64,000 nt of DNA from Polyangiales bacterium (GTDB lineage Bacteria > Myxococcota_A > Polyangia > Polyangiales > Ga0077539): assembly GCA_044229975.1 (NCBI GenBank), contig JBGARZ010000008.1, positions 192,001-256,000 on the forward strand, in the 5' to 3' direction. Of the stretch, positions 1 through 64,000 are shown piece by piece; the stretch's first letter is position 1, and each line of letters starts with the position of its first letter. The notes under the pieces are model-generated. The model was not told the origin of the DNA. It made no database searches and saw nothing but the letters and a program-made list of their open reading frames with translations. Position numbers and translations under genes: made by a program.

Positions 1-1113
1 CGTGAGCGCGAAGCACTCGCCCGTCAGCTCGCCGCCTCCGAGCGGCGCTACCGCGACGTGGTGGAGTCGTCCAAGGTGCTGGTCGTCGGCATCGACGTGC
101 GCGGCGTGATGCACCTCTTCAACCGCCGCGCGGCGGAGCTCACCGGGCTCTCCCCCGACGAAGCCCTCGGCCACCTCGCCCTCGATCTCCTCATCGTTCC
201 CGACTCGCGCGAGCGTGTGCAGAGCCACGTCCGCGCGACGCTCGCGGGCGCACCACCCGGTGAGTTCGAGGCCGCGCTCATCACGAAGGAGGGACGCACG
301 CGCATGGTGCGCTGGCACGTCGTCGCCGCCGGGGCCGAGCGCCCGACGCCGCACGACGAGATCGCGGCCTACGCCCTCGGCACCGACGTCACCGACCGCC
401 GCGCCCTCGAACGCCGCGCCGCCGAAGCCGAAGCCCTCGCCCACATGGGAACGCTCGCCGCCGGCCTCGCCCACGAGGTTCGCAACCCACTCAACGCCGC
501 GCTCCTGCAACTGCACCTGCTCGGGCGCGGCATCGCGAAGGTGGTCACCGAGGAGCGTGATCCGTTGCTGGCCCGCGCGCGCATCGTGGAGGGCGAGCTC
601 AAGCGCCTCGAACACCTGCTGTCCGACTTCCTCGAACTCGCGAGACCGCGCCCGATGGCGAGAGAGCCCATCGATCTGGCGGCGTTGCTGGATGACGTGA
701 CGTCGTTTCAGGAGCCGGCGGCCGCGGCGGCGGGAGTGACGCTGGTGCGGCGCATCGGCGAGGCGCGCGCGGTGGGTGATCGCGAGCGGCTGAAGCAGGT
801 GTTTCACAACCTGCTGGTCAACGCGCTGGAGGCGACGCCGCTCGGGGGCGTGGTGACCGTGTCGTGCCACCGCAACGCGGACGAGCCCGACACGACGGTG
901 ACCATCGCCGACACCGGCAGGGGCATCCCCGGTGGGACGGTGGAGAAGGTGTTCGAGCCGTTTTTCACGACGAAGGAGGCGGGGACGGGATTGGGATTGT
1001 CCATCGTTCGACAGATCGTCGAGCGACACGGCGGCGGGGTCGACCTGGAGAGCACCGAGGGCAAGGGGACGCGCGTGACGCTCAGCCTCCCCGCCACCGG
1101 CAGGGCGTACTGA
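1..1113 (+). CDS. PAS-domain sensor histidine kinase (5'-partial, frame open from window start)
   Basis: PAS-like segment (FNRRAAELTGLSPDEALG); H-box HEVRNPLN, N-box NLLVNALEA, DTGRGI, FEPFFTTK, GTGLGL. Frame +1 is open from base 1. Confidence 0.92.
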   Translation, partial: REREALARQLAASERRYRDVVESSKVLVVGIDVRGVMHLFNRRAAELTGLSPDEALGHLALDLLIVPDSRERVQSHVRATLAGAPPGEFEAALITKEGRTRMVRWHVVAAGAERPTPHDEIAAYALGTDVTDRRALERRAAEAEALAHMGTLAAGLAHEVRNPLNAALLQLHLLGRGIAKVVTEERDPLLARARIVEGELKRLEHLLSDFLELARPRPMAREPIDLAALLDDVTSFQEPAAAAAGVTLVRRIGEARAVGDRERLKQVFHNLLVNALEATPLGGVVTVSCHRNADEPDTTVTIADTGRGIPGGTVEKVFEPFFTTKEAGTGLGLSIVRQIVERHGGGVDLESTEGKGTRVTLSLPATGRAY

Positions 1114-1557
1114 CTACCGCGGGAGGCGCGCGTCGACGGCGTCCCGCATCCAGTCGGGGACCTCGTCTTCCTTGTCGCAGTTGAGCAGCACGCGCTCGCC
1201 GCTCGCGCGCACGTCGTCGTTGGCCTTGAGCAGCAGGTCGCCTTCGGTGGACTCCACCGTGGTGGCGGGCGAGCTCAGCGTCGCGGACTCGCGGGCGTGT
1301 ACCGAGAAGCGGTCGCACTCGGCGGAGACGGTTCCCTTCGCGCGGAGGGAGATGTCGATGGCGTCGAGGTGGAGCTTCGCGCCGGTGGGGGTGAGCTCGA
1401 TGGTGAGTTCGAGGGTTCCGCCGAGGGCGCGCACCTCGACGCGCTCGCCGTGGTCGTCGGCGAGCACCGTCACCGAACGCCCGGAAGGGAGCGCCGTGCG
1501 GTGGTGCTGGGCGTTGAGCGCGGCGGTCAGCAGATCGAAGTCGGGGTGGTTGTTCAT
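1114..1557 (-). CDS. Hypothetical protein, last gene of the VgrG cluster; possible beta-rich spike-associated protein
   Basis: 147 aa, same strand as the cluster, beta-strand-like pattern. Ends in GERVLLN, similar to the VgrG C-terminus (GRVRLNS). Confidence 0.6.
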   Translation of the reverse strand: MNNHPDFDLLTAALNAQHHRTALPSGRSVTVLADDHGERVEVRALGGTLELTIELTPTGAKLHLDAIDISLRAKGTVSAECDRFSVHARESATLSSPATTVESTEGDLLLKANDDVRASGERVLLNCDKEDEVPDWMRDAVDARLPR

Positions 1558-1575
1558 GGTGGTGTCTCGTGTTGG

Positions 1576-2712
1576 CTATCGTTGTTGCCAATCGATCTCA
1601 TGGGACATGTCGGCGACGTCGGCGCGGCCGCGCACCCACGGAAGGGCGACGGTGGTCGTCCAGACGAGGGCGACGGTTTCCGCCTCGACGTCGATTTCCA
1701 CGGTGCGGAGCGACGGGGTCATCGCCTCGACGTGGGTGCCCGCGCGCAGCGTCACCTGGGGGCGCTCGTCGGGAAGCGTGAACACCACCTGTCGACGACG
1801 CGGGTGCATCCCGGTGAGGACGACGGTCTCGTCGCCGCGGAGCGTGTCGCACCAGAGGCCCGGCGCGGCGGTGTGAAACCAGCGACGGTCGCGGCGGCTC
1901 CCGAGCTGCTCCAGCGACTCGCAGGCGACGAGCTCGGCGGGGATGGCGCCGTCGCGTACTTCGGAGAAGTCGTCGGGAGAAACGGTCGAGCCGGAGCCGA
2001 GGCCCAGCCACGCCGATCGGGGCCACCAGTGCGCGGGCACGGCGTCGAAGCCGGCGGACACCGGCAGGCGGGGCCAGTGGTCGGGGTTGCGGAGAATGAG
2101 TCGGTCGGGCGTGAGGAGGTCGGTGGGGTCTTCCACGTTGGGCAGACGGAGTGCGGAGAGGTCACCGGACACCGTGTATCCACAGCCGACATCGTTGCGG
2201 GGATAGCGGTAGAGGTCGGAGGTTCCGAGGAGTTCGTCGACCTCGGTGGGGACGTGGCGAGCGAGCGCGGCGGCGTCACGGCCGCCGTAGGCGCGGTCCC
2301 AGGTGAGGGGCATCTCCACGAAGGGAGCAGGGGCCGAGAAGACGGGGGCGGCGGCGATGGAGTCGACGGAGACGGAGCGATCGCCGAAGACGCGAAGGCG
2401 CTTGAAGAGGCGCGGACGGAGGGAGGAGCCGACGTCATGGACGGCGACGGAGACGTCCATGGTGGGGACAGGGCCGTCGAGGCTGTGGGCGTGAGCCTTG
2501 ATGACAACATCGGTCCCGGGGCGGGCGACGGCGAAGAGGTCGCCACCGGCCGAGAGCGGGTCGGCGGGGTCGGCAGAGACCAGCGGGCTTGGGGCGCCGT
2601 GGGTGAGCGCGCCGTCGAAGGACGGGAGCGCGTAGACGCGGCGGGTGACCACGGTGGCGTAGACGGAGCCGTCGTCGCCCGTGTGGACGGACTGGTGGGA
2701 AGTGGGGTTCAT
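1576..2712 (-). CDS. DUF2169 family T6SS accessory/adaptor protein
   Basis: RVFGDR, PAPFVEMPLTWDRAYGG, RNDVGCG, LPNVEDP, GFDAVPAHWWPR, LRGDETVVLTGMHP motifs. ATG at 2712 overlaps the upstream stop (ATGA). Confidence 0.85.
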   Translation of the reverse strand: MNPTSHQSVHTGDDGSVYATVVTRRVYALPSFDGALTHGAPSPLVSADPADPLSAGGDLFAVARPGTDVVIKAHAHSLDGPVPTMDVSVAVHDVGSSLRPRLFKRLRVFGDRSVSVDSIAAAPVFSAPAPFVEMPLTWDRAYGGRDAAALARHVPTEVDELLGTSDLYRYPRNDVGCGYTVSGDLSALRLPNVEDPTDLLTPDRLILRNPDHWPRLPVSAGFDAVPAHWWPRSAWLGLGSGSTVSPDDFSEVRDGAIPAELVACESLEQLGSRRDRRWFHTAAPGLWCDTLRGDETVVLTGMHPRRRQVVFTLPDERPQVTLRAGTHVEAMTPSLRTVEIDVEAETVALVWTTTVALPWVRGRADVADMSHEIDWQQR

Positions 2713-3635
2713 AGGGACTCCGCGCAGAGGTCCCAGAGGTCGGCGATCTGATCGTCGCCATCGGAGGGGTCGGTGCGCAGGTCGCGACCGTCGTGGGCGA
2801 GGCGGGTAGCACCCTTGATCAACGCCTTGAGACCAGCCTTCAGGCCATTGTTGATGGCCTGCTGAAGCAACCCGCGTATCGAAGCGATGACCAGAGGACC
2901 GCACCAGCGGGCGAGCGCAAGTTCGGCGAGTTCGACCAGCAGAGGCCCTCCCAGTTCGACGAGGGCCCCGGCGAGCGCAGCGATGAGGAGGTCGATGACG
3001 AAATCAGTGACGATGGACACGATGGTCGAGATCCAGGCAGCGGCGGTGTCACCGTTGCTCATCCCCAGAAACACGGAGCTAGGTGTCTGCGACGCGCGGC
3101 TCACCGGGTGCCTCATCGGCAGTGAGCACACCGTGAAGTTGAACCTCCCGGTGTTGGAGCCTGCGCCGTAGCGGATGACGGCCACTGGCTGTGTGCCCTC
3201 GACTGCCGCGAGCACGTCGCGTGGGCCGAAGATGGCTTCCGACTTCCCGTTGTCACTGCCTTCGAACGGGCTCGTCCGAGCGGCCCTTGAGTCCTCCATG
3301 CAGGATGCAAGGACGCCGGGAATGGTGGTGAGCGCGATGCCCATCGCCTGCGTCAGGTGATGTCGACGCTTCGTCGCCTTCGTGTGCTGCTGAAGCAGGG
3401 CATCGTGGGCGGCGATCACAGTCGGTGACTTCCTCGTTGCTTCGGGTCCCTGATCCCAGGCGGTCCCCTCGGACCACCAGGTTCCGACCCCAACCATGAG
3501 ACAGTCTGCCGTCCCCAGTGCCTTGCCAGGTCCGAAGTAGGGGTGAACTTCGAGCCTTCCGATGACCTCACAGTCCGGCCGAAGCGCCTGGGTCATCAGC
3601 GCGGTGGGTGGACGATGTCGAATGGGGTTCGTCAT
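2709..3635 (-). CDS. Hypothetical protein: putative divergent PAAR-like N-terminus with hydrophobic helical C-terminus (candidate T6SS tip/effector)
   Basis: Lies between two DUF2169 genes downstream of vgrG. His/Cys-containing N-half, long hydrophobic stretch (WISTIVSIVTDFVIDLLIAALAGALVELGG), visibly atypical codon usage. Confidence 0.5.
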   Translation of the reverse strand: MTNPIRHRPPTALMTQALRPDCEVIGRLEVHPYFGPGKALGTADCLMVGVGTWWSEGTAWDQGPEATRKSPTVIAAHDALLQQHTKATKRRHHLTQAMGIALTTIPGVLASCMEDSRAARTSPFEGSDNGKSEAIFGPRDVLAAVEGTQPVAVIRYGAGSNTGRFNFTVCSLPMRHPVSRASQTPSSVFLGMSNGDTAAAWISTIVSIVTDFVIDLLIAALAGALVELGGPLLVELAELALARWCGPLVIASIRGLLQQAINNGLKAGLKALIKGATRLAHDGRDLRTDPSDGDDQIADLWDLCAESL

Positions 3636-3671
3636 GGTGGGTCCTCGTCGTTGCTGGATGGGAGGTCGCCG

Positions 3672-4655
3672 CTACGCAGCGATCGCGCGGAGCGTGGCCG
3701 ACCGCGTCTCTCGCGGACGAATCACGTAGCGCCACCATGATCGGAACGAGACGACCAGGAGTTGCGTGTCCGCGAGGAACCACAGCCCGGAAATCGACGT
3801 CCGCTGCCGAGATCGCTCCGCGCCGACCTGCACGTCGACCTTGAGGTTCCAGCCTGGGAGCTTGAAGTCCCACCGGTCGTCGCCCAGCGCGATGGCCACC
3901 GACTCGTCGCCGCGCACCTTCGGGGCGGCGTTGCGGGGCACGGCCGCCGAAGGGGTGCAGCTCCGCGCCAGCGCGTCGAAAGCTTCGTCGGTCGGAGGGT
4001 TGTCGAGTCCCCACCCCTGCCGCTTCACCCCTTCGGTCATCTGCCATGGGACCGACCGCGCGACGGGCCCCCACGCAGCGGGCACGGGCGAGTCCGTCCA
4101 CGAACGGATCGGCTCGGCCGGGTCTTCGAGGTTCGGGAGGAGACCTCCCTCGGCGTGTTCTTCATCCCCGTAGGCGCCCCTCCCCACGGGGTTGAGCGGA
4201 TGTTCGATGGTTTCGCCGTGGGTCTCGCTGCGACCACCGAGGGCCCTGGTCCAGTCGAGGTTCATCTCTGCGAATGGCTCGGGCGCGGACGGAACGAGCG
4301 TCCCATTGGCGCCGCGGACCCAGCGGCGATCGCCGATCACGTCAATCGAGCGGGTGAAGTCTCCAACGGAGAACGATGCCTGCGTGCGCCGGGTGGGCTG
4401 CCGACAACGGGCGCTGCCGAGCACCACCAGTTCGCAACCGCGGGGGATGGGGTAGTTGTCCGAGGGAAAGGTCCCGTAGCGGGTGGTGACCTTCTCGTGA
4501 AAGATCGGCCACCGCACCTCGGTGGGGATGAGCCGCCGACGCGATTGGTCAACCTCGAAGGTTGCACGCGCGACGAGCCACGCGCCGAGCTGCACATCGT
4601 CGAGGGCGCCCGTGAAGAGACGCGCCTCCCAGTTGGTGTCGTTGGTGAAGTGCAT
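3672..4655 (-). CDS. DUF2169 family T6SS accessory/adaptor protein
   Basis: N-terminal FTNDT, LVARATF, VIGDRRW, PEPFAEMNLDWTRALGG, NPVGRG, LPNLEDP, PAAWGPV. Confidence 0.88.
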   Translation of the reverse strand: MHFTNDTNWEARLFTGALDDVQLGAWLVARATFEVDQSRRRLIPTEVRWPIFHEKVTTRYGTFPSDNYPIPRGCELVVLGSARCRQPTRRTQASFSVGDFTRSIDVIGDRRWVRGANGTLVPSAPEPFAEMNLDWTRALGGRSETHGETIEHPLNPVGRGAYGDEEHAEGGLLPNLEDPAEPIRSWTDSPVPAAWGPVARSVPWQMTEGVKRQGWGLDNPPTDEAFDALARSCTPSAAVPRNAAPKVRGDESVAIALGDDRWDFKLPGWNLKVDVQVGAERSRQRTSISGLWFLADTQLLVVSFRSWWRYVIRPRETRSATLRAIAA

Positions 4656-4668
4656 GGCTGCTCCCCCT

Positions 4669-6831
4669 TCAGCTATTGAGGCGAACGCGGCCGTTCAGGA
4701 GGAGGATGTTGCCGCCCCCCGGCTCGTGCATCTCGACGTGGTCGGGTTGGAGTTCGAAGCGGGCCTCTCCGTTGTTGTCGGCCTTGACCCGCGTCGCGCC
4801 GTGAATGCTGATGCCACCGCGGTCGATCAGCAGGTAGCTCTCCCCGACCTGGAGTCGGATGGAGTGCCCCGCCCTGATGACGATGTCGCGTCCGACCTTC
4901 ATCGTGTGGTCGTTCTGGACGTCGACGGTCTGGGATCCGGCTCCTGGGGCGGGGCTGTCAGCAGCGCCCACCACCACTGAGCGGCAGCCGGCGGTGATCG
5001 ACTCTCGCTCACCTACGCTCGCGACCCGGTTCCCGTCGACCGTGAGAAGCTCATCGACTTTGATCTCCGTGCTTCGGGTCCCGCCGATCGCGTTCGTCTC
5101 GTTGCACGCGACCGTGAGGAGGTGGCCCTTCTGGATGACTTCGTGGTGGTCCCGCCCCACCGTCATCCGGTGATCCCGCCCGATGCTCTCCGTGCGGTCG
5201 TGGCCCACCGTCGCTAGGTGGTCGCTCAGCACCTGCTCCCGCAGGTTGCGTTGCGCCCGCAAGAACACCTCCTCCCGGTGCGTCTCATCATCGAAGACCA
5301 GCTCGTTGTAGCGGCTCACGTCGTCCAGGCTCGCGGTGCGAATCCCGCTGCGTGACCGGTGCTGCGGCAGCTCCTCGGCGTGATGGTTCTCCCCGTTGTA
5401 GATGGCGCCCACCACGATGGGCCGGTCGGGATCACCCCCCACGAAGTCCACCGCCACCTCCATCCCCGCCCGCGGGATGAACGTGAACCCGTACCCAGTG
5501 CCCGCCCAGCTCTGCACCACCGGAACGAAGCAGCTCGTCGTCGCGGGCGACTCTCCCCGCTCGTCCCACTTGAAGCGCACCTTCACCCGCCCGTGAAACT
5601 CCGTCGCGGGCGCCTGCGCGTCGGGTCCCTCCACCCGCGCGAGCTCCACCCCCGAGACCCGCGGCCACGGCGTCACCCGCTCCGGCCGAAACCCACCCTC
5701 CGCCACAACGCACACCACAGTGTTCGCGTACCGCGACTCGTCGCCGCGCTCGTCGGGCCGATCGGTCAGCACCTCCGGCGCGTGTCCCTTGTGCGTCACC
5801 GCGATCACCAGCACCGCCTCGTGGTCGCCATCCAGGCCCTCGGCCGACAGCCGCTGACCCGCCGACAACCCCGTCACGTTGCCCGTCGCCGTCGCCACAC
5901 GTGATCGCGACCGCGCGCCCTCCATCCGTAGCGTCGACTGCGCCGCCGCGTCGTCTTGCGAGTACGCGTGCCCCTCGTAGCCGCCCAACGCCAACCCCGT
6001 CGTGCACTCCCGCCGAATCCGCCGACCGCTTCGGGCCCGGCTGGCATTGGCGTCGTAGCTCGGGCGGCTCCAATCATGGTCGGCCACCAGCGCGCTCGTG
6101 GTCGTCGCCCGCCGCTCCCATTGCCACGACCGGAACGTCTCGCTCGCGCTCAACGCTCCTTCCGCTCCAGCGAGCGAGACCGCGCGCCCGTCCATCGTCG
6201 GCGTCACAGCCCAGGGCTCCGCATGATCGCTCAGCACCAGCACCTCGCCCCGCTCGGCGTCGTGGCGAACGAAGAAGGTGATGCCCTCGCGCTCCAGCCA
6301 GCGCTTCACGAAGTCCAGGTCGCTCTCCCGATACTGGGTGAGGTATTCGTGAACGGGCAGCGATCGCGTCACGTGGACATCGAGGCGTCCCACGTAGAGG
6401 TCAGCCTGGCGCAGCACCTCGCGCGTCAGGGCCACCGCGTCGCGATCGACGAACACGCGCGAATCGAAGCGTTCCGAAAGGCACCACAGCTCGGGCACCA
6501 GCACCGCCCTCGCGATGCGATGGTTGTGGGCGACGCCCAGATCGGTCGCCGCGCGGACGATGCCGGACACGGTGCGCGCGTGGCCGGCGCGGGCGATGGT
6601 GAGCTCGGCCACGCAGTCGATGAAGTCCTCGGCGCGCATCTCGGCGTCCGTGGTGGCCAGCTCGATGGTGTATTCGAAGCCCTCGGACAGAGCCTCGCGA
6701 CCGTCGAAGCGAACAACCTGCCAGCGCTCCTCGGTGAGCACCTTGAAGGTGAAGGTCGCCTCGGGGAGCGGAGCGGCGTGGCGGTCCATGGCGTCGATCA
6801 GGGTGTTGGCGTCGGTGGGCAAGCGGCTCAT
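4669..6831 (-). CDS. vgrG: Type VI secretion spike protein VgrG (TssI)
   Basis: GREALSEGFEYTIEL, QYRESDLDFVKRWLEREGI, GRVKVRFKWD, WAGTGYGFTFIPRAGMEVAVDFVGGDPDRPIVVGAIYN, gp5-like VGHDR repeats. Start chosen at the ATG after GAGGAG. Confidence 0.95.
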   Translation of the reverse strand: MSRLPTDANTLIDAMDRHAAPLPEATFTFKVLTEERWQVVRFDGREALSEGFEYTIELATTDAEMRAEDFIDCVAELTIARAGHARTVSGIVRAATDLGVAHNHRIARAVLVPELWCLSERFDSRVFVDRDAVALTREVLRQADLYVGRLDVHVTRSLPVHEYLTQYRESDLDFVKRWLEREGITFFVRHDAERGEVLVLSDHAEPWAVTPTMDGRAVSLAGAEGALSASETFRSWQWERRATTTSALVADHDWSRPSYDANASRARSGRRIRRECTTGLALGGYEGHAYSQDDAAAQSTLRMEGARSRSRVATATGNVTGLSAGQRLSAEGLDGDHEAVLVIAVTHKGHAPEVLTDRPDERGDESRYANTVVCVVAEGGFRPERVTPWPRVSGVELARVEGPDAQAPATEFHGRVKVRFKWDERGESPATTSCFVPVVQSWAGTGYGFTFIPRAGMEVAVDFVGGDPDRPIVVGAIYNGENHHAEELPQHRSRSGIRTASLDDVSRYNELVFDDETHREEVFLRAQRNLREQVLSDHLATVGHDRTESIGRDHRMTVGRDHHEVIQKGHLLTVACNETNAIGGTRSTEIKVDELLTVDGNRVASVGERESITAGCRSVVVGAADSPAPGAGSQTVDVQNDHTMKVGRDIVIRAGHSIRLQVGESYLLIDRGGISIHGATRVKADNNGEARFELQPDHVEMHEPGGGNILLLNGRVRLNS

Positions 6832-6992
6832 CGCGAACTCCTCGGGTTGGGCCCGGAAGTGGGCCGTGGGTTGCGGTGCGCGCTCTTGTCGAAACCGACC
6901 CCGACAAAGGTTTCCGGTCCCCTGTAAGCCGAGACCCCCAAGGGGCGTTGTGCGTCGGAGATCCACAGTTTCCGAGGAGCACCCGTACCGCC

Positions 6993-9413
6993 ATGATCTC
7001 CCTGCCCCGCCTCCGCGTCGTCCGCCTCGCCCTGTGCCTGCTGGCCCTCGCCCTGTCCCTCATCGGGCAGGCCCGCAGCGCCCACGCCACCGGGCTCCTC
7101 CTACCCGCCGACGGCTCGCTCGGGCCGCTCGCGATCCGCTCGCACCGGGTAACAGTCGGCATCCACGAGCGCGTCGCCGAGACCCGCGTGGTGCAGGTGT
7201 TTCGCAACCAGACCGACCGCGTGCTCGAAGGCACGTACGTCTTCCCGCTGCCCCCCGGCGCCTCGGTCTCGGGCTTCGCCATGACCGTCAACGGCCGCCG
7301 CGTCGAGGGCTCCGTCCTCGAAGCCAACGAGGCTCGAACCATCTACGAAGGCATCGTCGCCCGCATGCGCGACCCCGGCCTCGTCGAATACATGGGAGGC
7401 AACCTGTTCAGGGCGAGGGTGTTCCCCATCCCCGCCAGCGGCGACCAGACCGTGGAGCTGCGCTTCACCCAGACCGTCGACTACCAGGGCAGCACCATCC
7501 ACTACCGCTACCCCCTCCGCACCGCCGGACCGCAGGCGCGCACCATGGAGGACTTCACCCTCTCGGCCACGCTCGAATCGAGCGCCCCCATCCGCGCGGT
7601 CTACTCGCCCACGCACCGCATCGACACCACCCGCCGCAACGCCCGCCAGGCCACCGTCGGCTTCGAGCTCGGCAACGCCGTCCTCGATCGCGACTTCGAC
7701 CTCTACTACACGGTCGCCGACAGCGACGTTGGGATGAGCGTCCTGACCCACCGCGAGCAGGGCGAGGACGGCTACTTCCTCATGATGCTCGCCCCGCGCA
7801 GCGAGTCGACCGACCGCGAGGTCATTGGCAAGGACATCCTCTTCGTCTGCGACACGTCGGGCTCCATGGCCGGGGAGAAGATGGCCAACGCCCGGCTCGC
7901 CCTCCGCGCCTGGGTCAACCGCCTCAACCCCGACGACACCTTCAACGTCCTGCGCTTCAGCACCGACGTGGAGTCCTTCTCCGAAGCCTCGGTCAATGCC
8001 TCGCCCGAAAACCGCGCCCGCGCCATCCGCTTCATCGACGGCTTCGAAGCCTCCGGTGGAACCGCCATCTCCCCCGCCCTCACCCAGGCGCTCGACGTGC
8101 CCGTTCGACGCGGCGCGCCCCGCACCATCGTCTTCCTCACCGATGGCATGCCCACGGTCGGCGAGACCAACACCACCGCCATCATCCGCGCGGCCGCCGA
8201 GCGCAACGCGGGCCGCGCGCAGATCTTCACCTTCGGCCTCGGCGACGACGTCAACACCACCTTCCTCGACCTGCTCGCCCAGCAGAACCGCGGCTCGGCC
8301 GACTACGCCCGCTCCGGCGCCGAGATGGCCACGCTCCTCGAAGGCTTCTACAACCGCATCGCCTTCCCGATGCTCGCCGACCTGCGGCTCGCGCTCCGGG
8401 GAGCCGACGCCTTCGACGTCTACCCCCGCGACCTCGGGACCCTCTACCGCGGCGGTCAGCTCGTCGTGACCGGCCGCTACCGCACCGCGGGCGCCGCCAA
8501 CGTCGCCCTCACCGCCACCGTCGCCGCGCAGGAAGCGCCGCGCACCTTCGAGTGGCCCGTGACCCTGCCCGCCCGCGAGGAAGGCAACGGCTTCATCCCG
8601 CGCGTCTGGGCCACCAGGAAGGTGGGCTACCTGCTCGATGAGATCCGGCTGCGCGGCGAGAACCCCGAGGTGCGCGAGAGCGTCGTGCAGCTCGCCCGCC
8701 GCTTCGGCATCGTCACGCCGTACACCAGCTACCTCGTCACCGAAGAGTCGCAGCCCGTCGACGAGATCGCGGAGCGCCCAGCGTCGCGCGGCGTCCAGAC
8801 GGGGAGCGCCGACGGGACGCGCATCAACCGCGGGCCGGTGCCGACCACCGCCAGCACGACGCCGCGTCGCCCCATGGGCAGCAACACCGACTCGCTGATG
8901 AATCAGGTGGCCGTCCCGACCGCGATGCCGAGCCCGCCCGCAGCCGCAGCACCCGCGGAGGACTTCCGCGCCTTCCAGTCGCTCGGCGGCAACGGCGCCG
9001 CGGCGATCCAGCCCAGCATCGTCGCGGCCACGCCGTCGGCAGCACCGCCCGCACCGCCTCGCGTCGACGCCACGGGCGAGGCCGGGCGTCGGGTGGCCAA
9101 CCGCCTCCGCGATCTCCGCGAGGCCGAGCGGGCCGACGTCGGCGCGGGCGGCACCCGCTTCGTCGCCGGGCACGCGCTCGTCCTCCGCAACGGAACCTGG
9201 ACCGAAGACAACCTCCCCGCCAACGCCCGCGTGCTCCGCGTGCGCGCCATGGGGCGGAGCTGGTTCACCCTCCTGCGCCTTCGCCCCGCCCTGCGCGCGG
9301 TGCTCTCCGTCGGCCACGCCGTGCGCTTCCGCCTCGACGGCGGCCGCGTCATCGAGGTGGGCGACGCCGCGCCCGACACCGCCGACTCCGAGATCGAAGC
9401 CTTCCTCCGCTGA
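6993..9413 (+). CDS. Secreted VIT + von Willebrand A domain protein
   Basis: Signal peptide; VIT (FRNQTDRVLEGTYVFPLPPGASVSGF); MIDAS DTSGSM; FLTDGMPTVG; FGIVTPYTSYLV. Confidence 0.92.
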   Translation: MISLPRLRVVRLALCLLALALSLIGQARSAHATGLLLPADGSLGPLAIRSHRVTVGIHERVAETRVVQVFRNQTDRVLEGTYVFPLPPGASVSGFAMTVNGRRVEGSVLEANEARTIYEGIVARMRDPGLVEYMGGNLFRARVFPIPASGDQTVELRFTQTVDYQGSTIHYRYPLRTAGPQARTMEDFTLSATLESSAPIRAVYSPTHRIDTTRRNARQATVGFELGNAVLDRDFDLYYTVADSDVGMSVLTHREQGEDGYFLMMLAPRSESTDREVIGKDILFVCDTSGSMAGEKMANARLALRAWVNRLNPDDTFNVLRFSTDVESFSEASVNASPENRARAIRFIDGFEASGGTAISPALTQALDVPVRRGAPRTIVFLTDGMPTVGETNTTAIIRAAAERNAGRAQIFTFGLGDDVNTTFLDLLAQQNRGSADYARSGAEMATLLEGFYNRIAFPMLADLRLALRGADAFDVYPRDLGTLYRGGQLVVTGRYRTAGAANVALTATVAAQEAPRTFEWPVTLPAREEGNGFIPRVWATRKVGYLLDEIRLRGENPEVRESVVQLARRFGIVTPYTSYLVTEESQPVDEIAERPASRGVQTGSADGTRINRGPVPTTASTTPRRPMGSNTDSLMNQVAVPTAMPSPPAAAAPAEDFRAFQSLGGNGAAAIQPSIVAATPSAAPPAPPRVDATGEAGRRVANRLRDLREAERADVGAGGTRFVAGHALVLRNGTWTEDNLPANARVLRVRAMGRSWFTLLRLRPALRAVLSVGHAVRFRLDGGRVIEVGDAAPDTADSEIEAFLR

Positions 9414-9497
9414 GCGTCCGCGAGACCCTCCGCCCGCGTGGCGCGTCTCTCCGCTCACCACTTCCACCAACGTCAGCGCCTTGAGTGAGGTTCAGCC

Positions 9498-10235
9498 ATG
9501 AAGCCTTCTGTCCTGTCGTGTGCCCTGTTCCTGTCGGCCCTGGCGTTTGCCCCCGTTGCGGGCGCCGTCGAGGTCTATGTCTCCGGGGTCGTGAGCCCGC
9601 CCCCGCGGGTCGTGTACGTCCCGTCGCCGCGGGTCTACGTCCCGTCGCCGCGGGTGTATGTGCCGCCGACGGTGGTCCACCTCGCGCCGCAGCCCGTCGT
9701 CATCGAGCAGCCCGCCCCCATCGCCCCGCCGGACGCGCCCACGCACCCGCAGCCGCAGGAGCGACGTGACCCGCGCGCGTCGTTCTTCGTGGGCGCCGGG
9801 TACGGCGGCATCACCAGCGACCGCGGCACCGCCGGCACCTGGCGACTCCACCTCGGGCTCGGCCTCGGCGCGACCGAGCTCGGCCTGCGCGCCGACATCG
9901 CCGACCGCTCCATGGCCACGATGTCCAACCGCGAGGGCAGCGCCTACCGCGTCGGCGCGGAGGTCGCGCACCGCTTCCTCGAAGGCGCCACCGTGCGACC
10001 CGTCATCGGCGCGTCCTTCGACCGCTGGCAGTTTGCGCCCGACGGCGCACCGGGCTCAGGCGCGTTTGGCGTCGGCGCGCGCGGGGGCGTCGAGGTGCAC
10101 TACCACCTCAACCCGGGCGCGGCGCTCGTGTTCGGTGCTGACATTGGATACCACCGCATCCTCGCTGCCATCGACGACGCCGACGTCTCGCGCGACCTGC
10201 TCACCTTCGGCGCCACCATGGACATCCGCCTGTAG
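9498..10235 (+). CDS. Secreted/outer-membrane beta-barrel-like protein with Pro-rich N-terminal repeats
   Basis: Signal peptide, VYVPSPR repeats, alternating hydrophobic beta-strands. Confidence 0.65.
   Translation: MKPSVLSCALFLSALAFAPVAGAVEVYVSGVVSPPPRVVYVPSPRVYVPSPRVYVPPTVVHLAPQPVVIEQPAPIAPPDAPTHPQPQERRDPRASFFVGAGYGGITSDRGTAGTWRLHLGLGLGATELGLRADIADRSMATMSNREGSAYRVGAEVAHRFLEGATVRPVIGASFDRWQFAPDGAPGSGAFGVGARGGVEVHYHLNPGAALVFGADIGYHRILAAIDDADVSRDLLTFGATMDIRL
9615..9655 (+). repeat. In-frame 21-bp tandem repeat (2 copies) encoding YVPSPRV
   Basis: TACGTCCCGTCGCCGCGGGT at 9615 and 9636. Confidence 0.85.
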
Positions 10236-10280
10236 CGACGTGGTCTCTGCTGGGCATCGCCGATGCAATGCCCGCCTCGC

Positions 10281-10910
10281 ATGAACCTCCTTCCCTACTC
10301 CGTCGCCCTCTCGCTCACCCTCGTCGCCTCGACCGTCCGCGCCGACCCCGGCACCGACGCGGACCACTTCGAAGCCACCATGGGATTCCTCGCCACCGCG
10401 CAGGATCACCGCGCCACCGGCTTCGCCAACGACGGCAGCGGGCCCGCCCTCGCGCAGACCTTCGCGCGAGCCCCGTACGACCGCGCCCTCGGACTCGGCC
10501 TCCGCTACGACGCGCGCGCCGTCATCTCGCACGTCCGCATGACCGCGGGCTTCGACCTCCCGTTCACGTCGTTTGACGGAACCGCACCCGCGCGCATCGA
10601 CGAGCACGACGTGACGGCGCGCTCGCTGTGGAGCTGGGGCCTGCGCTTCGGCCTGGGTGGCGAGTACGGCTTCGGCGCGGTGACACCCTTCGTCGATCTT
10701 CAGGGGTCGGTGCTGGGCGTGTCCACCACGGTCAACGTCGACGGGCGCGCCGCCGAGTACGACGCGCTGCGCTTCGGCTTCTCGGCGCGGGCGGGCGTGC
10801 GCATCCATCTGCGGCGGTGGTTCTTCGTGACGGCGTCGGGCGAGGTCGGAATCATCGGGCCGACGCTCTGGAGCGCCGACGTCGGCGTGGGCTTTCGCAT
10901 CGGGTCATGA
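10281..10910 (+). CDS. Outer-membrane beta-barrel-like hypothetical protein
   Basis: Signal peptide, amphipathic beta-strands, C-terminal VGVGFRIGS. Confidence 0.7.
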   Translation: MNLLPYSVALSLTLVASTVRADPGTDADHFEATMGFLATAQDHRATGFANDGSGPALAQTFARAPYDRALGLGLRYDARAVISHVRMTAGFDLPFTSFDGTAPARIDEHDVTARSLWSWGLRFGLGGEYGFGAVTPFVDLQGSVLGVSTTVNVDGRAAEYDALRFGFSARAGVRIHLRRWFFVTASGEVGIIGPTLWSADVGVGFRIGS

Positions 10911-11140
10911 CCGCGCCGTCATGGCGACGACACGCGCCGCGGTGGCCACGGCGGGAGCCATCGGTGGTGGCCGGAGCGCGACCTCGGAGGACCTCACCGC
11001 CCCGTGATTCGTGGCCTTGTCGAACTCGACACTTCGGTCGTGATGATGGCCGTTTGTCGCGAGCCGCGAGAGAGGCACCGCTCATTGGCGACGTGTGCAT
11101 CCTTTGCGCGGGGACTGGGGTTCCCATCGGAGGTCCATTC

Positions 11141-13651
11141 ATGCGCACGCCCCTTTCGCTCGCCACTCTCGTCGTGATCGCCGCGGCGTGTAGCCCCTCC
11201 GCCGTGGGCCTCCTTCCTCCTGGCAGCGATGTTCCTGCGGGCTCCGATCGACCCGCGGTCCTCGACGCCGCCGTCACGGACGTCTCCTTCGACGTCCCCA
11301 ACGACGTTGGCTTCACCTGCGTCTCGTCGCACATGTGCCCCGGCAACGTGTGCGACACCGTCCTCGGCCGCTGCGTCGACTGCGTTGGCGACCGCGACTG
11401 CACCGGCGGCCTCGTGTGCACCCGCAACCGCTGCATGCCGCCTCCCCTCTCCTGCCGCTCGGATCGCGAGTGCGGCGCCAGCAACCAGGTGTGCGACGCC
11501 TCGCGCGGCGTCTGCGTCGACTGCATCTCCGACGCCGACTGCCCGAGCGAGCAGTTCTGCACGGCCGATCGTGCGTGCGTTGCGCGGGTGTGTGTTCCTG
11601 CGGCGCGGGAGTGCGCCGACCTGCGGCAGCTCCGCGTGTGCAGCACCAACGGCAGCGCGTGACAGACCACCGCGTGCCCGAGCGCGACCTCCTGCGTCGA
11701 CGGTCAGTGCCGATCGCGCGTCTGCACTCCAGGGACGGCGAGCTGCGAGTCGACCTCCCAGCGCCGCGAATGCAACGCCGACGCCCTCGGCTACACCGCC
11801 ACCGCCTGCGCCCCGATGGAGACCTGCTCTGTCGGAACCTGCCGCGCGTGGACCTGTACCCCTGGCGCCGCGGTCTGCGCGTCGACCACCTCGTTGAACA
11901 TCTGCAACGCCGACGGGCTCGGCGCCCGGACGGCCACCTGCCCCAGCACTTCGGGCGCGACCGGGACGTGCGACGCGGACGCCTGCGGAGTGACCTGCTC
12001 CGCGGGATTCGCCGATTGCGATGGCATCGCCACCAACGGCTGCGAGGCGACGACGGCGAGCGACGTTCGTCACTGCGGCGGCTGCGGGATGGCGGGCGCG
12101 TCGCGGCCCAACAGCGTCGCGTCGTGCGCGGCGGGTCGATGCGCGCTGGTCTGCACGAGCGGCTACGGCGACTGCGACGGGGACGCGAGCAACGGCTGCG
12201 AGCGGACGCTCGGCGCGGACGCCGCGAACTGCGGGCGCTGCGGGACGGTGTGCCCGGCGGGCCCCAACACGCGGGCGAGCTGCGCATCAGGCGTGTGCGC
12301 GTCGGCCTGTGAGATGGGATACGGCAACTGCGACGGCAGCACGAGCAACGGGTGCGAGGCCAACCTCTTCACCGACCTCAACCACTGCGGCGGGTGCGGG
12401 CTGCGCTGCGCTCCGATCAGCGGCACGGGCGCGTGCACGGCGGGCCGGTGCACCATCACGGCCTGCAACGCGGGTTACGCCGACTGCGACGCCATCGCGT
12501 CCACCGGGTGTGAGGTGAACCTCGCGCTCGCTACGGGTCACTGCGGGATGTGCGGGCGCGCATGCCCCGGCGCGGGCACGGCGGGGACGTCGGTGACGTG
12601 CAGCGCGGGCACCTGCACCTTCGCGTGCATGACGGGTCGCACCAACTGCGACGCCAACCAGGCCAACGGATGCGAGGCCAGCCTCGCGAGCGACGTGCGC
12701 AACTGCGGCGCGTGCGGCGTGGTGTGCGCCGCGGGACAGAGCTGCCTCGCAGGGACGTGCTCGACCTCGCCGCCGGGACAGCTTGCCCTCGCGCGCTACG
12801 GGCTCGCGGGCGCCAGGGCGACGGACGGGCGGGTGTATGTGTTCGGGGGTTCGAGCGCCTCAGCCATCGTCGCGAACACGGAGATGTTCGACCCGTCGAC
12901 CAACGAGTGGACCACCCGCGCGCCGATGCCCGCTGCGCGCTACCTGCCGGTGGCGGCCGCGCTCGCGGACGGGCGGGTGCTGGCGATCGGCGGGTACAAC
13001 GGGACGGCCACCATCGGGGTGTACGCGTACACGCCTTCGACGAATACGTGGGCGACGCTTCCGTCGCTGGCGACGGCCCGCTATGGGGCAGCGGCGGCGG
13101 TGGGGCTCGACGGGCGGGTGTACGTGTTCGGCGGAAGCGCCAACAGTTCGTCGCTGGGGATGACCAGCGCGGTGGTGTTCAACCCGGCGACCAACGCGTG
13201 GTCCAACATCCGGTCGGTGAGCGTGATTCGCACCGGCGGCTCGGCGGTCACCGCGCCCGATGGTCGCATCTACCTCTTCGGCGGAACCGTGCAGGATGGC
13301 GGCGGGACCCTGGCGGTCTTCGTGGAGATCTACGACCCGGTCAGCGACACGTACACCCTCGGTCCCAACTGGGCCCAGGCCCGTCCGATGATGGGCGCCG
13401 CCGTCGGCGCCGACGGGCGGGTGTATCTCGCGGGCGGCTACAACAGCACGTACCTCACGACGCTCTCGACGTTCAGCTTCGCGACGGGATCGTTCGGCGC
13501 CGCGGCGCCGATGAACATCGCCCACTCGTACTTTCCGCTCGTGAGCCTCGTGGACGGGAGGCTCCTCGCGATCGGCGGGCGCAGCAGCAACAGCGTGCTG
13601 GTGACCAACCGCGTCGAGGCCTACGACATCGGCACCAACACCTGGCGTTGA
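11141..13651 (+). pseudogene. Cys-rich repeat lipoprotein with C-terminal Kelch beta-propeller, interrupted by a single in-frame TGA at 11660-11662
   Basis: GGAGG RBS before ATG 11141; lipobox IAAAC; Cys-rich repeats continue in the same frame across the TGA into ORF 11816-13651; Kelch repeats DGRVYVFGG. Confidence 0.8.
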
Positions 13652-13682
13652 ACGTCGGTCGAAGGTCCCGAGAGCGGGGGGG

Positions 13683-14540
13683 CTACGGAAGAGCCTCTTC
13701 GTGAACGTCGCTCACGGCCATCATCTCGTCGCGTGCGATGGGCGGCAGCCCGAGCTCCGCGACTCGCTCGGCGTCATAGGCGCCAGAGAGCAGGGAGATG
13801 CCGTTTCGACGGAGGAGGTCGCGCGCGCCCCCGTTTCCCCGAAGTCGCTTCATGTAGTCGTCCTGATCGAACAGGAGCGCTTGCACGATCGTGCGGTGGA
13901 CGGGGCGACCGAGGTTCTCACGGAAGAAGTCCGCCGCCCGCCGGGTGCCGCCCTTGACCTTGCGGAGCGCGCGGAAGCGTTCCATGTCGAGGCCCTCCCA
14001 ACGACTGCAAGGGAACCGGATCCCGTCGGCAAGCCACAGGATGTGCTCGAAGGCCCCGCTGCTCACCGAGCACTTCTGATCGCGGTTGGGTGCATTGAGG
14101 TACTCGGGCCGCGCGACGAGCAGACCGAGCCAACATCTACCGTCCTCCTCGGCGGTCGCGATCAGCAGGCACGGATCGGAGTTCTTGTACGTCTCCGGGG
14201 GGATCATCCACGTCGTGCCGACGGTGTTCTTCACGTCGACGTCGAGCCCGTCGATGACGAGGTCGCGGAGGCCCTTCGGCACGTCGAGGAGGTCGCGGAA
14301 ATAGTGCTCGACCTTGAGCCCGACGAAGGTCTTTTCGACGTTGTCGAGGTCGCGAATACGCGTCCGCGCGGTGCGCACCGGGTCGATCACGAAGTCGATC
14401 GCGTCGCGGATGAGCAGGGGCAACGCCCGATGCATCTCGGCCTCGCCACCTACCTTCTGGAGGATCGCCGCCCGAACCCGCTCAAGGACCGCGTAGTCCT
14501 GATGTCCGGGGACAACCTTGGACGGAAGGACTCGCTTCAT
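13683..14540 (-). CDS. NaeI-family type II restriction endonuclease
   Basis: VEKTFVGLKVE, DLVIDGLDVDVK (PD-D/ExK-like), WMIPPE, NRDQK, DYMKRLRGNGGARD. Directly downstream of a C5 methyltransferase. Confidence 0.85.
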   Translation of the reverse strand: MKRVLPSKVVPGHQDYAVLERVRAAILQKVGGEAEMHRALPLLIRDAIDFVIDPVRTARTRIRDLDNVEKTFVGLKVEHYFRDLLDVPKGLRDLVIDGLDVDVKNTVGTTWMIPPETYKNSDPCLLIATAEEDGRCWLGLLVARPEYLNAPNRDQKCSVSSGAFEHILWLADGIRFPCSRWEGLDMERFRALRKVKGGTRRAADFFRENLGRPVHRTIVQALLFDQDDYMKRLRGNGGARDLLRRNGISLLSGAYDAERVAELGLPPIARDEMMAVSDVHEEALP

Positions 14541-14554
14541 GGCGAGGGCATCGA

Positions 14555-15616
14555 TCAGCCCGCGACTGCGGTCGCGACGCGACGCCCGGCGGTGAGCGCG
14601 CTCATGATGCGAGCGGCGATGGCGCCCGCGAACGGCGGCGGGAACGCGTTACCGACCTGACGATAGGCGGCCGTCTTCCCACCCGAAAACTCCCAGGTGT
14701 CGGGGAACCCCTGAATGCGCGCGACCATCCTCACCGTGAGACGCGGCATTCCGACGAACTCAGGCCCTGGAGCTTCGTTGGCTATGCCGAGACCATCAAC
14801 GCCCAGCTCAGCCCACGCCTTGCGCGCGCGGGTAGGCCCCAGGTCGGGGCCCCCGTGCTTCTTGGAGCCGCCTACGATCGTGGGTGCGATGCGGCTAGCG
14901 CCCGCGGCCCAGGCGTCGACACCTGACCAACCCTTCGCTCCCATCAAGTCACGCAGGGTGTCACCGACGCTGCGCGGCGCGACAGTGTGTTCGGGCCACG
15001 CGAACCCCGACGCGATCTCCCTCTTCAGAGCCACGAGGACCACGCGCGGACGGAGCTGGGGAACGCCGAACTCCGATGCGTGGCGCAGACACCAGCTCGA
15101 CTCGTAGCCCATCCGACGCAGCCGCTCTTCGATGTGGGCCCGGTACGGGGCGAACGCCGCATCGAACATCCCTCGGACGTTTTCGAACATCACCGCGCGA
15201 GGTCGGAGGGCGTCGACATACTCGACTCCGACGTTGAAGAGATTGCGCTCGTCCTGCTCGCCGAGCTGTTTGCCAGCCACCGAGAAGGGAGGGCACGGCA
15301 GGCCGCCCGCTAGGAGATCAACGCCCCGAAAACGTGCGAGGTCGAGGTGCTGAAAGAGGTCGTGCTCGATGACGTCCCAGTGCGGCCGGTTGGCCCGCAG
15401 CGTGGCGCAGGCGAACGCGTCGTTCTCGATCAGACCGACGTGCCCGAAACCCGCCGACTCCAACCCAAGGGCCTGCCCGCCAGCCCCCGCGCAGAGTTCA
15501 AGCGCGGTCGGACCCTCGACCCGCGCGATCACGGCAACGTCCTTGCGTGCGGACGGAAATGGGAGCGTGCGCTGCGCTGCTTGAGTGCCCCGATCCAAGA
15601 GTTGCGCGCGCGTCAT
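14555..15616 (-). CDS. DNA (cytosine-5) methyltransferase, M.NaeI/M.NgoMIV-like (start uncertain, could extend to 15736)
   Basis: Motif I LCAGAGG, motif IV GGLPCPPFS, motif VI ENV, QLRPRV, RIQGFPD, RQVGNAFPP. TRD GGSKKHGGPDLGPTRARKAW recalled as typical of GCCGGC methylases. Confidence 0.93.
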   Translation of the reverse strand: MTRAQLLDRGTQAAQRTLPFPSARKDVAVIARVEGPTALELCAGAGGQALGLESAGFGHVGLIENDAFACATLRANRPHWDVIEHDLFQHLDLARFRGVDLLAGGLPCPPFSVAGKQLGEQDERNLFNVGVEYVDALRPRAVMFENVRGMFDAAFAPYRAHIEERLRRMGYESSWCLRHASEFGVPQLRPRVVLVALKREIASGFAWPEHTVAPRSVGDTLRDLMGAKGWSGVDAWAAGASRIAPTIVGGSKKHGGPDLGPTRARKAWAELGVDGLGIANEAPGPEFVGMPRLTVRMVARIQGFPDTWEFSGGKTAAYRQVGNAFPPPFAGAIAARIMSALTAGRRVATAVAG

Positions 15617-15748
15617 GACGAACCGAACCAAATCGCTTTCTTCTCTGACATTGTCGCGCCGAGGGTGCTTGTCACCGGAGAGCCACCGATCGCTCGGCTG
15701 ACTCTGGCACGGAACCAACGATGCCGACAGTTCCACGACCTTCCGGAG

Positions 15749-17185
15749 CTACGCCCGCAAACTCGCCCCGTAGCGCGCCACAGCGCCCGCCCGGTCGGGC
15801 TTGCCGCTCGGCAGCGTCGCGATCGCCTCCACCCGCACCAGCAGCCGCGGGCGCTTGAAGTCCGCCAGCGATGCGCGCGCATGCTCCATCACCGACGCCC
15901 GCCACGCCGCCTCGTCGCGCACGTCGCCGCGCGCCACGATCGCAGCCGCCACTCGCTGTCCCCACACTTCATCGTGCACGCCAAACACCAGCGCCGCCGC
16001 CACCGCCGGGTGCCGCTCCAGGCACTGCTCGACCTCCACGGGATAGACGTTTTCCCCACCGCTCACGATGAGGTCCGTCCGGCGCGCGTGCAGGTGCAGC
16101 GTCCCGTCGTCGTCGAGCGATCCTAGGTCGCCCGTGTCGAACCACGCGTCGTCCGCGAGGGCATCCTGCCCCCAGTACCCGCGCATCCGCATCGGCCCTC
16201 GCACCGCGATGCGCCCCACCTCGCCCACTCGCACCGCCGCGCCATCACCGTCCGTCAGCCGCAGCGCCACGTCCGCCAACGGACGCCCCACGCCGCGCTG
16301 CACGACCACCACCCCTGGCTGGTACGACTGCGTCGCGACCTGCGAGCACATCTCCGTCATCCCGTACGTCGCCAGCGCCCGAACGCCCCGCGCCGCGCTC
16401 TCCTGCAACAGCTCCGGCGAACACGCCGCGCCGCCCACCAGCACGGACCGCGCGCGCGCCAGCACGTTGCCGGTGTCCGCCTCCAACAGCCCCCGCAGCA
16501 TCGTCGGAACCACGCTCACCAGCGTCCCGCCCGCCCTCACCGCGTCGAGCACGGCGCCCGCGTCGTAGCGCGGCAGCAGCACCACCGGCCGACGCGCGCA
16601 CCAGCAGCGCGTGAGCACCGAGAGCCCGCCCACGTGCGCGACGGGCAACGGCGCGACCCAGCGGTCGTCGAGGGTCCACGACAGGTTGCGAGCGCTCGCC
16701 ACGGCGCTCGCCGCGAAGGCCCCGTGGGTGAGCACCGCGCCCTTCGCGCGACCCGATGTGCCCGAGGTGTAGATGATCGCGAGGGCGTCTGCCTCCGAAG
16801 GCGATGGCACGATCGGCCATGGTCGGTCGCCGCCCTCGCGCATCAACGCGTCGACCGCAGCGTCGTCGAGCGACGTCGCCACCTGCGCGTCGTCGATGAG
16901 CACCCGTGCCTCTGCGTCGGTCAACCGCGGATGAACGAGCACCGCCGTCACGCCCGCCGCCGCCATCCCGAGCAGCGCGACGACCGTCTCGGCGCGGTTG
17001 CTGCCACGCAGGGCCACGCGGTCTCCTCGAACGACGCCCGCCCCCAAGAGCGCCGCGATGAAGGCGCCCATCCGAGCGTCGAGCTCCGCGAAGCTCCACG
17101 CGCGACCGTCGGCGATGAGCGCGGTCGTTGGAGAGCGCTCTCGTCGCGCAAAGGGGGACGTCTGGGCGGTGCGGCCCACAGCCAT
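15749..17185 (-). CDS. menE: o-succinylbenzoate--CoA ligase (AMP-binding family)
   Basis: YTSGTSGRAKG, YGMTE, TGDLG, SGGENVYPVEVE, SGKPDR. Adjacent to a menC-like gene. Confidence 0.85.
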   Translation of the reverse strand: MAVGRTAQTSPFARRERSPTTALIADGRAWSFAELDARMGAFIAALLGAGVVRGDRVALRGSNRAETVVALLGMAAAGVTAVLVHPRLTDAEARVLIDDAQVATSLDDAAVDALMREGGDRPWPIVPSPSEADALAIIYTSGTSGRAKGAVLTHGAFAASAVASARNLSWTLDDRWVAPLPVAHVGGLSVLTRCWCARRPVVLLPRYDAGAVLDAVRAGGTLVSVVPTMLRGLLEADTGNVLARARSVLVGGAACSPELLQESAARGVRALATYGMTEMCSQVATQSYQPGVVVVQRGVGRPLADVALRLTDGDGAAVRVGEVGRIAVRGPMRMRGYWGQDALADDAWFDTGDLGSLDDDGTLHLHARRTDLIVSGGENVYPVEVEQCLERHPAVAAALVFGVHDEVWGQRVAAAIVARGDVRDEAAWRASVMEHARASLADFKRPRLLVRVEAIATLPSGKPDRAGAVARYGASLRA

Positions 17186-17190
17186 CGCCC

Positions 17191-18243
17191 TCACCCGAGC
17201 TCCTCCAACCCGAGCCCCGCCCTCGTCGCGCGCATCACCCTCGCGCCCGCCGCCTGCGCCACGTCCACCTTCGGCCACGCGTCGAGACCCGCGTGTCGAT
17301 CGAGCCCGCACGCCCACGCCCCCGACACCGACCGCGCCAGCTCGCACGCCGCCGCCAGCGCCACCGGTCCGTCGAGCAGGTGTGTCACCACCACGCCCAA
17401 CCCCAGCGCGCTCGCGGCCGACGCCGTCTCTCGCGCCCGCAGCCACCCCAGCGCCATCGGCTTCAACACCACCGCCGCACACCCGCGCCGCACACCCGCG
17501 TCCGCCAGGAAGCGCGACCGCGCCGCCTCGTCGATGAGCACCTCATCGGCCGCCCATGGCACCGCGCGTTCACCCAGCGCGAAGACCCCGTCGCCCGCGC
17601 ACGGCTGCTCGACGTACGCCACGTTCAGGCCCGCCAGCGTGTCCAGTCGACGACGGGCTTCGTCGACGGTCCATGCGCCGTTGGCGTCGAGGCGCCACGT
17701 CACCGCGGGCCAGCGCGCGTGCAGCTCCGCGAGCACCTCGCGCTCGCGACCGAAGTCAGCGCCCGCCTTGAGCTTGAGCACGTCGAAGCCTCGCCCGATG
17801 GCAGCGGCGCAGCGCTCCGTGATGTCCGCGTCGAGCAGCGCGCCCGGCTGCGCGTTGCAAACCACCGCGTCGGCGTCGTGGCCGACGAGCGCGGCGAGGG
17901 ACACTCCCGCCCGTCGTGCCAGCAGGTCGAGCAGCGCGACCTCCAGCGCGCACCGCGCCGACGGCAGCGCATCGAGCGTCGGGAAGCGTTGCATCGTGGC
18001 AGCGACGTCGTCGTCCGCTTCGCCGAGTCGCGGGATCACGTCGATGAGCGCGCGGGTGACGTCCGCGAGCTTGTCGAGGGAGTGCCGTGGCAGCGGCGAG
18101 GCTTCGCCCTGACCGATGTTGCCGTCGCGGTCGCGGATGGTGAGCAGCAGGCCCTCGCGCCACGTCGAGTGGCGACCCGCGGCCCCCGATGGACGTCCGA
18201 GCGCGCCGCCGTAGCGACGCAGCGAGCGGGCGGCGAGGCGCAC
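17191..18243 (-). CDS. menC: o-succinylbenzoate synthase (enolase superfamily)
   Basis: GEASPLP, KLK motif, RLDANGAW, YVEQP, ADE, VVLKP. Confidence 0.85.
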   Translation of the reverse strand: MRLAARSLRRYGGALGRPSGAAGRHSTWREGLLLTIRDRDGNIGQGEASPLPRHSLDKLADVTRALIDVIPRLGEADDDVAATMQRFPTLDALPSARCALEVALLDLLARRAGVSLAALVGHDADAVVCNAQPGALLDADITERCAAAIGRGFDVLKLKAGADFGREREVLAELHARWPAVTWRLDANGAWTVDEARRRLDTLAGLNVAYVEQPCAGDGVFALGERAVPWAADEVLIDEAARSRFLADAGVRRGCAAVVLKPMALGWLRARETASAASALGLGVVVTHLLDGPVALAAACELARSVSGAWACGLDRHAGLDAWPKVDVAQAAGARVMRATRAGLGLEELG

Positions 18244-18245
18244 TC

Positions 18246-19415
18246 CTATTGACCTGATCCACCGAGGGAGCGGCGCAGCTCCCCGGTGGCCGTGAACATC
18301 CGCCCGTCGACGCGGAAGGTCTCGCTGTCGTCGCCGCGCACCAGCACCACCGCGCGCTGCGACGGATCAGCCGTGTCGAGCTCGCCGCCCACCGCCACCA
18401 CCACCGTGCTCGCGCCGCCCGGCGCCGACCAGCCGCCCACTGCGTGCAGCGTCGCCGGGGTGAGCGATCGCCCCGTAAACGACCGCAACCCGTTGGTGTG
18501 CAGCGTCTGGCCGTTGACCCCCACGATGAACGTGTTGGCGGGGTCGCTGAACCAGACGCCGTTCCAGCCGCGGAGCTCGTCGAAGACGCGCGGCATCCAG
18601 CGCCAGGTGGTGGTGCCGTCGCCGTTGGTCTCCATCGTCCCCTGGAGGATGACGCCGGTGTTCTGACCGCCGACGGCCCAGCACGCGCCGCCCGCGCAGC
18701 TCGTCGTGAAGAGCCGGTTGTCCGTGCTCGCGATGTGGGTCGCGTCGACCGTCGCCACGCCGTCGCGCAGCCGCAGCGCCACCCCGCGCTCGCCCACCAC
18801 CACGAGCTCGTCGGCGGTGCGCGCGGCGATCTTGTAGAGGTTCGCGTCGCGCGCCTCGGGCGGAACCTCCACCCGCGCAAACGTCGTCCCGTCGTAGCGC
18901 ACGAGCACGCCCTTCGGGCCCGTCGGGGAGGCCGATCCGCCGACGAACCACGTCACGCCGCCGACCTGCGTGAAGCCCCAGAAGGTCGGCGCTCCCTCCG
19001 CGAAGGTGAGCCCGGTGTCGACCACGTCGCAGGTACCGCCGTCGCGGTAGCGCACGATGGTCCCGCGCTCGCCCGCGGCCCACGCGACGCCGTCGACGGG
19101 CGCCGTCCACCAGAGCACGGCGTCGGCGGTGCAGACGGTGCGGAAGGTTCCGCGGCCGTTGTACGTGAGCATGCGGCCCGCGGGCTCCGCGCCGAGGCGC
19201 GCCGGGTCGACGCCGACGTAGCCGCCGACGAGGTACATGGTGCGTGTGCGTTCGTCGCCGTAGACCGAGAGCAGCGCGCCGCCGGGGAGGCCGTTGACCG
19301 CGAGGCGGAAGAGGTCGGGCGCGGTGTCGGGGGGAACGTCGGGGCCGCACGCGAGCGCGAAGGCCGCGGTGGTGACGGCGAAGGCGGTGGTGACGACGGT
19401 CTGCCAGGGTCTCAT
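18246..19415 (-). CDS. Putative beta-propeller lipoprotein
   Basis: Lipobox ALACG; repeated WAAGERG/VVGERG/WAVGG blades. ATG overlaps the prsW stop. Confidence 0.72.
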   Translation of the reverse strand: MRPWQTVVTTAFAVTTAAFALACGPDVPPDTAPDLFRLAVNGLPGGALLSVYGDERTRTMYLVGGYVGVDPARLGAEPAGRMLTYNGRGTFRTVCTADAVLWWTAPVDGVAWAAGERGTIVRYRDGGTCDVVDTGLTFAEGAPTFWGFTQVGGVTWFVGGSASPTGPKGVLVRYDGTTFARVEVPPEARDANLYKIAARTADELVVVGERGVALRLRDGVATVDATHIASTDNRLFTTSCAGGACWAVGGQNTGVILQGTMETNGDGTTTWRWMPRVFDELRGWNGVWFSDPANTFIVGVNGQTLHTNGLRSFTGRSLTPATLHAVGGWSAPGGASTVVVAVGGELDTADPSQRAVVLVRGDDSETFRVDGRMFTATGELRRSLGGSGQ

Positions 19416-20602
19416 CGGTGGGGCTGCTTCAGGGTCGGGCCGTTGAGCTCGGCGCGGAGCTGGGCGATGCGCTCGCGGAGCGGGACGATGAAGTCGAAGC
19501 TGATGGTTCGCATCTGGCCCTTCATGGCGCGCGTGGCGTGCCACTTGGAGAGCGCGAGGCGGGCGGCGGTGGCGATGAGCTCGCCGCGGAGCTTTCCCTG
19601 CGGGCCGGTGCGCGCGCGAAACTGACCGAAGGCCGAGCCGACGAGGGCGTACTCCTCGCGGGAGAGCGTTCCGATGATGACCTCGTCCTGGAGGTACTCG
19701 CGGATGATGCGACCGCGGCGCAGCGCGAGCGAAAACACGATCGCGAGGAAGGCCGCCACGAAGAGGAACCACAGCGGCAGGAGCAGCAGCACGAGCGGCA
19801 CCTGCATGGCGGTGGAGAGGACGGCGGCGCCGTTCCAGACGGCGTGGAGGAAGACCGCGGCGCCGTAGCCGAGGAGGGGGAAGAGCCAGCGGCCGCCGGT
19901 GCTGGTGCTCTCGCGCGAGAGGCCAAAACCGATGCCAGTCATCGACGTGAAGAGCGGGTGCGCCCACGGGGTCACGACGCCGCGCAGGATGAACACGCTG
20001 GTGAGATCGGTGTCGGAGTGAACGCCCGCGCGGGCGTAGTAGACGACGTTTTCGACGGCGGCGAAGCCGAGGGCGGCGAAGGTCGCGTAGATGATGCCGT
20101 CGATGACGCCGTCGAACTCGCGGCGCCAGAAATAGAACATCCCGAAGAGCGCGAGGCCCTTGAAGAACTCCTCGACGATCGGCGCGCACACCGCGGCGCC
20201 GACGGCCTCGGAGGAGAGGGCCGCGACGACGCTGTTGATGGGCGCGGAGAAGCCGCACGCGCCGAGGGCGCCCCAGGTGAAGACGAGCGAGAGGGCCCAC
20301 GCGGGCTCCGGGTCGTACCGATCGAGCAACCGCGGAATGGTCATGTAGACGAGCACCGCGGGGAAGGCGAGCGCGGCCCCGGCGGCCATGGCCGTGTACT
20401 GCGAGATGGCGTTGTTTCCGAGCAGCGGCGGCAGCAGGAAGATGATGTGCAGGAGGAGGCCCCCTGCGAGCGTGCCGAGGGTGAAGAGCACGAGGCCGAC
20501 CATGCGGCGGACACGCTCGGGATCGCGGGCGGCGGGGACGACCATCGGCGCGGACCATAGCGCAACGGGCGACGGCGCATGGCGCTGGGAGGGAGTCCAC
20601 AA
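19412..20602 (-). CDS. prsW: PrsW family intramembrane glutamic protease (start may be ATG 20545)
   Basis: APIVEEFFKG, GFAAVEN, HPLFT, HAVWN motifs; multiple TM helices. Confidence 0.92.
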   Translation of the reverse strand: MWTPSQRHAPSPVALWSAPMVVPAARDPERVRRMVGLVLFTLGTLAGGLLLHIIFLLPPLLGNNAISQYTAMAAGAALAFPAVLVYMTIPRLLDRYDPEPAWALSLVFTWGALGACGFSAPINSVVAALSSEAVGAAVCAPIVEEFFKGLALFGMFYFWRREFDGVIDGIIYATFAALGFAAVENVVYYARAGVHSDTDLTSVFILRGVVTPWAHPLFTSMTGIGFGLSRESTSTGGRWLFPLLGYGAAVFLHAVWNGAAVLSTAMQVPLVLLLLPLWFLFVAAFLAIVFSLALRRGRIIREYLQDEVIIGTLSREEYALVGSAFGQFRARTGPQGKLRGELIATAARLALSKWHATRAMKGQMRTISFDFIVPLRERIAQLRAELNGPTLKQPHR

Positions 20603-20622
20603 CGGCGTTACGGTCGCTGGCC

Positions 20623-21264
20623 ATGAGCGACCTCACCCTGTATCGCGACGACTTCTGGATCAGCCCCTATGTGTTCTCGTGCGACGTGACGCTGCGCGAG
20701 AAGGGACTCGCGTACGAGACGGTGGTGGTGGCGTTGCAGCGGGGCGAGCAGCGCGTCGAGGACTACGCGGCCCGGTCGCTGATGGGGAGGGTTCCGGCGC
20801 TGCGGCACGGGGACTTCATGCTGGCGGAGTCGAGCGCCATCATCGAGTACCTGGAGGATGCCTTCCCCAAGAGGACGCGCGTGCTGCCGACGAGCCGGAA
20901 GGAGCGGGCGCGGGCGCGGCAGGTGATGTCGTGGATTCGCAGCGACGACACGCTCCCGATCAGGATCGAGCGGTCGACGACGACGATGTTCTACGAGCGC
21001 GCGACGAAGCCCTTGAGCGACGAGGCGCAGGCGGCCGCGACGAAGCTGGTGACGGTCGCGACGCGGCTGCTGGCGCACGGCGGCGGGTACATCGGCAAGG
21101 CGTGGAGCATCGCCGACGCCGACCTGGCGTTCATGCTGCAACGGCTGGTGATCAACGGGGACGAGGTTCCGGAGGCGGTGCGGGAGTACGCCGATCGGGT
21201 GTGGCAGCGACCGACGGTGCGGGAGTTCGTCGAGCGCGAGCGGCCTCCGTACGTGCCGCACTGA
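20623..21264 (+). CDS. yfcF: Glutathione S-transferase, YfcF-like
   Basis: SPYVFS, GRVPAL, ESSAIIEYLED, ERARARQVMSWIRSD, WSIADADLAFMLQRL. Confidence 0.88.
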   Translation: MSDLTLYRDDFWISPYVFSCDVTLREKGLAYETVVVALQRGEQRVEDYAARSLMGRVPALRHGDFMLAESSAIIEYLEDAFPKRTRVLPTSRKERARARQVMSWIRSDDTLPIRIERSTTTMFYERATKPLSDEAQAAATKLVTVATRLLAHGGGYIGKAWSIADADLAFMLQRLVINGDEVPEAVREYADRVWQRPTVREFVERERPPYVPH

Positions 21265-21305
21265 CCGTTCGCGCGGGCGTCGGCGATGCGCTACGACGCG
21301 CGGCG

Positions 21306-21698
21306 ATGCCCTGGCTGCTGCTCGCCCTCGTCGGTGCCGTCGCGATCTTCGGCTGGCACCTGCTCCACGAAGACCTCTTCTGCCTCTCCGTGCGCGACAA
21401 CCGCATCCTGGTCGTTCGGGGTCGCGTGCCCGCGCGCTTCGTCTCGGACGTGCGCGACGTGCTCTCCCGCGTCCGCGTCGCGAGCGCCACCATCCGCGCG
21501 CAGCCCACCGACGGCGGAGGGAGGCTGGTGTTTTCGGGCGACCTCGACGACTTCACCCAGCAGCGGCTGCGCAACGTGTTCGGGCTCATCCCGGCGGTGC
21601 AGCTCCGCACGGCGCCGCCCATCGCCCAGCCGACGGTGGGCCAGCGCGTCGGGTTCGCCTGGCTCGCGTGGATGTTCGACCGTAGCGCGCGTCGTTAG
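21306..21698 (+). CDS. DUF3634-like small membrane protein
   Basis: N-terminal TM, RGRVPARF, RLVFSG, QQRLRNVFG. Confidence 0.65.
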   Translation: MPWLLLALVGAVAIFGWHLLHEDLFCLSVRDNRILVVRGRVPARFVSDVRDVLSRVRVASATIRAQPTDGGGRLVFSGDLDDFTQQRLRNVFGLIPAVQLRTAPPIAQPTVGQRVGFAWLAWMFDRSARR

Positions 21699-21727
21699 GG
21701 CCATCCCCTCTGAAGGTGCCCGCGGGC

Positions 21728-22822
21728 TCAGTGGTCGTCGTCGGGGAGGTTCTGCGTGTAGCGCCGGCCCTCGATCTCCAGCGTGAAGCGCGCGTCGCCC
21801 GCGGGGAGCCTGAACTCCAGCACCGCGGGGAGGCGGCCGTCGTAGCGCTTCACGAGCCCGCCGCGCGCGTCGTAGACGGCCCCGCCCGACGCGACGGTCA
21901 TGGTGCCGTCCACGAGACCCGACACGAACTCCGCCATCTGGTGCGTCTCCTCCGCGACGCGGTGGCACCACAGGTGTTCGGCACCGGGCACCTCGACGTG
22001 GGCGATCTCCTCCATCTGCTTCTCGTTGACCTCCGAGCCGACGCCCACCAGCACGAGGTGCAACGGCGGGAGCCGCCCCTTCGCGATGCGCGCGGCGATC
22101 GTCCGTGACAGCTCATGCACCTCGTCCTGGTCGCTGATCTGCCCGTCGCCGACGAACACCCCGCAGCCGACCTTCCCGCCGCGCGCGCTCTGCTGCTCGA
22201 TGTAGGCGATGAAGTCCTTGAGGGCCGGTGCGAGTCGGGTTCCGGTGCCGAAGGCTTTCGGTCCTGCCACCTGCAACGTCGCGGCGTCGACGCTCGACAG
22301 CTCGCCCACGACCTCGACCTTGCTGCCGCCTCTGCCGCAGGCCCAGTACGCGAGACGGAGCTTCCCGTTGCGATCCTTCGTGGCGAGGTACTGGAGCATG
22401 CGGCGCACCTGCGGCTCGACCTGATTGGTGCGACCGCGCCTCACCGGCGCGTGATGGTTGTCTCCGTCATGGTCGTCGTCGTCATCACCATGATCGACGT
22501 CCCCATTGCCGCCGTGGTCGTCGTCGCGAAACCACCCGAACAGTCGCGCGAGCAGGCCCTGCTTTTTCGCCGGTGCCTTCGCGGGCGCGGCGGCCGTCGC
22601 GGTCTGGACGTGCGTCGGCGGTGGCACGCGCCCATGGACATCTCCGAGCGGGAGATCGTCCTGGTACTCGTACTCCTCGGTCATGCTCCCGGATCCGTCG
22701 ACGTAGATCGCCATGTCGACGCCCTCGACGACGGGGTCGTGCAGGAGCGTGACCCTCACGACGCCGTCGTCGATGTGGATGTCTGCGAAGGGCGGGGCGA
22801 GTCGTTCGTGCGCGTGGGACAT
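21728..22822 (-). CDS. vWA domain protein (Ter-associated type) with His/Asp-rich insertion
   Basis: MIDAS DGSGSM, VFVGDG, VLVGVG, N-terminal PPFADI. Confidence 0.75.
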   Translation of the reverse strand: MSHAHERLAPPFADIHIDDGVVRVTLLHDPVVEGVDMAIYVDGSGSMTEEYEYQDDLPLGDVHGRVPPPTHVQTATAAAPAKAPAKKQGLLARLFGWFRDDDHGGNGDVDHGDDDDDHDGDNHHAPVRRGRTNQVEPQVRRMLQYLATKDRNGKLRLAYWACGRGGSKVEVVGELSSVDAATLQVAGPKAFGTGTRLAPALKDFIAYIEQQSARGGKVGCGVFVGDGQISDQDEVHELSRTIAARIAKGRLPPLHLVLVGVGSEVNEKQMEEIAHVEVPGAEHLWCHRVAEETHQMAEFVSGLVDGTMTVASGGAVYDARGGLVKRYDGRLPAVLEFRLPAGDARFTLEIEGRRYTQNLPDDDH

Positions 22823-22885
22823 CGCCGCCGAGAGTACCGACGCGTCGTCGCGCCGACCATCACCCGGCGCCACGACGGTGCGGGC

Positions 22886-23284
22886 TCAGTTGAAGTGGTG
22901 CGGCTGCGACACCGGAACGTCCTCGACGTACTCCCCCGGCACCCAGCCTGCGCCGTCGGTCTCCTGCAAGGCATCGAGCACCGCCTGGAGGTGGGCCCGC
23001 GCCTGCCGCTGGGGAATGTCCCCGGCCTCGATCTCCAGCTCCGCGAGCCGCAGCGGGGTCATCTCGCGGATGGCCCACTTCACGGTCTGGGTGTCCGCGA
23101 GGCTGAGCGTGTGGTCGATGATCTCCAGGCCCATCTTCGTGGCGACGAGCGTCACGAGGCCAGCGCTCACGGCCTCACGCGCCCACTGGTCTTCCTTCGC
23201 GTCGGGCCCGGCGAACCAGGCGATGTCGCGCGTGATGTCCTGACGGGGAGCAGACGGCGAGCCGTCGTTGGATGTGGTGGTCAT
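22886..23284 (-). CDS. Hypothetical protein
   Basis: AGGAGG RBS upstream, host-like codon usage, no recognisable motif. Confidence 0.6.
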   Translation of the reverse strand: MTTTSNDGSPSAPRQDITRDIAWFAGPDAKEDQWAREAVSAGLVTLVATKMGLEIIDHTLSLADTQTVKWAIREMTPLRLAELEIEAGDIPQRQARAHLQAVLDALQETDGAGWVPGEYVEDVPVSQPHHFN

Positions 23285-23368
23285 ACGATGAACCTCCTGT
23301 GAGACGACGAGGGCCACAGAGGACCCAACACCCCGAGCAGAGGCACCAACCGATGAGCGTCAAACAGG

Positions 23369-24175
23369 TCAGCCGAAAAGGCGCATGAGCGGGTCGTCGA
23401 CCTCGGTTCGCTGCGCGCACTCCTCGACGAGCTTCTGGAAGACCAGCGGGTGCGGCACGCGGTCGAGTCCCACGGTCCGCCACGCGACGAGCGAAGTGCC
23501 TCGCAGAAACACCACACGCCCCTGCTGGAAGCGCACCAGCTTCAGGTCGCTCCACCGCACCACCGGGCCGCCGAAGGAGACGCCCTCCTGGCTCAGTCGG
23601 ACGTGGTTGAAGGTCAGCGTCTCACCGTCGCGGAGAGCCGCGCGCGCCGCGTCGAGGTGCGTCGTCGAGCAGCGTCTCAAGATCGGGTTGGCGATGCGCT
23701 CGACGTCGGGCAGGCGCAGCGGGACCTTGTGCGCAACGCCCGCGTGATCGACCAGCCGCAGCGCGTCGATCTGCGCGATGCCGCCCAGGATGGAGGGTGG
23801 CTGTGACAGCTCGAACCACACCGTGTCGACCTCGTCGTAGGCCACCACGTCGCGCTTGCCCCACCGGGTGACCACCACCCCGTCGGCGTGCATGTCCACG
23901 TAGACCTTGCGCGCGTGGAGCGGCCCCAGCGCGCCGACCGCGAAGACCACGATCCCGGGCAGGATCCCGAGGAGCGACATCGCGCCGACCTTCGCCACGG
24001 CCACCATGGCGACGAACAAGGCCGCCACGACCACCCCCATCATCATCGCCGGCACCAGCGCGAGCGCGAGGCTCGGCGGGCGGTGCGACGAGCGCAGCGG
24101 ACCCAACGCTTCGACGGGATCACTCGCGGGCTCTGGGGCCGGGGCTTCGGGCGTGCGGTACGGCGGCGATGGCAT
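23369..24175 (-). CDS. Membrane protein with PH-like soluble domains (DUF6585-like)
   Basis: N-terminal PYR motif, two TM helices, then repeated beta-rich domains. Confidence 0.65.
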   Translation of the reverse strand: MPSPPYRTPEAPAPEPASDPVEALGPLRSSHRPPSLALALVPAMMMGVVVAALFVAMVAVAKVGAMSLLGILPGIVVFAVGALGPLHARKVYVDMHADGVVVTRWGKRDVVAYDEVDTVWFELSQPPSILGGIAQIDALRLVDHAGVAHKVPLRLPDVERIANPILRRCSTTHLDAARAALRDGETLTFNHVRLSQEGVSFGGPVVRWSDLKLVRFQQGRVVFLRGTSLVAWRTVGLDRVPHPLVFQKLVEECAQRTEVDDPLMRLFG

Positions 24176-24328
24176 CGTGTGGCGCCGATCATCGACTCCG
24201 TGAAGGCGCCGCCGCAACTTCGAGCGCTCGCCCGCGCAGACGAGCGCGACCCGCTGGGCGTCGGCATCGGCCGTTCGGGTAGACTCGCGCGCCATGCGGG
24301 GGAAGACGTTCGTGAGAGAGACTTCTTG

Positions 24329-25378
24329 ATGGCGGTCAGACGTCGCTCAGGCCCCGGTCGGAAGCGCGGCGCGTACTCGCAGGCCGAGCGCATCCTGCGA
24401 CTGCACGCGGCCCTGCTCGACGGTCGCATCGTCCGCGTCCCCGAGTTTGCCGAGGAGCTGGAGATTTCCGTTCGACAGGTGCAGCGCGACCTCGCGGTGG
24501 TGCGCGGCCACCTCGGCGACCGGCTCGCGCAGCGCGACGACGGCGCGTGGATCGTGCGGCGGGAGCTCGCGTCGGCGGCCGATCGTCGGAGCGCGCGGTC
24601 GGCGATCCTGGGCGTGGCGATCGGCGCGAAGCTGTCGTCGTCGCTGTGGGGCGAGCGGGCGGCGCGTCGGCTCCGCGCGCGGGTGGACGGGCTCATCTCG
24701 GGCCTCGGTGACTCGGACGCGTCGCGCTTCGAGGGGTGGTCCCGGCGCATCGCCGTCGTGTCGCAGGGACAGAAGAACTACGCGGGTCGCCCCGAGGTCG
24801 CGCAGCGGCTCGACCAGATGCTCGAAGCGATGATCCGTTGCAGCGTGGTGAGGCTCACGTATCTCTCGCACTCGCGGGCGATGCAGGGTCTGTCGGCGCG
24901 CGAGCTCGTCGTGAACCCGCTGGGGCTCATCCACTACCGCGACGGCGTGTACTTCGTCGTGGAGGTCACGGGTGGTGCGGATGCAGAGGAGAAGCGGGGG
25001 CGGCGCATCATGCTGGCGCTCGATCGCATCGGGGAGGTGGGCTTCGTGGGGGAGTCGTTCACGATGCCGCGGGGCTTCGACGCGCAGGCGTTTCTGGGGG
25101 AGGCGTTTGGCCTGTGGCGGGAGGGCGCGATCGAGGACGTCGAGGTCGAGGTGGACGCCGCCCACGCGCGGTGGGTGCGCGAGCGGAGCATCCACGCGTC
25201 ACAGCGCTTCGAGGAGCGCCCCGACGGGAGGCTGCGGGTGCACCTGCGCGTGGACGGACTCCACGAGGTCTCCGAGTGGGTGCTGTCGCTGGGGGACTTC
25301 GCGGAGGTCATCGGGCCGCCCGCGCTACGGGAGATGGTGGCGAAGCGCCTGCGGACGGCGGCGGCGCGGTACGAGTGA
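24329..25378 (+). CDS. wHTH-WYL-WCX transcriptional regulator (YafY/DriD/PafBC-like)
   Basis: wHTH AEELEISVRQVQRDL; WYL VNPLGLIHYRDGVYFV...LALDRI; FDAQAFLGEAFG; WCX WVLSLGDFAEVIGPPALR. Confidence 0.93.
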   Translation: MAVRRRSGPGRKRGAYSQAERILRLHAALLDGRIVRVPEFAEELEISVRQVQRDLAVVRGHLGDRLAQRDDGAWIVRRELASAADRRSARSAILGVAIGAKLSSSLWGERAARRLRARVDGLISGLGDSDASRFEGWSRRIAVVSQGQKNYAGRPEVAQRLDQMLEAMIRCSVVRLTYLSHSRAMQGLSARELVVNPLGLIHYRDGVYFVVEVTGGADAEEKRGRRIMLALDRIGEVGFVGESFTMPRGFDAQAFLGEAFGLWREGAIEDVEVEVDAAHARWVRERSIHASQRFEERPDGRLRVHLRVDGLHEVSEWVLSLGDFAEVIGPPALREMVAKRLRTAAARYE

Positions 25379-25433
25379 GGCCGCCTTCGGACCGGGTGTG
25401 GTCGCGTCCCGCGCCTGCACCACCGGGCAAGCG

Positions 25434-27358
25434 ATCGGCATAGGGGCGGCCCCTCCGTGAGGAGGAGCCGACCCCTGCCACACCACCGGACAAGCGGGTC
25501 CGCATCCGGCGGTTCGGACGGTTGAGGTCACCTCCGTAGCCTCCACAACCCGAGGCTGTCGAACCAACTGGGTCGGAGCGTGAAGCCCAGGCGGAGCGCG
25601 CGGCGCCACCAGCCACCGGCCGAGGCCACCGACTTCCAGCTTGCTTCGTCCCCTTGTCCAAGGGCGCGCAGCGACTGGTAGATCGTGATGCCTCGCTTCC
25701 AGTGCTTCAGTTGCACCATCCGAAGGCGACGGCGAATCCACTCGTCCAGCCCCTCGAAGAGCTTCGTCTGCTGCGTGAGGCGGTAGTACGCCCACCACCC
25801 ACGCAGGTACCGATTCAGCCTCTCGATCAGTTGCACCAGACTGCGACCCGCCGTCCGGCTCGTGAGCTCCCGCACACGCGCCTTGAACGCCTCTTGCGAC
25901 TTCGCCGACACCCCTCGCTTCACTTCTCCGCCGTGCGCGTAGAACTGAAAGCCCAGGAACTTCCGTCCCTTGACCGGCGCCACCGCGCTCTTGGACTCGT
26001 TGACCCGGAGGTGCAGCGACGCGAAGCGCTCCCGCAGGAATGCCATCACTCGCTCGCCCGCCCGCTCCGACCTCACGTACACGTTGAGGTCGTCGGCGTA
26101 GCGCACGAACGCGTGACCGCGCTGCTCCAACTCCTTGTCCACTTCGTCCAGAAGCACGTTCGCCAGCAGTGGTGACAGCGGGCCGCCTTGCGGCGTTCCC
26201 TCCGTCCGCGCCGTCGCGATCCCGTCGGCCATCATCCCGGCCTCCAGGTAGCGACGGATGAGCCTCAGCAGGCGCTTGTCCTCGATGCGTTTGGCCAACC
26301 GGCCCATCAGCACGTCGTGGTTCACGCGGTCGAAGAACGCTTCGAGGTCCACGTCCACCACCACCCCGCGCCCCTCCTGGACGTAGCGCTGTGCGACGAC
26401 AATCGCGTCGTGCGCGCTGCGCCCCGGGCGGAACCCGTAGCTGTGCTGTGAGAAGGTCGGATCGAATCGAGGCTGAAGCACCTGGAGGATCGCCTGTTGG
26501 AGGAGACGATCCAGGGCCGTCGGGATGCCGAGAGTCCTCGTGCCGCCCGACGCCTTGGGGATCTCGCACGATCTCACCGGCTGCGGTTGGTAGCGCCCCG
26601 CGAGGAGGTCCTCGCGCAGACGCGGCCAGTGCACACGCAGGTGGGCCGCGAGATCCTTCGTCTCCATCCCGTCCACTCCGGGGCTGCCCCGGTTGCTCTG
26701 CACCCGCTGGAGCGCCCGCAAGAGGTTGTCCCTTCCGAGGACCGCCTCCAGCAAGGCGCTGGTGCCCGAGTGCTCGTCTCCTTTCGTCGCCGTGGGGTCT
26801 TCCTCGCGGGGCTGCGCGTTGAGGGCTTCACCCTCGTCGCGCCTCCCTCGCCCCGGTGGTGTCCCGGGCATCTGAGGCGGTTCCCTTTTGAGACTCATGG
26901 TCGATGCACCCTCCCTTCCGTTTGGTCCTTTGCGCGGCCGTCGGCCCTTCGTCGTGGCGTTCCCCGTCGTGTCTCCGACGTCGTTGGCGACGTCGGCGCG
27001 GGAGCCCAGGTTTTCGGACGCGCTACTACGACCTCTGCTGACTTCCTGCGCCGCACGTTGGTGTGTGTCGCCCTTTCAGGCGTGAAGCAGGATCTCCCCG
27101 GGTAAGAAACGCTGGCTTTCACGGCGCAACCGCCCGATCTACCGCACGGTCTCTTGGTCATTGGAGCTTCGCGGCTCCTTGCCCGCTCGCCCCAGACCGC
27201 ACGGCCTCACATCGGCTTTCTGTCCGTCGGCTCGCCGTTTCGCGTCGGGCTTCCTTCAGACAGTCCGTTGCCTCGCTGCCCTTGCCTCTCGCGTGGATCG
27301 TCATGACCTACTTTCCCGGGGACTTGCACCCCGAAGCCAACGCCCATGCCGGGCGCAC
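25434..27358 (-). mobile_element. Full-length group II intron, class IIC-like
   Basis: 5' end GTGCGCCCGGCATGGGCG at 27358; domain V GAACCGCCGGATGCGGACCCGCTTGTCCGGTGGTGTG with CCG triad; domain VI ending CCTATGCCGAT at 25434. Removing it restores the flanking inverted-repeat arm. Confidence 0.93.
25528..26898 (-). CDS. ltrA: Group II intron reverse transcriptase/maturase (no endonuclease domain)
   Basis: RT0 NRGSPGVDG, IPKASGGTRTLGIPT, SYGFRPGRSAHDA, GTPQGGPLSPLLAN, YADD, domain X LNRYLRGWWAYY. Confidence 0.96.
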   Translation of the reverse strand: MSLKREPPQMPGTPPGRGRRDEGEALNAQPREEDPTATKGDEHSGTSALLEAVLGRDNLLRALQRVQSNRGSPGVDGMETKDLAAHLRVHWPRLREDLLAGRYQPQPVRSCEIPKASGGTRTLGIPTALDRLLQQAILQVLQPRFDPTFSQHSYGFRPGRSAHDAIVVAQRYVQEGRGVVVDVDLEAFFDRVNHDVLMGRLAKRIEDKRLLRLIRRYLEAGMMADGIATARTEGTPQGGPLSPLLANVLLDEVDKELEQRGHAFVRYADDLNVYVRSERAGERVMAFLRERFASLHLRVNESKSAVAPVKGRKFLGFQFYAHGGEVKRGVSAKSQEAFKARVRELTSRTAGRSLVQLIERLNRYLRGWWAYYRLTQQTKLFEGLDEWIRRRLRMVQLKHWKRGITIYQSLRALGQGDEASWKSVASAGGWWRRALRLGFTLRPSWFDSLGLWRLRR

Positions 27359-27672
27359 AAAGCGAGCGCCCCTCCGGGGCTTCCGGAAGACCACCATTGC
27401 CACCAGGCCGCAAGCGGCCAGGGCCCACGCCGCGGCGTCAGCGAGGCGCGCGACGGTCGGGTCCGCAGTCGTCGGAGACTGCCAACGTTGCCGTTGCGCG
27501 CCGCGCTGACGCCGCGGCGTGGAACCAGAACCGTGAGCCTGTCCGTAGTGGTCGATCCCTTCCGGAAGCCCCGGAGGGGCGCTCGCTTTTGCTTGCCCGG
27601 TGGTGCAGGCGCGGAACGCGACCAACCCCGGTCCGAAGCGGCCCCAGCGACCGCCTGAGTCCACCTGTTGAG

Positions 27673-27697
27673 GGGTGCGACATAGTTCGTCGCACCC
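27673..27697. promoter_or_regulatory. Palindromic operator GGGTGCGAC-N7-GTCGCACCC upstream of the VOC gene (DriD-like WYL site)
   Basis: Perfect 9-bp arms with a 7-bp spacer, 71 bp before ATG 27769. CGAC-N7-GTCG core resembles the Caulobacter DriD site. Confidence 0.7.
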
Positions 27698-27768
27698 GGC
27701 GCACATCCTTCTTCTCGTCCACCGGCGACGAGTGACGTCGCCCGTCGACCATCGAGAAGGAGCCCATC

Positions 27769-28194
27769 ATGAGCCTGAGTGTCGTGACCCATCTGAACCT
27801 GCGCGGCGATGCCCGTGCGGCGCTTGAGTTCTATCGATCCGTCTTCGGTGGTGACCTGACCATCGTCTCGTACCAGGACGCTGGAAACGTGCAGAACCCG
27901 GCCGAGGCCAACCAGGTGATGTGGGGACAGGTCGCGGCCGCCAACGGCTTCCGCGTGATGGCCTACGACGTCCCGTCGAGCCGGCCATGGAGCCGCGGGG
28001 AGGACCCCTTCTTCGTCTCGCTCCGCGGCGAGACGACCGACGAGGTCACCGCGTTCTGGGAGAAGCTCGCCGTCGGCGCGACCGTCGTGCAGCCGCTGGC
28101 CCCCGCGCAGTGGGCGCCCGTCTACGGCATGCTGAAAGACCGCTTCGGCATCACCTGGGTCGTCGACGTCGTCAGCCCGTACGCCGCGCCCTGA
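27769..28194 (+). CDS. VOC/glyoxalase family protein, PhnB-like
   Basis: HLNLRGDARAALEFYRSVFGG, QVMWGQV, WAPVYGMLKDRFGITW; AAGGAG RBS. Confidence 0.92.
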   Translation: MSLSVVTHLNLRGDARAALEFYRSVFGGDLTIVSYQDAGNVQNPAEANQVMWGQVAAANGFRVMAYDVPSSRPWSRGEDPFFVSLRGETTDEVTAFWEKLAVGATVVQPLAPAQWAPVYGMLKDRFGITWVVDVVSPYAAP

Positions 28195-28233
28195 CACACG
28201 CGAGCACGCGCGACTTCGAAGGGGAAGGGCCTC

Positions 28234-28746
28234 CTACGGCGCGAGCGAGTGGATCGCGTCGAGCACCTCGGTCGCGTGCACGCCCGGATCGACGTCGGGG
28301 AAGATCCGGCGAATCACCCCGTCGCGGTCGATGACGTAGGTGACGCGCGACGCGAGGCCGAAGGTGCGGCCGACGCCGTAGAGCCGCGTGATCGCCCCAT
28401 CGGGGTCGGCGAGCAATGGGAAGGGCAGGCGGTGCTCGCGCGCGAAGGCCGCGTGCGACGCCACGTCGTCGGTCGAGACGCCGAGCACCTGGGCGCCGAC
28501 CTCCACGAAGCGGCTCCACACGTCGCGGAAGGAGCACGCCTCGCGGGTGCATCCGGGTGTCGCGTCGCGCGGATAGAAGTACAAAACCACCGGGTGCCCG
28601 CGCTCGTCGGCGAGTCGGCGGTCGCGGCCGTCTTGATCGAGCGCGTGAAACTCGGGCGCCCGCGCGCCGGGCGCGAGCAAGCGCGACGACGAACATCCGA
28701 AGGTGAGCACCAGCCCGAAGGCGCCGCCGAGTCGGGCGAGGTTCAT
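28234..28746 (-). CDS. bcp: Peroxiredoxin Bcp/PrxQ with putative lipoprotein signal
   Basis: FYPRDATPGCTREAC, GVSTD, RVTYVID; N-terminal LVLTFGC. Confidence 0.88.
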   Translation of the reverse strand: MNLARLGGAFGLVLTFGCSSSRLLAPGARAPEFHALDQDGRDRRLADERGHPVVLYFYPRDATPGCTREACSFRDVWSRFVEVGAQVLGVSTDDVASHAAFAREHRLPFPLLADPDGAITRLYGVGRTFGLASRVTYVIDRDGVIRRIFPDVDPGVHATEVLDAIHSLAP

Positions 28747-28791
28747 GGCGCCGCAGCATAGACGACGTCGTCGCGCCCGCTCCAACAAACC

Positions 28792-28807
28792 TGACAGCCA
28801 CCTGTCA
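28792..28807. promoter_or_regulatory. Palindrome TGACAG-N4-CTGTCA, putative operator between divergent bcp and GST genes
   Basis: Perfect 6-bp arms, 57 bp before the GST ATG. Confidence 0.55.
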
Positions 28808-28864
28808 TCACCGTGCGATAGACGTCTCCCCGTGGACCCGGTGCGGTCCATCGGAGGCCCCCCC

Positions 28865-29506
28865 ATGAAGCTCTACTTCCATCCCATGTCCGGAAACTCC
28901 CGCCGCGTGCTGCTCGTCGCCACCCACCTCGACCTTCCCCTCGAACGCATCCTCGTCGACCTCACCCAGGGCGAGCAGCGCGGAGCACCCCACCTCGCGC
29001 GCAACCCCAACGGGCGCGTCCCCGTGCTCGACGACGACGGCTTCGTGCTCTGGGAGTCGCGCGCCATCATGCAGTACCTCGCCGACAAGACGCCGGGCCA
29101 GACGCTGCTCCCGACGGACGCGCGCGGTCGCGCCGAGGTCAACCGCTGGCTCTTCTGGTGCGCCGCCCACATGGCCCCGGCCAACTCCATCGTCGTCTAC
29201 GAAAACGTCGTGAAGACGCTCACCGGCCGCGGCCCGGCCGACCCCGTCGAGCTCGCGCGCGGCGAGTCGCTCATCGCCCAGTACGCGCCCGTCCTCGACG
29301 CCCACCTCGCAGGCAAGACGTGGGTCGCGCACGATCGCGTCACCCTCGCCGACTACTCGCTGGCCGCGTCGTTTGCCCTCGCCGCTCCAGCGCGCCTGCC
29401 CATCGCCGACTACGCCAACCTCCGCGCGTGGCTCTCGCGCGTGCAGGAGCTCGACGCCTGGAAGCGCACCACACCACCCGCGCCGCCTCCTGCTGTTCGC
29501 GCCTGA
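28865..29506 (+). CDS. Glutathione S-transferase family protein
   Basis: NPNGRVPVL, LWESRAIMQYLA, TLADYSL; GGAGG RBS. Confidence 0.93.
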   Translation: MKLYFHPMSGNSRRVLLVATHLDLPLERILVDLTQGEQRGAPHLARNPNGRVPVLDDDGFVLWESRAIMQYLADKTPGQTLLPTDARGRAEVNRWLFWCAAHMAPANSIVVYENVVKTLTGRGPADPVELARGESLIAQYAPVLDAHLAGKTWVAHDRVTLADYSLAASFALAAPARLPIADYANLRAWLSRVQELDAWKRTTPPAPPPAVRA

Positions 29507-29584
29507 CCGCACCCTTCGCTACGCACCCGCCAACGTCATGCCGCGGGCTTGCGGTGCCGCGCCTCCGTCAACAGATGGCGCCGC

Positions 29585-31123
29585 ATGCAGCTCTCTCATT
29601 CCCGCTCCCGAGGGGCGTGCGGCGCGGCCTCGTTCGTCCTCGCGCTCGCCGCGACGACGCTCGCGCCACGCCTCGCGCACGCCCAGTTCAGTTCACGGCT
29701 CGTGCTGCGCGGAGAGATCGGCGGCGGCACGATGCTCAGCACCTACCAGCGCGACCAGCTCGGCTACAACGCGCTCGTCCAGGGCGGCGGTCGCGTCGGG
29801 CTGCGACTCTTCGGGCCCGTCGAAATCCAGGCGGGCTTCGGCAGCACGTGGTTTCCCTCCAACGGCCGCGCCGCGGGCCAGCTCTACACCGTCACCGGCG
29901 GCCTCCGCGTCGCCCCGATGCTCGGCCGCGTCGGCTGGGTCTGGATCGACGGCAACGCCGGCCTCGCCCGCACCGCGACCCTCTCGCGCGTCGGCATCGA
30001 CGTCGGCCTCGGCTTCGAGTTCGCCCTCGGTCGCGCCGTCGGCGTCGGCCCCTTCGGTCGCTTCACCAACGTCTTCGCCGCGGCGACGGATCAGCAGAGC
30101 GACGCGGGCTTCTGGTCGGCCGGCCTCTCGATGTCGCTGCGGATTCCGCCCGACGTCGAGGCCCCGGTCGCTCCGCGCGACGCCGACAGCGACGGCATCA
30201 TCGACGCGCAGGATCAGTGCATCAACGTCCCCGCCGGACCACAGCCCGACCCGGCCCGACCGGGCTGTCCGCTGCGCGACGCCGACAGCGACGGCATCGC
30301 CGACGCGCTCGACCAGTGCCCGACCGTCCCCGTTGGGGCGCGACCCGACCCGGCGCGCGCGGGGTGTCCGCTCCTCGACGTCGACAACGACGGCATCGCC
30401 GACGCCAACGACAACTGCCCCGAGCTCCCGCAAGGGCCCAACCCCGACCCCGATCGTCTCGGTTGCCCCGACGGTGACGACGACCACGACGGCGTCGTCA
30501 ACCACGCCGACCAGTGCCGCGCCGAGCCCGCCGGTCCGACGCCCGACCCGGCACGACCGGGCTGCCCCAATCCCGACCGCGATCACGACAGCGTTCCCGA
30601 CGCGCAGGACGCGTGCCCCGACCAGCCCGGCGCGCCCTCCACCAACCCGCGGCGCAACGGCTGCCCCGGCCTCGTGCGCATCGACAACGGACAGATTCGC
30701 ATCAACCGCCCGGTGTTCTTCGCGACCAACCGCGACGTGGTGCTGCGCACCAGCTTCCCGGTGCTCGAAGCCGTCGCCGAAGCCCTCCGCGCGCAGCCCG
30801 GCATCCGCCGCGTCTCCGTCGAAGGACACACCGACGACGTCGGCCGCTCCGACGCCAACATGGACCTCTCGCAGCGCCGCGCCGAGAGCGTGATGGCCTG
30901 GCTCGCCGCGCACGGCATCGAAGCCGGGCGCCTCGAAGCCCACGGCTACGGGCCCACGCGCCCGCTCGTGCAGGGCACCACCCGCGCGGCGCGGGCCGCC
31001 AACCGTCGCGTGGAGTTTCACATCCTCGACCCGGCGCAGGCGACGCCTCCTCCGTCCGCGGGCACCGCCATCGTCGTGCCCTCGTCCCCCGCCACGACCC
31101 CGTCAGGAGCGACGACCCGATGA
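29585..31123 (+). CDS. OmpA family protein: N-terminal beta-barrel + thrombospondin type-3 repeats + OmpA peptidoglycan-binding domain (TraB-like architecture)
   Basis: Five DxDxDG/S...DxC repeats; EGHTDDVG, LSQRRAESV, NRRVEF. Confidence 0.92.
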   Translation: MQLSHSRSRGACGAASFVLALAATTLAPRLAHAQFSSRLVLRGEIGGGTMLSTYQRDQLGYNALVQGGGRVGLRLFGPVEIQAGFGSTWFPSNGRAAGQLYTVTGGLRVAPMLGRVGWVWIDGNAGLARTATLSRVGIDVGLGFEFALGRAVGVGPFGRFTNVFAAATDQQSDAGFWSAGLSMSLRIPPDVEAPVAPRDADSDGIIDAQDQCINVPAGPQPDPARPGCPLRDADSDGIADALDQCPTVPVGARPDPARAGCPLLDVDNDGIADANDNCPELPQGPNPDPDRLGCPDGDDDHDGVVNHADQCRAEPAGPTPDPARPGCPNPDRDHDSVPDAQDACPDQPGAPSTNPRRNGCPGLVRIDNGQIRINRPVFFATNRDVVLRTSFPVLEAVAEALRAQPGIRRVSVEGHTDDVGRSDANMDLSQRRAESVMAWLAAHGIEAGRLEAHGYGPTRPLVQGTTRAARAANRRVEFHILDPAQATPPPSAGTAIVVPSSPATTPSGATTR

Positions 31124-33543
31124 AGACCTCTTCGCACTCCTTCGCCCGCGTCGCGCTCCTCGCCGCTCTCGCCCTCGCGGGCTGTGGCGACCGCGCCATC
31201 GTCGGCCCCGCCGAGACCGTCGATGCGTCGACCCTCGTCGACCAGGGTCAGGTCGTCGACACCGGAACCGACGCCGGCACCGATGCAGGCTTCGACGCGC
31301 CCGACGTCGCGACGCCCGATGTCGTCGCACCCGATGTCCCTCTCGATGTCGGGCTCGATGTCGTGACGGGGGACGTCATCCCGCTGGACATCCCCTGCGT
31401 CACCCCGCGCGCGATGTGCGGAACGGCCTGCCGCGACCTCTCCGTCGACGCGCTCAACTGCGGCGCGTGCGGTCGCTCGTGCGGCGCCGGTGAGACCTGC
31501 GTCCTCGGTGCGTGCGCGCCCACCTGCCCGACGGGCTCTGTCGCCTGCGGTCGCGCCTGCGTCGTCACCGCGACGGACGTCCGCCACTGCGGCGCCTGCG
31601 GCAACGCCTGCCCGTCGGGTCAGTCCTGCGTCGCGGGCGTTTGCGGGTGTCCGACCGGCACCACCCTCTGCGGCTCGACCTGCGTTCGGACCGCCACCGA
31701 CCCCGCCCACTGCGGCGTCTGCGACCGCGCCTGCGGGACCGACCAGGTCTGCCTCGCGGGCGCCTGCGCCAGCGCCAGCGCCGGCTGCGGAACGCTCACG
31801 GCGTGCGGTCGTTCGTGCATCGACACTGCGACCGACGCGCGCAACTGCGGCGCCTGCGGGCGTACCTGCGGCGCGCAGGAGACCTGCACCGCGGGGGCGT
31901 GCGTCGCTCTCTGCCCGCTGGGTACCGACCGCTGCGGGACGGCCTGCGTCGACCTCCGCTCGGCCGAGAGTGACTGCGGCCGCTGCGGTCAGCGCTGCCC
32001 CGTCGGAACGCTCTGCCAATCGGGCGTCTGCGGCTGCCCGACGGGCACCGTCGCGTGCGGCGGGCGCTGCGTGGCGACGGCGACGGACCCGGCCCACTGC
32101 GGCGGCTGCGGTCGCGCCTGCGCCGCGGGCCAGTCGTGCCTCGCGGGCGCCTGCGTCGCGTCGTGCGGCGCTGGACCGACGGCCTGCGCCAACGCGTGCG
32201 TGAACACCACGACCGACCCGCTCCACTGCGGCAACTGCTCGACGGTCTGCACGCTCGACCAGACGTGCACCTCTGGCGCCTGCGCCTGCCCCACCGGCAC
32301 CATCGACTGCGGCGGGACCTGCACCGCGACCGCGAGTGATCCGCTCCACTGCGGCGGCTGCGGGACGGTGTGCCCCGCGGGCACCGGCTGCGTCGAAGGG
32401 CGCTGCGCCTGCCCGGCGGGCGCGACCGCGTGCGGCAGCGTGTGCGCCGTCACCAGCAGCGACCCGCGTCACTGCGGCGCCTGCGACACCCCGTGCGGCC
32501 CCGGACAGACCTGCGTCGGCGGCGTGTGCGGCGCGCCGTGCCCGACCGGAACCACCGCGTGCGGGACCTTCTGCGCCGACCTCCAGAACGACGTGAACCG
32601 CTGCGGCGCCTGCGGCACCCGCTGCGCCGAGGGCCAGTCCTGCACCGCCGGGGTCTGCGCCTGCCCGACCGGCACCACGCTCTGCGGCGGTCGCTGCGTG
32701 GCGACCTCCGGCGACGGCGCCAACTGCGGCGCGTGCGGCAACACCTGCGCGGCGGGCCAGCTCTGCGTGTCGGGTGTGTGCGCGTCGGCGTGCGCCGCGG
32801 GACAGACGGCGTGCGGCGGTCGCTGCGCCGACCTCGCGACGAGCGCCACCGACTGCGGCGCGTGTGGCAACGCCTGCGCCGATGGCCAGTCGTGCACGCT
32901 CGGCGTGTGCGTGAGCCCCTGCGCGGCGGGCGCGACGCTGTGCGGCGGTCGCTGCGTCGACCTGCGCGGCGACCCCAACCACTGCGGCGCCTGCGGGCGG
33001 GCGTGCGGCGCGTCGTCGGCCTGCGTCGGCGGGTCGTGCCTCTGCGCGCTCGGCACCGTGAACTGCGGCGGTGCGTGCGTCTCGACGCTGAGCGACCCCA
33101 ACCACTGCGGCGCCTGCGGCCGCGCGTGCCCCGCGGGTCAGGTGTGCTCGCTGGGCCTCTGCGGGCTCGTCTGCCCGCCGACGTCGACCACCTGCTCGCG
33201 CGCCTGCATCGACCTCTCGGGCAGCGCGCAGAACTGCGGAACCTGCGGCCGCACCTGCCGCAACGACCAGGCCTGTACCGCGGGGACGTGCGCCTGCCCA
33301 TCGGGCCTCACGGACTGCTCGGGCGTGTGCGCCGACACGAGCCGCGACAACACCAACTGCGGCGCGTGCGGGACGCGCTGCACGGCGCCGCGGGTGTGCG
33401 CGTCGGGCGGCTGCGTGTGCCCGTCGGGCCTGACCGAGTGCGGCGGCGCGTGCGTCAACACGACGGGCGACGCGACCAACTGCGGCGCGTGCGGGCTGCG
33501 CTGCGCGACCGGCCAGACGTGCAACGGCGGAACCTGCCGCTGA
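31120..33543 (+). CDS. Cys-rich repeat lipoprotein (17 x ~42-aa repeats, MXAN_6577/Stig1-like)
   Basis: Lipobox LAGCG, DAG-rich linker, 17 repeats of C-x-C...CGxC...C...C...C; ATGA overlap with the OmpA gene. Confidence 0.9.
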   Translation: MKTSSHSFARVALLAALALAGCGDRAIVGPAETVDASTLVDQGQVVDTGTDAGTDAGFDAPDVATPDVVAPDVPLDVGLDVVTGDVIPLDIPCVTPRAMCGTACRDLSVDALNCGACGRSCGAGETCVLGACAPTCPTGSVACGRACVVTATDVRHCGACGNACPSGQSCVAGVCGCPTGTTLCGSTCVRTATDPAHCGVCDRACGTDQVCLAGACASASAGCGTLTACGRSCIDTATDARNCGACGRTCGAQETCTAGACVALCPLGTDRCGTACVDLRSAESDCGRCGQRCPVGTLCQSGVCGCPTGTVACGGRCVATATDPAHCGGCGRACAAGQSCLAGACVASCGAGPTACANACVNTTTDPLHCGNCSTVCTLDQTCTSGACACPTGTIDCGGTCTATASDPLHCGGCGTVCPAGTGCVEGRCACPAGATACGSVCAVTSSDPRHCGACDTPCGPGQTCVGGVCGAPCPTGTTACGTFCADLQNDVNRCGACGTRCAEGQSCTAGVCACPTGTTLCGGRCVATSGDGANCGACGNTCAAGQLCVSGVCASACAAGQTACGGRCADLATSATDCGACGNACADGQSCTLGVCVSPCAAGATLCGGRCVDLRGDPNHCGACGRACGASSACVGGSCLCALGTVNCGGACVSTLSDPNHCGACGRACPAGQVCSLGLCGLVCPPTSTTCSRACIDLSGSAQNCGTCGRTCRNDQACTAGTCACPSGLTDCSGVCADTSRDNTNCGACGTRCTAPRVCASGGCVCPSGLTECGGACVNTTGDATNCGACGLRCATGQTCNGGTCR

Positions 33544-33564
33544 CGAATGACTGGGCCGAGCGCG

Positions 33565-33924
33565 CTACAGCACGCGGCGCTCGGCCGTGAGCGCGCCGGG
33601 AGAGTCGCCCGTATTGACGGTGACGCTCGGCTCGATGAGCACGATCTCGGCGCCCTCACTGGACACCGGCTGGTGCCGCACGCCGCGCGGAACGACGTAG
33701 AGCTGACCGGGGCCGAGCGTGACGTCGCCCGCCTCCATGCGAATCGTCAGCGACCCCTTCACGACGAGAAACAACTCATCGGTGTCGGGGTGGCTATGCC
33801 AGGAGAACTCCCCGACGGTCTTCGCGACGCGGACGTCGTAGTCGTTGAGGACGGCCACGGTGCGCGGCTGCCACGGTTCGTGGAAGGTCGCGAGCGCGGC
33901 GCCAAGATCGACGGGGTCGGGCAT
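33565..33924 (-). CDS. Cupin domain protein
   Basis: GEFSWHSHPDTDELFLV, VVPRGVRH, IEP, NTGD. Confidence 0.9.
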   Translation of the reverse strand: MPDPVDLGAALATFHEPWQPRTVAVLNDYDVRVAKTVGEFSWHSHPDTDELFLVVKGSLTIRMEAGDVTLGPGQLYVVPRGVRHQPVSSEGAEIVLIEPSVTVNTGDSPGALTAERRVL

Positions 33925-33998
33925 GTCCGCAGTATCGAGGCAATGCGCGCTCGATGCTACGGGTGACGCGCGCGCCGGCCTACCATCGCCCTCGCCCG

Positions 33999-35054
33999 AT
34001 GCCCGACACCCACCGCGCCCGTCTCTTCGCCGAGACCCTGCGTTCGCTCGCGGCGCCGCGTCGCGCCGTCCCGCTGGCGCTGGTGTGCGCGTCGCTGTGG
34101 TCGGCCGAGTGGGTCGCCAGCCACTCGCCGCGCGCGATGTTCGTCGACGCCGTGCTCATGGTGCTGTTCTGCGCGTTGGCGCCGGCGCTCTGGCGCTCGC
34201 TCTTCGCGCGACCGCTGCCCTCCCTCGCGCACCACCTCGCGGCCTGGGGCGTCTACGTCGTCGCCTCCGTCGCGGTCGTTGTCAGCGCCGGGGTGCTGCT
34301 CCCTCCGCGCGTCGGCCTCGCGTGGACCTACGTCACCGAGCCGCGCTCGCTCGGCGTTCTGGTGGCGCTCTTCCTCGCGGGGGGCTGGGGCCTCGGTCGC
34401 GACATCGAGCTCGAAGCCACCGCCGACCGCGAGCGCGCCCGCGCCGCGAAGCTCGCCGTCGACGCCGAACACGCGCAGATCCTCGCGCTCCGGGCGCAGC
34501 TCGACCCGCACTTCCTCTTCAACACGCTCAACGCCATCGCCGAGTGGTGCCGCGAAGACCCGGTCGTCGCCGAGCGCGCCATCCTCGACCTCGCCGCCCT
34601 CTTGCGGGCGGTGTTCGACGCGCTCCAGACGCCGGGCTGGTCGCTCGCCCGCGAGCTCGCGCTCCTCCAGCAGCTCGCCGCCCTCTACGCAACGCGCGAC
34701 GCCGGTCGGTATCGCTTCCGCTTCGACGTCGAAGCCGCCGCGACCGCTCGTGACGTCCCGCCGCTGGTGCTGCTGCCGCTCTTCGAAAACGCCATCAAGC
34801 ACGGCCCCGCCGCGGGGCATGATGGCGAGGTCGAGATGCAGGTGCGCGCGCAGAACGGAGACGCCGTCGTGTCCATCGAAAACCCCGGCGCCTTCGGTGG
34901 TCCGCGCGACGGGGCGCAGGGGCTGGCGAGCGTCGAGCGCAGACTCGTCCTGGCCTACGGCGAAGACACCCGCGCAGTCTTCGCCTCCACCGACACGAGC
35001 ACCCGCGTGACGGTGCACCTCCCGCCGCAGACGCTCGAAGAGGTCGCTCCATGA
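33999..35054 (+). CDS. LytS/YehU-type membrane sensor histidine kinase
   Basis: Four TM helices, ALRAQLDPHFLFNTLN, PLFENAIKHG. Confidence 0.92.
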   Translation: MPDTHRARLFAETLRSLAAPRRAVPLALVCASLWSAEWVASHSPRAMFVDAVLMVLFCALAPALWRSLFARPLPSLAHHLAAWGVYVVASVAVVVSAGVLLPPRVGLAWTYVTEPRSLGVLVALFLAGGWGLGRDIELEATADRERARAAKLAVDAEHAQILALRAQLDPHFLFNTLNAIAEWCREDPVVAERAILDLAALLRAVFDALQTPGWSLARELALLQQLAALYATRDAGRYRFRFDVEAAATARDVPPLVLLPLFENAIKHGPAAGHDGEVEMQVRAQNGDAVVSIENPGAFGGPRDGAQGLASVERRLVLAYGEDTRAVFASTDTSTRVTVHLPPQTLEEVAP

Positions 35055-35791
35055 CAGCGCTCAAGGTGCTCATCGCCGACGACGAGGAGATGGCCCGTCG
35101 ACGCCTGCGACGGTTGCTCTCCGAGCTGCGCGACGTGGAGGTCGTGGCGGACTGCTCGACCGGCGCGGCGGCGCTCTCGATGCTGGAGTCCGTCGACGTC
35201 GACGTGGCCGTGCTCGACGTGCAGATGCCCGGGCTCTCGGGGCTCGGCGTCTCGCAGGCGGCCGCGGAGCTCGGCGTCGAGGTGATCTTCGCGACGGCGC
35301 ACCCCGAGCACGCGGTCGCCGCGTTTGCCCATGGGGTGATCGACTATGTGCTGAAGCCCGTCGGCGCCGAGCGCCTCGCCGTCGCCATCGAGCGCGCGCG
35401 GTCGCGGGTGCAGCAGCCCGCGGTGCGCGGTGAGGTCGAGACTCCCACGGCAGCGAAGGGTGCGATCGATCGGCTGGCGATCACGGTCAACGGCGAGGTG
35501 CGGCTGTTGGTTCCGTCGGAGGTGGCGTTTGCGATGCTCGACGGGGCGCTGGTGCGGCTGCGCGTCGGGGACGAGATCGTCTGGACGGAGCTCACCCTGC
35601 AAGAGCTCGAAGTGCGGCTGACGAGCAAAGGTTTCTTGCGGGTGCACCGGCGCGCGCTGCTGAACCTGGCGCACGTCGATCGACTCCGACCGCTGCCGAC
35701 GGGCGGCTACGTCGCGCTCACCCGCACGGGCGACGAGGTCCCGGTGTCGCGCCAGGAGGCACGGCGGCTGCGACAGCGGCTGGGGCTGTGA
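35051..35791 (+). CDS. LytTR family response regulator
   Basis: IADDE, LDVQMPG, DYVLKP, FLRVHRRALLN, VPVSR; ATGA overlap with the kinase. Confidence 0.95.
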   Translation: MTALKVLIADDEEMARRRLRRLLSELRDVEVVADCSTGAAALSMLESVDVDVAVLDVQMPGLSGLGVSQAAAELGVEVIFATAHPEHAVAAFAHGVIDYVLKPVGAERLAVAIERARSRVQQPAVRGEVETPTAAKGAIDRLAITVNGEVRLLVPSEVAFAMLDGALVRLRVGDEIVWTELTLQELEVRLTSKGFLRVHRRALLNLAHVDRLRPLPTGGYVALTRTGDEVPVSRQEARRLRQRLGL

Positions 35792-35799
35792 GGGCAGTG

Positions 35800-36024
35800 G
35801 CCGGAGTTCGCGTGAGCCCATGAGCCGAGGTGCAGGCGCTCACTCCGGGCTATTTCACGCGGTCACCTCGCTGCGCGAGGTTGCAGGAACTCTCGATCAA
35901 CGATGGAAGGTCGATGGGTTGCTCGTTGAATCCGGTGCTGCAACCTCGCGCAGCGAGGTGACCGCGTGAAATAGCCCGGAGTGAGCGCCTGCACCTCGGC
36001 TCATGGGCTCACGCGAACTCCGGC
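35800..36024. repeat. Perfect 87-bp inverted repeat with 51-bp spacer
   Basis: 35800-35886 is the exact reverse complement of 35938-36024 (checked base by base). The spacer contains TCAACGA/TCGTTGA. Confidence 0.95.
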
Positions 36025-36191
36025 GACGAGCACGGCAGCCTCCCAGAGGAAATCAGATCACCGAACCCCTCAATCGCTTTCGCGACCGTTCGTTGGGTGC
36101 GCGCGACCGTCCATGAACCAGCTCACGGCGGTCCGTGCCCGTCCGCGCGAGAGGAGACCCCGCCTGTCCCCTCTCGCCCGGAGATCCCACC

Positions 36192-37556
36192 ATGTCGCGA
36201 TTCCGCCGCATCTACCGACTGCTCCGCTTCGTCGTCGCGCTTCCCCTCTTCCTGTGGCCGGGCCTGCTGCTCGTCCGCGACCTCGCCGACCCTGCCCTGC
36301 GCGGCCCCGGCATTCCCCGCCGCGCCCGCGCGCTCCACGCCACGCTCACGCCGCGCATCGCCACCTGGGCCCGCGAGCGCGTCGCCTCACGCCGCGCCGA
36401 ACACGTCGCCCTCCACGACGTCGCCACCACCGAGTGGCCGATGTTCACGGCCGTCTACTACCTCATGGCGACCGAGGCCCTCGTGGTCGACTGGGAGGCG
36501 CACGGCCGACGCGGACCATCGCCCGCCGTCGAAAGCGCCGAGGCCGTCGCGGCGTCGCGAGCCCTCCTCATCGACCCGTCGCATCACAGCTGGGTCCGCC
36601 GACACTGGGGCCCCAACTACCTCCACGAGCAGAACGTCTTCTTCCGCAGCCTGCTCATCGCCGGCCTCACGAGCCACGAGCGCATCACCCACGACGGAAC
36701 CTCCCTCCCCATGTTGCGCGACCAGGTGGAGACGCTGAGCGCTGCCCTCGACGCCTCACCGCTCGGCGTTCTGGAGGACTACCCCCACGAGACCTACCCC
36801 ATCGACGTGCTCGCCGCGATCGGCCTCATCCGTCGCGCCGACGCCGTGCTCGGAACCGACCACTCCGCCTTCATCACCCGCTCGCGCCGCGCCTTCGTCG
36901 GGCCCATGGCCGACGACCTCGGGCTCGTCCCCTACCGCATGGACCTCCCCAGCGGCGAGCACGTGCAACCCTCGCGCGGCATCGGCATGTCGTGGGTGTT
37001 GCAGTTCGTCCCCGACGTCTACGGAACCACCACCGCCCGCGACTGGTACGGCCGCTACGAGCGCAGCTTCTACCAGCAGCGCCACTGGGCCGAGGGGTTC
37101 CGCGAGTACCCCCGCCGTCGCAACGACGAGCGCTTCACCTTCGAGATCGACGCGGGTCCCATCGTCGACGGCTTCGGCACCTCGGCGAGCGCGTTTGGCA
37201 TCGCGGCGGCGCGGCGCAACGGGCGCTTCGACCACGGCTTCGCGCTCGCGGCGGAGTTCTGCGCGTCGGCCTGGACGCTGCCCGACGGCACGCTGCTCTT
37301 CCCGCGTCTGGCGTCGCACGCCACCGCCGCGCCGTACCTCGGCGAAGCCGCGAGCCTCTACTTCCTCACGGTGCAGCCCGCGCCCGGCATGCCCATCGTT
37401 CCTGCGAAGGGCATTCCCGGGCTCGCGTACATCGGGCTGCTCATCTTCTTCGGGACGCCCCTCTGGACGTGGCGTCGTTGGCGCGCGGCGGTGCGAGCCA
37501 CCACGCCGCCCGGATCAGTACGGCAGCGTCGCGGCGATGCGCGCGTTGCCTCGTAG
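36192..37556 (+). CDS. Membrane-anchored protein, linalool dehydratase/isomerase-like fold
   Basis: LEDYPHETYPID, REYP, IDAGPIVDGFGTSASAFGIAAAR motifs; N- and C-terminal TM segments. Confidence 0.55.
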   Translation: MSRFRRIYRLLRFVVALPLFLWPGLLLVRDLADPALRGPGIPRRARALHATLTPRIATWARERVASRRAEHVALHDVATTEWPMFTAVYYLMATEALVVDWEAHGRRGPSPAVESAEAVAASRALLIDPSHHSWVRRHWGPNYLHEQNVFFRSLLIAGLTSHERITHDGTSLPMLRDQVETLSAALDASPLGVLEDYPHETYPIDVLAAIGLIRRADAVLGTDHSAFITRSRRAFVGPMADDLGLVPYRMDLPSGEHVQPSRGIGMSWVLQFVPDVYGTTTARDWYGRYERSFYQQRHWAEGFREYPRRRNDERFTFEIDAGPIVDGFGTSASAFGIAAARRNGRFDHGFALAAEFCASAWTLPDGTLLFPRLASHATAAPYLGEAASLYFLTVQPAPGMPIVPAKGIPGLAYIGLLIFFGTPLWTWRRWRAAVRATTPPGSVRQRRGDARVAS

Positions 37557-38732
37557 GGCTGCCTCGACGCCCTCGCCGATCTCGGGCCCGTGCCACCAGA
37601 GGTACTTCAGCTTCGGGCAGGCGCCGTCGACGAGCAGCCTGGCGTTGGCGAGGTCGAGGCCAGAACCCAGCTCCAATCGCTCGACGTTGGCGAGCGCGGG
37701 AGAGCGCAGCACGGCGCCGAGCCCGGCCGGGGTCATGCCCGTCATGCCGAGCGCGAGCGACTTGAAGCGCTGGCCGCTCGACGCGATGGCCCGCGCCCCA
37801 TCGTCGCCGACGTCCGTCGCAGCGACGCTGAGGGTGTGGAGCGCGGGCGTCTGCGACAGCAGCGCCTCCAGGCCCGCCGCGCCGACGGTGGTGTTGTGGA
37901 TCAGGAGCGACTCCAGCGCAGGCAGCGCCGACATCCAGGCAGAGGGCGTCTCCGCGACGCGGTTGTGGCTCAGGCGCAGCCAGCGGAGCCGACGGGTCGC
38001 ATCGCCCGCCGCGAGCAGGTCGAGCGCGACGTCCGAGAGCTTGTTGTCCTGGAGGTTGAGCCAGGTGAGGCGGCGCGCCCACTCCATCTCGCCGAGCGCC
38101 CGCGCGGCGGAGGCGTCGAGGTCGTTGAAGCCCAGGTGCACGGCCGTGAGCGCGGCGAAGCCCGGCGCCTTCGCGAGCCCCAGGAGGCCCGCTTCGCCCA
38201 TGCGGTTCTGTTCGAGGTTGAGCTGTTCGAGATGGCTGAAGTCGGCGGCGCCCAGCACCTTGAGCGCGGGCGCCTTCATCTCGCAGGTCCACAGGCGCAG
38301 GGCGCGCCACTGCCGCCACGTTCCGTCGCCCTTGAGCGCCTTGAGAAAGCCGGCGGAGACCTTCGCCTGCTCGAAGCCCACCTGCGCGACGTGGGCGAGC
38401 CGCGCTCCGGGGTCGAGCAGGCACTCCAGCTTCTGGGTTCGCATCGGTCGTCGCGGGCTGTCGATGATGCGCGCCACGTCATGCCTGGGCGCGTACTGCC
38501 CCGAGTAGATCTCCTTCACCCAGTGCGGCGGCGCGCGTCGCAGCTCGATGCCCGGGTCGATGTTGAAGCCAGTCCACGGATCGAGCGTCGTCGGCCAGTG
38601 CGCGGAGGCGGCCTCGAACTCCCGCACCGCGGTCTCCTGCTCCGCGTGGTCGAGGGCGTCGAGCGCCCGGGTGATCTGCGTCCAGCGTTCGTGGGTGGGC
38701 GTTCCGGCGGCGAGGCTGCTCAGGGTCGACAT
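37515..38732 (-). CDS. Leucine-rich repeat protein (ribonuclease-inhibitor type)
   Basis: Repeats LEQLNLEQNRMG, LTAVHLGFNDL, LTWLNLQDNKL, LRWLRLSHNRV. Confidence 0.85.
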   Translation of the reverse strand: MSTLSSLAAGTPTHERWTQITRALDALDHAEQETAVREFEAASAHWPTTLDPWTGFNIDPGIELRRAPPHWVKEIYSGQYAPRHDVARIIDSPRRPMRTQKLECLLDPGARLAHVAQVGFEQAKVSAGFLKALKGDGTWRQWRALRLWTCEMKAPALKVLGAADFSHLEQLNLEQNRMGEAGLLGLAKAPGFAALTAVHLGFNDLDASAARALGEMEWARRLTWLNLQDNKLSDVALDLLAAGDATRRLRWLRLSHNRVAETPSAWMSALPALESLLIHNTTVGAAGLEALLSQTPALHTLSVAATDVGDDGARAIASSGQRFKSLALGMTGMTPAGLGAVLRSPALANVERLELGSGLDLANARLLVDGACPKLKYLWWHGPEIGEGVEAALRGNARIAATLPY

Positions 38733-38749
38733 CGGGCTTCGATAACACG

Positions 38750-39663
38750 CTACGACCGCGCGCCACCGAGGTGCTCGTGGCAGAGGGCCGCGAGTCGCTC
38801 GATGACCCACCGCGTCGCGGGCCCCGCAGCGAGGTCGGGCCGATGCACCAGCGAGAGCTTGAGCCGGTGCTCGTCGTCGGCCCACGCCGCCGGGCGCAGC
38901 CGCACGAGGCGTCCCTTCTCCAGGTCGCGTCGCGCGAGGTGCTCTGGCAGGTTGCCCCACCCGAGGCCCGCGCGGATGAGCGCGTGGCGCGTCGTCATGT
39001 CGACCACCCGCCACGTGTGCAGCGACAACACACCCTGGTCGGGCGCCCGCTCGTCGCCGCGCTCCGACAGGACGATCTGCGTCTCGGCCGAGAGCCGCGC
39101 GCTCGACACCCGCCCGCGCACCGACGCCAACGGATGCGACGGCGCCACCACCGGAACGAGCTGCACCGCCGCCAGCGGTCGACGCTCCAGTCCCGGGTCG
39201 GAAGCGGTCGGGCCCGCCACGCCGAGCAGGCAGGTGCCGTCGAGCACGCGCGCCCCCACCGCGCGCATCGTCTCGGTGTGCACCCTCAACGGAACCGTCG
39301 GAAACGCCCTCGCGAACTCCCGGCACAGCGCGACCAGCGCCGTCGTCGGGAAGATGGCGTCGACGCAGAGGGAGGCCGCGGGCTCCAGGCCCCCGACGAG
39401 CCCCTCGGCGAGCGAGCGAAGGGCGTCCGCGTCGCCGCACACCTTGCGCGCGGCGGCCAGCACCGCGGCGCCCTGCGGCGTGAGCGTGGGGACGCGGGTG
39501 GCGCGGTCCCACAGCGCGAGCCCGAGCTGCGCTTCGAGGGAGGCGACGGCGTGGCTGACGGAGGACTGCGCGCGGCGCAACCGTCGCGCGGCGGCCGAGA
39601 AGCTCCCGGTCTCGGCGACGGTCACCAGCACGCGGAGCTGGTCGAGGGTGATCGCGTCGGCGG

Positions 39664-39667
<4 letters not shown>
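38750..39667 (-). CDS. LysR family transcriptional regulator
   Basis: LDQLRVLVTVAETGSFSAAARRLRRAQSSVS; GLGWGNLPEH. Confidence 0.95.
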
Positions 39668-40359
<692 letters not shown>

Positions 40360-40428
40360 TGGTGACCTCACGACAGGGAACATGAGCCCTCCCGACCATC
40401 GACGAAACTGGTATTCGGTCGATGCGTA

Positions 40429-40447
40429 CCATCGACATGGTCGATGG
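40429..40447. promoter_or_regulatory. LysR-type binding site CCATCGAC-ATG-GTCGATGG upstream of pirin
   Basis: Perfect 8-bp arms fitting T-N11-A (ATC-N9-GAT). Related half-sites at ~40396-40424. Confidence 0.7.
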
Positions 40448-40537
40448 GTGGAATGGACAACCGGGAGGGCGAGAGCGCGAGGTCTCGGGCGTAGGAGGGG
40501 TCGGTGCGATCGACGGCCAGGGGGTCGTGTTTTGGGC

Positions 40538-40569
40538 CCACGCCGCGGCGTCAGCGCGGCGCGCAACGG
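40538..40569 (+). repeat. Solo copy of the 32-bp REP-like unit from the 27.4-kb palindrome
   Basis: CCACGCCGCGGCGTCAGCGCGGCGCGCAACGG is identical to the reverse complement of 27491-27522 and 30/32 to 27425-27456. Confidence 0.9.
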
Positions 40570-40592
40570 TCAGGCTCGCAGTCGCGCGCCCT

Positions 40593-41534
40593 CTACACGC
40601 CGGCGGGCTCGATCTGGCAGCGGGCGCGGGCCTCGTCGAGGGGGAGGGTCATGAGGGGCCAGTAGTCCCACTGGTGGGTCACGTCGACGTTGCAGCGGGC
40701 GCCGCGCTCGATGGCCCAGAGCACCTTCGCGGGGTCGAAGTTGCCCACCTCGGGGTCGACGGGCGGCGAGATCTTGATGCCGTGGTGAAACTGCAACAGC
40801 ACGAACTGGAGGAAGAAGAAGCCGTCGTCGCGGCGGTTGCCCGCCTGGAAGGAGCCCTGCTGGATCTCGCCCGACGGCGTCGTGTCGTGGTTGGCCAGCA
40901 CGTGCGCGATGTCGTGATACGCGACCGAGTCGGGGATGCCCTCGGGCTCACCGGGGAAGTTGAACCCGAGCTTCGTCAGGTGCTTCCAGTACTCGCGGCC
41001 GAGCGTCCCGTCGGGCAGCAGCCCCAGGCGCTTGTACTTCGACAGCTTGTCGGCGTTGACGCGGGCGCGCAGCAGGATCGCCCCGGCGAAGCGCAGCACC
41101 CCCCAGACGCCCTCGGCCGTGTAGGCCTCCCGCAGCATCGCCGTGAGCCCGCGCCGGGCGGTGAGCAGCCGCGCCCTGTTTCGAGCGCCCCGGGCGAGGG
41201 CGCGCAGCACCGCGACCACCGGCTCGCCCACGCCGAGCGCGCGATCGAGCGCGGCGACGAAGTCCACCGAGGCCGCGCGGACGGGGTTGTTCAGGAGCAC
41301 CGCCACCGCCGCGAGCTGCACCAGTCGCTTGCGGGCGTTGGACCCGTCGATGCGAACGTCGGCCGGTCGCGCGGGCGGCGGGTCGCCAGCGGGCAGCGTG
41401 TAGCCCGTGATGGCCGCGTAGGTTTCGAGAAAGGCGCGCTCGGGGGCGAGCAGATCAGGGGCCGGGCTCAGGGCGGTGCGGAGCACCTGGAAGACCTCAT
41501 CGAGCTGCTCACGGGAGAAGACGTTGATGTTCAT
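40593..41534 (-). CDS. Coq4-like putative metal-binding protein
   Basis: LPDGTLGREY and HDIAH-x11-E motif. Confidence 0.7.
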   Translation of the reverse strand: MNINVFSREQLDEVFQVLRTALSPAPDLLAPERAFLETYAAITGYTLPAGDPPPARPADVRIDGSNARKRLVQLAAVAVLLNNPVRAASVDFVAALDRALGVGEPVVAVLRALARGARNRARLLTARRGLTAMLREAYTAEGVWGVLRFAGAILLRARVNADKLSKYKRLGLLPDGTLGREYWKHLTKLGFNFPGEPEGIPDSVAYHDIAHVLANHDTTPSGEIQQGSFQAGNRRDDGFFFLQFVLLQFHHGIKISPPVDPEVGNFDPAKVLWAIERGARCNVDVTHQWDYWPLMTLPLDEARARCQIEPAGV

Positions 41535-41977
41535 GGCGAACGCTCCTTCTTGAACTGCGAAACAACGGCGAACATCTGCTGGGACATGGGAGCCGGCAGG
41601 GTGGAGGCGACCTCGACGATGGCCGCGACGCGCTCGACGCTCATCTGGTCGAGGAGGCGCTCGCCGGCCTTGCTGCACGTGATGACCCGGGCGCGCTTGT
41701 CGTTCGGGTCGGCGCGACGCAGCACCAGCCGCCGGGCGACGAGGCCGGTGACGATGCGGCTCGCGGCGGAGACCGAGACCTCCAGCCGCGCGGCGAGCGC
41801 CTGCACCGAGATGCCTCGCTCGCGACCGACGATGTGCAGCGCGGCGACCTCGGCGATGGTGAAGTTGCTCTGGGCGAGGTAGGCGCTGAGCTTTCGCAGG
41901 ATGTGCGTGAACATCTCGCGCGTCAGCCGCTCGATGGGGGTCCCGAGGATGGCGTCGTCGTGCTCCACGAACGGCAT
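41531..41977 (-). CDS. MarR family transcriptional regulator
   Basis: LAARLEVSVSAASRIVTGL, DPNDKRAR; ATGA overlap with the downstream gene. Confidence 0.92.
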   Translation of the reverse strand: MPFVEHDDAILGTPIERLTREMFTHILRKLSAYLAQSNFTIAEVAALHIVGRERGISVQALAARLEVSVSAASRIVTGLVARRLVLRRADPNDKRARVITCSKAGERLLDQMSVERVAAIVEVASTLPAPMSQQMFAVVSQFKKERSP

Positions 41978-42012
41978 CAATGGGCGATGCTTGCGAGCTG
42001 ACAAGGATGTAG

Positions 42013-42026
42013 TTGCGATGTCGCAA
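42013..42026. promoter_or_regulatory. Putative MarR operator TTGCGA-TG-TCGCAA
   Basis: Perfect 6-bp arms in an AT-richer patch 35 bp upstream of the MarR start. Confidence 0.6.
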
Positions 42027-42093
42027 TCATTTTCGTGGCGACCGGGGGAGGGACATCGCCGGGGCTGCGCTTCGGGTAGTAGCGTCGTCCGCC

Positions 42094-43620
42094 ATGAAGG
42101 CGACGATCACCACGTTGAAGGGCAAGGGGTGGGTGCAGAGCCTCGCGCTCGCCCCCGACGGCACCCTCTGGGCGGTCTCCTACCGCGACAACCTGCTGCG
42201 CTCGACGGACCTGGGCGACACCTGGGAGGCGGTTTCGTCGCCGACGACGAAGTGGCTGACCGTGGTGGCCGTGACGCCCGACGGTGCAGTGCTGGTCGGC
42301 GACGAGAAGGGCGCCCTCCACGAGAGCAGCGACCTCGGCCAGAGCTGGGAGCACACGCCCCTGCGCGGAGGGAAGACCCCGTGGTGTGCGCTGGTCACGG
42401 GCGACGCGGTGTTCGTGGGCGGCGGCAACGTCTTCCGCCGGCGGCTCGGCGAGGCCGGGTGGTCGCCCGCGAAGAAGGGCCCGCGCGGCTTCACCGTGCG
42501 AGCGCTCTCCCGCACGGACGACGGCGCCCTCTTCGCGTACTGCCGCGAGATGAACCGCGACCGCGCAGGGTGGCGCTCGCTCGACGGCGGCGACACCTGG
42601 GAACGCCTGTTGATGGAGACCGGCAACGACATCCTCGCTCTGCACGCGAGCGGCGACCGCGTGTACGCCCTGCTGGCCTCGAACGAGCTGCTCTCCTCGC
42701 ACGACCGCGGCGCGACGTGGGCGCGGCACCCGCTGCCCTTCAAGGCGACCGGCGCAGGGCTCTGGTCGGCGGGGCGCACCGTCTACGCGCTCGACGTGGC
42801 GACGGGCCGCGACGAGGACGACGGCGAGGTCTGGCGCTCGCTCGACGGCGCCTCGACCTGGGAGCTCATGGGCGAGTTTGCTCCGGGCGCGCGTACGCTC
42901 GTCGCGACCGCCCAGGGAGACATCGTCGCGGGCGGATCGTTGAACGACCGCGGCGCCACGGGCCGTTGGCGTGACCCCGCGGTGGCGGCCTTCATGGCAG
43001 CGCACCCCCTCGCGCCACGCGCCGCACCTGCTCCGTCACCACCTGCATCGAAGACCGAGGCGTCGGTCGAAGCCCTGATGCTCGATCGATTGCTGACCGT
43101 GTGGAGGGCGAAGCGTCACCCGAAGCCCGCGAAGCTCATCGAGCGGTTGGGCAAGCGATGCGCGCCGAAGGACAGGCCGACGACACAAGCGCAGTGGATG
43201 ACGCTCGCGAAGCGCAAGCGGCCAGAGGACCTGTCGGCGCTGCTGGCGACCTGGCGCGACGGGACGATGGCCGAGGTGCGCCTGCGCTTCGACGCGCTGG
43301 AGACCTTCGACGACGACCCGCGGCTGGCCGCGGCGCTGGCGGCGTTCGTGCGGGAGTTCGCCTACGGGGCGACGTCGTCGAAGCCGCTCTGGAACGCCGT
43401 GGGAGCGCGGCTCATCGCACTAGGCGACCGGCGGACGACGGTAATCGTGGAGGCCGCGGCGAAGGGGCCGATCGCGGTGGACGGAGCGATCATGAAGGCG
43501 TGGTTGACGAAGTTCGTCCGGAAGCTCGCGTGGGAGCTCGAAGGCGCGTGCGGGTACGGCACGCCGCTCGACGCGGGGGAGCTCGCGCTGTGCGAGGAGG
43601 CCGAGCGGCTGCTGAAGTGA
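42094..43620 (+). CDS. Asp-box (BNR) beta-propeller protein with helical C-terminal domain
   Basis: STDLGDTW, SSDLGQSW, SLDGGDTW, SHDRGATW, SLDGASTW; C-terminal DDPRLA-containing helical domain. Confidence 0.8.
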   Translation: MKATITTLKGKGWVQSLALAPDGTLWAVSYRDNLLRSTDLGDTWEAVSSPTTKWLTVVAVTPDGAVLVGDEKGALHESSDLGQSWEHTPLRGGKTPWCALVTGDAVFVGGGNVFRRRLGEAGWSPAKKGPRGFTVRALSRTDDGALFAYCREMNRDRAGWRSLDGGDTWERLLMETGNDILALHASGDRVYALLASNELLSSHDRGATWARHPLPFKATGAGLWSAGRTVYALDVATGRDEDDGEVWRSLDGASTWELMGEFAPGARTLVATAQGDIVAGGSLNDRGATGRWRDPAVAAFMAAHPLAPRAAPAPSPPASKTEASVEALMLDRLLTVWRAKRHPKPAKLIERLGKRCAPKDRPTTQAQWMTLAKRKRPEDLSALLATWRDGTMAEVRLRFDALETFDDDPRLAAALAAFVREFAYGATSSKPLWNAVGARLIALGDRRTTVIVEAAAKGPIAVDGAIMKAWLTKFVRKLAWELEGACGYGTPLDAGELALCEEAERLLK

Positions 43621-43631
43621 CGGCGACGCGT

Positions 43632-43801
43632 TGAGAGGCGAAGTCGCAAGGGCGCAAGGGCCGCAAGGAGGACGCGTGCTCAGACGAAGTAGCGGTACAG
43701 GTTTGAAGTAGCCTCGATCGATGAGTGCGCGTGTGATTCGCGCGGGCAGCTTGTCCCGTCTCTCCCTTGCGACCCCTGCGCCCTTGCGGCTTCGTCTCTC
43801 A
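43632..43801. repeat. Imperfect ~40-bp inverted repeat built of CGCAAGGG units, between convergent genes
   Basis: 43632-43670 versus the reverse complement of 43762-43801: 4 transitions + 1 indel. Confidence 0.85.
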
Positions 43802-43860
43802 CCGCAGACTCCGACCGCAGTCCCGCGGTCAGACTCCGTCCAGCCACGGCTCTGGCGTCG

Positions 43861-44760
43861 TCACACCCTCACCAGCCGCGCTTTCGCCCTGCCCTCGCCC
43901 CGCACGATCGCCCCGATCACCTCCGCCGCCTCGGCCGCCGCCGGCGTGCATCGCGAGAACAACTCCGTCGCCGCCACCGCCCACAGCCCCGCGTCGCGCA
44001 CCGCCCGCAGCCCCGCCACCTCCGGTCGCTTGAGCAGCTCCGCCGCCTCCCGCGTCGCCTGATGCAGCGAGTACCCGCACGGCATGAACACCACCACGTC
44101 CGGGTCGGCCGCCGCGATCTCCGTCCACGTCGCGCGCCGCGACGGCGCACCCGGCGCGCTCAACACGTTCTCCCCTCCCGCCACCGCGACCAGCTCGGGC
44201 ACCCAATGCCCTCCCAGAAACGGCGGGTCACCCCACTCCAGCGTGAGCACCCTCGGCCGCGGTCTCCCCGCGACACTCCGCGCCACCGCATCGAGCCGCC
44301 CGCGCGTCGCGGCGATCACTGCATCCGCCCTCTCACGCGCACCGAGCGCATCGCCCACTCGCGCGAGGTCGGCGTAGAGCCCGTCGAGCGAGGTCGCCGT
44401 CAGCATCACCAGCCGCGCGCCCGTCGGCAGGTCGCACGCCGCCGTCTCGGCGTTGACCGCGCAGACGTCGCACACGTCCTGCGAGAGCACCACGTCGGGC
44501 GCGAGCGCGGCGAGCAGCGCGCGGTCGGTGCGGTAGAGGCCCTGCCCGTCGAGCACGGCGTCCACCACGAGGCGATCGATCTCGGCGGGCGGCAGCGACG
44601 GACCGTCCTCCGTCGGCGCCGGAATCACGCTGCGGGTGAGCACCGGCTTCCCCGCGGCGATGGCGTGGTCGCACTCGTGGGAGACGCCCACGAGGTGCTC
44701 GCCCAGGCCGAGCGCGGCGACGAGGTCGGTGCCCGAGGGGATGAGGCTCGCGACGCGCAT
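43861..44760 (-). CDS. Cobalamin/iron-siderophore-binding family protein (BtuF-like, no signal peptide)
   Basis: RVASLIPSGTD, VGVSHECD, QDVCDVCAV, EWGDPPFLGGHWVPE, MPCGY. Confidence 0.88.
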   Translation of the reverse strand: MRVASLIPSGTDLVAALGLGEHLVGVSHECDHAIAAGKPVLTRSVIPAPTEDGPSLPPAEIDRLVVDAVLDGQGLYRTDRALLAALAPDVVLSQDVCDVCAVNAETAACDLPTGARLVMLTATSLDGLYADLARVGDALGARERADAVIAATRGRLDAVARSVAGRPRPRVLTLEWGDPPFLGGHWVPELVAVAGGENVLSAPGAPSRRATWTEIAAADPDVVVFMPCGYSLHQATREAAELLKRPEVAGLRAVRDAGLWAVAATELFSRCTPAAAEAAEVIGAIVRGEGRAKARLVRV

Positions 44761-44765
44761 GGTCG

Positions 44766-46004
44766 CTACGGCGTCATGCGAACGGGCGGCGGACCCGCGG
44801 TCTGGAGGCGGTCGTCCCAGCGGGCGCCGTCGTTGGCCAGCATGGCGGTGATCCACTGCGAGACGGTGACGCCCTCGACGGCGAGGTTGTACATGCTCTC
44901 GATGCGCACCGAGCCGATCTGCGAGGCGAAGTTGGGCGGGAGCTCGACCGCGCGGAGGTTGGTGCCGATGACGCCGGCGGGTGTTCCGAGCAGGGCGGTG
45001 TGCCCGCTGCCGTCGTAGAGGAAGCGCCGGTAGCGGTCGGGGTGCGCGGTGTGGACGGCGCCGGTCTCGGCGGCGAGCGCGTCGCGGAAGGCCGTCGGGG
45101 TCGTGCGCAGGAAGAGGTCGCCGATGATGAAGTCGTACCAGGACGAGAGCGCCGCGACGCGCACGTTGGGGTCGTGGTCGAGGAGGTAGCGGACGAGCCC
45201 GATGATGTGCCCATCGCGCGTGCAGTCGGTGCAGTCGCTCGGGATGAAGCCCCGCGCGCCGAACTCGTCGAGGATGCGCCCGAGGAAGGCGTCGTCGCCC
45301 GTGCGCGCGACCCCGACGCCCGAGTCGTTGATCACGTAGAGCGGCGCGTCGGGGTAGACGTAGCGCACGAGGAAGGCCGCGAGGATCGTCCCGAAGCCGC
45401 CGCCCGAGCTGCCCGCGAGCACGACACGACGCGGACGGGGGAAGCGGCGGTAGCCTGCGGTGAGGGCAGCCGAGAGGTTCTGGAGGCCGTGGTGGATGCG
45501 GTCGGGGGTGCCGTCGTTGTTCTCGTCGAGGCTACGATCGCCCGCGAAGAGCGAGCCGTCGCAGTACGGGAGATACAGCACGTCGAAGTCGCGCAGCGGG
45601 CCTTCGGGCGTGGTGCGCAGGAGGTCCATCGAGGGGATGCCGACGGGCGCCGCGGTGACCGCGAGGCAGAAGTCGCTCCAGCAGGCGCCGCCCCCCTGGA
45701 GGAAGATGAGGAGGTCGTCGCTCGCGCCCTCGCGCACCGACGCGCGGTACTCGCCGCCGCGCATGCACACCGGACCGTCGGCGGGGTTGAACGTGTACGT
45801 CGTGACGCCCGCGGCGTTGGTGGCGGTGTTCGCGGGCGCGGCCGTGGCGAGGTAGCGGGTGATGCCCGCGCGGTAGGCGATGGCCGCGGGCGACGAGGCG
45901 GCGGGCACGTAGCGCAGGGGCTCCGGGGCGGGCGCGGGATCATCGGCGCACGCGGTGGCGAGAGCGGTGAGCGCGGCGAGGAGGAAGCGGGGTCGGAGGT
46001 TCAT
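44766..46004 (-). CDS. Pectinacetylesterase/Notum family lipoprotein hydrolase
   Basis: Lipobox LATAC; FLQGGGACW, PYCDGS, GSSGGGFG. Confidence 0.85.
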   Translation of the reverse strand: MNLRPRFLLAALTALATACADDPAPAPEPLRYVPAASSPAAIAYRAGITRYLATAAPANTATNAAGVTTYTFNPADGPVCMRGGEYRASVREGASDDLLIFLQGGGACWSDFCLAVTAAPVGIPSMDLLRTTPEGPLRDFDVLYLPYCDGSLFAGDRSLDENNDGTPDRIHHGLQNLSAALTAGYRRFPRPRRVVLAGSSGGGFGTILAAFLVRYVYPDAPLYVINDSGVGVARTGDDAFLGRILDEFGARGFIPSDCTDCTRDGHIIGLVRYLLDHDPNVRVAALSSWYDFIIGDLFLRTTPTAFRDALAAETGAVHTAHPDRYRRFLYDGSGHTALLGTPAGVIGTNLRAVELPPNFASQIGSVRIESMYNLAVEGVTVSQWITAMLANDGARWDDRLQTAGPPPVRMTP

Positions 46005-46127
46005 CGCGGGCACGGATGGTACAGGGGCGCGAGGGAGCGGTGGGAGCGGCCCGAGGTCAGAAGGTGCCGCCGAGGCCGAGCACGAGAGACAGACCCGACC
46101 CTGGCCTGCACCGCTGTCACGCCAACC

Positions 46128-46192
46128 TCCATACTGTGGCGTATTGACTTCCCGGCCCGGAGGTCCCCTTGTTCCATACCGAACCGTATGGA
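46128..46192. promoter_or_regulatory. Two TCCATAC-N6-GTAT(G/T)GA operators, the first overlapping a TTGACT -35-like box
   Basis: 46128-46147 TCCATACTGTGGCGTATTGA; 46173-46192 TCCATACCGAACCGTATGGA; TTGACT at 46144-46149. Confidence 0.7.
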
Positions 46193-46270
46193 CACCCCCC
46201 GGGAGGCCACCATGAGACCCATCGTCGTCCGTGAGACCGTCGTCTGTTCCTGCGCCGTGGGCGGTGCGTC

Positions 46271-46690
46271 GTGAGGCTCATCCTCGGCGTCGCGGCCTCC
46301 GCCACGCTCGCCAGCGTCGCTGCGTTGCACCTCTTCTGGGCGGCGCGCGGTAGCTCCTCGCTCGGCGCCGCGGTGCCCGAGGTCAACGGCGCCCCGGCGT
46401 TTCGCCCCACGCGCGTGCACTCGATGGCCGTCGCGGTCGCCCTCACCACCGGCGCGGGCCTCATGCTCTCGGCGCTCGGTGCGCCGCTGGGTGTTCCGGT
46501 AGCGCTCGCCCGAGTGGGCTGCGGGGCGATGGCGCTCGTCCTGGCCGCGCGCACCGTCGGCGACCTCCGCCTCGTCGGCCTCTTCAAGAACCGCACGATC
46601 CGCTCGCGCTTCGCCACCTGGGACGACCGCCTCTACACGCCGCTCTGCGCCGCGCTGTGCGTCAGCTCGCTCGTCGTGGCCCTCGGCTGA
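46271..46690 (+). CDS. DUF3995-like membrane protein
   Basis: ALHLFWAARG, PAFRP, RTVGDLRLVGLFK, FATWDDRLYTPLC. Confidence 0.8.
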   Translation: MRLILGVAASATLASVAALHLFWAARGSSSLGAAVPEVNGAPAFRPTRVHSMAVAVALTTGAGLMLSALGAPLGVPVALARVGCGAMALVLAARTVGDLRLVGLFKNRTIRSRFATWDDRLYTPLCAALCVSSLVVALG

Positions 46691-46713
46691 CCGCGCACCG
46701 AAGTCGCGAGGTG

Positions 46714-47400
46714 ATGACCCTGCAGGTGCTTCAAGGCAGACACCGGGTCCATCCGGTGGTGATCGTCGGCGGCGGATACGCCGGGGTGCTCGCGGCCAAC
46801 CGCATCGCGGGAAGAGCTGGCGGCGCCGCGCGGGTCGTCCTCGTCAGCGATCGGGAGGAGTTCGTCCATCGGGTTCGTCTCCATGAGCTCGCGAGCGGAG
46901 GAGCGCCGCCGCGATACCCGCTGTCGACCCTGCTGCGTCGCGGTGTCGAGCACGTGCACGGCCGGGTCGAACGCGCCCTCGCGTACGGACCGTTCTGGCT
47001 GAAGGTCGAGCGCTGGCTGCCGGGGAGCTACGTCTGGCCGGGGTGCTTCTCTCGCCGCTCATCGGAGCGAGGAGAGCCCGCGGTCACGGTGCTGCTCTCG
47101 CTTGCGGCGCTGGCGGCGACGCTCGTCGATGCGCTGAGGCGCCCGTCGCGCCGGGCGGCGGCCGTGCGACTGATCGCGTGGGTGAACCTCGGCTTCGTCG
47201 GCGCGCGCTGCCTCGCCGTCGCGCGAACGGGCTTCGGCGGAATGGGCGCGATGTGGTTGGCGCTCGCGCTCGAAGGCGCGTTGCTGGGGGCGGCGATGTG
47301 GCTGGGTCGGGGCGACTACTGCAACGTCCAGGTCTCGCCGTACTCCCAGCCGCCGCGGACCAGCACGTCGACCTCCACGGTCGAACCGCTGACGTCGTAG
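46714..47400 (+). pseudogene. Truncated FAD-dependent (NDH-2-like) oxidoreductase N-terminus fused to an unrelated membrane fragment
   Basis: VVIVGGGYAG and FVHRVRLHE, with homology ending after ~88 aa. The ORF runs 85 bp into the convergent gene. Confidence 0.65.
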
Positions 47401-49229
47401 AGGAGGTTCATCGTCGACTCGGTGGGGCAGCGCCAGTCGACGCGCGCGGCGATCGGGCGGGACATCGGGCCCATCACCCCGCCGTCCGACAGCGAGCAGA
47501 ACACGCTCGGGTAGGTCAGCGAGGTGGTGAGCTGGCCCGCCGCGGTGGTCGTCGCGAGGAGCATCCCCGAGGCGCGGTGTCGGCTGGCCTCGATGAGGCC
47601 GATGTCCTGCACCATCGTTCCGCCGACGACGCGGGGCGCCGAGACCTGGTAGGTCTTGAGGTAGTCGTAGGCGTCCACGCTGGAGTAGGTCGCGGCGTAG
47701 CGCGTGACCACGTAGGTGCCCGCGGGGATGGCACCACCCATCAGCCGGCAGTTTTCGGGCGCGCTGACGAGGAGCGTGCCGCGGACGCCGGTGCTCCGCT
47801 GCGTCGGAAACGTGCACGTCGACGGGACGTCCATCGACCCGATGTCTGTTCCTGCGTCGAGGGCGGTGGTGCCCTCTCGCTGGAGCGTCTCGCCGAAGCC
47901 GTAGCCGAGGGGGTTCCACCGCCAGAGGATCTGGTTCGCCGCGGCGTCGTAGCGAAACTCGCCGCGCAGCGCGGTGGCGCCAGCGGTGTCGCAGCTCGGG
48001 GTGATCTCGTAGGTGCTGTCACCCGTGACGGGAGTCGTGAAGCGGATGGCGCCGCGCAGGGTGCGCGTCTCGGTCGTGCCGCCCGCGGTGCGCGTCTCGG
48101 TGCGCTCGATCTCGCGCGCGCCGCCGACGGTGGAGAGCCGCACGGTGATGCGCGTCGTCCCGGCCGTGGCGGTCATGATGTTCACGCCCCGGTCGATGAC
48201 CGTCCACGTTCCATCGGGCGGCGTGGCGCGGACGGTCCACGGCGGGCGGTCGAAGCCCTCGGGGTGTTCGGTGATCATCGTGGCGCTCTGCGGGAGCTCG
48301 GTGCAGGGGCCGACGCCTGCATCGACGGGCGTGCCCGCGTCCATCTCCGGGGGCGGCAGGCACGGGAAGTCGCACAGCGATCGGTAGGCCAGCGTCGCGA
48401 AGAGCAGCCCGAGCGTCCCCGGCGTGAAGGTGTCGACGTCGAACTCGGGAAGCGCACGCTGCGTACCGAAGGCGTCGCAGATGCAGCGCACCACCGTGTC
48501 GGCGGTCGTGGCGGTCGAGCAGGTGACCGAGTGGGTCGTCGTCCCGAGGATGGACGCGACGGCGCATCGCTGGCCGCAGTACTCGTTGGGTCTGCCCGAC
48601 GCGCACTCGACGAGGCTGCACGCCGTGTCGGGCGCGAAGCACTCGCTGGCGCGGATGAGCACCACCACGAAGCGGGAGAACGATCGCGTGCGGCCGGTCA
48701 CGGTGGTCGCCTGCGGGGCGTCGGCGCCGACGAGGGACCAGGTGTCGGCGGTCGCGGGCGCGTGCAGCATCGCGAGGCTGTCGCCGCGGCGGAAGGGGCC
48801 GGCGCCCACCAGCGCGCGGTCGACGTCCGCGGTGAGCACCACCGGCGCGGTGAAGGTCGTGCCCGTGGGGTTGAGCTCGAACACGGGCGACACGGCGACG
48901 GCGCCTGGCGGGAGACGACCCGCCGACGCCCGCCCGACAGCGATGGGTGTGTCGACGCGGAGAGCGCCGGCGGGGATCACCACACGGAGGCCGGGGGCGG
49001 TGAGGGTGGCGCCCGCGGGGCCGACGAGCTGCGACGTCACGGAGGCATCCACGGGGGGAGCGTCGGCGGTGGTGGTGGCGTCGGACGTGGCGACGTCCAT
49101 CCCCGCGGCGTCGGTCACGGCCTGATCGACGGCGGGCACATCCGCGGTCGGAGTCGGCGTCGAGCCCTCGCCTCCGCAAGCGACCAGCCACATCACGACG
49201 AGGATCAGGGAGAGCAAGCGTCTCGACAT
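47316..49229 (-). CDS. Lipoprotein with ZU5-like domain and Cys-containing modules
   Basis: Lipobox LVACG; VGPAGATL..LRVVIPAGAL, PTGTTFTAPV, TRSFSRF; AGGAG RBS. Confidence 0.72.
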   Translation of the reverse strand: MSRRLLSLILVVMWLVACGGEGSTPTPTADVPAVDQAVTDAAGMDVATSDATTTADAPPVDASVTSQLVGPAGATLTAPGLRVVIPAGALRVDTPIAVGRASAGRLPPGAVAVSPVFELNPTGTTFTAPVVLTADVDRALVGAGPFRRGDSLAMLHAPATADTWSLVGADAPQATTVTGRTRSFSRFVVVLIRASECFAPDTACSLVECASGRPNEYCGQRCAVASILGTTTHSVTCSTATTADTVVRCICDAFGTQRALPEFDVDTFTPGTLGLLFATLAYRSLCDFPCLPPPEMDAGTPVDAGVGPCTELPQSATMITEHPEGFDRPPWTVRATPPDGTWTVIDRGVNIMTATAGTTRITVRLSTVGGAREIERTETRTAGGTTETRTLRGAIRFTTPVTGDSTYEITPSCDTAGATALRGEFRYDAAANQILWRWNPLGYGFGETLQREGTTALDAGTDIGSMDVPSTCTFPTQRSTGVRGTLLVSAPENCRLMGGAIPAGTYVVTRYAATYSSVDAYDYLKTYQVSAPRVVGGTMVQDIGLIEASRHRASGMLLATTTAAGQLTTSLTYPSVFCSLSDGGVMGPMSRPIAARVDWRCPTESTMNLLYDVSGSTVEVDVLVRGGWEYGETWTLQ

Positions 49230-49338
49230 CGACGAACTCCTTGGCGGGGCGGAAGGGAGTGCCACCAGAGGTGTTGATGTCGGGACCGATCGCGATTTTC
49301 TGATCGCGGGCAGCGGCGAGGTGGGTGGCGGGGATCAG

Positions 49339-51759
49339 TCAGGGGATGGAGAAGGAGTACTGGGGTGCACCGAGCTGGGTCGCCATCACGCCTGCCCCAG
49401 TGTCGACGGTTTCAAACGGTAGATAGTAGACGAGCGCGCCCTCGAACCGAGAACCGACAAACCGACAACCAACGCAGGACATCTTATCGATTACAAAGGT
49501 CTCCACCCAGGACGACAAGGCAAAATCACACGACTCAAACACCACCGACTCAATACGATATGGCATGGACGCAGAGGAAAAATCGCACCCGACAAACGAC
49601 GACCCTTCAAAAGTGGAGCCCACGAGGAGCGCGCCGCAAAACTTCAACTTCTCCGCCTGAACGCCGCGCCAGCTCGACGCCCTCAGGTCGAGCCGGGAGA
49701 GATCAGACCCCTCGGCGATGCCGACGAAGAGAGTCCGAGAGAGGATGCGATCCCAATGAGCGCGCGACGGCGAGCGCATCAACGCATGGTAGACGTCGAC
49801 GTACCTGCCCGGGCAATACCGCTCTGGAGCAAAACCCAGGTATTCCCGAGTGCCGAGCCCAGCAACCAGGAAGACGTTGCCCAGACTGATCCCCAAGGTG
49901 TCGCGCGGGCGCAGGCCCCACAGGCGCGCGACGCGAACCGTCACCTCCGCCTCTTGCTCATCAAGGATCATCCCATAGATAGGACCGAGTCGACCGACCA
50001 GGGCGCCCAGGTCTCGATCATGGGACACCGTCGAGCCTTGTTCGAAAAACGCGTGCCAGTCGCCCGCCATCTTCTTCAGGAATCGCTCGACGCCAACCGG
50101 GATGACGGCTACTCCGAACCGTTCGATCCAACGGCGACAGAGCGCGCCATCGGATAGACGGTAGGTCGTCTCGCCGAACTCGTCCCTCTCCTGTGCGACC
50201 ATCGCCGCGATCTCGACCGCGAGAAACTCCGCCGCGAGATACTCCCCAAGCGACTTGTGCAGAAACTCCCAGGCCCGTTCGTCCTGCTCGCTCCGCCGCT
50301 GGGAGATGGCGAGTATCAGTTGGATGGCCTTCGACTCGGTCTTGTCCGTCTCGATCTGTAGCCCGAGCGCGCTGAGCGCCCTCTGGAGATCCTCGCGGCG
50401 GATCACCTCCTGACCGCTCTGCATGACGGCGAACCCGATCACCCGGAGCAGCCGCCGTAGCTCCGCCGCCGTGAAGTCGCCTCGCTCCGCGTGGTGTCGC
50501 TTGCAGGTCTCCGAGATCACCCGGTGATAGATGCGAGCGAGGTCGACCGCCCTCCCCTCGCCGAGCACCTCGATTCCTTCGAGGTCCAACAACGCCAGCA
50601 GTCGCAACGTCAGCGGTTCATGGATCAACGAGCGCAGCACCTCGGCGTCCAACGCATCGCCGTGCGACTGCAGCCGCGCGCTGTTGAACACCTTGCCCGT
50701 CGCCCGATGCCACTGCTCACACCATTGAACGACCTGCCCATGGTCGAAGGGCAACAGCTTCACCACCGTCGCCCCCTCGGGGAGCGCCGTGTCGTCTCGC
50801 GAGAACACCGTGTCCCGCCCGAAGCACGCCACGCCTTGCACCCGCTGATCGCGAAGCAGCGTCTGCACCCGCAGGAAGAAGCTCCCCAGCCCCGTCCTCG
50901 ACGCCTGGATCAACTCATCGAAGCCATCGAGCAGCAGCACCAACCGGGGCGCCCGCGCGAACACCTCGCGCAACCCCGTCCCCACTTCTTCCTCCCGCGT
51001 CACCTGCGGCAGAACCCGCTCGATCTCCTTGAACAGGTCGCGCTCCGGCGAGACATCGCGAAGCCTGATCAGAAGCGGCTGCAGCAGCGGGTCTTCCGCC
51101 AGCTCCGAGGCCAGCATCGTCGCCAGCGTGCTCTTGCCCGAGCCCGGCCCTCCCACCACGAAGACCAGACTCGGCTCCGCGCCGGGCGGTTCGCTCGTCG
51201 CTTTCCGCAAGAGTGGGAGCGGGTTCGACTCGACCGGAGCCGCCTCTCGCTCCTGACGCTTGCTTCGCGCGCTCGCGAACACCTCCCGCTGGTACCGCGA
51301 CGGCACATAGATGCTCTCCAGAGGCACCTTGTGCGGCTCGGGCATCCCCCAGATCGGCTGCGCCCGCAGCGCCCGCAGCTCCGCGCGATACTTCTCCCAC
51401 CACTCCCCGCCCACTGGGGTGAACGAGTACGGATGCACGTGCGCCATCGCCCGATGGAGTTTCGGGCTCTGCCGCATCGACGTGAGCAGCTCGTCGACCT
51501 CCCGCTGCACCCTCGCCTCCGTCGACGCCGCCGAGAGCAGCCCGCTGAGCTCCTCGGGCGTCACCCGGTCGAGCACGCCGAACACCCGCGCTTCGGGAAC
51601 GTTCGCCGACAGCCCGAACGCCTGCTCTCTCGCCTCTCCCATGTCCTTCGCCGCGACGACCGCCGCGAAGCCCGCGCGCACCTCATCGAGCCGATGCACC
51701 AGGCGCCGCAGCTCACCCAGCGCCGCTGCCACTTCGTCGCGATCGAGCGTGTCCTTCAT
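49339..51759 (-). CDS. NACHT/STAND NTPase with C-terminal degenerate pentapeptide repeats
   Basis: LESIYVP, Walker A GGPGSGKST, Walker B LLLDGFDE, PLTLRLLA, WEFLHKSLGEYLAA; pentapeptide-like tail. Confidence 0.88.
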   Translation of the reverse strand: MKDTLDRDEVAAALGELRRLVHRLDEVRAGFAAVVAAKDMGEAREQAFGLSANVPEARVFGVLDRVTPEELSGLLSAASTEARVQREVDELLTSMRQSPKLHRAMAHVHPYSFTPVGGEWWEKYRAELRALRAQPIWGMPEPHKVPLESIYVPSRYQREVFASARSKRQEREAAPVESNPLPLLRKATSEPPGAEPSLVFVVGGPGSGKSTLATMLASELAEDPLLQPLLIRLRDVSPERDLFKEIERVLPQVTREEEVGTGLREVFARAPRLVLLLDGFDELIQASRTGLGSFFLRVQTLLRDQRVQGVACFGRDTVFSRDDTALPEGATVVKLLPFDHGQVVQWCEQWHRATGKVFNSARLQSHGDALDAEVLRSLIHEPLTLRLLALLDLEGIEVLGEGRAVDLARIYHRVISETCKRHHAERGDFTAAELRRLLRVIGFAVMQSGQEVIRREDLQRALSALGLQIETDKTESKAIQLILAISQRRSEQDERAWEFLHKSLGEYLAAEFLAVEIAAMVAQERDEFGETTYRLSDGALCRRWIERFGVAVIPVGVERFLKKMAGDWHAFFEQGSTVSHDRDLGALVGRLGPIYGMILDEQEAEVTVRVARLWGLRPRDTLGISLGNVFLVAGLGTREYLGFAPERYCPGRYVDVYHALMRSPSRAHWDRILSRTLFVGIAEGSDLSRLDLRASSWRGVQAEKLKFCGALLVGSTFEGSSFVGCDFSSASMPYRIESVVFESCDFALSSWVETFVIDKMSCVGCRFVGSRFEGALVYYLPFETVDTGAGVMATQLGAPQYSFSIP

Positions 51760-53078
51760 GGGACGAGCTGCGACCGGATGGCGTCGATGTACAGCGGCGC
51801 GATCGAGTACGTCGCCTTCTTCCCGACGATCGGCGCCAGCAGCCGCAGGAGCAGCGGGTTGGGCGGCAGCTCCTCGTCGAACGCCACCTGCACCCGGCCC
51901 TCACGCACCTCCGCGTCCACCCGCTCGATCACGAACACCAGCTCCGGCTCTCGACGCCACGCGAGCAACTGCTGCCGGAGCTGCGTCTGCACCCGCGCCA
52001 GCGTCACCGGCCGCTCGCTCGGCAACACCTTCACGCGAATCTCCTCGCAGTGCTGCAAGAACATCCCGACCCGCCCCTCCACCCGGTTGGCGAGCCACTT
52101 CAGGGCCTCTTCGTCGTACACCGCCTCGCCGTCGTTGAAGCACTCGATGCGCTTGCGATAGACCGCCAGCAAGGCCTCGGCGCTCTCCCACGTCCCGATC
52201 TCGCCGAGCGGCTTCAGCTCGTTGTGCCGACCGTTGTACGAGTGCGGTCGCACCGTCACCACCACCACGCAGCGCCCCGCCGCCGCCAGCTCGCCGAGCT
52301 TGTCGAGCAGCACCCGACACGCGTCGCCGTTCTCGCGCTGCGGGTCGAGCAGGTCGAGGTCGTCCACGAGGAAGAGCACCCGACGATCGGTCGCCACCCC
52401 GCGGCGAAACTCCAGCAGGCGCTGTATCCACGCCACGACGTGGTCGTCCGTCGACAGCGCGATGACCCCTTTGACCTTCTGCGCCTCGCTCTTCGATTGA
52501 TCGTCCGAGCGCGACGCTTCAGCCTTCGCCTCGAACTTCGGCTCCCCCACCAGCCCCGACGTCGGAACCGGCGCCTTCAGCGTGATCGAGGGCGCAAAGC
52601 TGAACCCGAACTTGATGGACCGTTGGCGGGCTTCGGCCGTCGTGTACTCGACCTCCAGCTTCTCCGCCGGGTCTTCGATCAACGGCAGGACGTCGTAGTA
52701 CTCCCTGAGATCTCGACTCCACGCGTCCATCGCCTCCTGCGTCTTGAACGAGTCGGGGAAGCTCGGGAGGGACTTGAGGAGGCTCGAGTACATCTTCGCG
52801 AGCACCCGCCGCGCCGTGCTCTTGTCGCTCGCCTGGACCACCAGTCGCTCGAACTTCGCCCCCCGCGCGATCGCCTCGACCACGAGGTAGCGGGCGAAGT
52901 GCGACTTGCCCGCGCGGGTCGGCCCGTGCACCGCCAACGGCAAGGTCGGGATGGCGTCCGACAGCAGAATCTCCAACCCGTTTTCCAGCTCGATCTCGCG
53001 GTTGTGAAACAGCCGGCGCAGGTCGTCCTCATCGTCCGGCGGATTCGGGTGAAACAGCAGTGCCGGGCTCTTGCTCAT
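51756..53078 (-). CDS. P-loop (AAA/STAND-related) ATPase with an insertion between Walker A and B
   Basis: Walker A HGPTRAGKS, Walker B FLVDDLDLLD, helical C-terminus. The stop overlaps the NACHT ATG (ATGA). Confidence 0.8.
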   Translation of the reverse strand: MSKSPALLFHPNPPDDEDDLRRLFHNREIELENGLEILLSDAIPTLPLAVHGPTRAGKSHFARYLVVEAIARGAKFERLVVQASDKSTARRVLAKMYSSLLKSLPSFPDSFKTQEAMDAWSRDLREYYDVLPLIEDPAEKLEVEYTTAEARQRSIKFGFSFAPSITLKAPVPTSGLVGEPKFEAKAEASRSDDQSKSEAQKVKGVIALSTDDHVVAWIQRLLEFRRGVATDRRVLFLVDDLDLLDPQRENGDACRVLLDKLGELAAAGRCVVVVTVRPHSYNGRHNELKPLGEIGTWESAEALLAVYRKRIECFNDGEAVYDEEALKWLANRVEGRVGMFLQHCEEIRVKVLPSERPVTLARVQTQLRQQLLAWRREPELVFVIERVDAEVREGRVQVAFDEELPPNPLLLRLLAPIVGKKATYSIAPLYIDAIRSQLVP

Positions 53079-53192
53079 CGGGTCGTGCGGCGACTCTACG
53101 TCAGCCCGCGGAGGCCATCCAAACGCCTGCACTTCACGGCCGCATGACTCGCCCTGCGATCGACGCCGGCTCCAACCTTGCCAACGCCCCGC

Positions 53193-54137
53193 TCACCCCA
53201 CCCTTCGACGCGCCAGCAGCCAGATCAGCGCCGCCGCGCCCAGCGCCGACGTCACCACGCCCACGGGCAGCTCGCGGTCGGACAACACCACGCGCCCGAC
53301 GGCATCGCACAAGGGCAGAAACGCCGCGCCCACCACCGCCGAGACCGGAATCAGCACCCGTCGATCGGCGCCCACCACCCGCCGCACCACATGCGGAACG
53401 ATGAGGTCCACGAAGGCGATCGGCCCGCACCACGCCACGCACGCCGACACGCCCAGCGAGCCCACCAGGATGCACGCCGTCCGCACGCGTGAGACGTCGA
53501 CGCCCTGCCCGTGCGCCTGCTCCTCGCCCGCCGCCAGCGCCGCGAGCGCCCGCACCTGCGCCAGCATCGCGACCACCGTCACCATCGCCACCGCCGCGAG
53601 CGCCGCGATGCCGCCGTAGCCCACCTGCGCGAGACGCCCGATGGACCACTGAAACACCGCCACCGTCGCCGTCGGATCAGCCTCCGACTGCAACGCCGTC
53701 GAGAGCGCTCCGGCCGCGAGCGAGCACGCGATGCCCGCCAGGATGATGTCCGCCACGCGCGTCCGGTGACGCGCCGCCACCGCGGCCACGAAGAGGCTCA
53801 CCGCCGACGACACCACGAAGGCCGCGAGCGTGAAGACCGGGAGCGTTCCGGCGGTGTGCGCGGGCCACCAAAGGGCCGCCATCGTTGCGCCGAGGACGGC
53901 GCCGGCGGTGGTGCCGATGGTTCCGGGCGTGGCCAACGGGTTGTGGAAGACGGTCTGAAACACCGCGCCGACCACGCCGAGCACCGCGCCCACCAGCGCG
54001 CCGACGAGCACCCGCGGGACGCGCAACTGACCCAGCACGAAGGGCCACGCCTCGGCCGACACCGACACGCCGACGAAGGGCATCGCGGCCACCACCGCGA
54101 CCGCGACGAGACACACCAGCGCGAGGCGACGGTTCAC
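53193..54137 (-). CDS. FecCD/BtuC family ABC permease
   Basis: LRVPRVLVGALVGAVL, FHNPLATP, GPIAFVDLIVPH, ELPVGVVTS; GTG start overlaps the ATPase stop. Confidence 0.92.
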   Translation of the reverse strand: MNRRLALVCLVAVAVVAAMPFVGVSVSAEAWPFVLGQLRVPRVLVGALVGAVLGVVGAVFQTVFHNPLATPGTIGTTAGAVLGATMAALWWPAHTAGTLPVFTLAAFVVSSAVSLFVAAVAARHRTRVADIILAGIACSLAAGALSTALQSEADPTATVAVFQWSIGRLAQVGYGGIAALAAVAMVTVVAMLAQVRALAALAAGEEQAHGQGVDVSRVRTACILVGSLGVSACVAWCGPIAFVDLIVPHVVRRVVGADRRVLIPVSAVVGAAFLPLCDAVGRVVLSDRELPVGVVTSALGAAALIWLLARRRVG

Positions 54138-54928
54138 GTCTCCTCCGTCGCGCGATCGGCGATGATGACCCGTCGGGCCCCTACTTGAGCCGCACGCATC
54201 GGCGTCCCGAAGAGCTCGCTCAAGCGCGATGGGAGAGTGTCCGAGTCGTAGGGCTCGTCGAAGCGAACGCTCCCCTCGGCGATGCCCACGACGCGCACGC
54301 GAGAGCGTCGCTCGGGGCCGCAGGCGAACTCGATGAGGTTCACGTCGTGGGTGACGCAGAGCACGCTGCGACCTTCGGTCCAGAGCGCGCCGATGAGGCC
54401 GTAGAGGATGATCTGTTGCGCCGGGTCGAGGTGGTTGGCGGGCTCGTCGAGGAGCACGCCCGCGGCGTCCTGGGCGAGGAGCGCTGCGACGGCCACGCGC
54501 TGGCGTTCGCCGCCCGAGAGCGAGGTCATCGCGCGGTCGACGAGGGCGTCGCAGCGGGTGCGGGAGAGCGCGCGACGAGCAGCATCGCGCGAGGCGGCGT
54601 GGGACTCGCGGAAGCGGTAGCGCGCGGCGGCGACGTACTCCAACGCGGGCACGGGCTCGCGGACGGCGTCGTGTTGGGGCAGCCACGCGAGGGACGCGGC
54701 GCGGCGGCGGGCGTCGAGGGTGGCGACGTCGAACCCTTGGAGGCGAACGGTTCCGGCGGTGGGGCGCAGCAGGCCGACGGCGGCGCGGACGAGGGTGGTC
54801 TTGCCCGCGCCGTTGGGACCGACGACGGCGACGAAGCCTCCCGCATCGAGGCGCAGCGAGACGCGGTCGAGCAGGGTGCGACCGCCCGCCGTCACCGAGA
54901 CGCCGTCGAACTCCAGCGCGGCACTCAT
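54134..54928 (-). CDS. Iron/cobalamin ABC transporter ATP-binding protein
   Basis: GPNGAGKT, LSGGERQR, LLDEP, VTHD. Confidence 0.95.
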   Translation of the reverse strand: MSAALEFDGVSVTAGGRTLLDRVSLRLDAGGFVAVVGPNGAGKTTLVRAAVGLLRPTAGTVRLQGFDVATLDARRRAASLAWLPQHDAVREPVPALEYVAAARYRFRESHAASRDAARRALSRTRCDALVDRAMTSLSGGERQRVAVAALLAQDAAGVLLDEPANHLDPAQQIILYGLIGALWTEGRSVLCVTHDVNLIEFACGPERRSRVRVVGIAEGSVRFDEPYDSDTLPSRLSELFGTPMRAAQVGARRVIIADRATEET

Positions 54929-55791
54929 GGGCCAGCGGGCAACGAGCGGAGCGCAGCCTCGAAGATGTCCACCACGTGGATGATGCGCGGGCCGACCGAG
55001 AGGCACGCCTCGCAGTCGACCACCCGGACGGCGCCGCGACGAACGGCCGCGAGGTCGGAGAGGGCGCTCCAGGCGGTGAGGTGGCGGGCGCGCTCCTGGG
55101 GGTCGACGCCGTCGCGCGGAAGGATGACGACCACCGCGTCGGGGTTGAGCTGGCGTAGCCGGTCGAGGTCCATGGAGGGGCGACCGACGATGTCGTGGTC
55201 GACGGCGTTGCGGCCACCGGCAGCTTCGAGGGCGGCGCCGGTGATGGAGTTGCGCTGGATGAAATCGACGCCGCCGTGCAGGTCGGGCGAGCTCGCGAAG
55301 GCGAGCAGGACCCTCAACGGAGAGGTGGGCGGGCGCGGTCGCAGGCGGGTCTGCATCTGGTCGGCGAGCGCGTCGGCGGTGGCGGCATGGTCGGTGAGGC
55401 GACCGAGCGAGCGCACGCCCGCGATGACCTCGTCGACGGTCTTCCAGCGGAGCAACGTGGTGGGCGCGATGCGCGAGAGCTGGGACCCCTGGCTGGTGGG
55501 CCCGGCGCTACCAAAGATGCGCGTGGGACGGACCTCGGCGATGCGGGCGTAGTCCGGGGTGAGGATGGTTCCGACGACGGGGAGAGCGCGAACCTCGGAG
55601 GGATGGGTGCAGTAGGGGGTTCGGGCGACGACCTGCGGGCCCGCGCCGATGGCGAAGAGGGTCTCGGTCATCGCGGCATCGAGCGAGACGTAGCGGGGCC
55701 CCGGGCGGGTGGCGGCCGGTCGACGGCACCCGACGAGCGCGACGGCGAGCAGGGCGACGAGACGCAGGGCCTGGCGGCGGGTCGACGACAC
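54925..55791 (-). CDS. Helical-backbone metal/cobalamin-binding lipoprotein (BtuF-like)
   Basis: Lipobox LVGC, TETLFAIGAG, YCTHP, GPRI. Confidence 0.85.
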   Translation of the reverse strand: MSSTRRQALRLVALLAVALVGCRRPAATRPGPRYVSLDAAMTETLFAIGAGPQVVARTPYCTHPSEVRALPVVGTILTPDYARIAEVRPTRIFGSAGPTSQGSQLSRIAPTTLLRWKTVDEVIAGVRSLGRLTDHAATADALADQMQTRLRPRPPTSPLRVLLAFASSPDLHGGVDFIQRNSITGAALEAAGGRNAVDHDIVGRPSMDLDRLRQLNPDAVVVILPRDGVDPQERARHLTAWSALSDLAAVRRGAVRVVDCEACLSVGPRIIHVVDIFEAALRSLPAGP

Positions 55792-55874
55792 GAGCGTGGA
55801 GCGACGTCTACACGTTGGGCGCGGCGAGCGTAAAGGCGCCGCACGCGCCGCGCGTGGTGTATGGCCCTTGGCCC

Positions 55875-56642
55875 ATGAGCACGACCGTCGCCGACACCGC
55901 GTTCACCATCGCCGTCATCCGCGCCGACGAGAGCCGACTCCCGCCAGCGGAGCGCCTCTTCGAGGACCGCTACGCGCCGATCTTCGCCGCCGCCGGGGCC
56001 CACGCCGCCGAAGGGACGCAGCGCTTCCTCGACCTGCCGTTCTTCCGCGACGGCATCCGCCTCCGCACGCGCTTCATCGACGACGCCGTCCGGTCGGCCC
56101 TCTCCGACGGGATCACCCAGATCGTGACCCTCGGCGTCGGCTTCGACACGCGCGCCCTCCGCCTGCCCGAGGTCGCGGCGCACGGCGCGCGGGTCTTCGA
56201 GGTCGACTTCGCCGAGCAGCTCGCGGTCCGGAGCGCCTTGCTCGCCGGTGCGGGGGAGGCGCTGCCGCCGTCCGTCGCTCAGGTCGCGTGTGACTTCGCC
56301 GCGCCCGATTTCGAGGTCGGCCTCGCCGCGGGTCTCGCCGCGCAGGGCTTCCGCGCCGGGGCGGGGGCGCTCTTCGTGTGGGAGGGCGTCACGGCGTACA
56401 TCCCACGCGCGAGCATCGACCGTAGCCTCACGTTCATGGCGGGCGCGGGCGGCGCGGGCGGTCGGGTGGTCTTCGACTTCGGGAGCTTCCTCTTCGACCC
56501 GGACGACGCCGCGACGGTCGTCCGGCGCCACGGCTTCGCGGTCTTCGAGGAGTCGGGCTTCGACGACCTCTGGCGACGCTATCTGCCCGGCGAACCACAC
56601 GAGAACGCCTGGGTGGCCCGCATGGGCGTCGCGCGGGTGTGA
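55875..56642 (+). CDS. SAM-dependent methyltransferase (LCM family)
   Basis: RTRFIDDAV, QIVTLGVGFDTRA, FEVD, WEGVTAYI. Confidence 0.9.
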   Translation: MSTTVADTAFTIAVIRADESRLPPAERLFEDRYAPIFAAAGAHAAEGTQRFLDLPFFRDGIRLRTRFIDDAVRSALSDGITQIVTLGVGFDTRALRLPEVAAHGARVFEVDFAEQLAVRSALLAGAGEALPPSVAQVACDFAAPDFEVGLAAGLAAQGFRAGAGALFVWEGVTAYIPRASIDRSLTFMAGAGGAGGRVVFDFGSFLFDPDDAATVVRRHGFAVFEESGFDDLWRRYLPGEPHENAWVARMGVARV

Positions 56643-56763
56643 GAGGAGAAGCTTCTGACGCCACGAAGCGCCGAGCGGGGAATACGCGCCACCCCCGCGT
56701 CATCGACCGCGGGCCTGCACATCAGCCGTCTTCCGGGGCGCGCCTACCGGTATCCTCCCCCCC

Positions 56764-57732
<969 letters not shown>

Positions 57733-57774
57733 TCGCGCGGGCGTTCAGGGAGACGGCGGCGCGTAGGGAGCGCG

Positions 57775-58494
57775 TCACTCCGTGGCTTCGAGCCACGCGA
57801 GCGCCTCGCGCCAACGCTCGCGCGCTTCGGGGCGGGCCGCGAAGCCGTGACCCCGCTCGCCGAGGTCGACGAAGCGCGCGTCGAAGCCCTCGTCCCGCAG
57901 CCGCTGGGCGGTGTCGCGGAGGGTACGCCAGGTTCCGTCGAGGCGACCCGCGGCGAAGACGGCGCGACGCACGCCCGCCCCGTCGAGGTCGGCCCTCCGC
58001 AGGTGGATGTACGCCCCGATGAACGCCACCCCGCGCCATCGCCCCGGCCTCGCCCGCGCCTGAAACCACGCCTCGTACGCTCCCTGCGAGAACCCGATGA
58101 GCACGCCCGGCGCGTTGCGATCGATGTTGTTGGGCGCGATCGCTGCGGCGGCCGCGCGGGCCCGGGCGACGGCGGCGAGGCGGCCGCTCAAGGGGCCGAT
58201 CCACGCGGCGCCGCCGCTGGGGAGACGACCGGGCGCGGTCGGGCAGACGAGCCACGAGCGGTCGGCGACGAAGTGACGGAAGTACGAGCACCCGGGCCGC
58301 GGATCGCCCCACCGCCCGTGCAGGTACACCGTCACCGGCCGCGGCGCGGTGACGTCGGCGGGCGCCACGATGTACGTGGGCGCCCTCGGGTCTCGGGTGA
58401 CTTCCATGGTGCGCGCCCCCTGGGCCCACACGCACGTGGCAACGCTGAGGACGCACGCGAACTCGCATGTGCGCCGTAGGACGGCTCGCAACAC
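57775..58494 (-). CDS. Alpha/beta hydrolase (carboxylesterase-like); start uncertain, ATG 58407 possible
   Basis: YLHG, GFSQG nucleophile elbow, AGRLD, GHGF. Confidence 0.8.
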   Translation of the reverse strand: MLRAVLRRTCEFACVLSVATCVWAQGARTMEVTRDPRAPTYIVAPADVTAPRPVTVYLHGRWGDPRPGCSYFRHFVADRSWLVCPTAPGRLPSGGAAWIGPLSGRLAAVARARAAAAAIAPNNIDRNAPGVLIGFSQGAYEAWFQARARPGRWRGVAFIGAYIHLRRADLDGAGVRRAVFAAGRLDGTWRTLRDTAQRLRDEGFDARFVDLGERGHGFAARPEARERWREALAWLEATE

Positions 58495-58583
58495 TGTTCC
58501 CTCCGCTCGACGGGGTCGACGCCGCCGCGGGGGTGCGGCGAGGTCAGCGACTCATCGCGCGAGGGCCTCGAAGTGTGACCGCG

Positions 58584-59513
58584 TCAGGGAACCATCGACG
58601 AAGGATCGGGCAAGACGGGCACGCTCGCGTCGGACCAGTCGCGCGTGCGTCGACGCACCGGCGGAACCATCGTCGTCGGAATGGGCACCGGCGTGGGGCG
58701 CGGCGGCGCGACGTGGACCGACGCGTCGACGTCGCCGGGCGGCATCGGCGGCATCGGCGGCATCGGCGGTGGCGGCGTGAGCGCGAGGTGGGCGAGCTGT
58801 CGCGCGCGCTGCACCGCGGGGCTGTCGTCGCCCACCGGGTCGAGCGCGCGGGCGGCGTCGAGGCCGTCCAGGCAGCGGGTCCATTCGAGTCGGTCGCAGG
58901 CGCGCAGGGCCTCGTCGCGCAGCCGCTGCGCGCGGGCGGAGAGCGCGACGATCTCGGGCGCCTCGATGAGCGGCGAGGGGCGGTGCTCGTGCGAGCGGGT
59001 TCCGCGCCACGCGAGGTAGGCGAGCACGCCCGCGAGGCCCGCCGCCGCGAGCTGGGCCCAGCGCATCCGAAAGAGCCGTCGCATGCGGCTCACGCGCTGT
59101 CGCACCTGCGGCGGCGGCAGGCGCGCCTCTTCGGCGATGGCCTCCAGGGTCTCGCCGTCACCCTCGCGCAGCAGCCACTCGAAGGTGCGACGCGTGTCGG
59201 AGTCCGGGGGCAGCTCGCCGACCGCCCATCGCAAGAGATCGCGCTCGGCTTCGGCGGCGCGCGGGGCGACCTGTTCGGGGACGGCGCCCACCACCTCGCG
59301 GCGCTGCCGACGGTGGTAGTCGGCGACCTTGTTGCGGGCGACGCCCCAGATCCAGCGGCGGGCCTCCTCGCGCTCGCGCGGTCGGTCGGTGGAGGCGACG
59401 GCCTCCGTCAGCGCGGCCTGCACCACGTCGTCGGCGTCCGCGGGCGGAACCCTCCGCCGCACCATGGCGAGCAGCGCGTCACGGAAGGCCGCGGAGGTCC
59501 AGTCGTCGTGCAT
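58584..59513 (-). CDS. ECF sigma-70 factor with fused TM helix and extracytoplasmic Cys/Pro-rich extension
   Basis: Sigma2 DADDVVQ...WIWGVARNKVADYHR; sigma4 TLEAIAEE..VRQRVSR; TM AQLAAAGLAGVLAYLAW. Confidence 0.82.
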   Translation of the reverse strand: MHDDWTSAAFRDALLAMVRRRVPPADADDVVQAALTEAVASTDRPREREEARRWIWGVARNKVADYHRRQRREVVGAVPEQVAPRAAEAERDLLRWAVGELPPDSDTRRTFEWLLREGDGETLEAIAEEARLPPPQVRQRVSRMRRLFRMRWAQLAAAGLAGVLAYLAWRGTRSHEHRPSPLIEAPEIVALSARAQRLRDEALRACDRLEWTRCLDGLDAARALDPVGDDSPAVQRARQLAHLALTPPPPMPPMPPMPPGDVDASVHVAPPRPTPVPIPTTMVPPVRRRTRDWSDASVPVLPDPSSMVP

Positions 59514-59579
59514 GGAGGAGAGCATCGACGGTACATCGCGAGAGGCCCGCGGAGTGTGACGAGGCCGGTGGCGCTTTCT

Positions 59580-60854
59580 CTACGGGAGGCAGTCGACGGG
59601 CACCGCGTAGACCCGCTGGCCCTGCCCGAAGACCACGAGCGCGCCGCGTCGCGTCGGCACCACGCGCGTTTCTTCGACGAAGGACAGGGGCGTGTCGGGC
59701 AGCAGCCGGATGGGCTCCGCGAGGGGGGTGCCGCGCCCGTCGGTCACCACCAGGAAGAGGCGCGTGGCCGACGGGTCGAACACCGCCGTGTGCATGACGG
59801 CGAGCACCTCGTCACCGCGAACGTCCGCGTGAACCCCGGCGGCGGGGACCGTTCGCGCGAGGGTCACGGACTCGCCCGCCGGGCTCACGTCAGCGCGCAG
59901 GGCGCGGACGGTGATGGCCTGCCGATGCCAGGTCGCCAGCAACCCGTCGCCGGTCTCCAGCACGCGCGCGGGTGAGTACGCGCCCTCGCCGCGATCGAGC
60001 ACCACGGCGTCGCCGAGGGCGGTCCCCCGCCGGTCGAAGCGTTGGGCGTACAGCGCGACCTCGGCGCCCGGCATGATCGTGCGGGCCTCTACCCACGTCG
60101 CCACGAAGCCACCCGAGACGACGGTTCGGGTCATCGGCCCGGAGGTCGGCGCCTCCGTCATCGGCAGGCGCGTGGGCATCCCCGCAAAGCGCCCGTCCTC
60201 CGACAGAAACACGAGCTGATCGCCCCACAGCGCGCGCACCTCCGAGGTGAGGAAGCTCCACCCGTCGTCCGTTCGCGCGATCGACCCGCAGCCCGACAGG
60301 GAGAAGCCTCCTAGGGTGTTGAGCTCGACGTTTTGCGCGAGCTGCGACCCGTCGCCGCGGAAGCTCACGAACGCGCACGCGCCACGGTCGGTCTGTCCCG
60401 CGGCGAGCATGACGGCGGCGTCGCGCGCGGCGTCCCAGGCCATCGAGAATTGCAGGTCGGCCATGCGCGGAAGGGAGACGACCGCGCCGCGGCTCATGCG
60501 GCCGGGCGCCGACCACGGGTGGACGCTCCCGTCGTCGCGCACTCGGCGGACGTGAACGCGGTCGGGCCCGTTGGCGGGGTCGCGCTCGCGCCACGCCACC
60601 AGGGCGCCGTCGGGCGTGGCGATCGCGTCGACGAGCTGGAAGCGCTGTGGGTCGGACGGGTCGGAGACGACGACGAGGGGACCGCTCGTCGCACGCCGAC
60701 ACGTGCCGAGCACCACAGGTGCGTCGACCGTGGCTGCGACGTCGGCGGTCCCACCATCGAGTTGCACCGCGGTGACCGACGACCCGCAGGCTGTCACCAG
60801 CAGCGCGGCGACCGACACCGCACGCACCCCAGAGGCGAACGACAAGCAAGTCAT
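59580..60854 (-). CDS. Hypothetical beta-propeller-like lipoprotein
   Basis: Lipobox LVTACG; repeated LVAW/FVATW/LLATW strands. Confidence 0.7.
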   Translation of the reverse strand: MTCLSFASGVRAVSVAALLVTACGSSVTAVQLDGGTADVAATVDAPVVLGTCRRATSGPLVVVSDPSDPQRFQLVDAIATPDGALVAWRERDPANGPDRVHVRRVRDDGSVHPWSAPGRMSRGAVVSLPRMADLQFSMAWDAARDAAVMLAAGQTDRGACAFVSFRGDGSQLAQNVELNTLGGFSLSGCGSIARTDDGWSFLTSEVRALWGDQLVFLSEDGRFAGMPTRLPMTEAPTSGPMTRTVVSGGFVATWVEARTIMPGAEVALYAQRFDRRGTALGDAVVLDRGEGAYSPARVLETGDGLLATWHRQAITVRALRADVSPAGESVTLARTVPAAGVHADVRGDEVLAVMHTAVFDPSATRLFLVVTDGRGTPLAEPIRLLPDTPLSFVEETRVVPTRRGALVVFGQGQRVYAVPVDCLP

Positions 60855-60902
60855 GGCGGTAGGTCGTAACGCATCGGGCCGCCCTCTGGTACGACGCGGC
60901 GC

Positions 60903-61613
60903 ATGTCATGGCGCCGGTGGACGACGGTGGCGATTGCGCTGGTTTCGCTGGACGGCTGCATGGAGGACGCCTGGGCGCAGCACGCGAACCCCGACCCCCA
61001 CGCGGGTCCTCGCACGTCGGGTCCGAGCATCCTCGACGCGCTCCACCGCAGGTCCGACGCGGGCTTTCCGTCGCGCGCCGCTGACGCCAGCGACACCGTG
61101 AGCGGATCGCTCGGCGACACCATCGGCGACCGCTTCGGGTGGCAGGGTCTCGGCTCATCGGGTGGGTACGATCGTGCGCGTGACGGCGGGGTCGCCGTCC
61201 CCGCGGGGCAAGGCACCATCGGCATCGGGCGCCTCGCTCCCCGGGGCGACGGCGGCACCTTCGGCGCAGGCGCGATGGGCGTTCGTCCCAGCGGGCGTGG
61301 GCGCTTCGAGGCGCTGACGGTGGAGGGTCCGGTGCCGACCTGGGAGGTGCAGGCTGCCCTGTCGAGGGTCGCGGCTCGCACCAACAACTGCCTCGTCACC
61401 GCCCGGCAGACGGGCAACCTGGACATCATGGTGCGCCTCGAGTTCGGGGCTCCGCCGACGGCGCCGAGCGCGATCTACGACACCACCAACGCGGTCGTAC
61501 GCCAGTGCATGACGGAGGCGCTCGCCCGCGCGCTGGTCTCGGCGTCGACGCCGGTGACCCGGGTGACGGCGCGCTTCCGACGGGAGTCCCCGCCCGACGC
61601 CGGGCGACCCTGA
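60903..61613 (+). CDS. Secreted protein with Gly-rich linker and AgmX/PglI-like C-terminal domain
   Basis: Signal-like N-terminus, GFGWQGLG-type linker, C-terminal domain with two Cys. Confidence 0.55.
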   Translation: MSWRRWTTVAIALVSLDGCMEDAWAQHANPDPHAGPRTSGPSILDALHRRSDAGFPSRAADASDTVSGSLGDTIGDRFGWQGLGSSGGYDRARDGGVAVPAGQGTIGIGRLAPRGDGGTFGAGAMGVRPSGRGRFEALTVEGPVPTWEVQAALSRVAARTNNCLVTARQTGNLDIMVRLEFGAPPTAPSAIYDTTNAVVRQCMTEALARALVSASTPVTRVTARFRRESPPDAGRP

Positions 61614-61622
61614 GCGCCTACG

Positions 61623-62303
61623 TCACCGCTCCGGCCTGAACGTGAACGGAAACTCGAACTCCACCGGCGCCCCGCGCGCCGCGGGCCACTGCAACCCCCG
61701 CAGGTGTCCCACCACGCAGTGCCCGACGTCGCGAAACCCGGGCGGCCCCGACGCCACCGCGTGCGTCATGCGACCGTCCACCGACAGCGTGAAGCGCACC
61801 CTCACCAGCCCGGTCAGCTCGCCGTTGCCCCGCAGCGCGTCCTCGTAGCACCGCCGCAGCTCGGGGATCTCTGCCAGTATGATCGCCGCGACCGCCGCGG
61901 GGTCCACCTCGCCCGTCACCTCCGGCGCCGCCGCCACCGCGCCCGCTGCCATCGCTCGCCCTCCCCGCGGCGACAGCGTCCACTCGGCGTTGCGTCGCGT
62001 CGCCGCAAACGGCGCCACCCGCGCGCGCTCCAGCGCCATGCTCACGCACTGCTGCACCGGCACCGGCGTGCCCTCCGACGCCGCCACCCGCTCCGCCAGG
62101 AACATCCCCGACGCCCCGTCGAAGAACCCGCCCACCGTCACCGAGTTGCCCGCCGCGAGGCACTGCCGCGCCCGCGCGCTCGCGGCCTCGAAGGCCGCGT
62201 CCACCGTCTCGTCCGAGGGCGCCGCGGACCTCGTCGGCCGCACCGTCGGCGCGCTCGCGCAGGCCGTCATCAGCGCCACTGCGACCCACACGCCCACGCG
62301 CAT
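61623..62303 (-). CDS. AgmX/PglI C-terminal (TonB-C-like) domain lipoprotein
   Basis: Lipobox MTACA; LRRCYEDAL..LTGLVRVRFTLSVDG, FEFPFTF. Confidence 0.8.
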   Translation of the reverse strand: MRVGVWVAVALMTACASAPTVRPTRSAAPSDETVDAAFEAASARARQCLAAGNSVTVGGFFDGASGMFLAERVAASEGTPVPVQQCVSMALERARVAPFAATRRNAEWTLSPRGGRAMAAGAVAAAPEVTGEVDPAAVAAIILAEIPELRRCYEDALRGNGELTGLVRVRFTLSVDGRMTHAVASGPPGFRDVGHCVVGHLRGLQWPAARGAPVEFEFPFTFRPER

Positions 62304-62308
62304 GGTGG

Positions 62309-63241
62309 TCAGCGACCGCGGTGGGTGACGGAGAAGCCGAAGCCCATGGCGTCGCTCCCGTGCGGCGAGGCGGCGGGGAGCAACCACTGCGCGCCGAGCT
62401 CGACGTTTTGCCCCGCGCGGTAGCGCAGCGTCAGCCCGAACTGCACGTTGGGGCCCACCACCTCGTCGCGAAAGACGTTGCCGACCTGCACGCCTGTCAC
62501 GAGGCCCACGCCGAGCTCGTCGAAGGGCGACCACAGCAGCCGCAGCGGGATGTTGAGCACCTCGCGCAGCGTCGACCCTTCGCTCAAGACGGACTGCAAG
62601 AACACCCCGCTCTCCACCCGCAGCCGCGCCCCGGGCAGCACCACCTGCACGGGCAACCCGAGGGCCATGCTCCAGGCGGTGTTCTGCGCGAGCGGCGCCT
62701 GTAGCATCAGCTCCACCCCCGCGCGAAACACCCGCTCTGCCCCATCCAGAAACGACCAGCGCAGCTTCACCCACGGGTTGCCGATGAAGCGGTTGCCCGT
62801 CTGGAACACCTCGTCCCGCCACACCCTCCCGTACCGATCGGCCGAGAGCTGCGCGCCGTCGCCGAGGCGAACGCCCGTCCCTGCCTCGATCTGGAAGTGA
62901 CGGCCGAGCCCCGCACTCACGTCCATCGAGAGCCCGAGGCCACCGCGATCAGAGAACGTTCGCCCGATGCTGCTCGTGCCGTACGCCACGCCCCATTGCA
63001 GCAGCACCATCCCGGATGGCAGTGACAGCGGGCGCGTCAGCATCGACGGCATCGCGAAGCGCGACGGGGGCGCCGGCCTCACCGGACGCGGAACCCCCGG
63101 AGGCGGCAACGGTTCAACGGTCTGTTCGAGCGGAGGCGGCGGGAGCCACGGCGCGCGGTCCTGCGCCGCGGACGGGCGCGAGAGCAGCGTGACCCCCACT
63201 GCGACGAAGAGCGCGGCGAATGAAGCGCGAGGGCGCCTCAC
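62309..63241 (-). CDS. Putative outer-membrane beta-barrel protein
   Basis: GTG overlaps the frr stop; signal peptide, Pro-rich linker, amphipathic beta-strands. Confidence 0.65.
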   Translation of the reverse strand: MRRPRASFAALFVAVGVTLLSRPSAAQDRAPWLPPPPLEQTVEPLPPPGVPRPVRPAPPSRFAMPSMLTRPLSLPSGMVLLQWGVAYGTSSIGRTFSDRGGLGLSMDVSAGLGRHFQIEAGTGVRLGDGAQLSADRYGRVWRDEVFQTGNRFIGNPWVKLRWSFLDGAERVFRAGVELMLQAPLAQNTAWSMALGLPVQVVLPGARLRVESGVFLQSVLSEGSTLREVLNIPLRLLWSPFDELGVGLVTGVQVGNVFRDEVVGPNVQFGLTLRYRAGQNVELGAQWLLPAASPHGSDAMGFGFSVTHRGR

Positions 63242-63795
63242 ACCGTCATGATCTCCTTCTCCTTCACGGCCACGATGTCGTCGACGGTCTTCACGGCGCC
63301 GGCCACGAGGTCTTCGGCCTTCTTCCACGCGAGGTCGCCCTCGTCCTCGCTCACGTCGCCGTCCTTGATGAGGGCGTCGATCATGTCCTTGGCGTCCTTG
63401 CGCGACTTGCGGATGGCGATCTTGCAGTCCTCGCCCTCCTTGCGCGCCTTCTTCGCGAGCTCCTTGCGGCGGTCTTCGGTGAGCGAGGGCAACGGGATGC
63501 GCAGCAGGTCGCCGTCGAGCTGCGGGTTGAGCCCCAGGTCGCTCTCGCGGATGGCCTTGTCGACGGCCTTGGACTGCCCGCGCTCCCACACCTTGATCTG
63601 GATCATCCGGGGCTCCGGGACCGAGATGGTGGCCATGTTCGCGATGGGCGTCGGGGTGCCGTAGTAGTCCACGCGGACGCCGTCCAACATCGACGCATTG
63701 GCCCGGCCGGTACGCAGACGGGAGAGGTCGCGCCGCAAAGCCTCGTGGGCCTTGCCGTAGGCGTTCTTGAGCTCCTCGATGACTTCTTCAAGCAT
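63238..63795 (-). CDS. frr: Ribosome recycling factor
   Basis: LRTGRANASMLD..VDYYG, LGLNP, LTEDRRKEL, KEKEIM; 185 aa. Confidence 0.97.
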   Translation of the reverse strand: MLEEVIEELKNAYGKAHEALRRDLSRLRTGRANASMLDGVRVDYYGTPTPIANMATISVPEPRMIQIKVWERGQSKAVDKAIRESDLGLNPQLDGDLLRIPLPSLTEDRRKELAKKARKEGEDCKIAIRKSRKDAKDMIDALIKDGDVSEDEGDLAWKKAEDLVAGAVKTVDDIVAVKEKEIMTV

Positions 63796-63844
63796 GGCGC
63801 GCTTCGGCTCCTATCGATATCGGATGGGTGGTTGGGAGAGTCAC

Positions 63845-63865
63845 GGGTTGTCCAATGGACAACCC
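63845..63865. promoter_or_regulatory. 21-bp palindrome GGGTTGTCCA-A-TGGACAACCC upstream of frr (operator or hairpin)
   Basis: Perfect 10-bp arms with a 1-bp centre. Confidence 0.55.
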
Positions 63866-63885
63866 TGGCGGGGACTGCACTCAGG

Positions 63886-64000
63886 TCACTGCGGGGTGAC
63901 CTGGCACTCCAGGGAGAAGGTTCCGCTGTTGTTGCCGGCGTAGCCGTCGACGAAGACGGTGTACGTGCCGGGGTCGAGCGTGGCCTCGACCTGCGAGTGC
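63886..64000 (-). CDS. C-terminus of a PPC (pre-peptidase C-terminal)-like domain protein (partial)
   Basis: Manual translation: HSQVEATLDPGTYTVFVDGYAGNNSGTFSLECQVTPQ*. Confidence 0.75.
   Translation of the reverse strand, partial: HSQVEATLDPGTYTVFVDGYAGNNSGTFSLECQVTPQ

Follow-up and report, generated by a model that had tools for sequence, protein, structure and literature searches.

A group IIC intron lies at one fixed position in one arm of eight palindromic elements in a Polyangiales genome

Why does an intron interrupt one arm of a long palindromic repeat while the other arm, which offers nearly the same target, is left empty? This question is raised by a locus in the genome of a Polyangiales bacterium (G000; 10.0 Mb, 39 contigs, 93% complete), which we analyzed within a window, i.e., one continuous stretch of 64,000 nucleotides. 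An initial annotation of the window, made from the sequence, had described the locus as a group IIC intron whose lineage may use a multicopy REP/REPIN-like repeat as a safe haven, possibly travelling with it as a composite element. The features of the locus are listed in Table 1.

As for the intron, its class is as first described. On the minus strand it has canonical ends, with a GUGCG start at 27358 and an AU end at 25434. Domain 1 (D1) matches Rfam RF02001 (105.7 bits, 27107-27277), the D1 fragment being aligned end to end, and the D5/D6 region folds much more strongly than shuffled sequences (z -5.1). D5 folds into a short hairpin that has a bulge and, at the foot, CGC, and the Rfam alignment shows a 4-nt deletion; a short D5 with a CGC triad is a class C feature. 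The encoded protein, which terminates at residue 456 just before D5, matches TIGR04416 (418 bits) and, in Pfam, RVT_1 and GIIM only. Its best match among solved structures is the GsI-IIC reverse transcriptase (RT) (PDB 6AR1; 432 bits, E 2.6e-128), versus 138 and 119 bits for the 6ME0 maturase and LtrA, and it is by this similarity that we assign the RT to bacterial class C. The class C RT, the lack of an endonuclease, the short D5, the short EBS1 with EBS3, and the hairpin just ahead of IBS1 are all features of IIC introns. The proposed EBS1 also stands, since AAGG sits in a D1 loop and pairs with the IBS1 CTTT with one G-T wobble. That the intron splices and is retromobile is suggested by its eight near-identical copies in diverged hosts. 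The sequencing runs listed include no RNA run containing the intron, and among the contigs of four DNA runs covering it, none listed spans the insertion site or has an intron-free allele.

Table 1. Positions of the intron, its functional parts, and its palindromic host element in the window
Feature	Position	Strand	Details
Group IIC intron, 1,925 nt, intact	25434..27358	-	One of eight genome copies
Domains 5 and 6	25434..25514	-	Rfam RF00029, 30.5 bits (below the gathering score); short D5, CGC at foot
Intron-encoded RT/maturase, 456 aa	ORF 25528..26898	-	YADD at residue 267; no endonuclease domain
EBS1 AAGG	27177..27180 (27180-27177)	-	D1 loop in Rfam alignment; EBS1-IBS1 covariation
EBS3 (G)	27139	-	Covariation; pairs with first base of 3' exon
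5' exon, inner part of occupied arm	27359..27389	-	5-bp hairpin 27368-27380, 5-nt gap, IBS1 CTTT 27359-27362
3' exon, outer part of occupied arm (outer hairpin)	25379..25433	-	IBS3 is C at 25433
Empty twin arm	27559..27643	+	Target 27589|27590, T at +1; hairpin 27568-27580 passes terminator-like scan
Spacer of palindromic element, 169 nt	27390..27558		Element itself accounts for about 70 nt
Second abundant REP-like palindrome, nested in spacer	27425..27522		Unit also in tandem arrays around G000:C26:71082

The target is the linker between the two hairpins of the arm, where a hairpin is followed by a 5-nt gap, the IBS1 CTTT, and the IBS3 C. Removal of the intron, which joins 25379-25433 to 27359-27389, restores an 86-nt arm as had been claimed, with 81 of 86 positions identical to the opposite arm at 27559-27643. 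The twin arm is indeed unoccupied, but its target is not the identical one that was first described: the +1 base is C at all eight occupied sites versus T in the window's empty twin. Since an EBS3 G is found with T at +1 in two relatives (L117 and L133), this C-to-T change alone need not block insertion. The small hairpin of the 5' exon can likewise be upheld only in part. A 5-bp stem is present in all eight 5' exons and is kept across copies with varying loops, but its fold energy is unremarkable: as DNA, neither the arm nor the 5' exon folds better than shuffled sequences (z 0.29, -0.55, and -0.26), and the minimum-energy fold of the window copy's 5' exon is a different hairpin. The first 16 nt of the 3' exon resemble D5, a likeness that is limited to some arm variants and that we discounted as probably due to chance. 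The neighboring genes in the window, which encode a WYL-domain protein and a VOC protein, are both on the plus strand, while the intron is on the minus strand. As for the REP-like palindrome nested in the spacer, its unit also forms tandem arrays around a weak Y1_Tnp match elsewhere in the genome (G000:C26:71082).

The repeat is a multicopy target, as had been proposed, with about a dozen elements in the genome of which eight are occupied. Our census found eight 5' ends and eight 3' ends of the intron, corresponding to five full copies, which differ by zero or one base, and three copies split at contig ends. All eight copies have their 5' junction at the same arm position and CTTT/C as IBS1/IBS3, so the check put forward in the initial annotation, a search for further copies at the same nucleotide, gave eight of eight. 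On the 3' side, the outer arm follows in seven copies, while the eighth runs into another palindrome that also begins with C, which shows that the 3' exon is dispensable past +1. A profile search with the arm gave 41 matches in the genome, and the elements comprise eight intron-bearing doublets, three empty doublets, one single arm, one divergent doublet, and nine isolated outer halves. Among the empty ones, the doublet at C32:718537 reads CGTT at IBS1 in both arms and is the sole doublet to do so, an arm on C11 has the target only on the disfavored strand (see below), and those at C36:156176 and C23:188731 have intact targets, the C23 element being without strand orientation. Filled arms make up about 8 of 10 suitable ones and 0 of 11 on the opposite strand, and no element in the genome has both arms filled. 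Visual inspection of the outer borders of seven elements revealed no target-site duplication. The introns are 99.9-100% identical, while their host arms are 86-95% and their host spacers 36-78% identical. The hosts are consequently much older than the intron copies, which points to separate insertions and argues against the suggestion that the intron travels with the repeat as a composite.

What, then, is the repeat? The arm is present in 8 of 40 relatives, all of one family, and in two related genomes (G001:C223 and G007:C794) the same arms enclose a gene for a 143-aa Y1 transposase. In these two genomes, therefore, a Y1/HUH transposase gene has the arms as its terminal inverted repeats. The 143-aa protein matches Pfam Y1_Tnp and the NCBIfam IS200 model (64.6 bits, cut-off 55), whereas its 21.9 bits against the NCBIfam REP_Tyr model are below the threshold of 80, and the signature Y---Q--HH can be read in the transposase of locus L059. 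Among 34 Y1 loci examined, 28 match the 143-aa protein and 19 of these 28 have flanking inverted repeats, several of which show by eye the same succession of outer hairpin, short linker, and inner hairpin. The repeat in G000 is best read as a gene-less dimer of a TIRtron-type element and not as a classic REP. The REP/REPIN-like identity first given to it is hence not borne out: the transposase is IS200-like (TIRtron type), there are about a dozen elements, and the arms are about 86-90 nt long. The G000 dimers would be non-autonomous derivatives, descended from and moved by a Y1 transposase. The cognate transposase gene was not found in the 93% complete genome, and the spacers gave no match to the interior of the autonomous element. 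We rejected the spacers as deletion remnants of the transposase gene, the best match having an E of 0.012 over 11 nt.

Is the whole intron lineage bound to such arms? In RT trees built without named reference RTs, the intron falls within a six-row group, with support of 86/73 in a careful tree of 22 rows and 99 in a quick tree of 54 rows, and this group is made of two well-supported triplets. Palindromic arms host five of its six rows, and EBS1 takes four other sequences in the clade besides AAGG. For example, the introns at L007 in G006 (EBS1 TCAT) and L080 in G012 (EBS1 CAAC) lie in a related multicopy arm that has exact empty copies, with 47 matches in G012. Between arms of this G012/G006 type, no transposase gene was found in 23 loci, so these arms are tied to the family by architecture only. 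G044 has three copies (EBS1 GCTA) whose 3' exons match the arms of the transposase locus L163; full doublets contain two of them, and the one at L079 has a different 5' exon. At L081 (EBS1 CTAT), the intron occupies one of the two arms in a doublet that shares the inner hairpin, and intron fragments follow homologous arms in G007, at the same bond, and in G015, displaced by a few bases. The more distantly related intron L026 is likewise found in arms, those of other Y1 loci. At G008:C47, a candidate second intron was dropped because it has no recognizable D5. As for the closest relative (G005, 83-84% at the amino acid level, EBS1 GGAT), it is inserted in IS66 at the start of tnpB, and relatives at 56-63% are mostly found after terminator-like hairpins, judging from the junctions resolved in part of 80 loci. 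A broader scan, covering 120 genomes of the order, yielded three more junctions in two genomes, which by eye follow terminator-like or unrelated hairpins.

Across these introns, the EBS1-IBS1 pairing is free of mismatches in 31 of 42 distinct junctions, the intron's own copies included, EBS3-IBS3 is Watson-Crick at 16 of the 17 junctions with both ends resolved (10 G-C, 5 A-T, 1 T-A, 1 A-A), and the insertion points shift by several bases between arm families, tracking EBS1. The targeting of this repeat by the lineage thus holds to the extent that several sister introns lie in similar arms, but not as an obligate, lineage-wide target, the closest relative being in IS66. The initial annotation took a single-copy repeat with other intron copies after unrelated hairpins to mean generic hairpin targeting; all eight copies of the intron itself are in arms of a multicopy repeat, and IS66 and terminator-like hairpins appear among its relatives. 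A stronger reading, which we put forward only tentatively, is that of a IIC clade specialized on TIRtron arms, which would add a third class of target to terminators and attC sites. The RT would read the two-hairpin arm, possibly at the transposase's own bond, EBS1 would be re-tuned for each arm family as the intron follows the spread of the repeat, and the IS66 copy would represent an escape.

It is also conceivable, but doubtful, that hairpins are targeted generically and that survival does the rest, i.e., that any hairpin with IBS1/IBS3 is hit and insertions falling in genes or regulatory DNA are purged, the arms being just the commonest harmless match. Hairpin-plus-IBS1 targeting by IIC introns is described in the available parts of PMC1702495 and PMC3898094; the former (Toor 2006) names "other inverted repeats" among the targets and reports that a spacing of 3-11 nt is tolerated, while stating that stem-loops are not equivalent. 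The terminator-like scan that the window's twin arm passes, the one copy with a foreign 3' exon, and the hairpins used by relatives (at IS66 for the closest, terminator-like for distant ones) all fit such a process. We counted candidate sites using a crude rule (GC-rich stem of at least 5 bp, gap of 0-8 nt, CYTT, and C or T as the next base). The rule fits 1,496 sites in G000, of which 1,107 are inside called genes, which favors this reading. The 389 outside gene calls are an upper bound, as are the subsets that follow, because the rough gene calls, which cover 80% of the genome, miss short genes; 183 are on the favored strand, and 62 of those have the arm's spacing. Selection may have removed some insertions at rule-fitting sites. 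None of these 62 sites carries an intron, whereas among suitable arms about 8 of 10 do, and finding eight of eight copies in arms under uniform use of sites would have a probability of 4e-9 if all sites competed equally. Generic targeting is also hard to reconcile with published occupancy, which in the part of PMC3522654 available to us is only 2/17 and 3/73 for two terminator-type class C introns. Moreover, the sister introns with a different EBS1 land in arms as well.

The use of one arm only has a parallel in the strand on which the copies lie. The octamer GGGNAGGG, which we take to be the KOPS motif, has a strong skew on the majority of contigs and is enriched on the intron-sense strand in five of six independent regions covering seven of the eight copies (99:43, 47:28, 27:12, 167:60, and 57:19 for intron-sense versus other strand; sign probability 0.03). 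The exception is the copy on C23/C26, with 32:38, though this copy points away from dnaA. GC skew at four-fold sites, on a 200-kb scale, agrees for the same seven copies, and both rplB and rpoB are on the octamer-rich strand of their contigs. From these three signals, the intron-sense strand would be the lagging-strand template, and seven of eight copies would lie on it, as anticipated from the replication-strand bias invoked at the outset. The same template is described for the endonuclease-less RmInt1 (PMC8632793). Other signals run against this assignment or carry no information. Around dnaA (C23), the octamer shows a weak trend contrary to expectation (14:10 on the left, 18:24 on the right), and the local count near the two copies on C4 is a tie (13:12). 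The tRNA genes, 40 of 79 of which are on the G-rich strand, are uninformative, raw GC skew alone is too noisy, the positional signal in a 6-mer PCA is weak (lag-1 r 0.24), and 16S rRNA, sought for orienting contigs, gave no match in the 39 contigs. The same strand test in G044, which has three copies only, gave 7:4, 7:12, and 10:9.

We consider it probable that eight separate retrohoming events into single-stranded lagging-strand template brought this endonuclease-less IIC intron to the same bond in one arm of each of eight palindromic elements that have no gene. The RNP would reverse-splice into this template after the inner hairpin, and the RT would take its primer from nascent DNA of the lagging strand. 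As the target is present once on each strand of an element, replication polarity would select one arm and leave the twin on the wrong strand. An insertion in a non-coding arm would cost the host little, and a change in the four EBS1 bases could allow sister introns to reach other arm families or the IS66 hairpin. The arm would thus be a favored, repeated landing pad and not an obligate partner.

The one-arm pattern, taken by itself, could have another origin, which we judge unlikely. Both arms would be targets, and a second insertion, which creates a 2-kb inverted repeat, would be deleted, selected against, or lost in assembly, or would by chance not yet have happened. Zero doubly filled elements has a chance probability of p = 0.13, and three copies are split at contig ends, both of which leave room for this account. 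A useful reference is RmInt1, a class IIB intron. As far as the consulted portion of PMC8632793 goes, this endonuclease-less intron prefers the lagging-strand template, and its later occupation of leading-template sites would speak for both arms being usable. However, the inferred replication polarity shared by seven of the eight singles would then go unexplained.

Entry aided by the Y1 transposase, which would nick or melt the arm at the linker and supply single-stranded DNA or a primer, appears improbable. It would be in keeping with cases, two each in G000 and G005 and also in G008, where a further palindromic element joins the arm at the bond used by the intron, and with the sister introns found at the same linker in the arms of other Y1 genes. 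Against it, no cognate enzyme was found in the genome, the strand pattern fits replication, the IS66 insertion requires no Y1 enzyme, and the insertion points that vary by several bases among arm families follow EBS1. A single insertion whose arm-plus-intron unit was then spread by the transposase is most improbable and largely refuted, for although every copy is in an element and always single, the identical introns lie among host spacers of several subfamilies, and the occupied arm is, by eye, at either end of the polar spacer.

Separate retrohoming into the lagging-strand template, the reading that we prefer, involves no new mechanism, being a variant of known IIC hairpin homing. The case stands out for its named transposase, for the range of EBS1 variants among introns in related arms, and for a control that spans both strands. 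The same target occurs once per strand within 300 bases, which provides a ready-made control for the strand rule, with eight filled arms and no filled twins. Furthermore, a IIC intron is here tied to the ends of little-studied Y1 transposase elements, genes that do carry long structured arms. Finally, because EBS1 occurs in five natural variants among sister introns in related arms, hairpin choice by IIC RTs becomes testable, which matters for retargeting. Our literature search found no paper describing a IIC intron in a REP or TIR repeat, a weak claim of absence given its incomplete coverage and the supplements of PMC3733652 and bioRxiv 10.1101/279083, which may list such arms. The available parts of PMC3898094, PMC7923331, PMC8643678, and PMC2828477 describe none, and the word "intron" is absent from the main text of Di Nocera 2013 (PMC3733652).

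How does this system compare with known ones? On the element side, canonical REP/REPIN sequences with a RAYT are short (20-40 bp), tagged, high-copy palindromes; here the arms are longer and the elements fewer, as given above, and the enzyme is not REP-associated. Greater likeness exists to the TIRtrons, or TIRYT, and TIR dimers of Di Nocera 2013 (PMC3733652, in the excerpt consulted), with a tyrosine-transposase gene between long inverted repeats and a moderate number of gene-less dimers. Unlike some TIRs in that excerpt, the window arm is without the GGGGWSAS motif, which the arms of a different Y1 locus, L002, do carry, and unlike TIRtrons as described there, the transposase has a class 1 type Y---Q--HH signature. 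By signature, not by profiles, it resembles TnpA-Y1 subclass 1.2 (Quentin 2018, bioRxiv 10.1101/279083), a short Y---Q--HH protein of low copy number. According to the part of that preprint available to us, typical IS200 ends are generally absent from subclass 1.2, in contrast to the 19 of 28 loci with flanking inverted repeats here, and its members are mostly cyanobacterial or from Bacteroidetes, whereas our genomes are kin to Myxococcota.

On the intron side, the likeness to terminator-type IIC introns (B.h.I1, Toor 2006, PMC1702495, in its consulted portion; GsI-IIC, PDB 6AR1) extends to the lack of an endonuclease, the 4-nt EBS1 with EBS3, and insertion a few bases past a hairpin. Here, however, all eight sites are one position in one repeat family, with most suitable sites filled, and the window intron has no upstream gene on the same strand, though its arm looks terminator-like. 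IIC-attC introns, as far as PMC7923331 was available, are likewise a IIC lineage tied to the structured site of another mobile system, a site that is used strand-specifically. Their consensus is TTGT/T, whereas here CTTT/C is found in 8/8 copies with neither TTGT/T nor attC core sites, the host is the terminal repeat of a Y1 element, and EBS1 varies in the clade. RmInt1 in ISRm2011-2, as presented in the accessible text of PMC8632793, is similar in being endonuclease-less, targeting a multicopy mobile element, and using lagging-strand-template sites first. It is not of class IIC and interrupts a transposase gene, whereas the intron described here enters non-coding arms after a hairpin.

We found that the window's group IIC intron is absent from all arms of three other Y1 transposase genes of the same genome, G000, each of which lies between inverted arms of its own (164 arm matches in G000; see table). 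These arms are 94-135 nt long, and the CYTT-Y motif occurs in only 8 of the 164 matches. A weak Y1_Tnp match was also seen at G000:C26:69582-72776 (locus L004), within long tandem arrays of a palindromic unit of 53-54 nt, which has hundreds of occurrences and is nested in two spacers, including window 27425-27522.

Y1 transposase genes, dnaA region and neighbours of the intron-bearing element
Feature	Location	Strand	Context	Arm matches in genome
Y1 transposase gene L001	G000:C23:67598		between own inverted arms	28
Y1 transposase gene L002	G000:C23:54594		between own inverted arms	54
Y1 transposase gene L003	G000:C34:47434		between own inverted arms	82
dnaA-dnaN-recF-gyrB cluster	G000:C23:219703-228934
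WYL/WCX-domain gene	window 23888-25378	+	ends at outer edge of arm
VOC/glyoxalase gene	window 27769-28194	+	comes after twin arm

Arms of one element are 0.92 identical, slightly above the 0.90 between different elements, and some elements have private variants that are common to both arms and extend out into the flanks. Because of this slightly higher likeness and these variants, the sequences hint at copying or conversion between arms. In the arm variant interrupted in the window, the 3' exon opens with 16 bases (window 25418-25433, minus strand) of which 15 agree with the 3' half of domain 5 of the intron itself (near 25481-25496), a likeness that is probably due to chance in CCGG-rich DNA.

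The bond of the arm occupied by the intron is, in three genomes, the junction with another palindromic element (G000:C34:360136-360614, G000:C32:8732 and loci L057, L073 and L075). At the C34 site, a direct repeat of 4 bases flanks the abutting element, which contains the arms of transposase L001 as a dimer and has an intron copy at its edge.

Elsewhere, a related IIC intron (L085) immediately follows another intron copy on its 3' side, a junction at which no EBS1-IBS1 pairing was found. The site of a relative with a 62% identical reverse transcriptase (L088) resembles, by eye, an attC site. At the dnaA cluster, the skews of the KOPS-like octamer and of GC showed no flip in the expected direction.

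Finally, a repeated hairpin unit at G000:C11:434123-439057 satisfies our crude target rule (a GC-rich stem of at least 5 bp, a gap of 0-8 nt, CYTT, then C or T), yet is without an intron; this unit resembles a type I-E CRISPR repeat.
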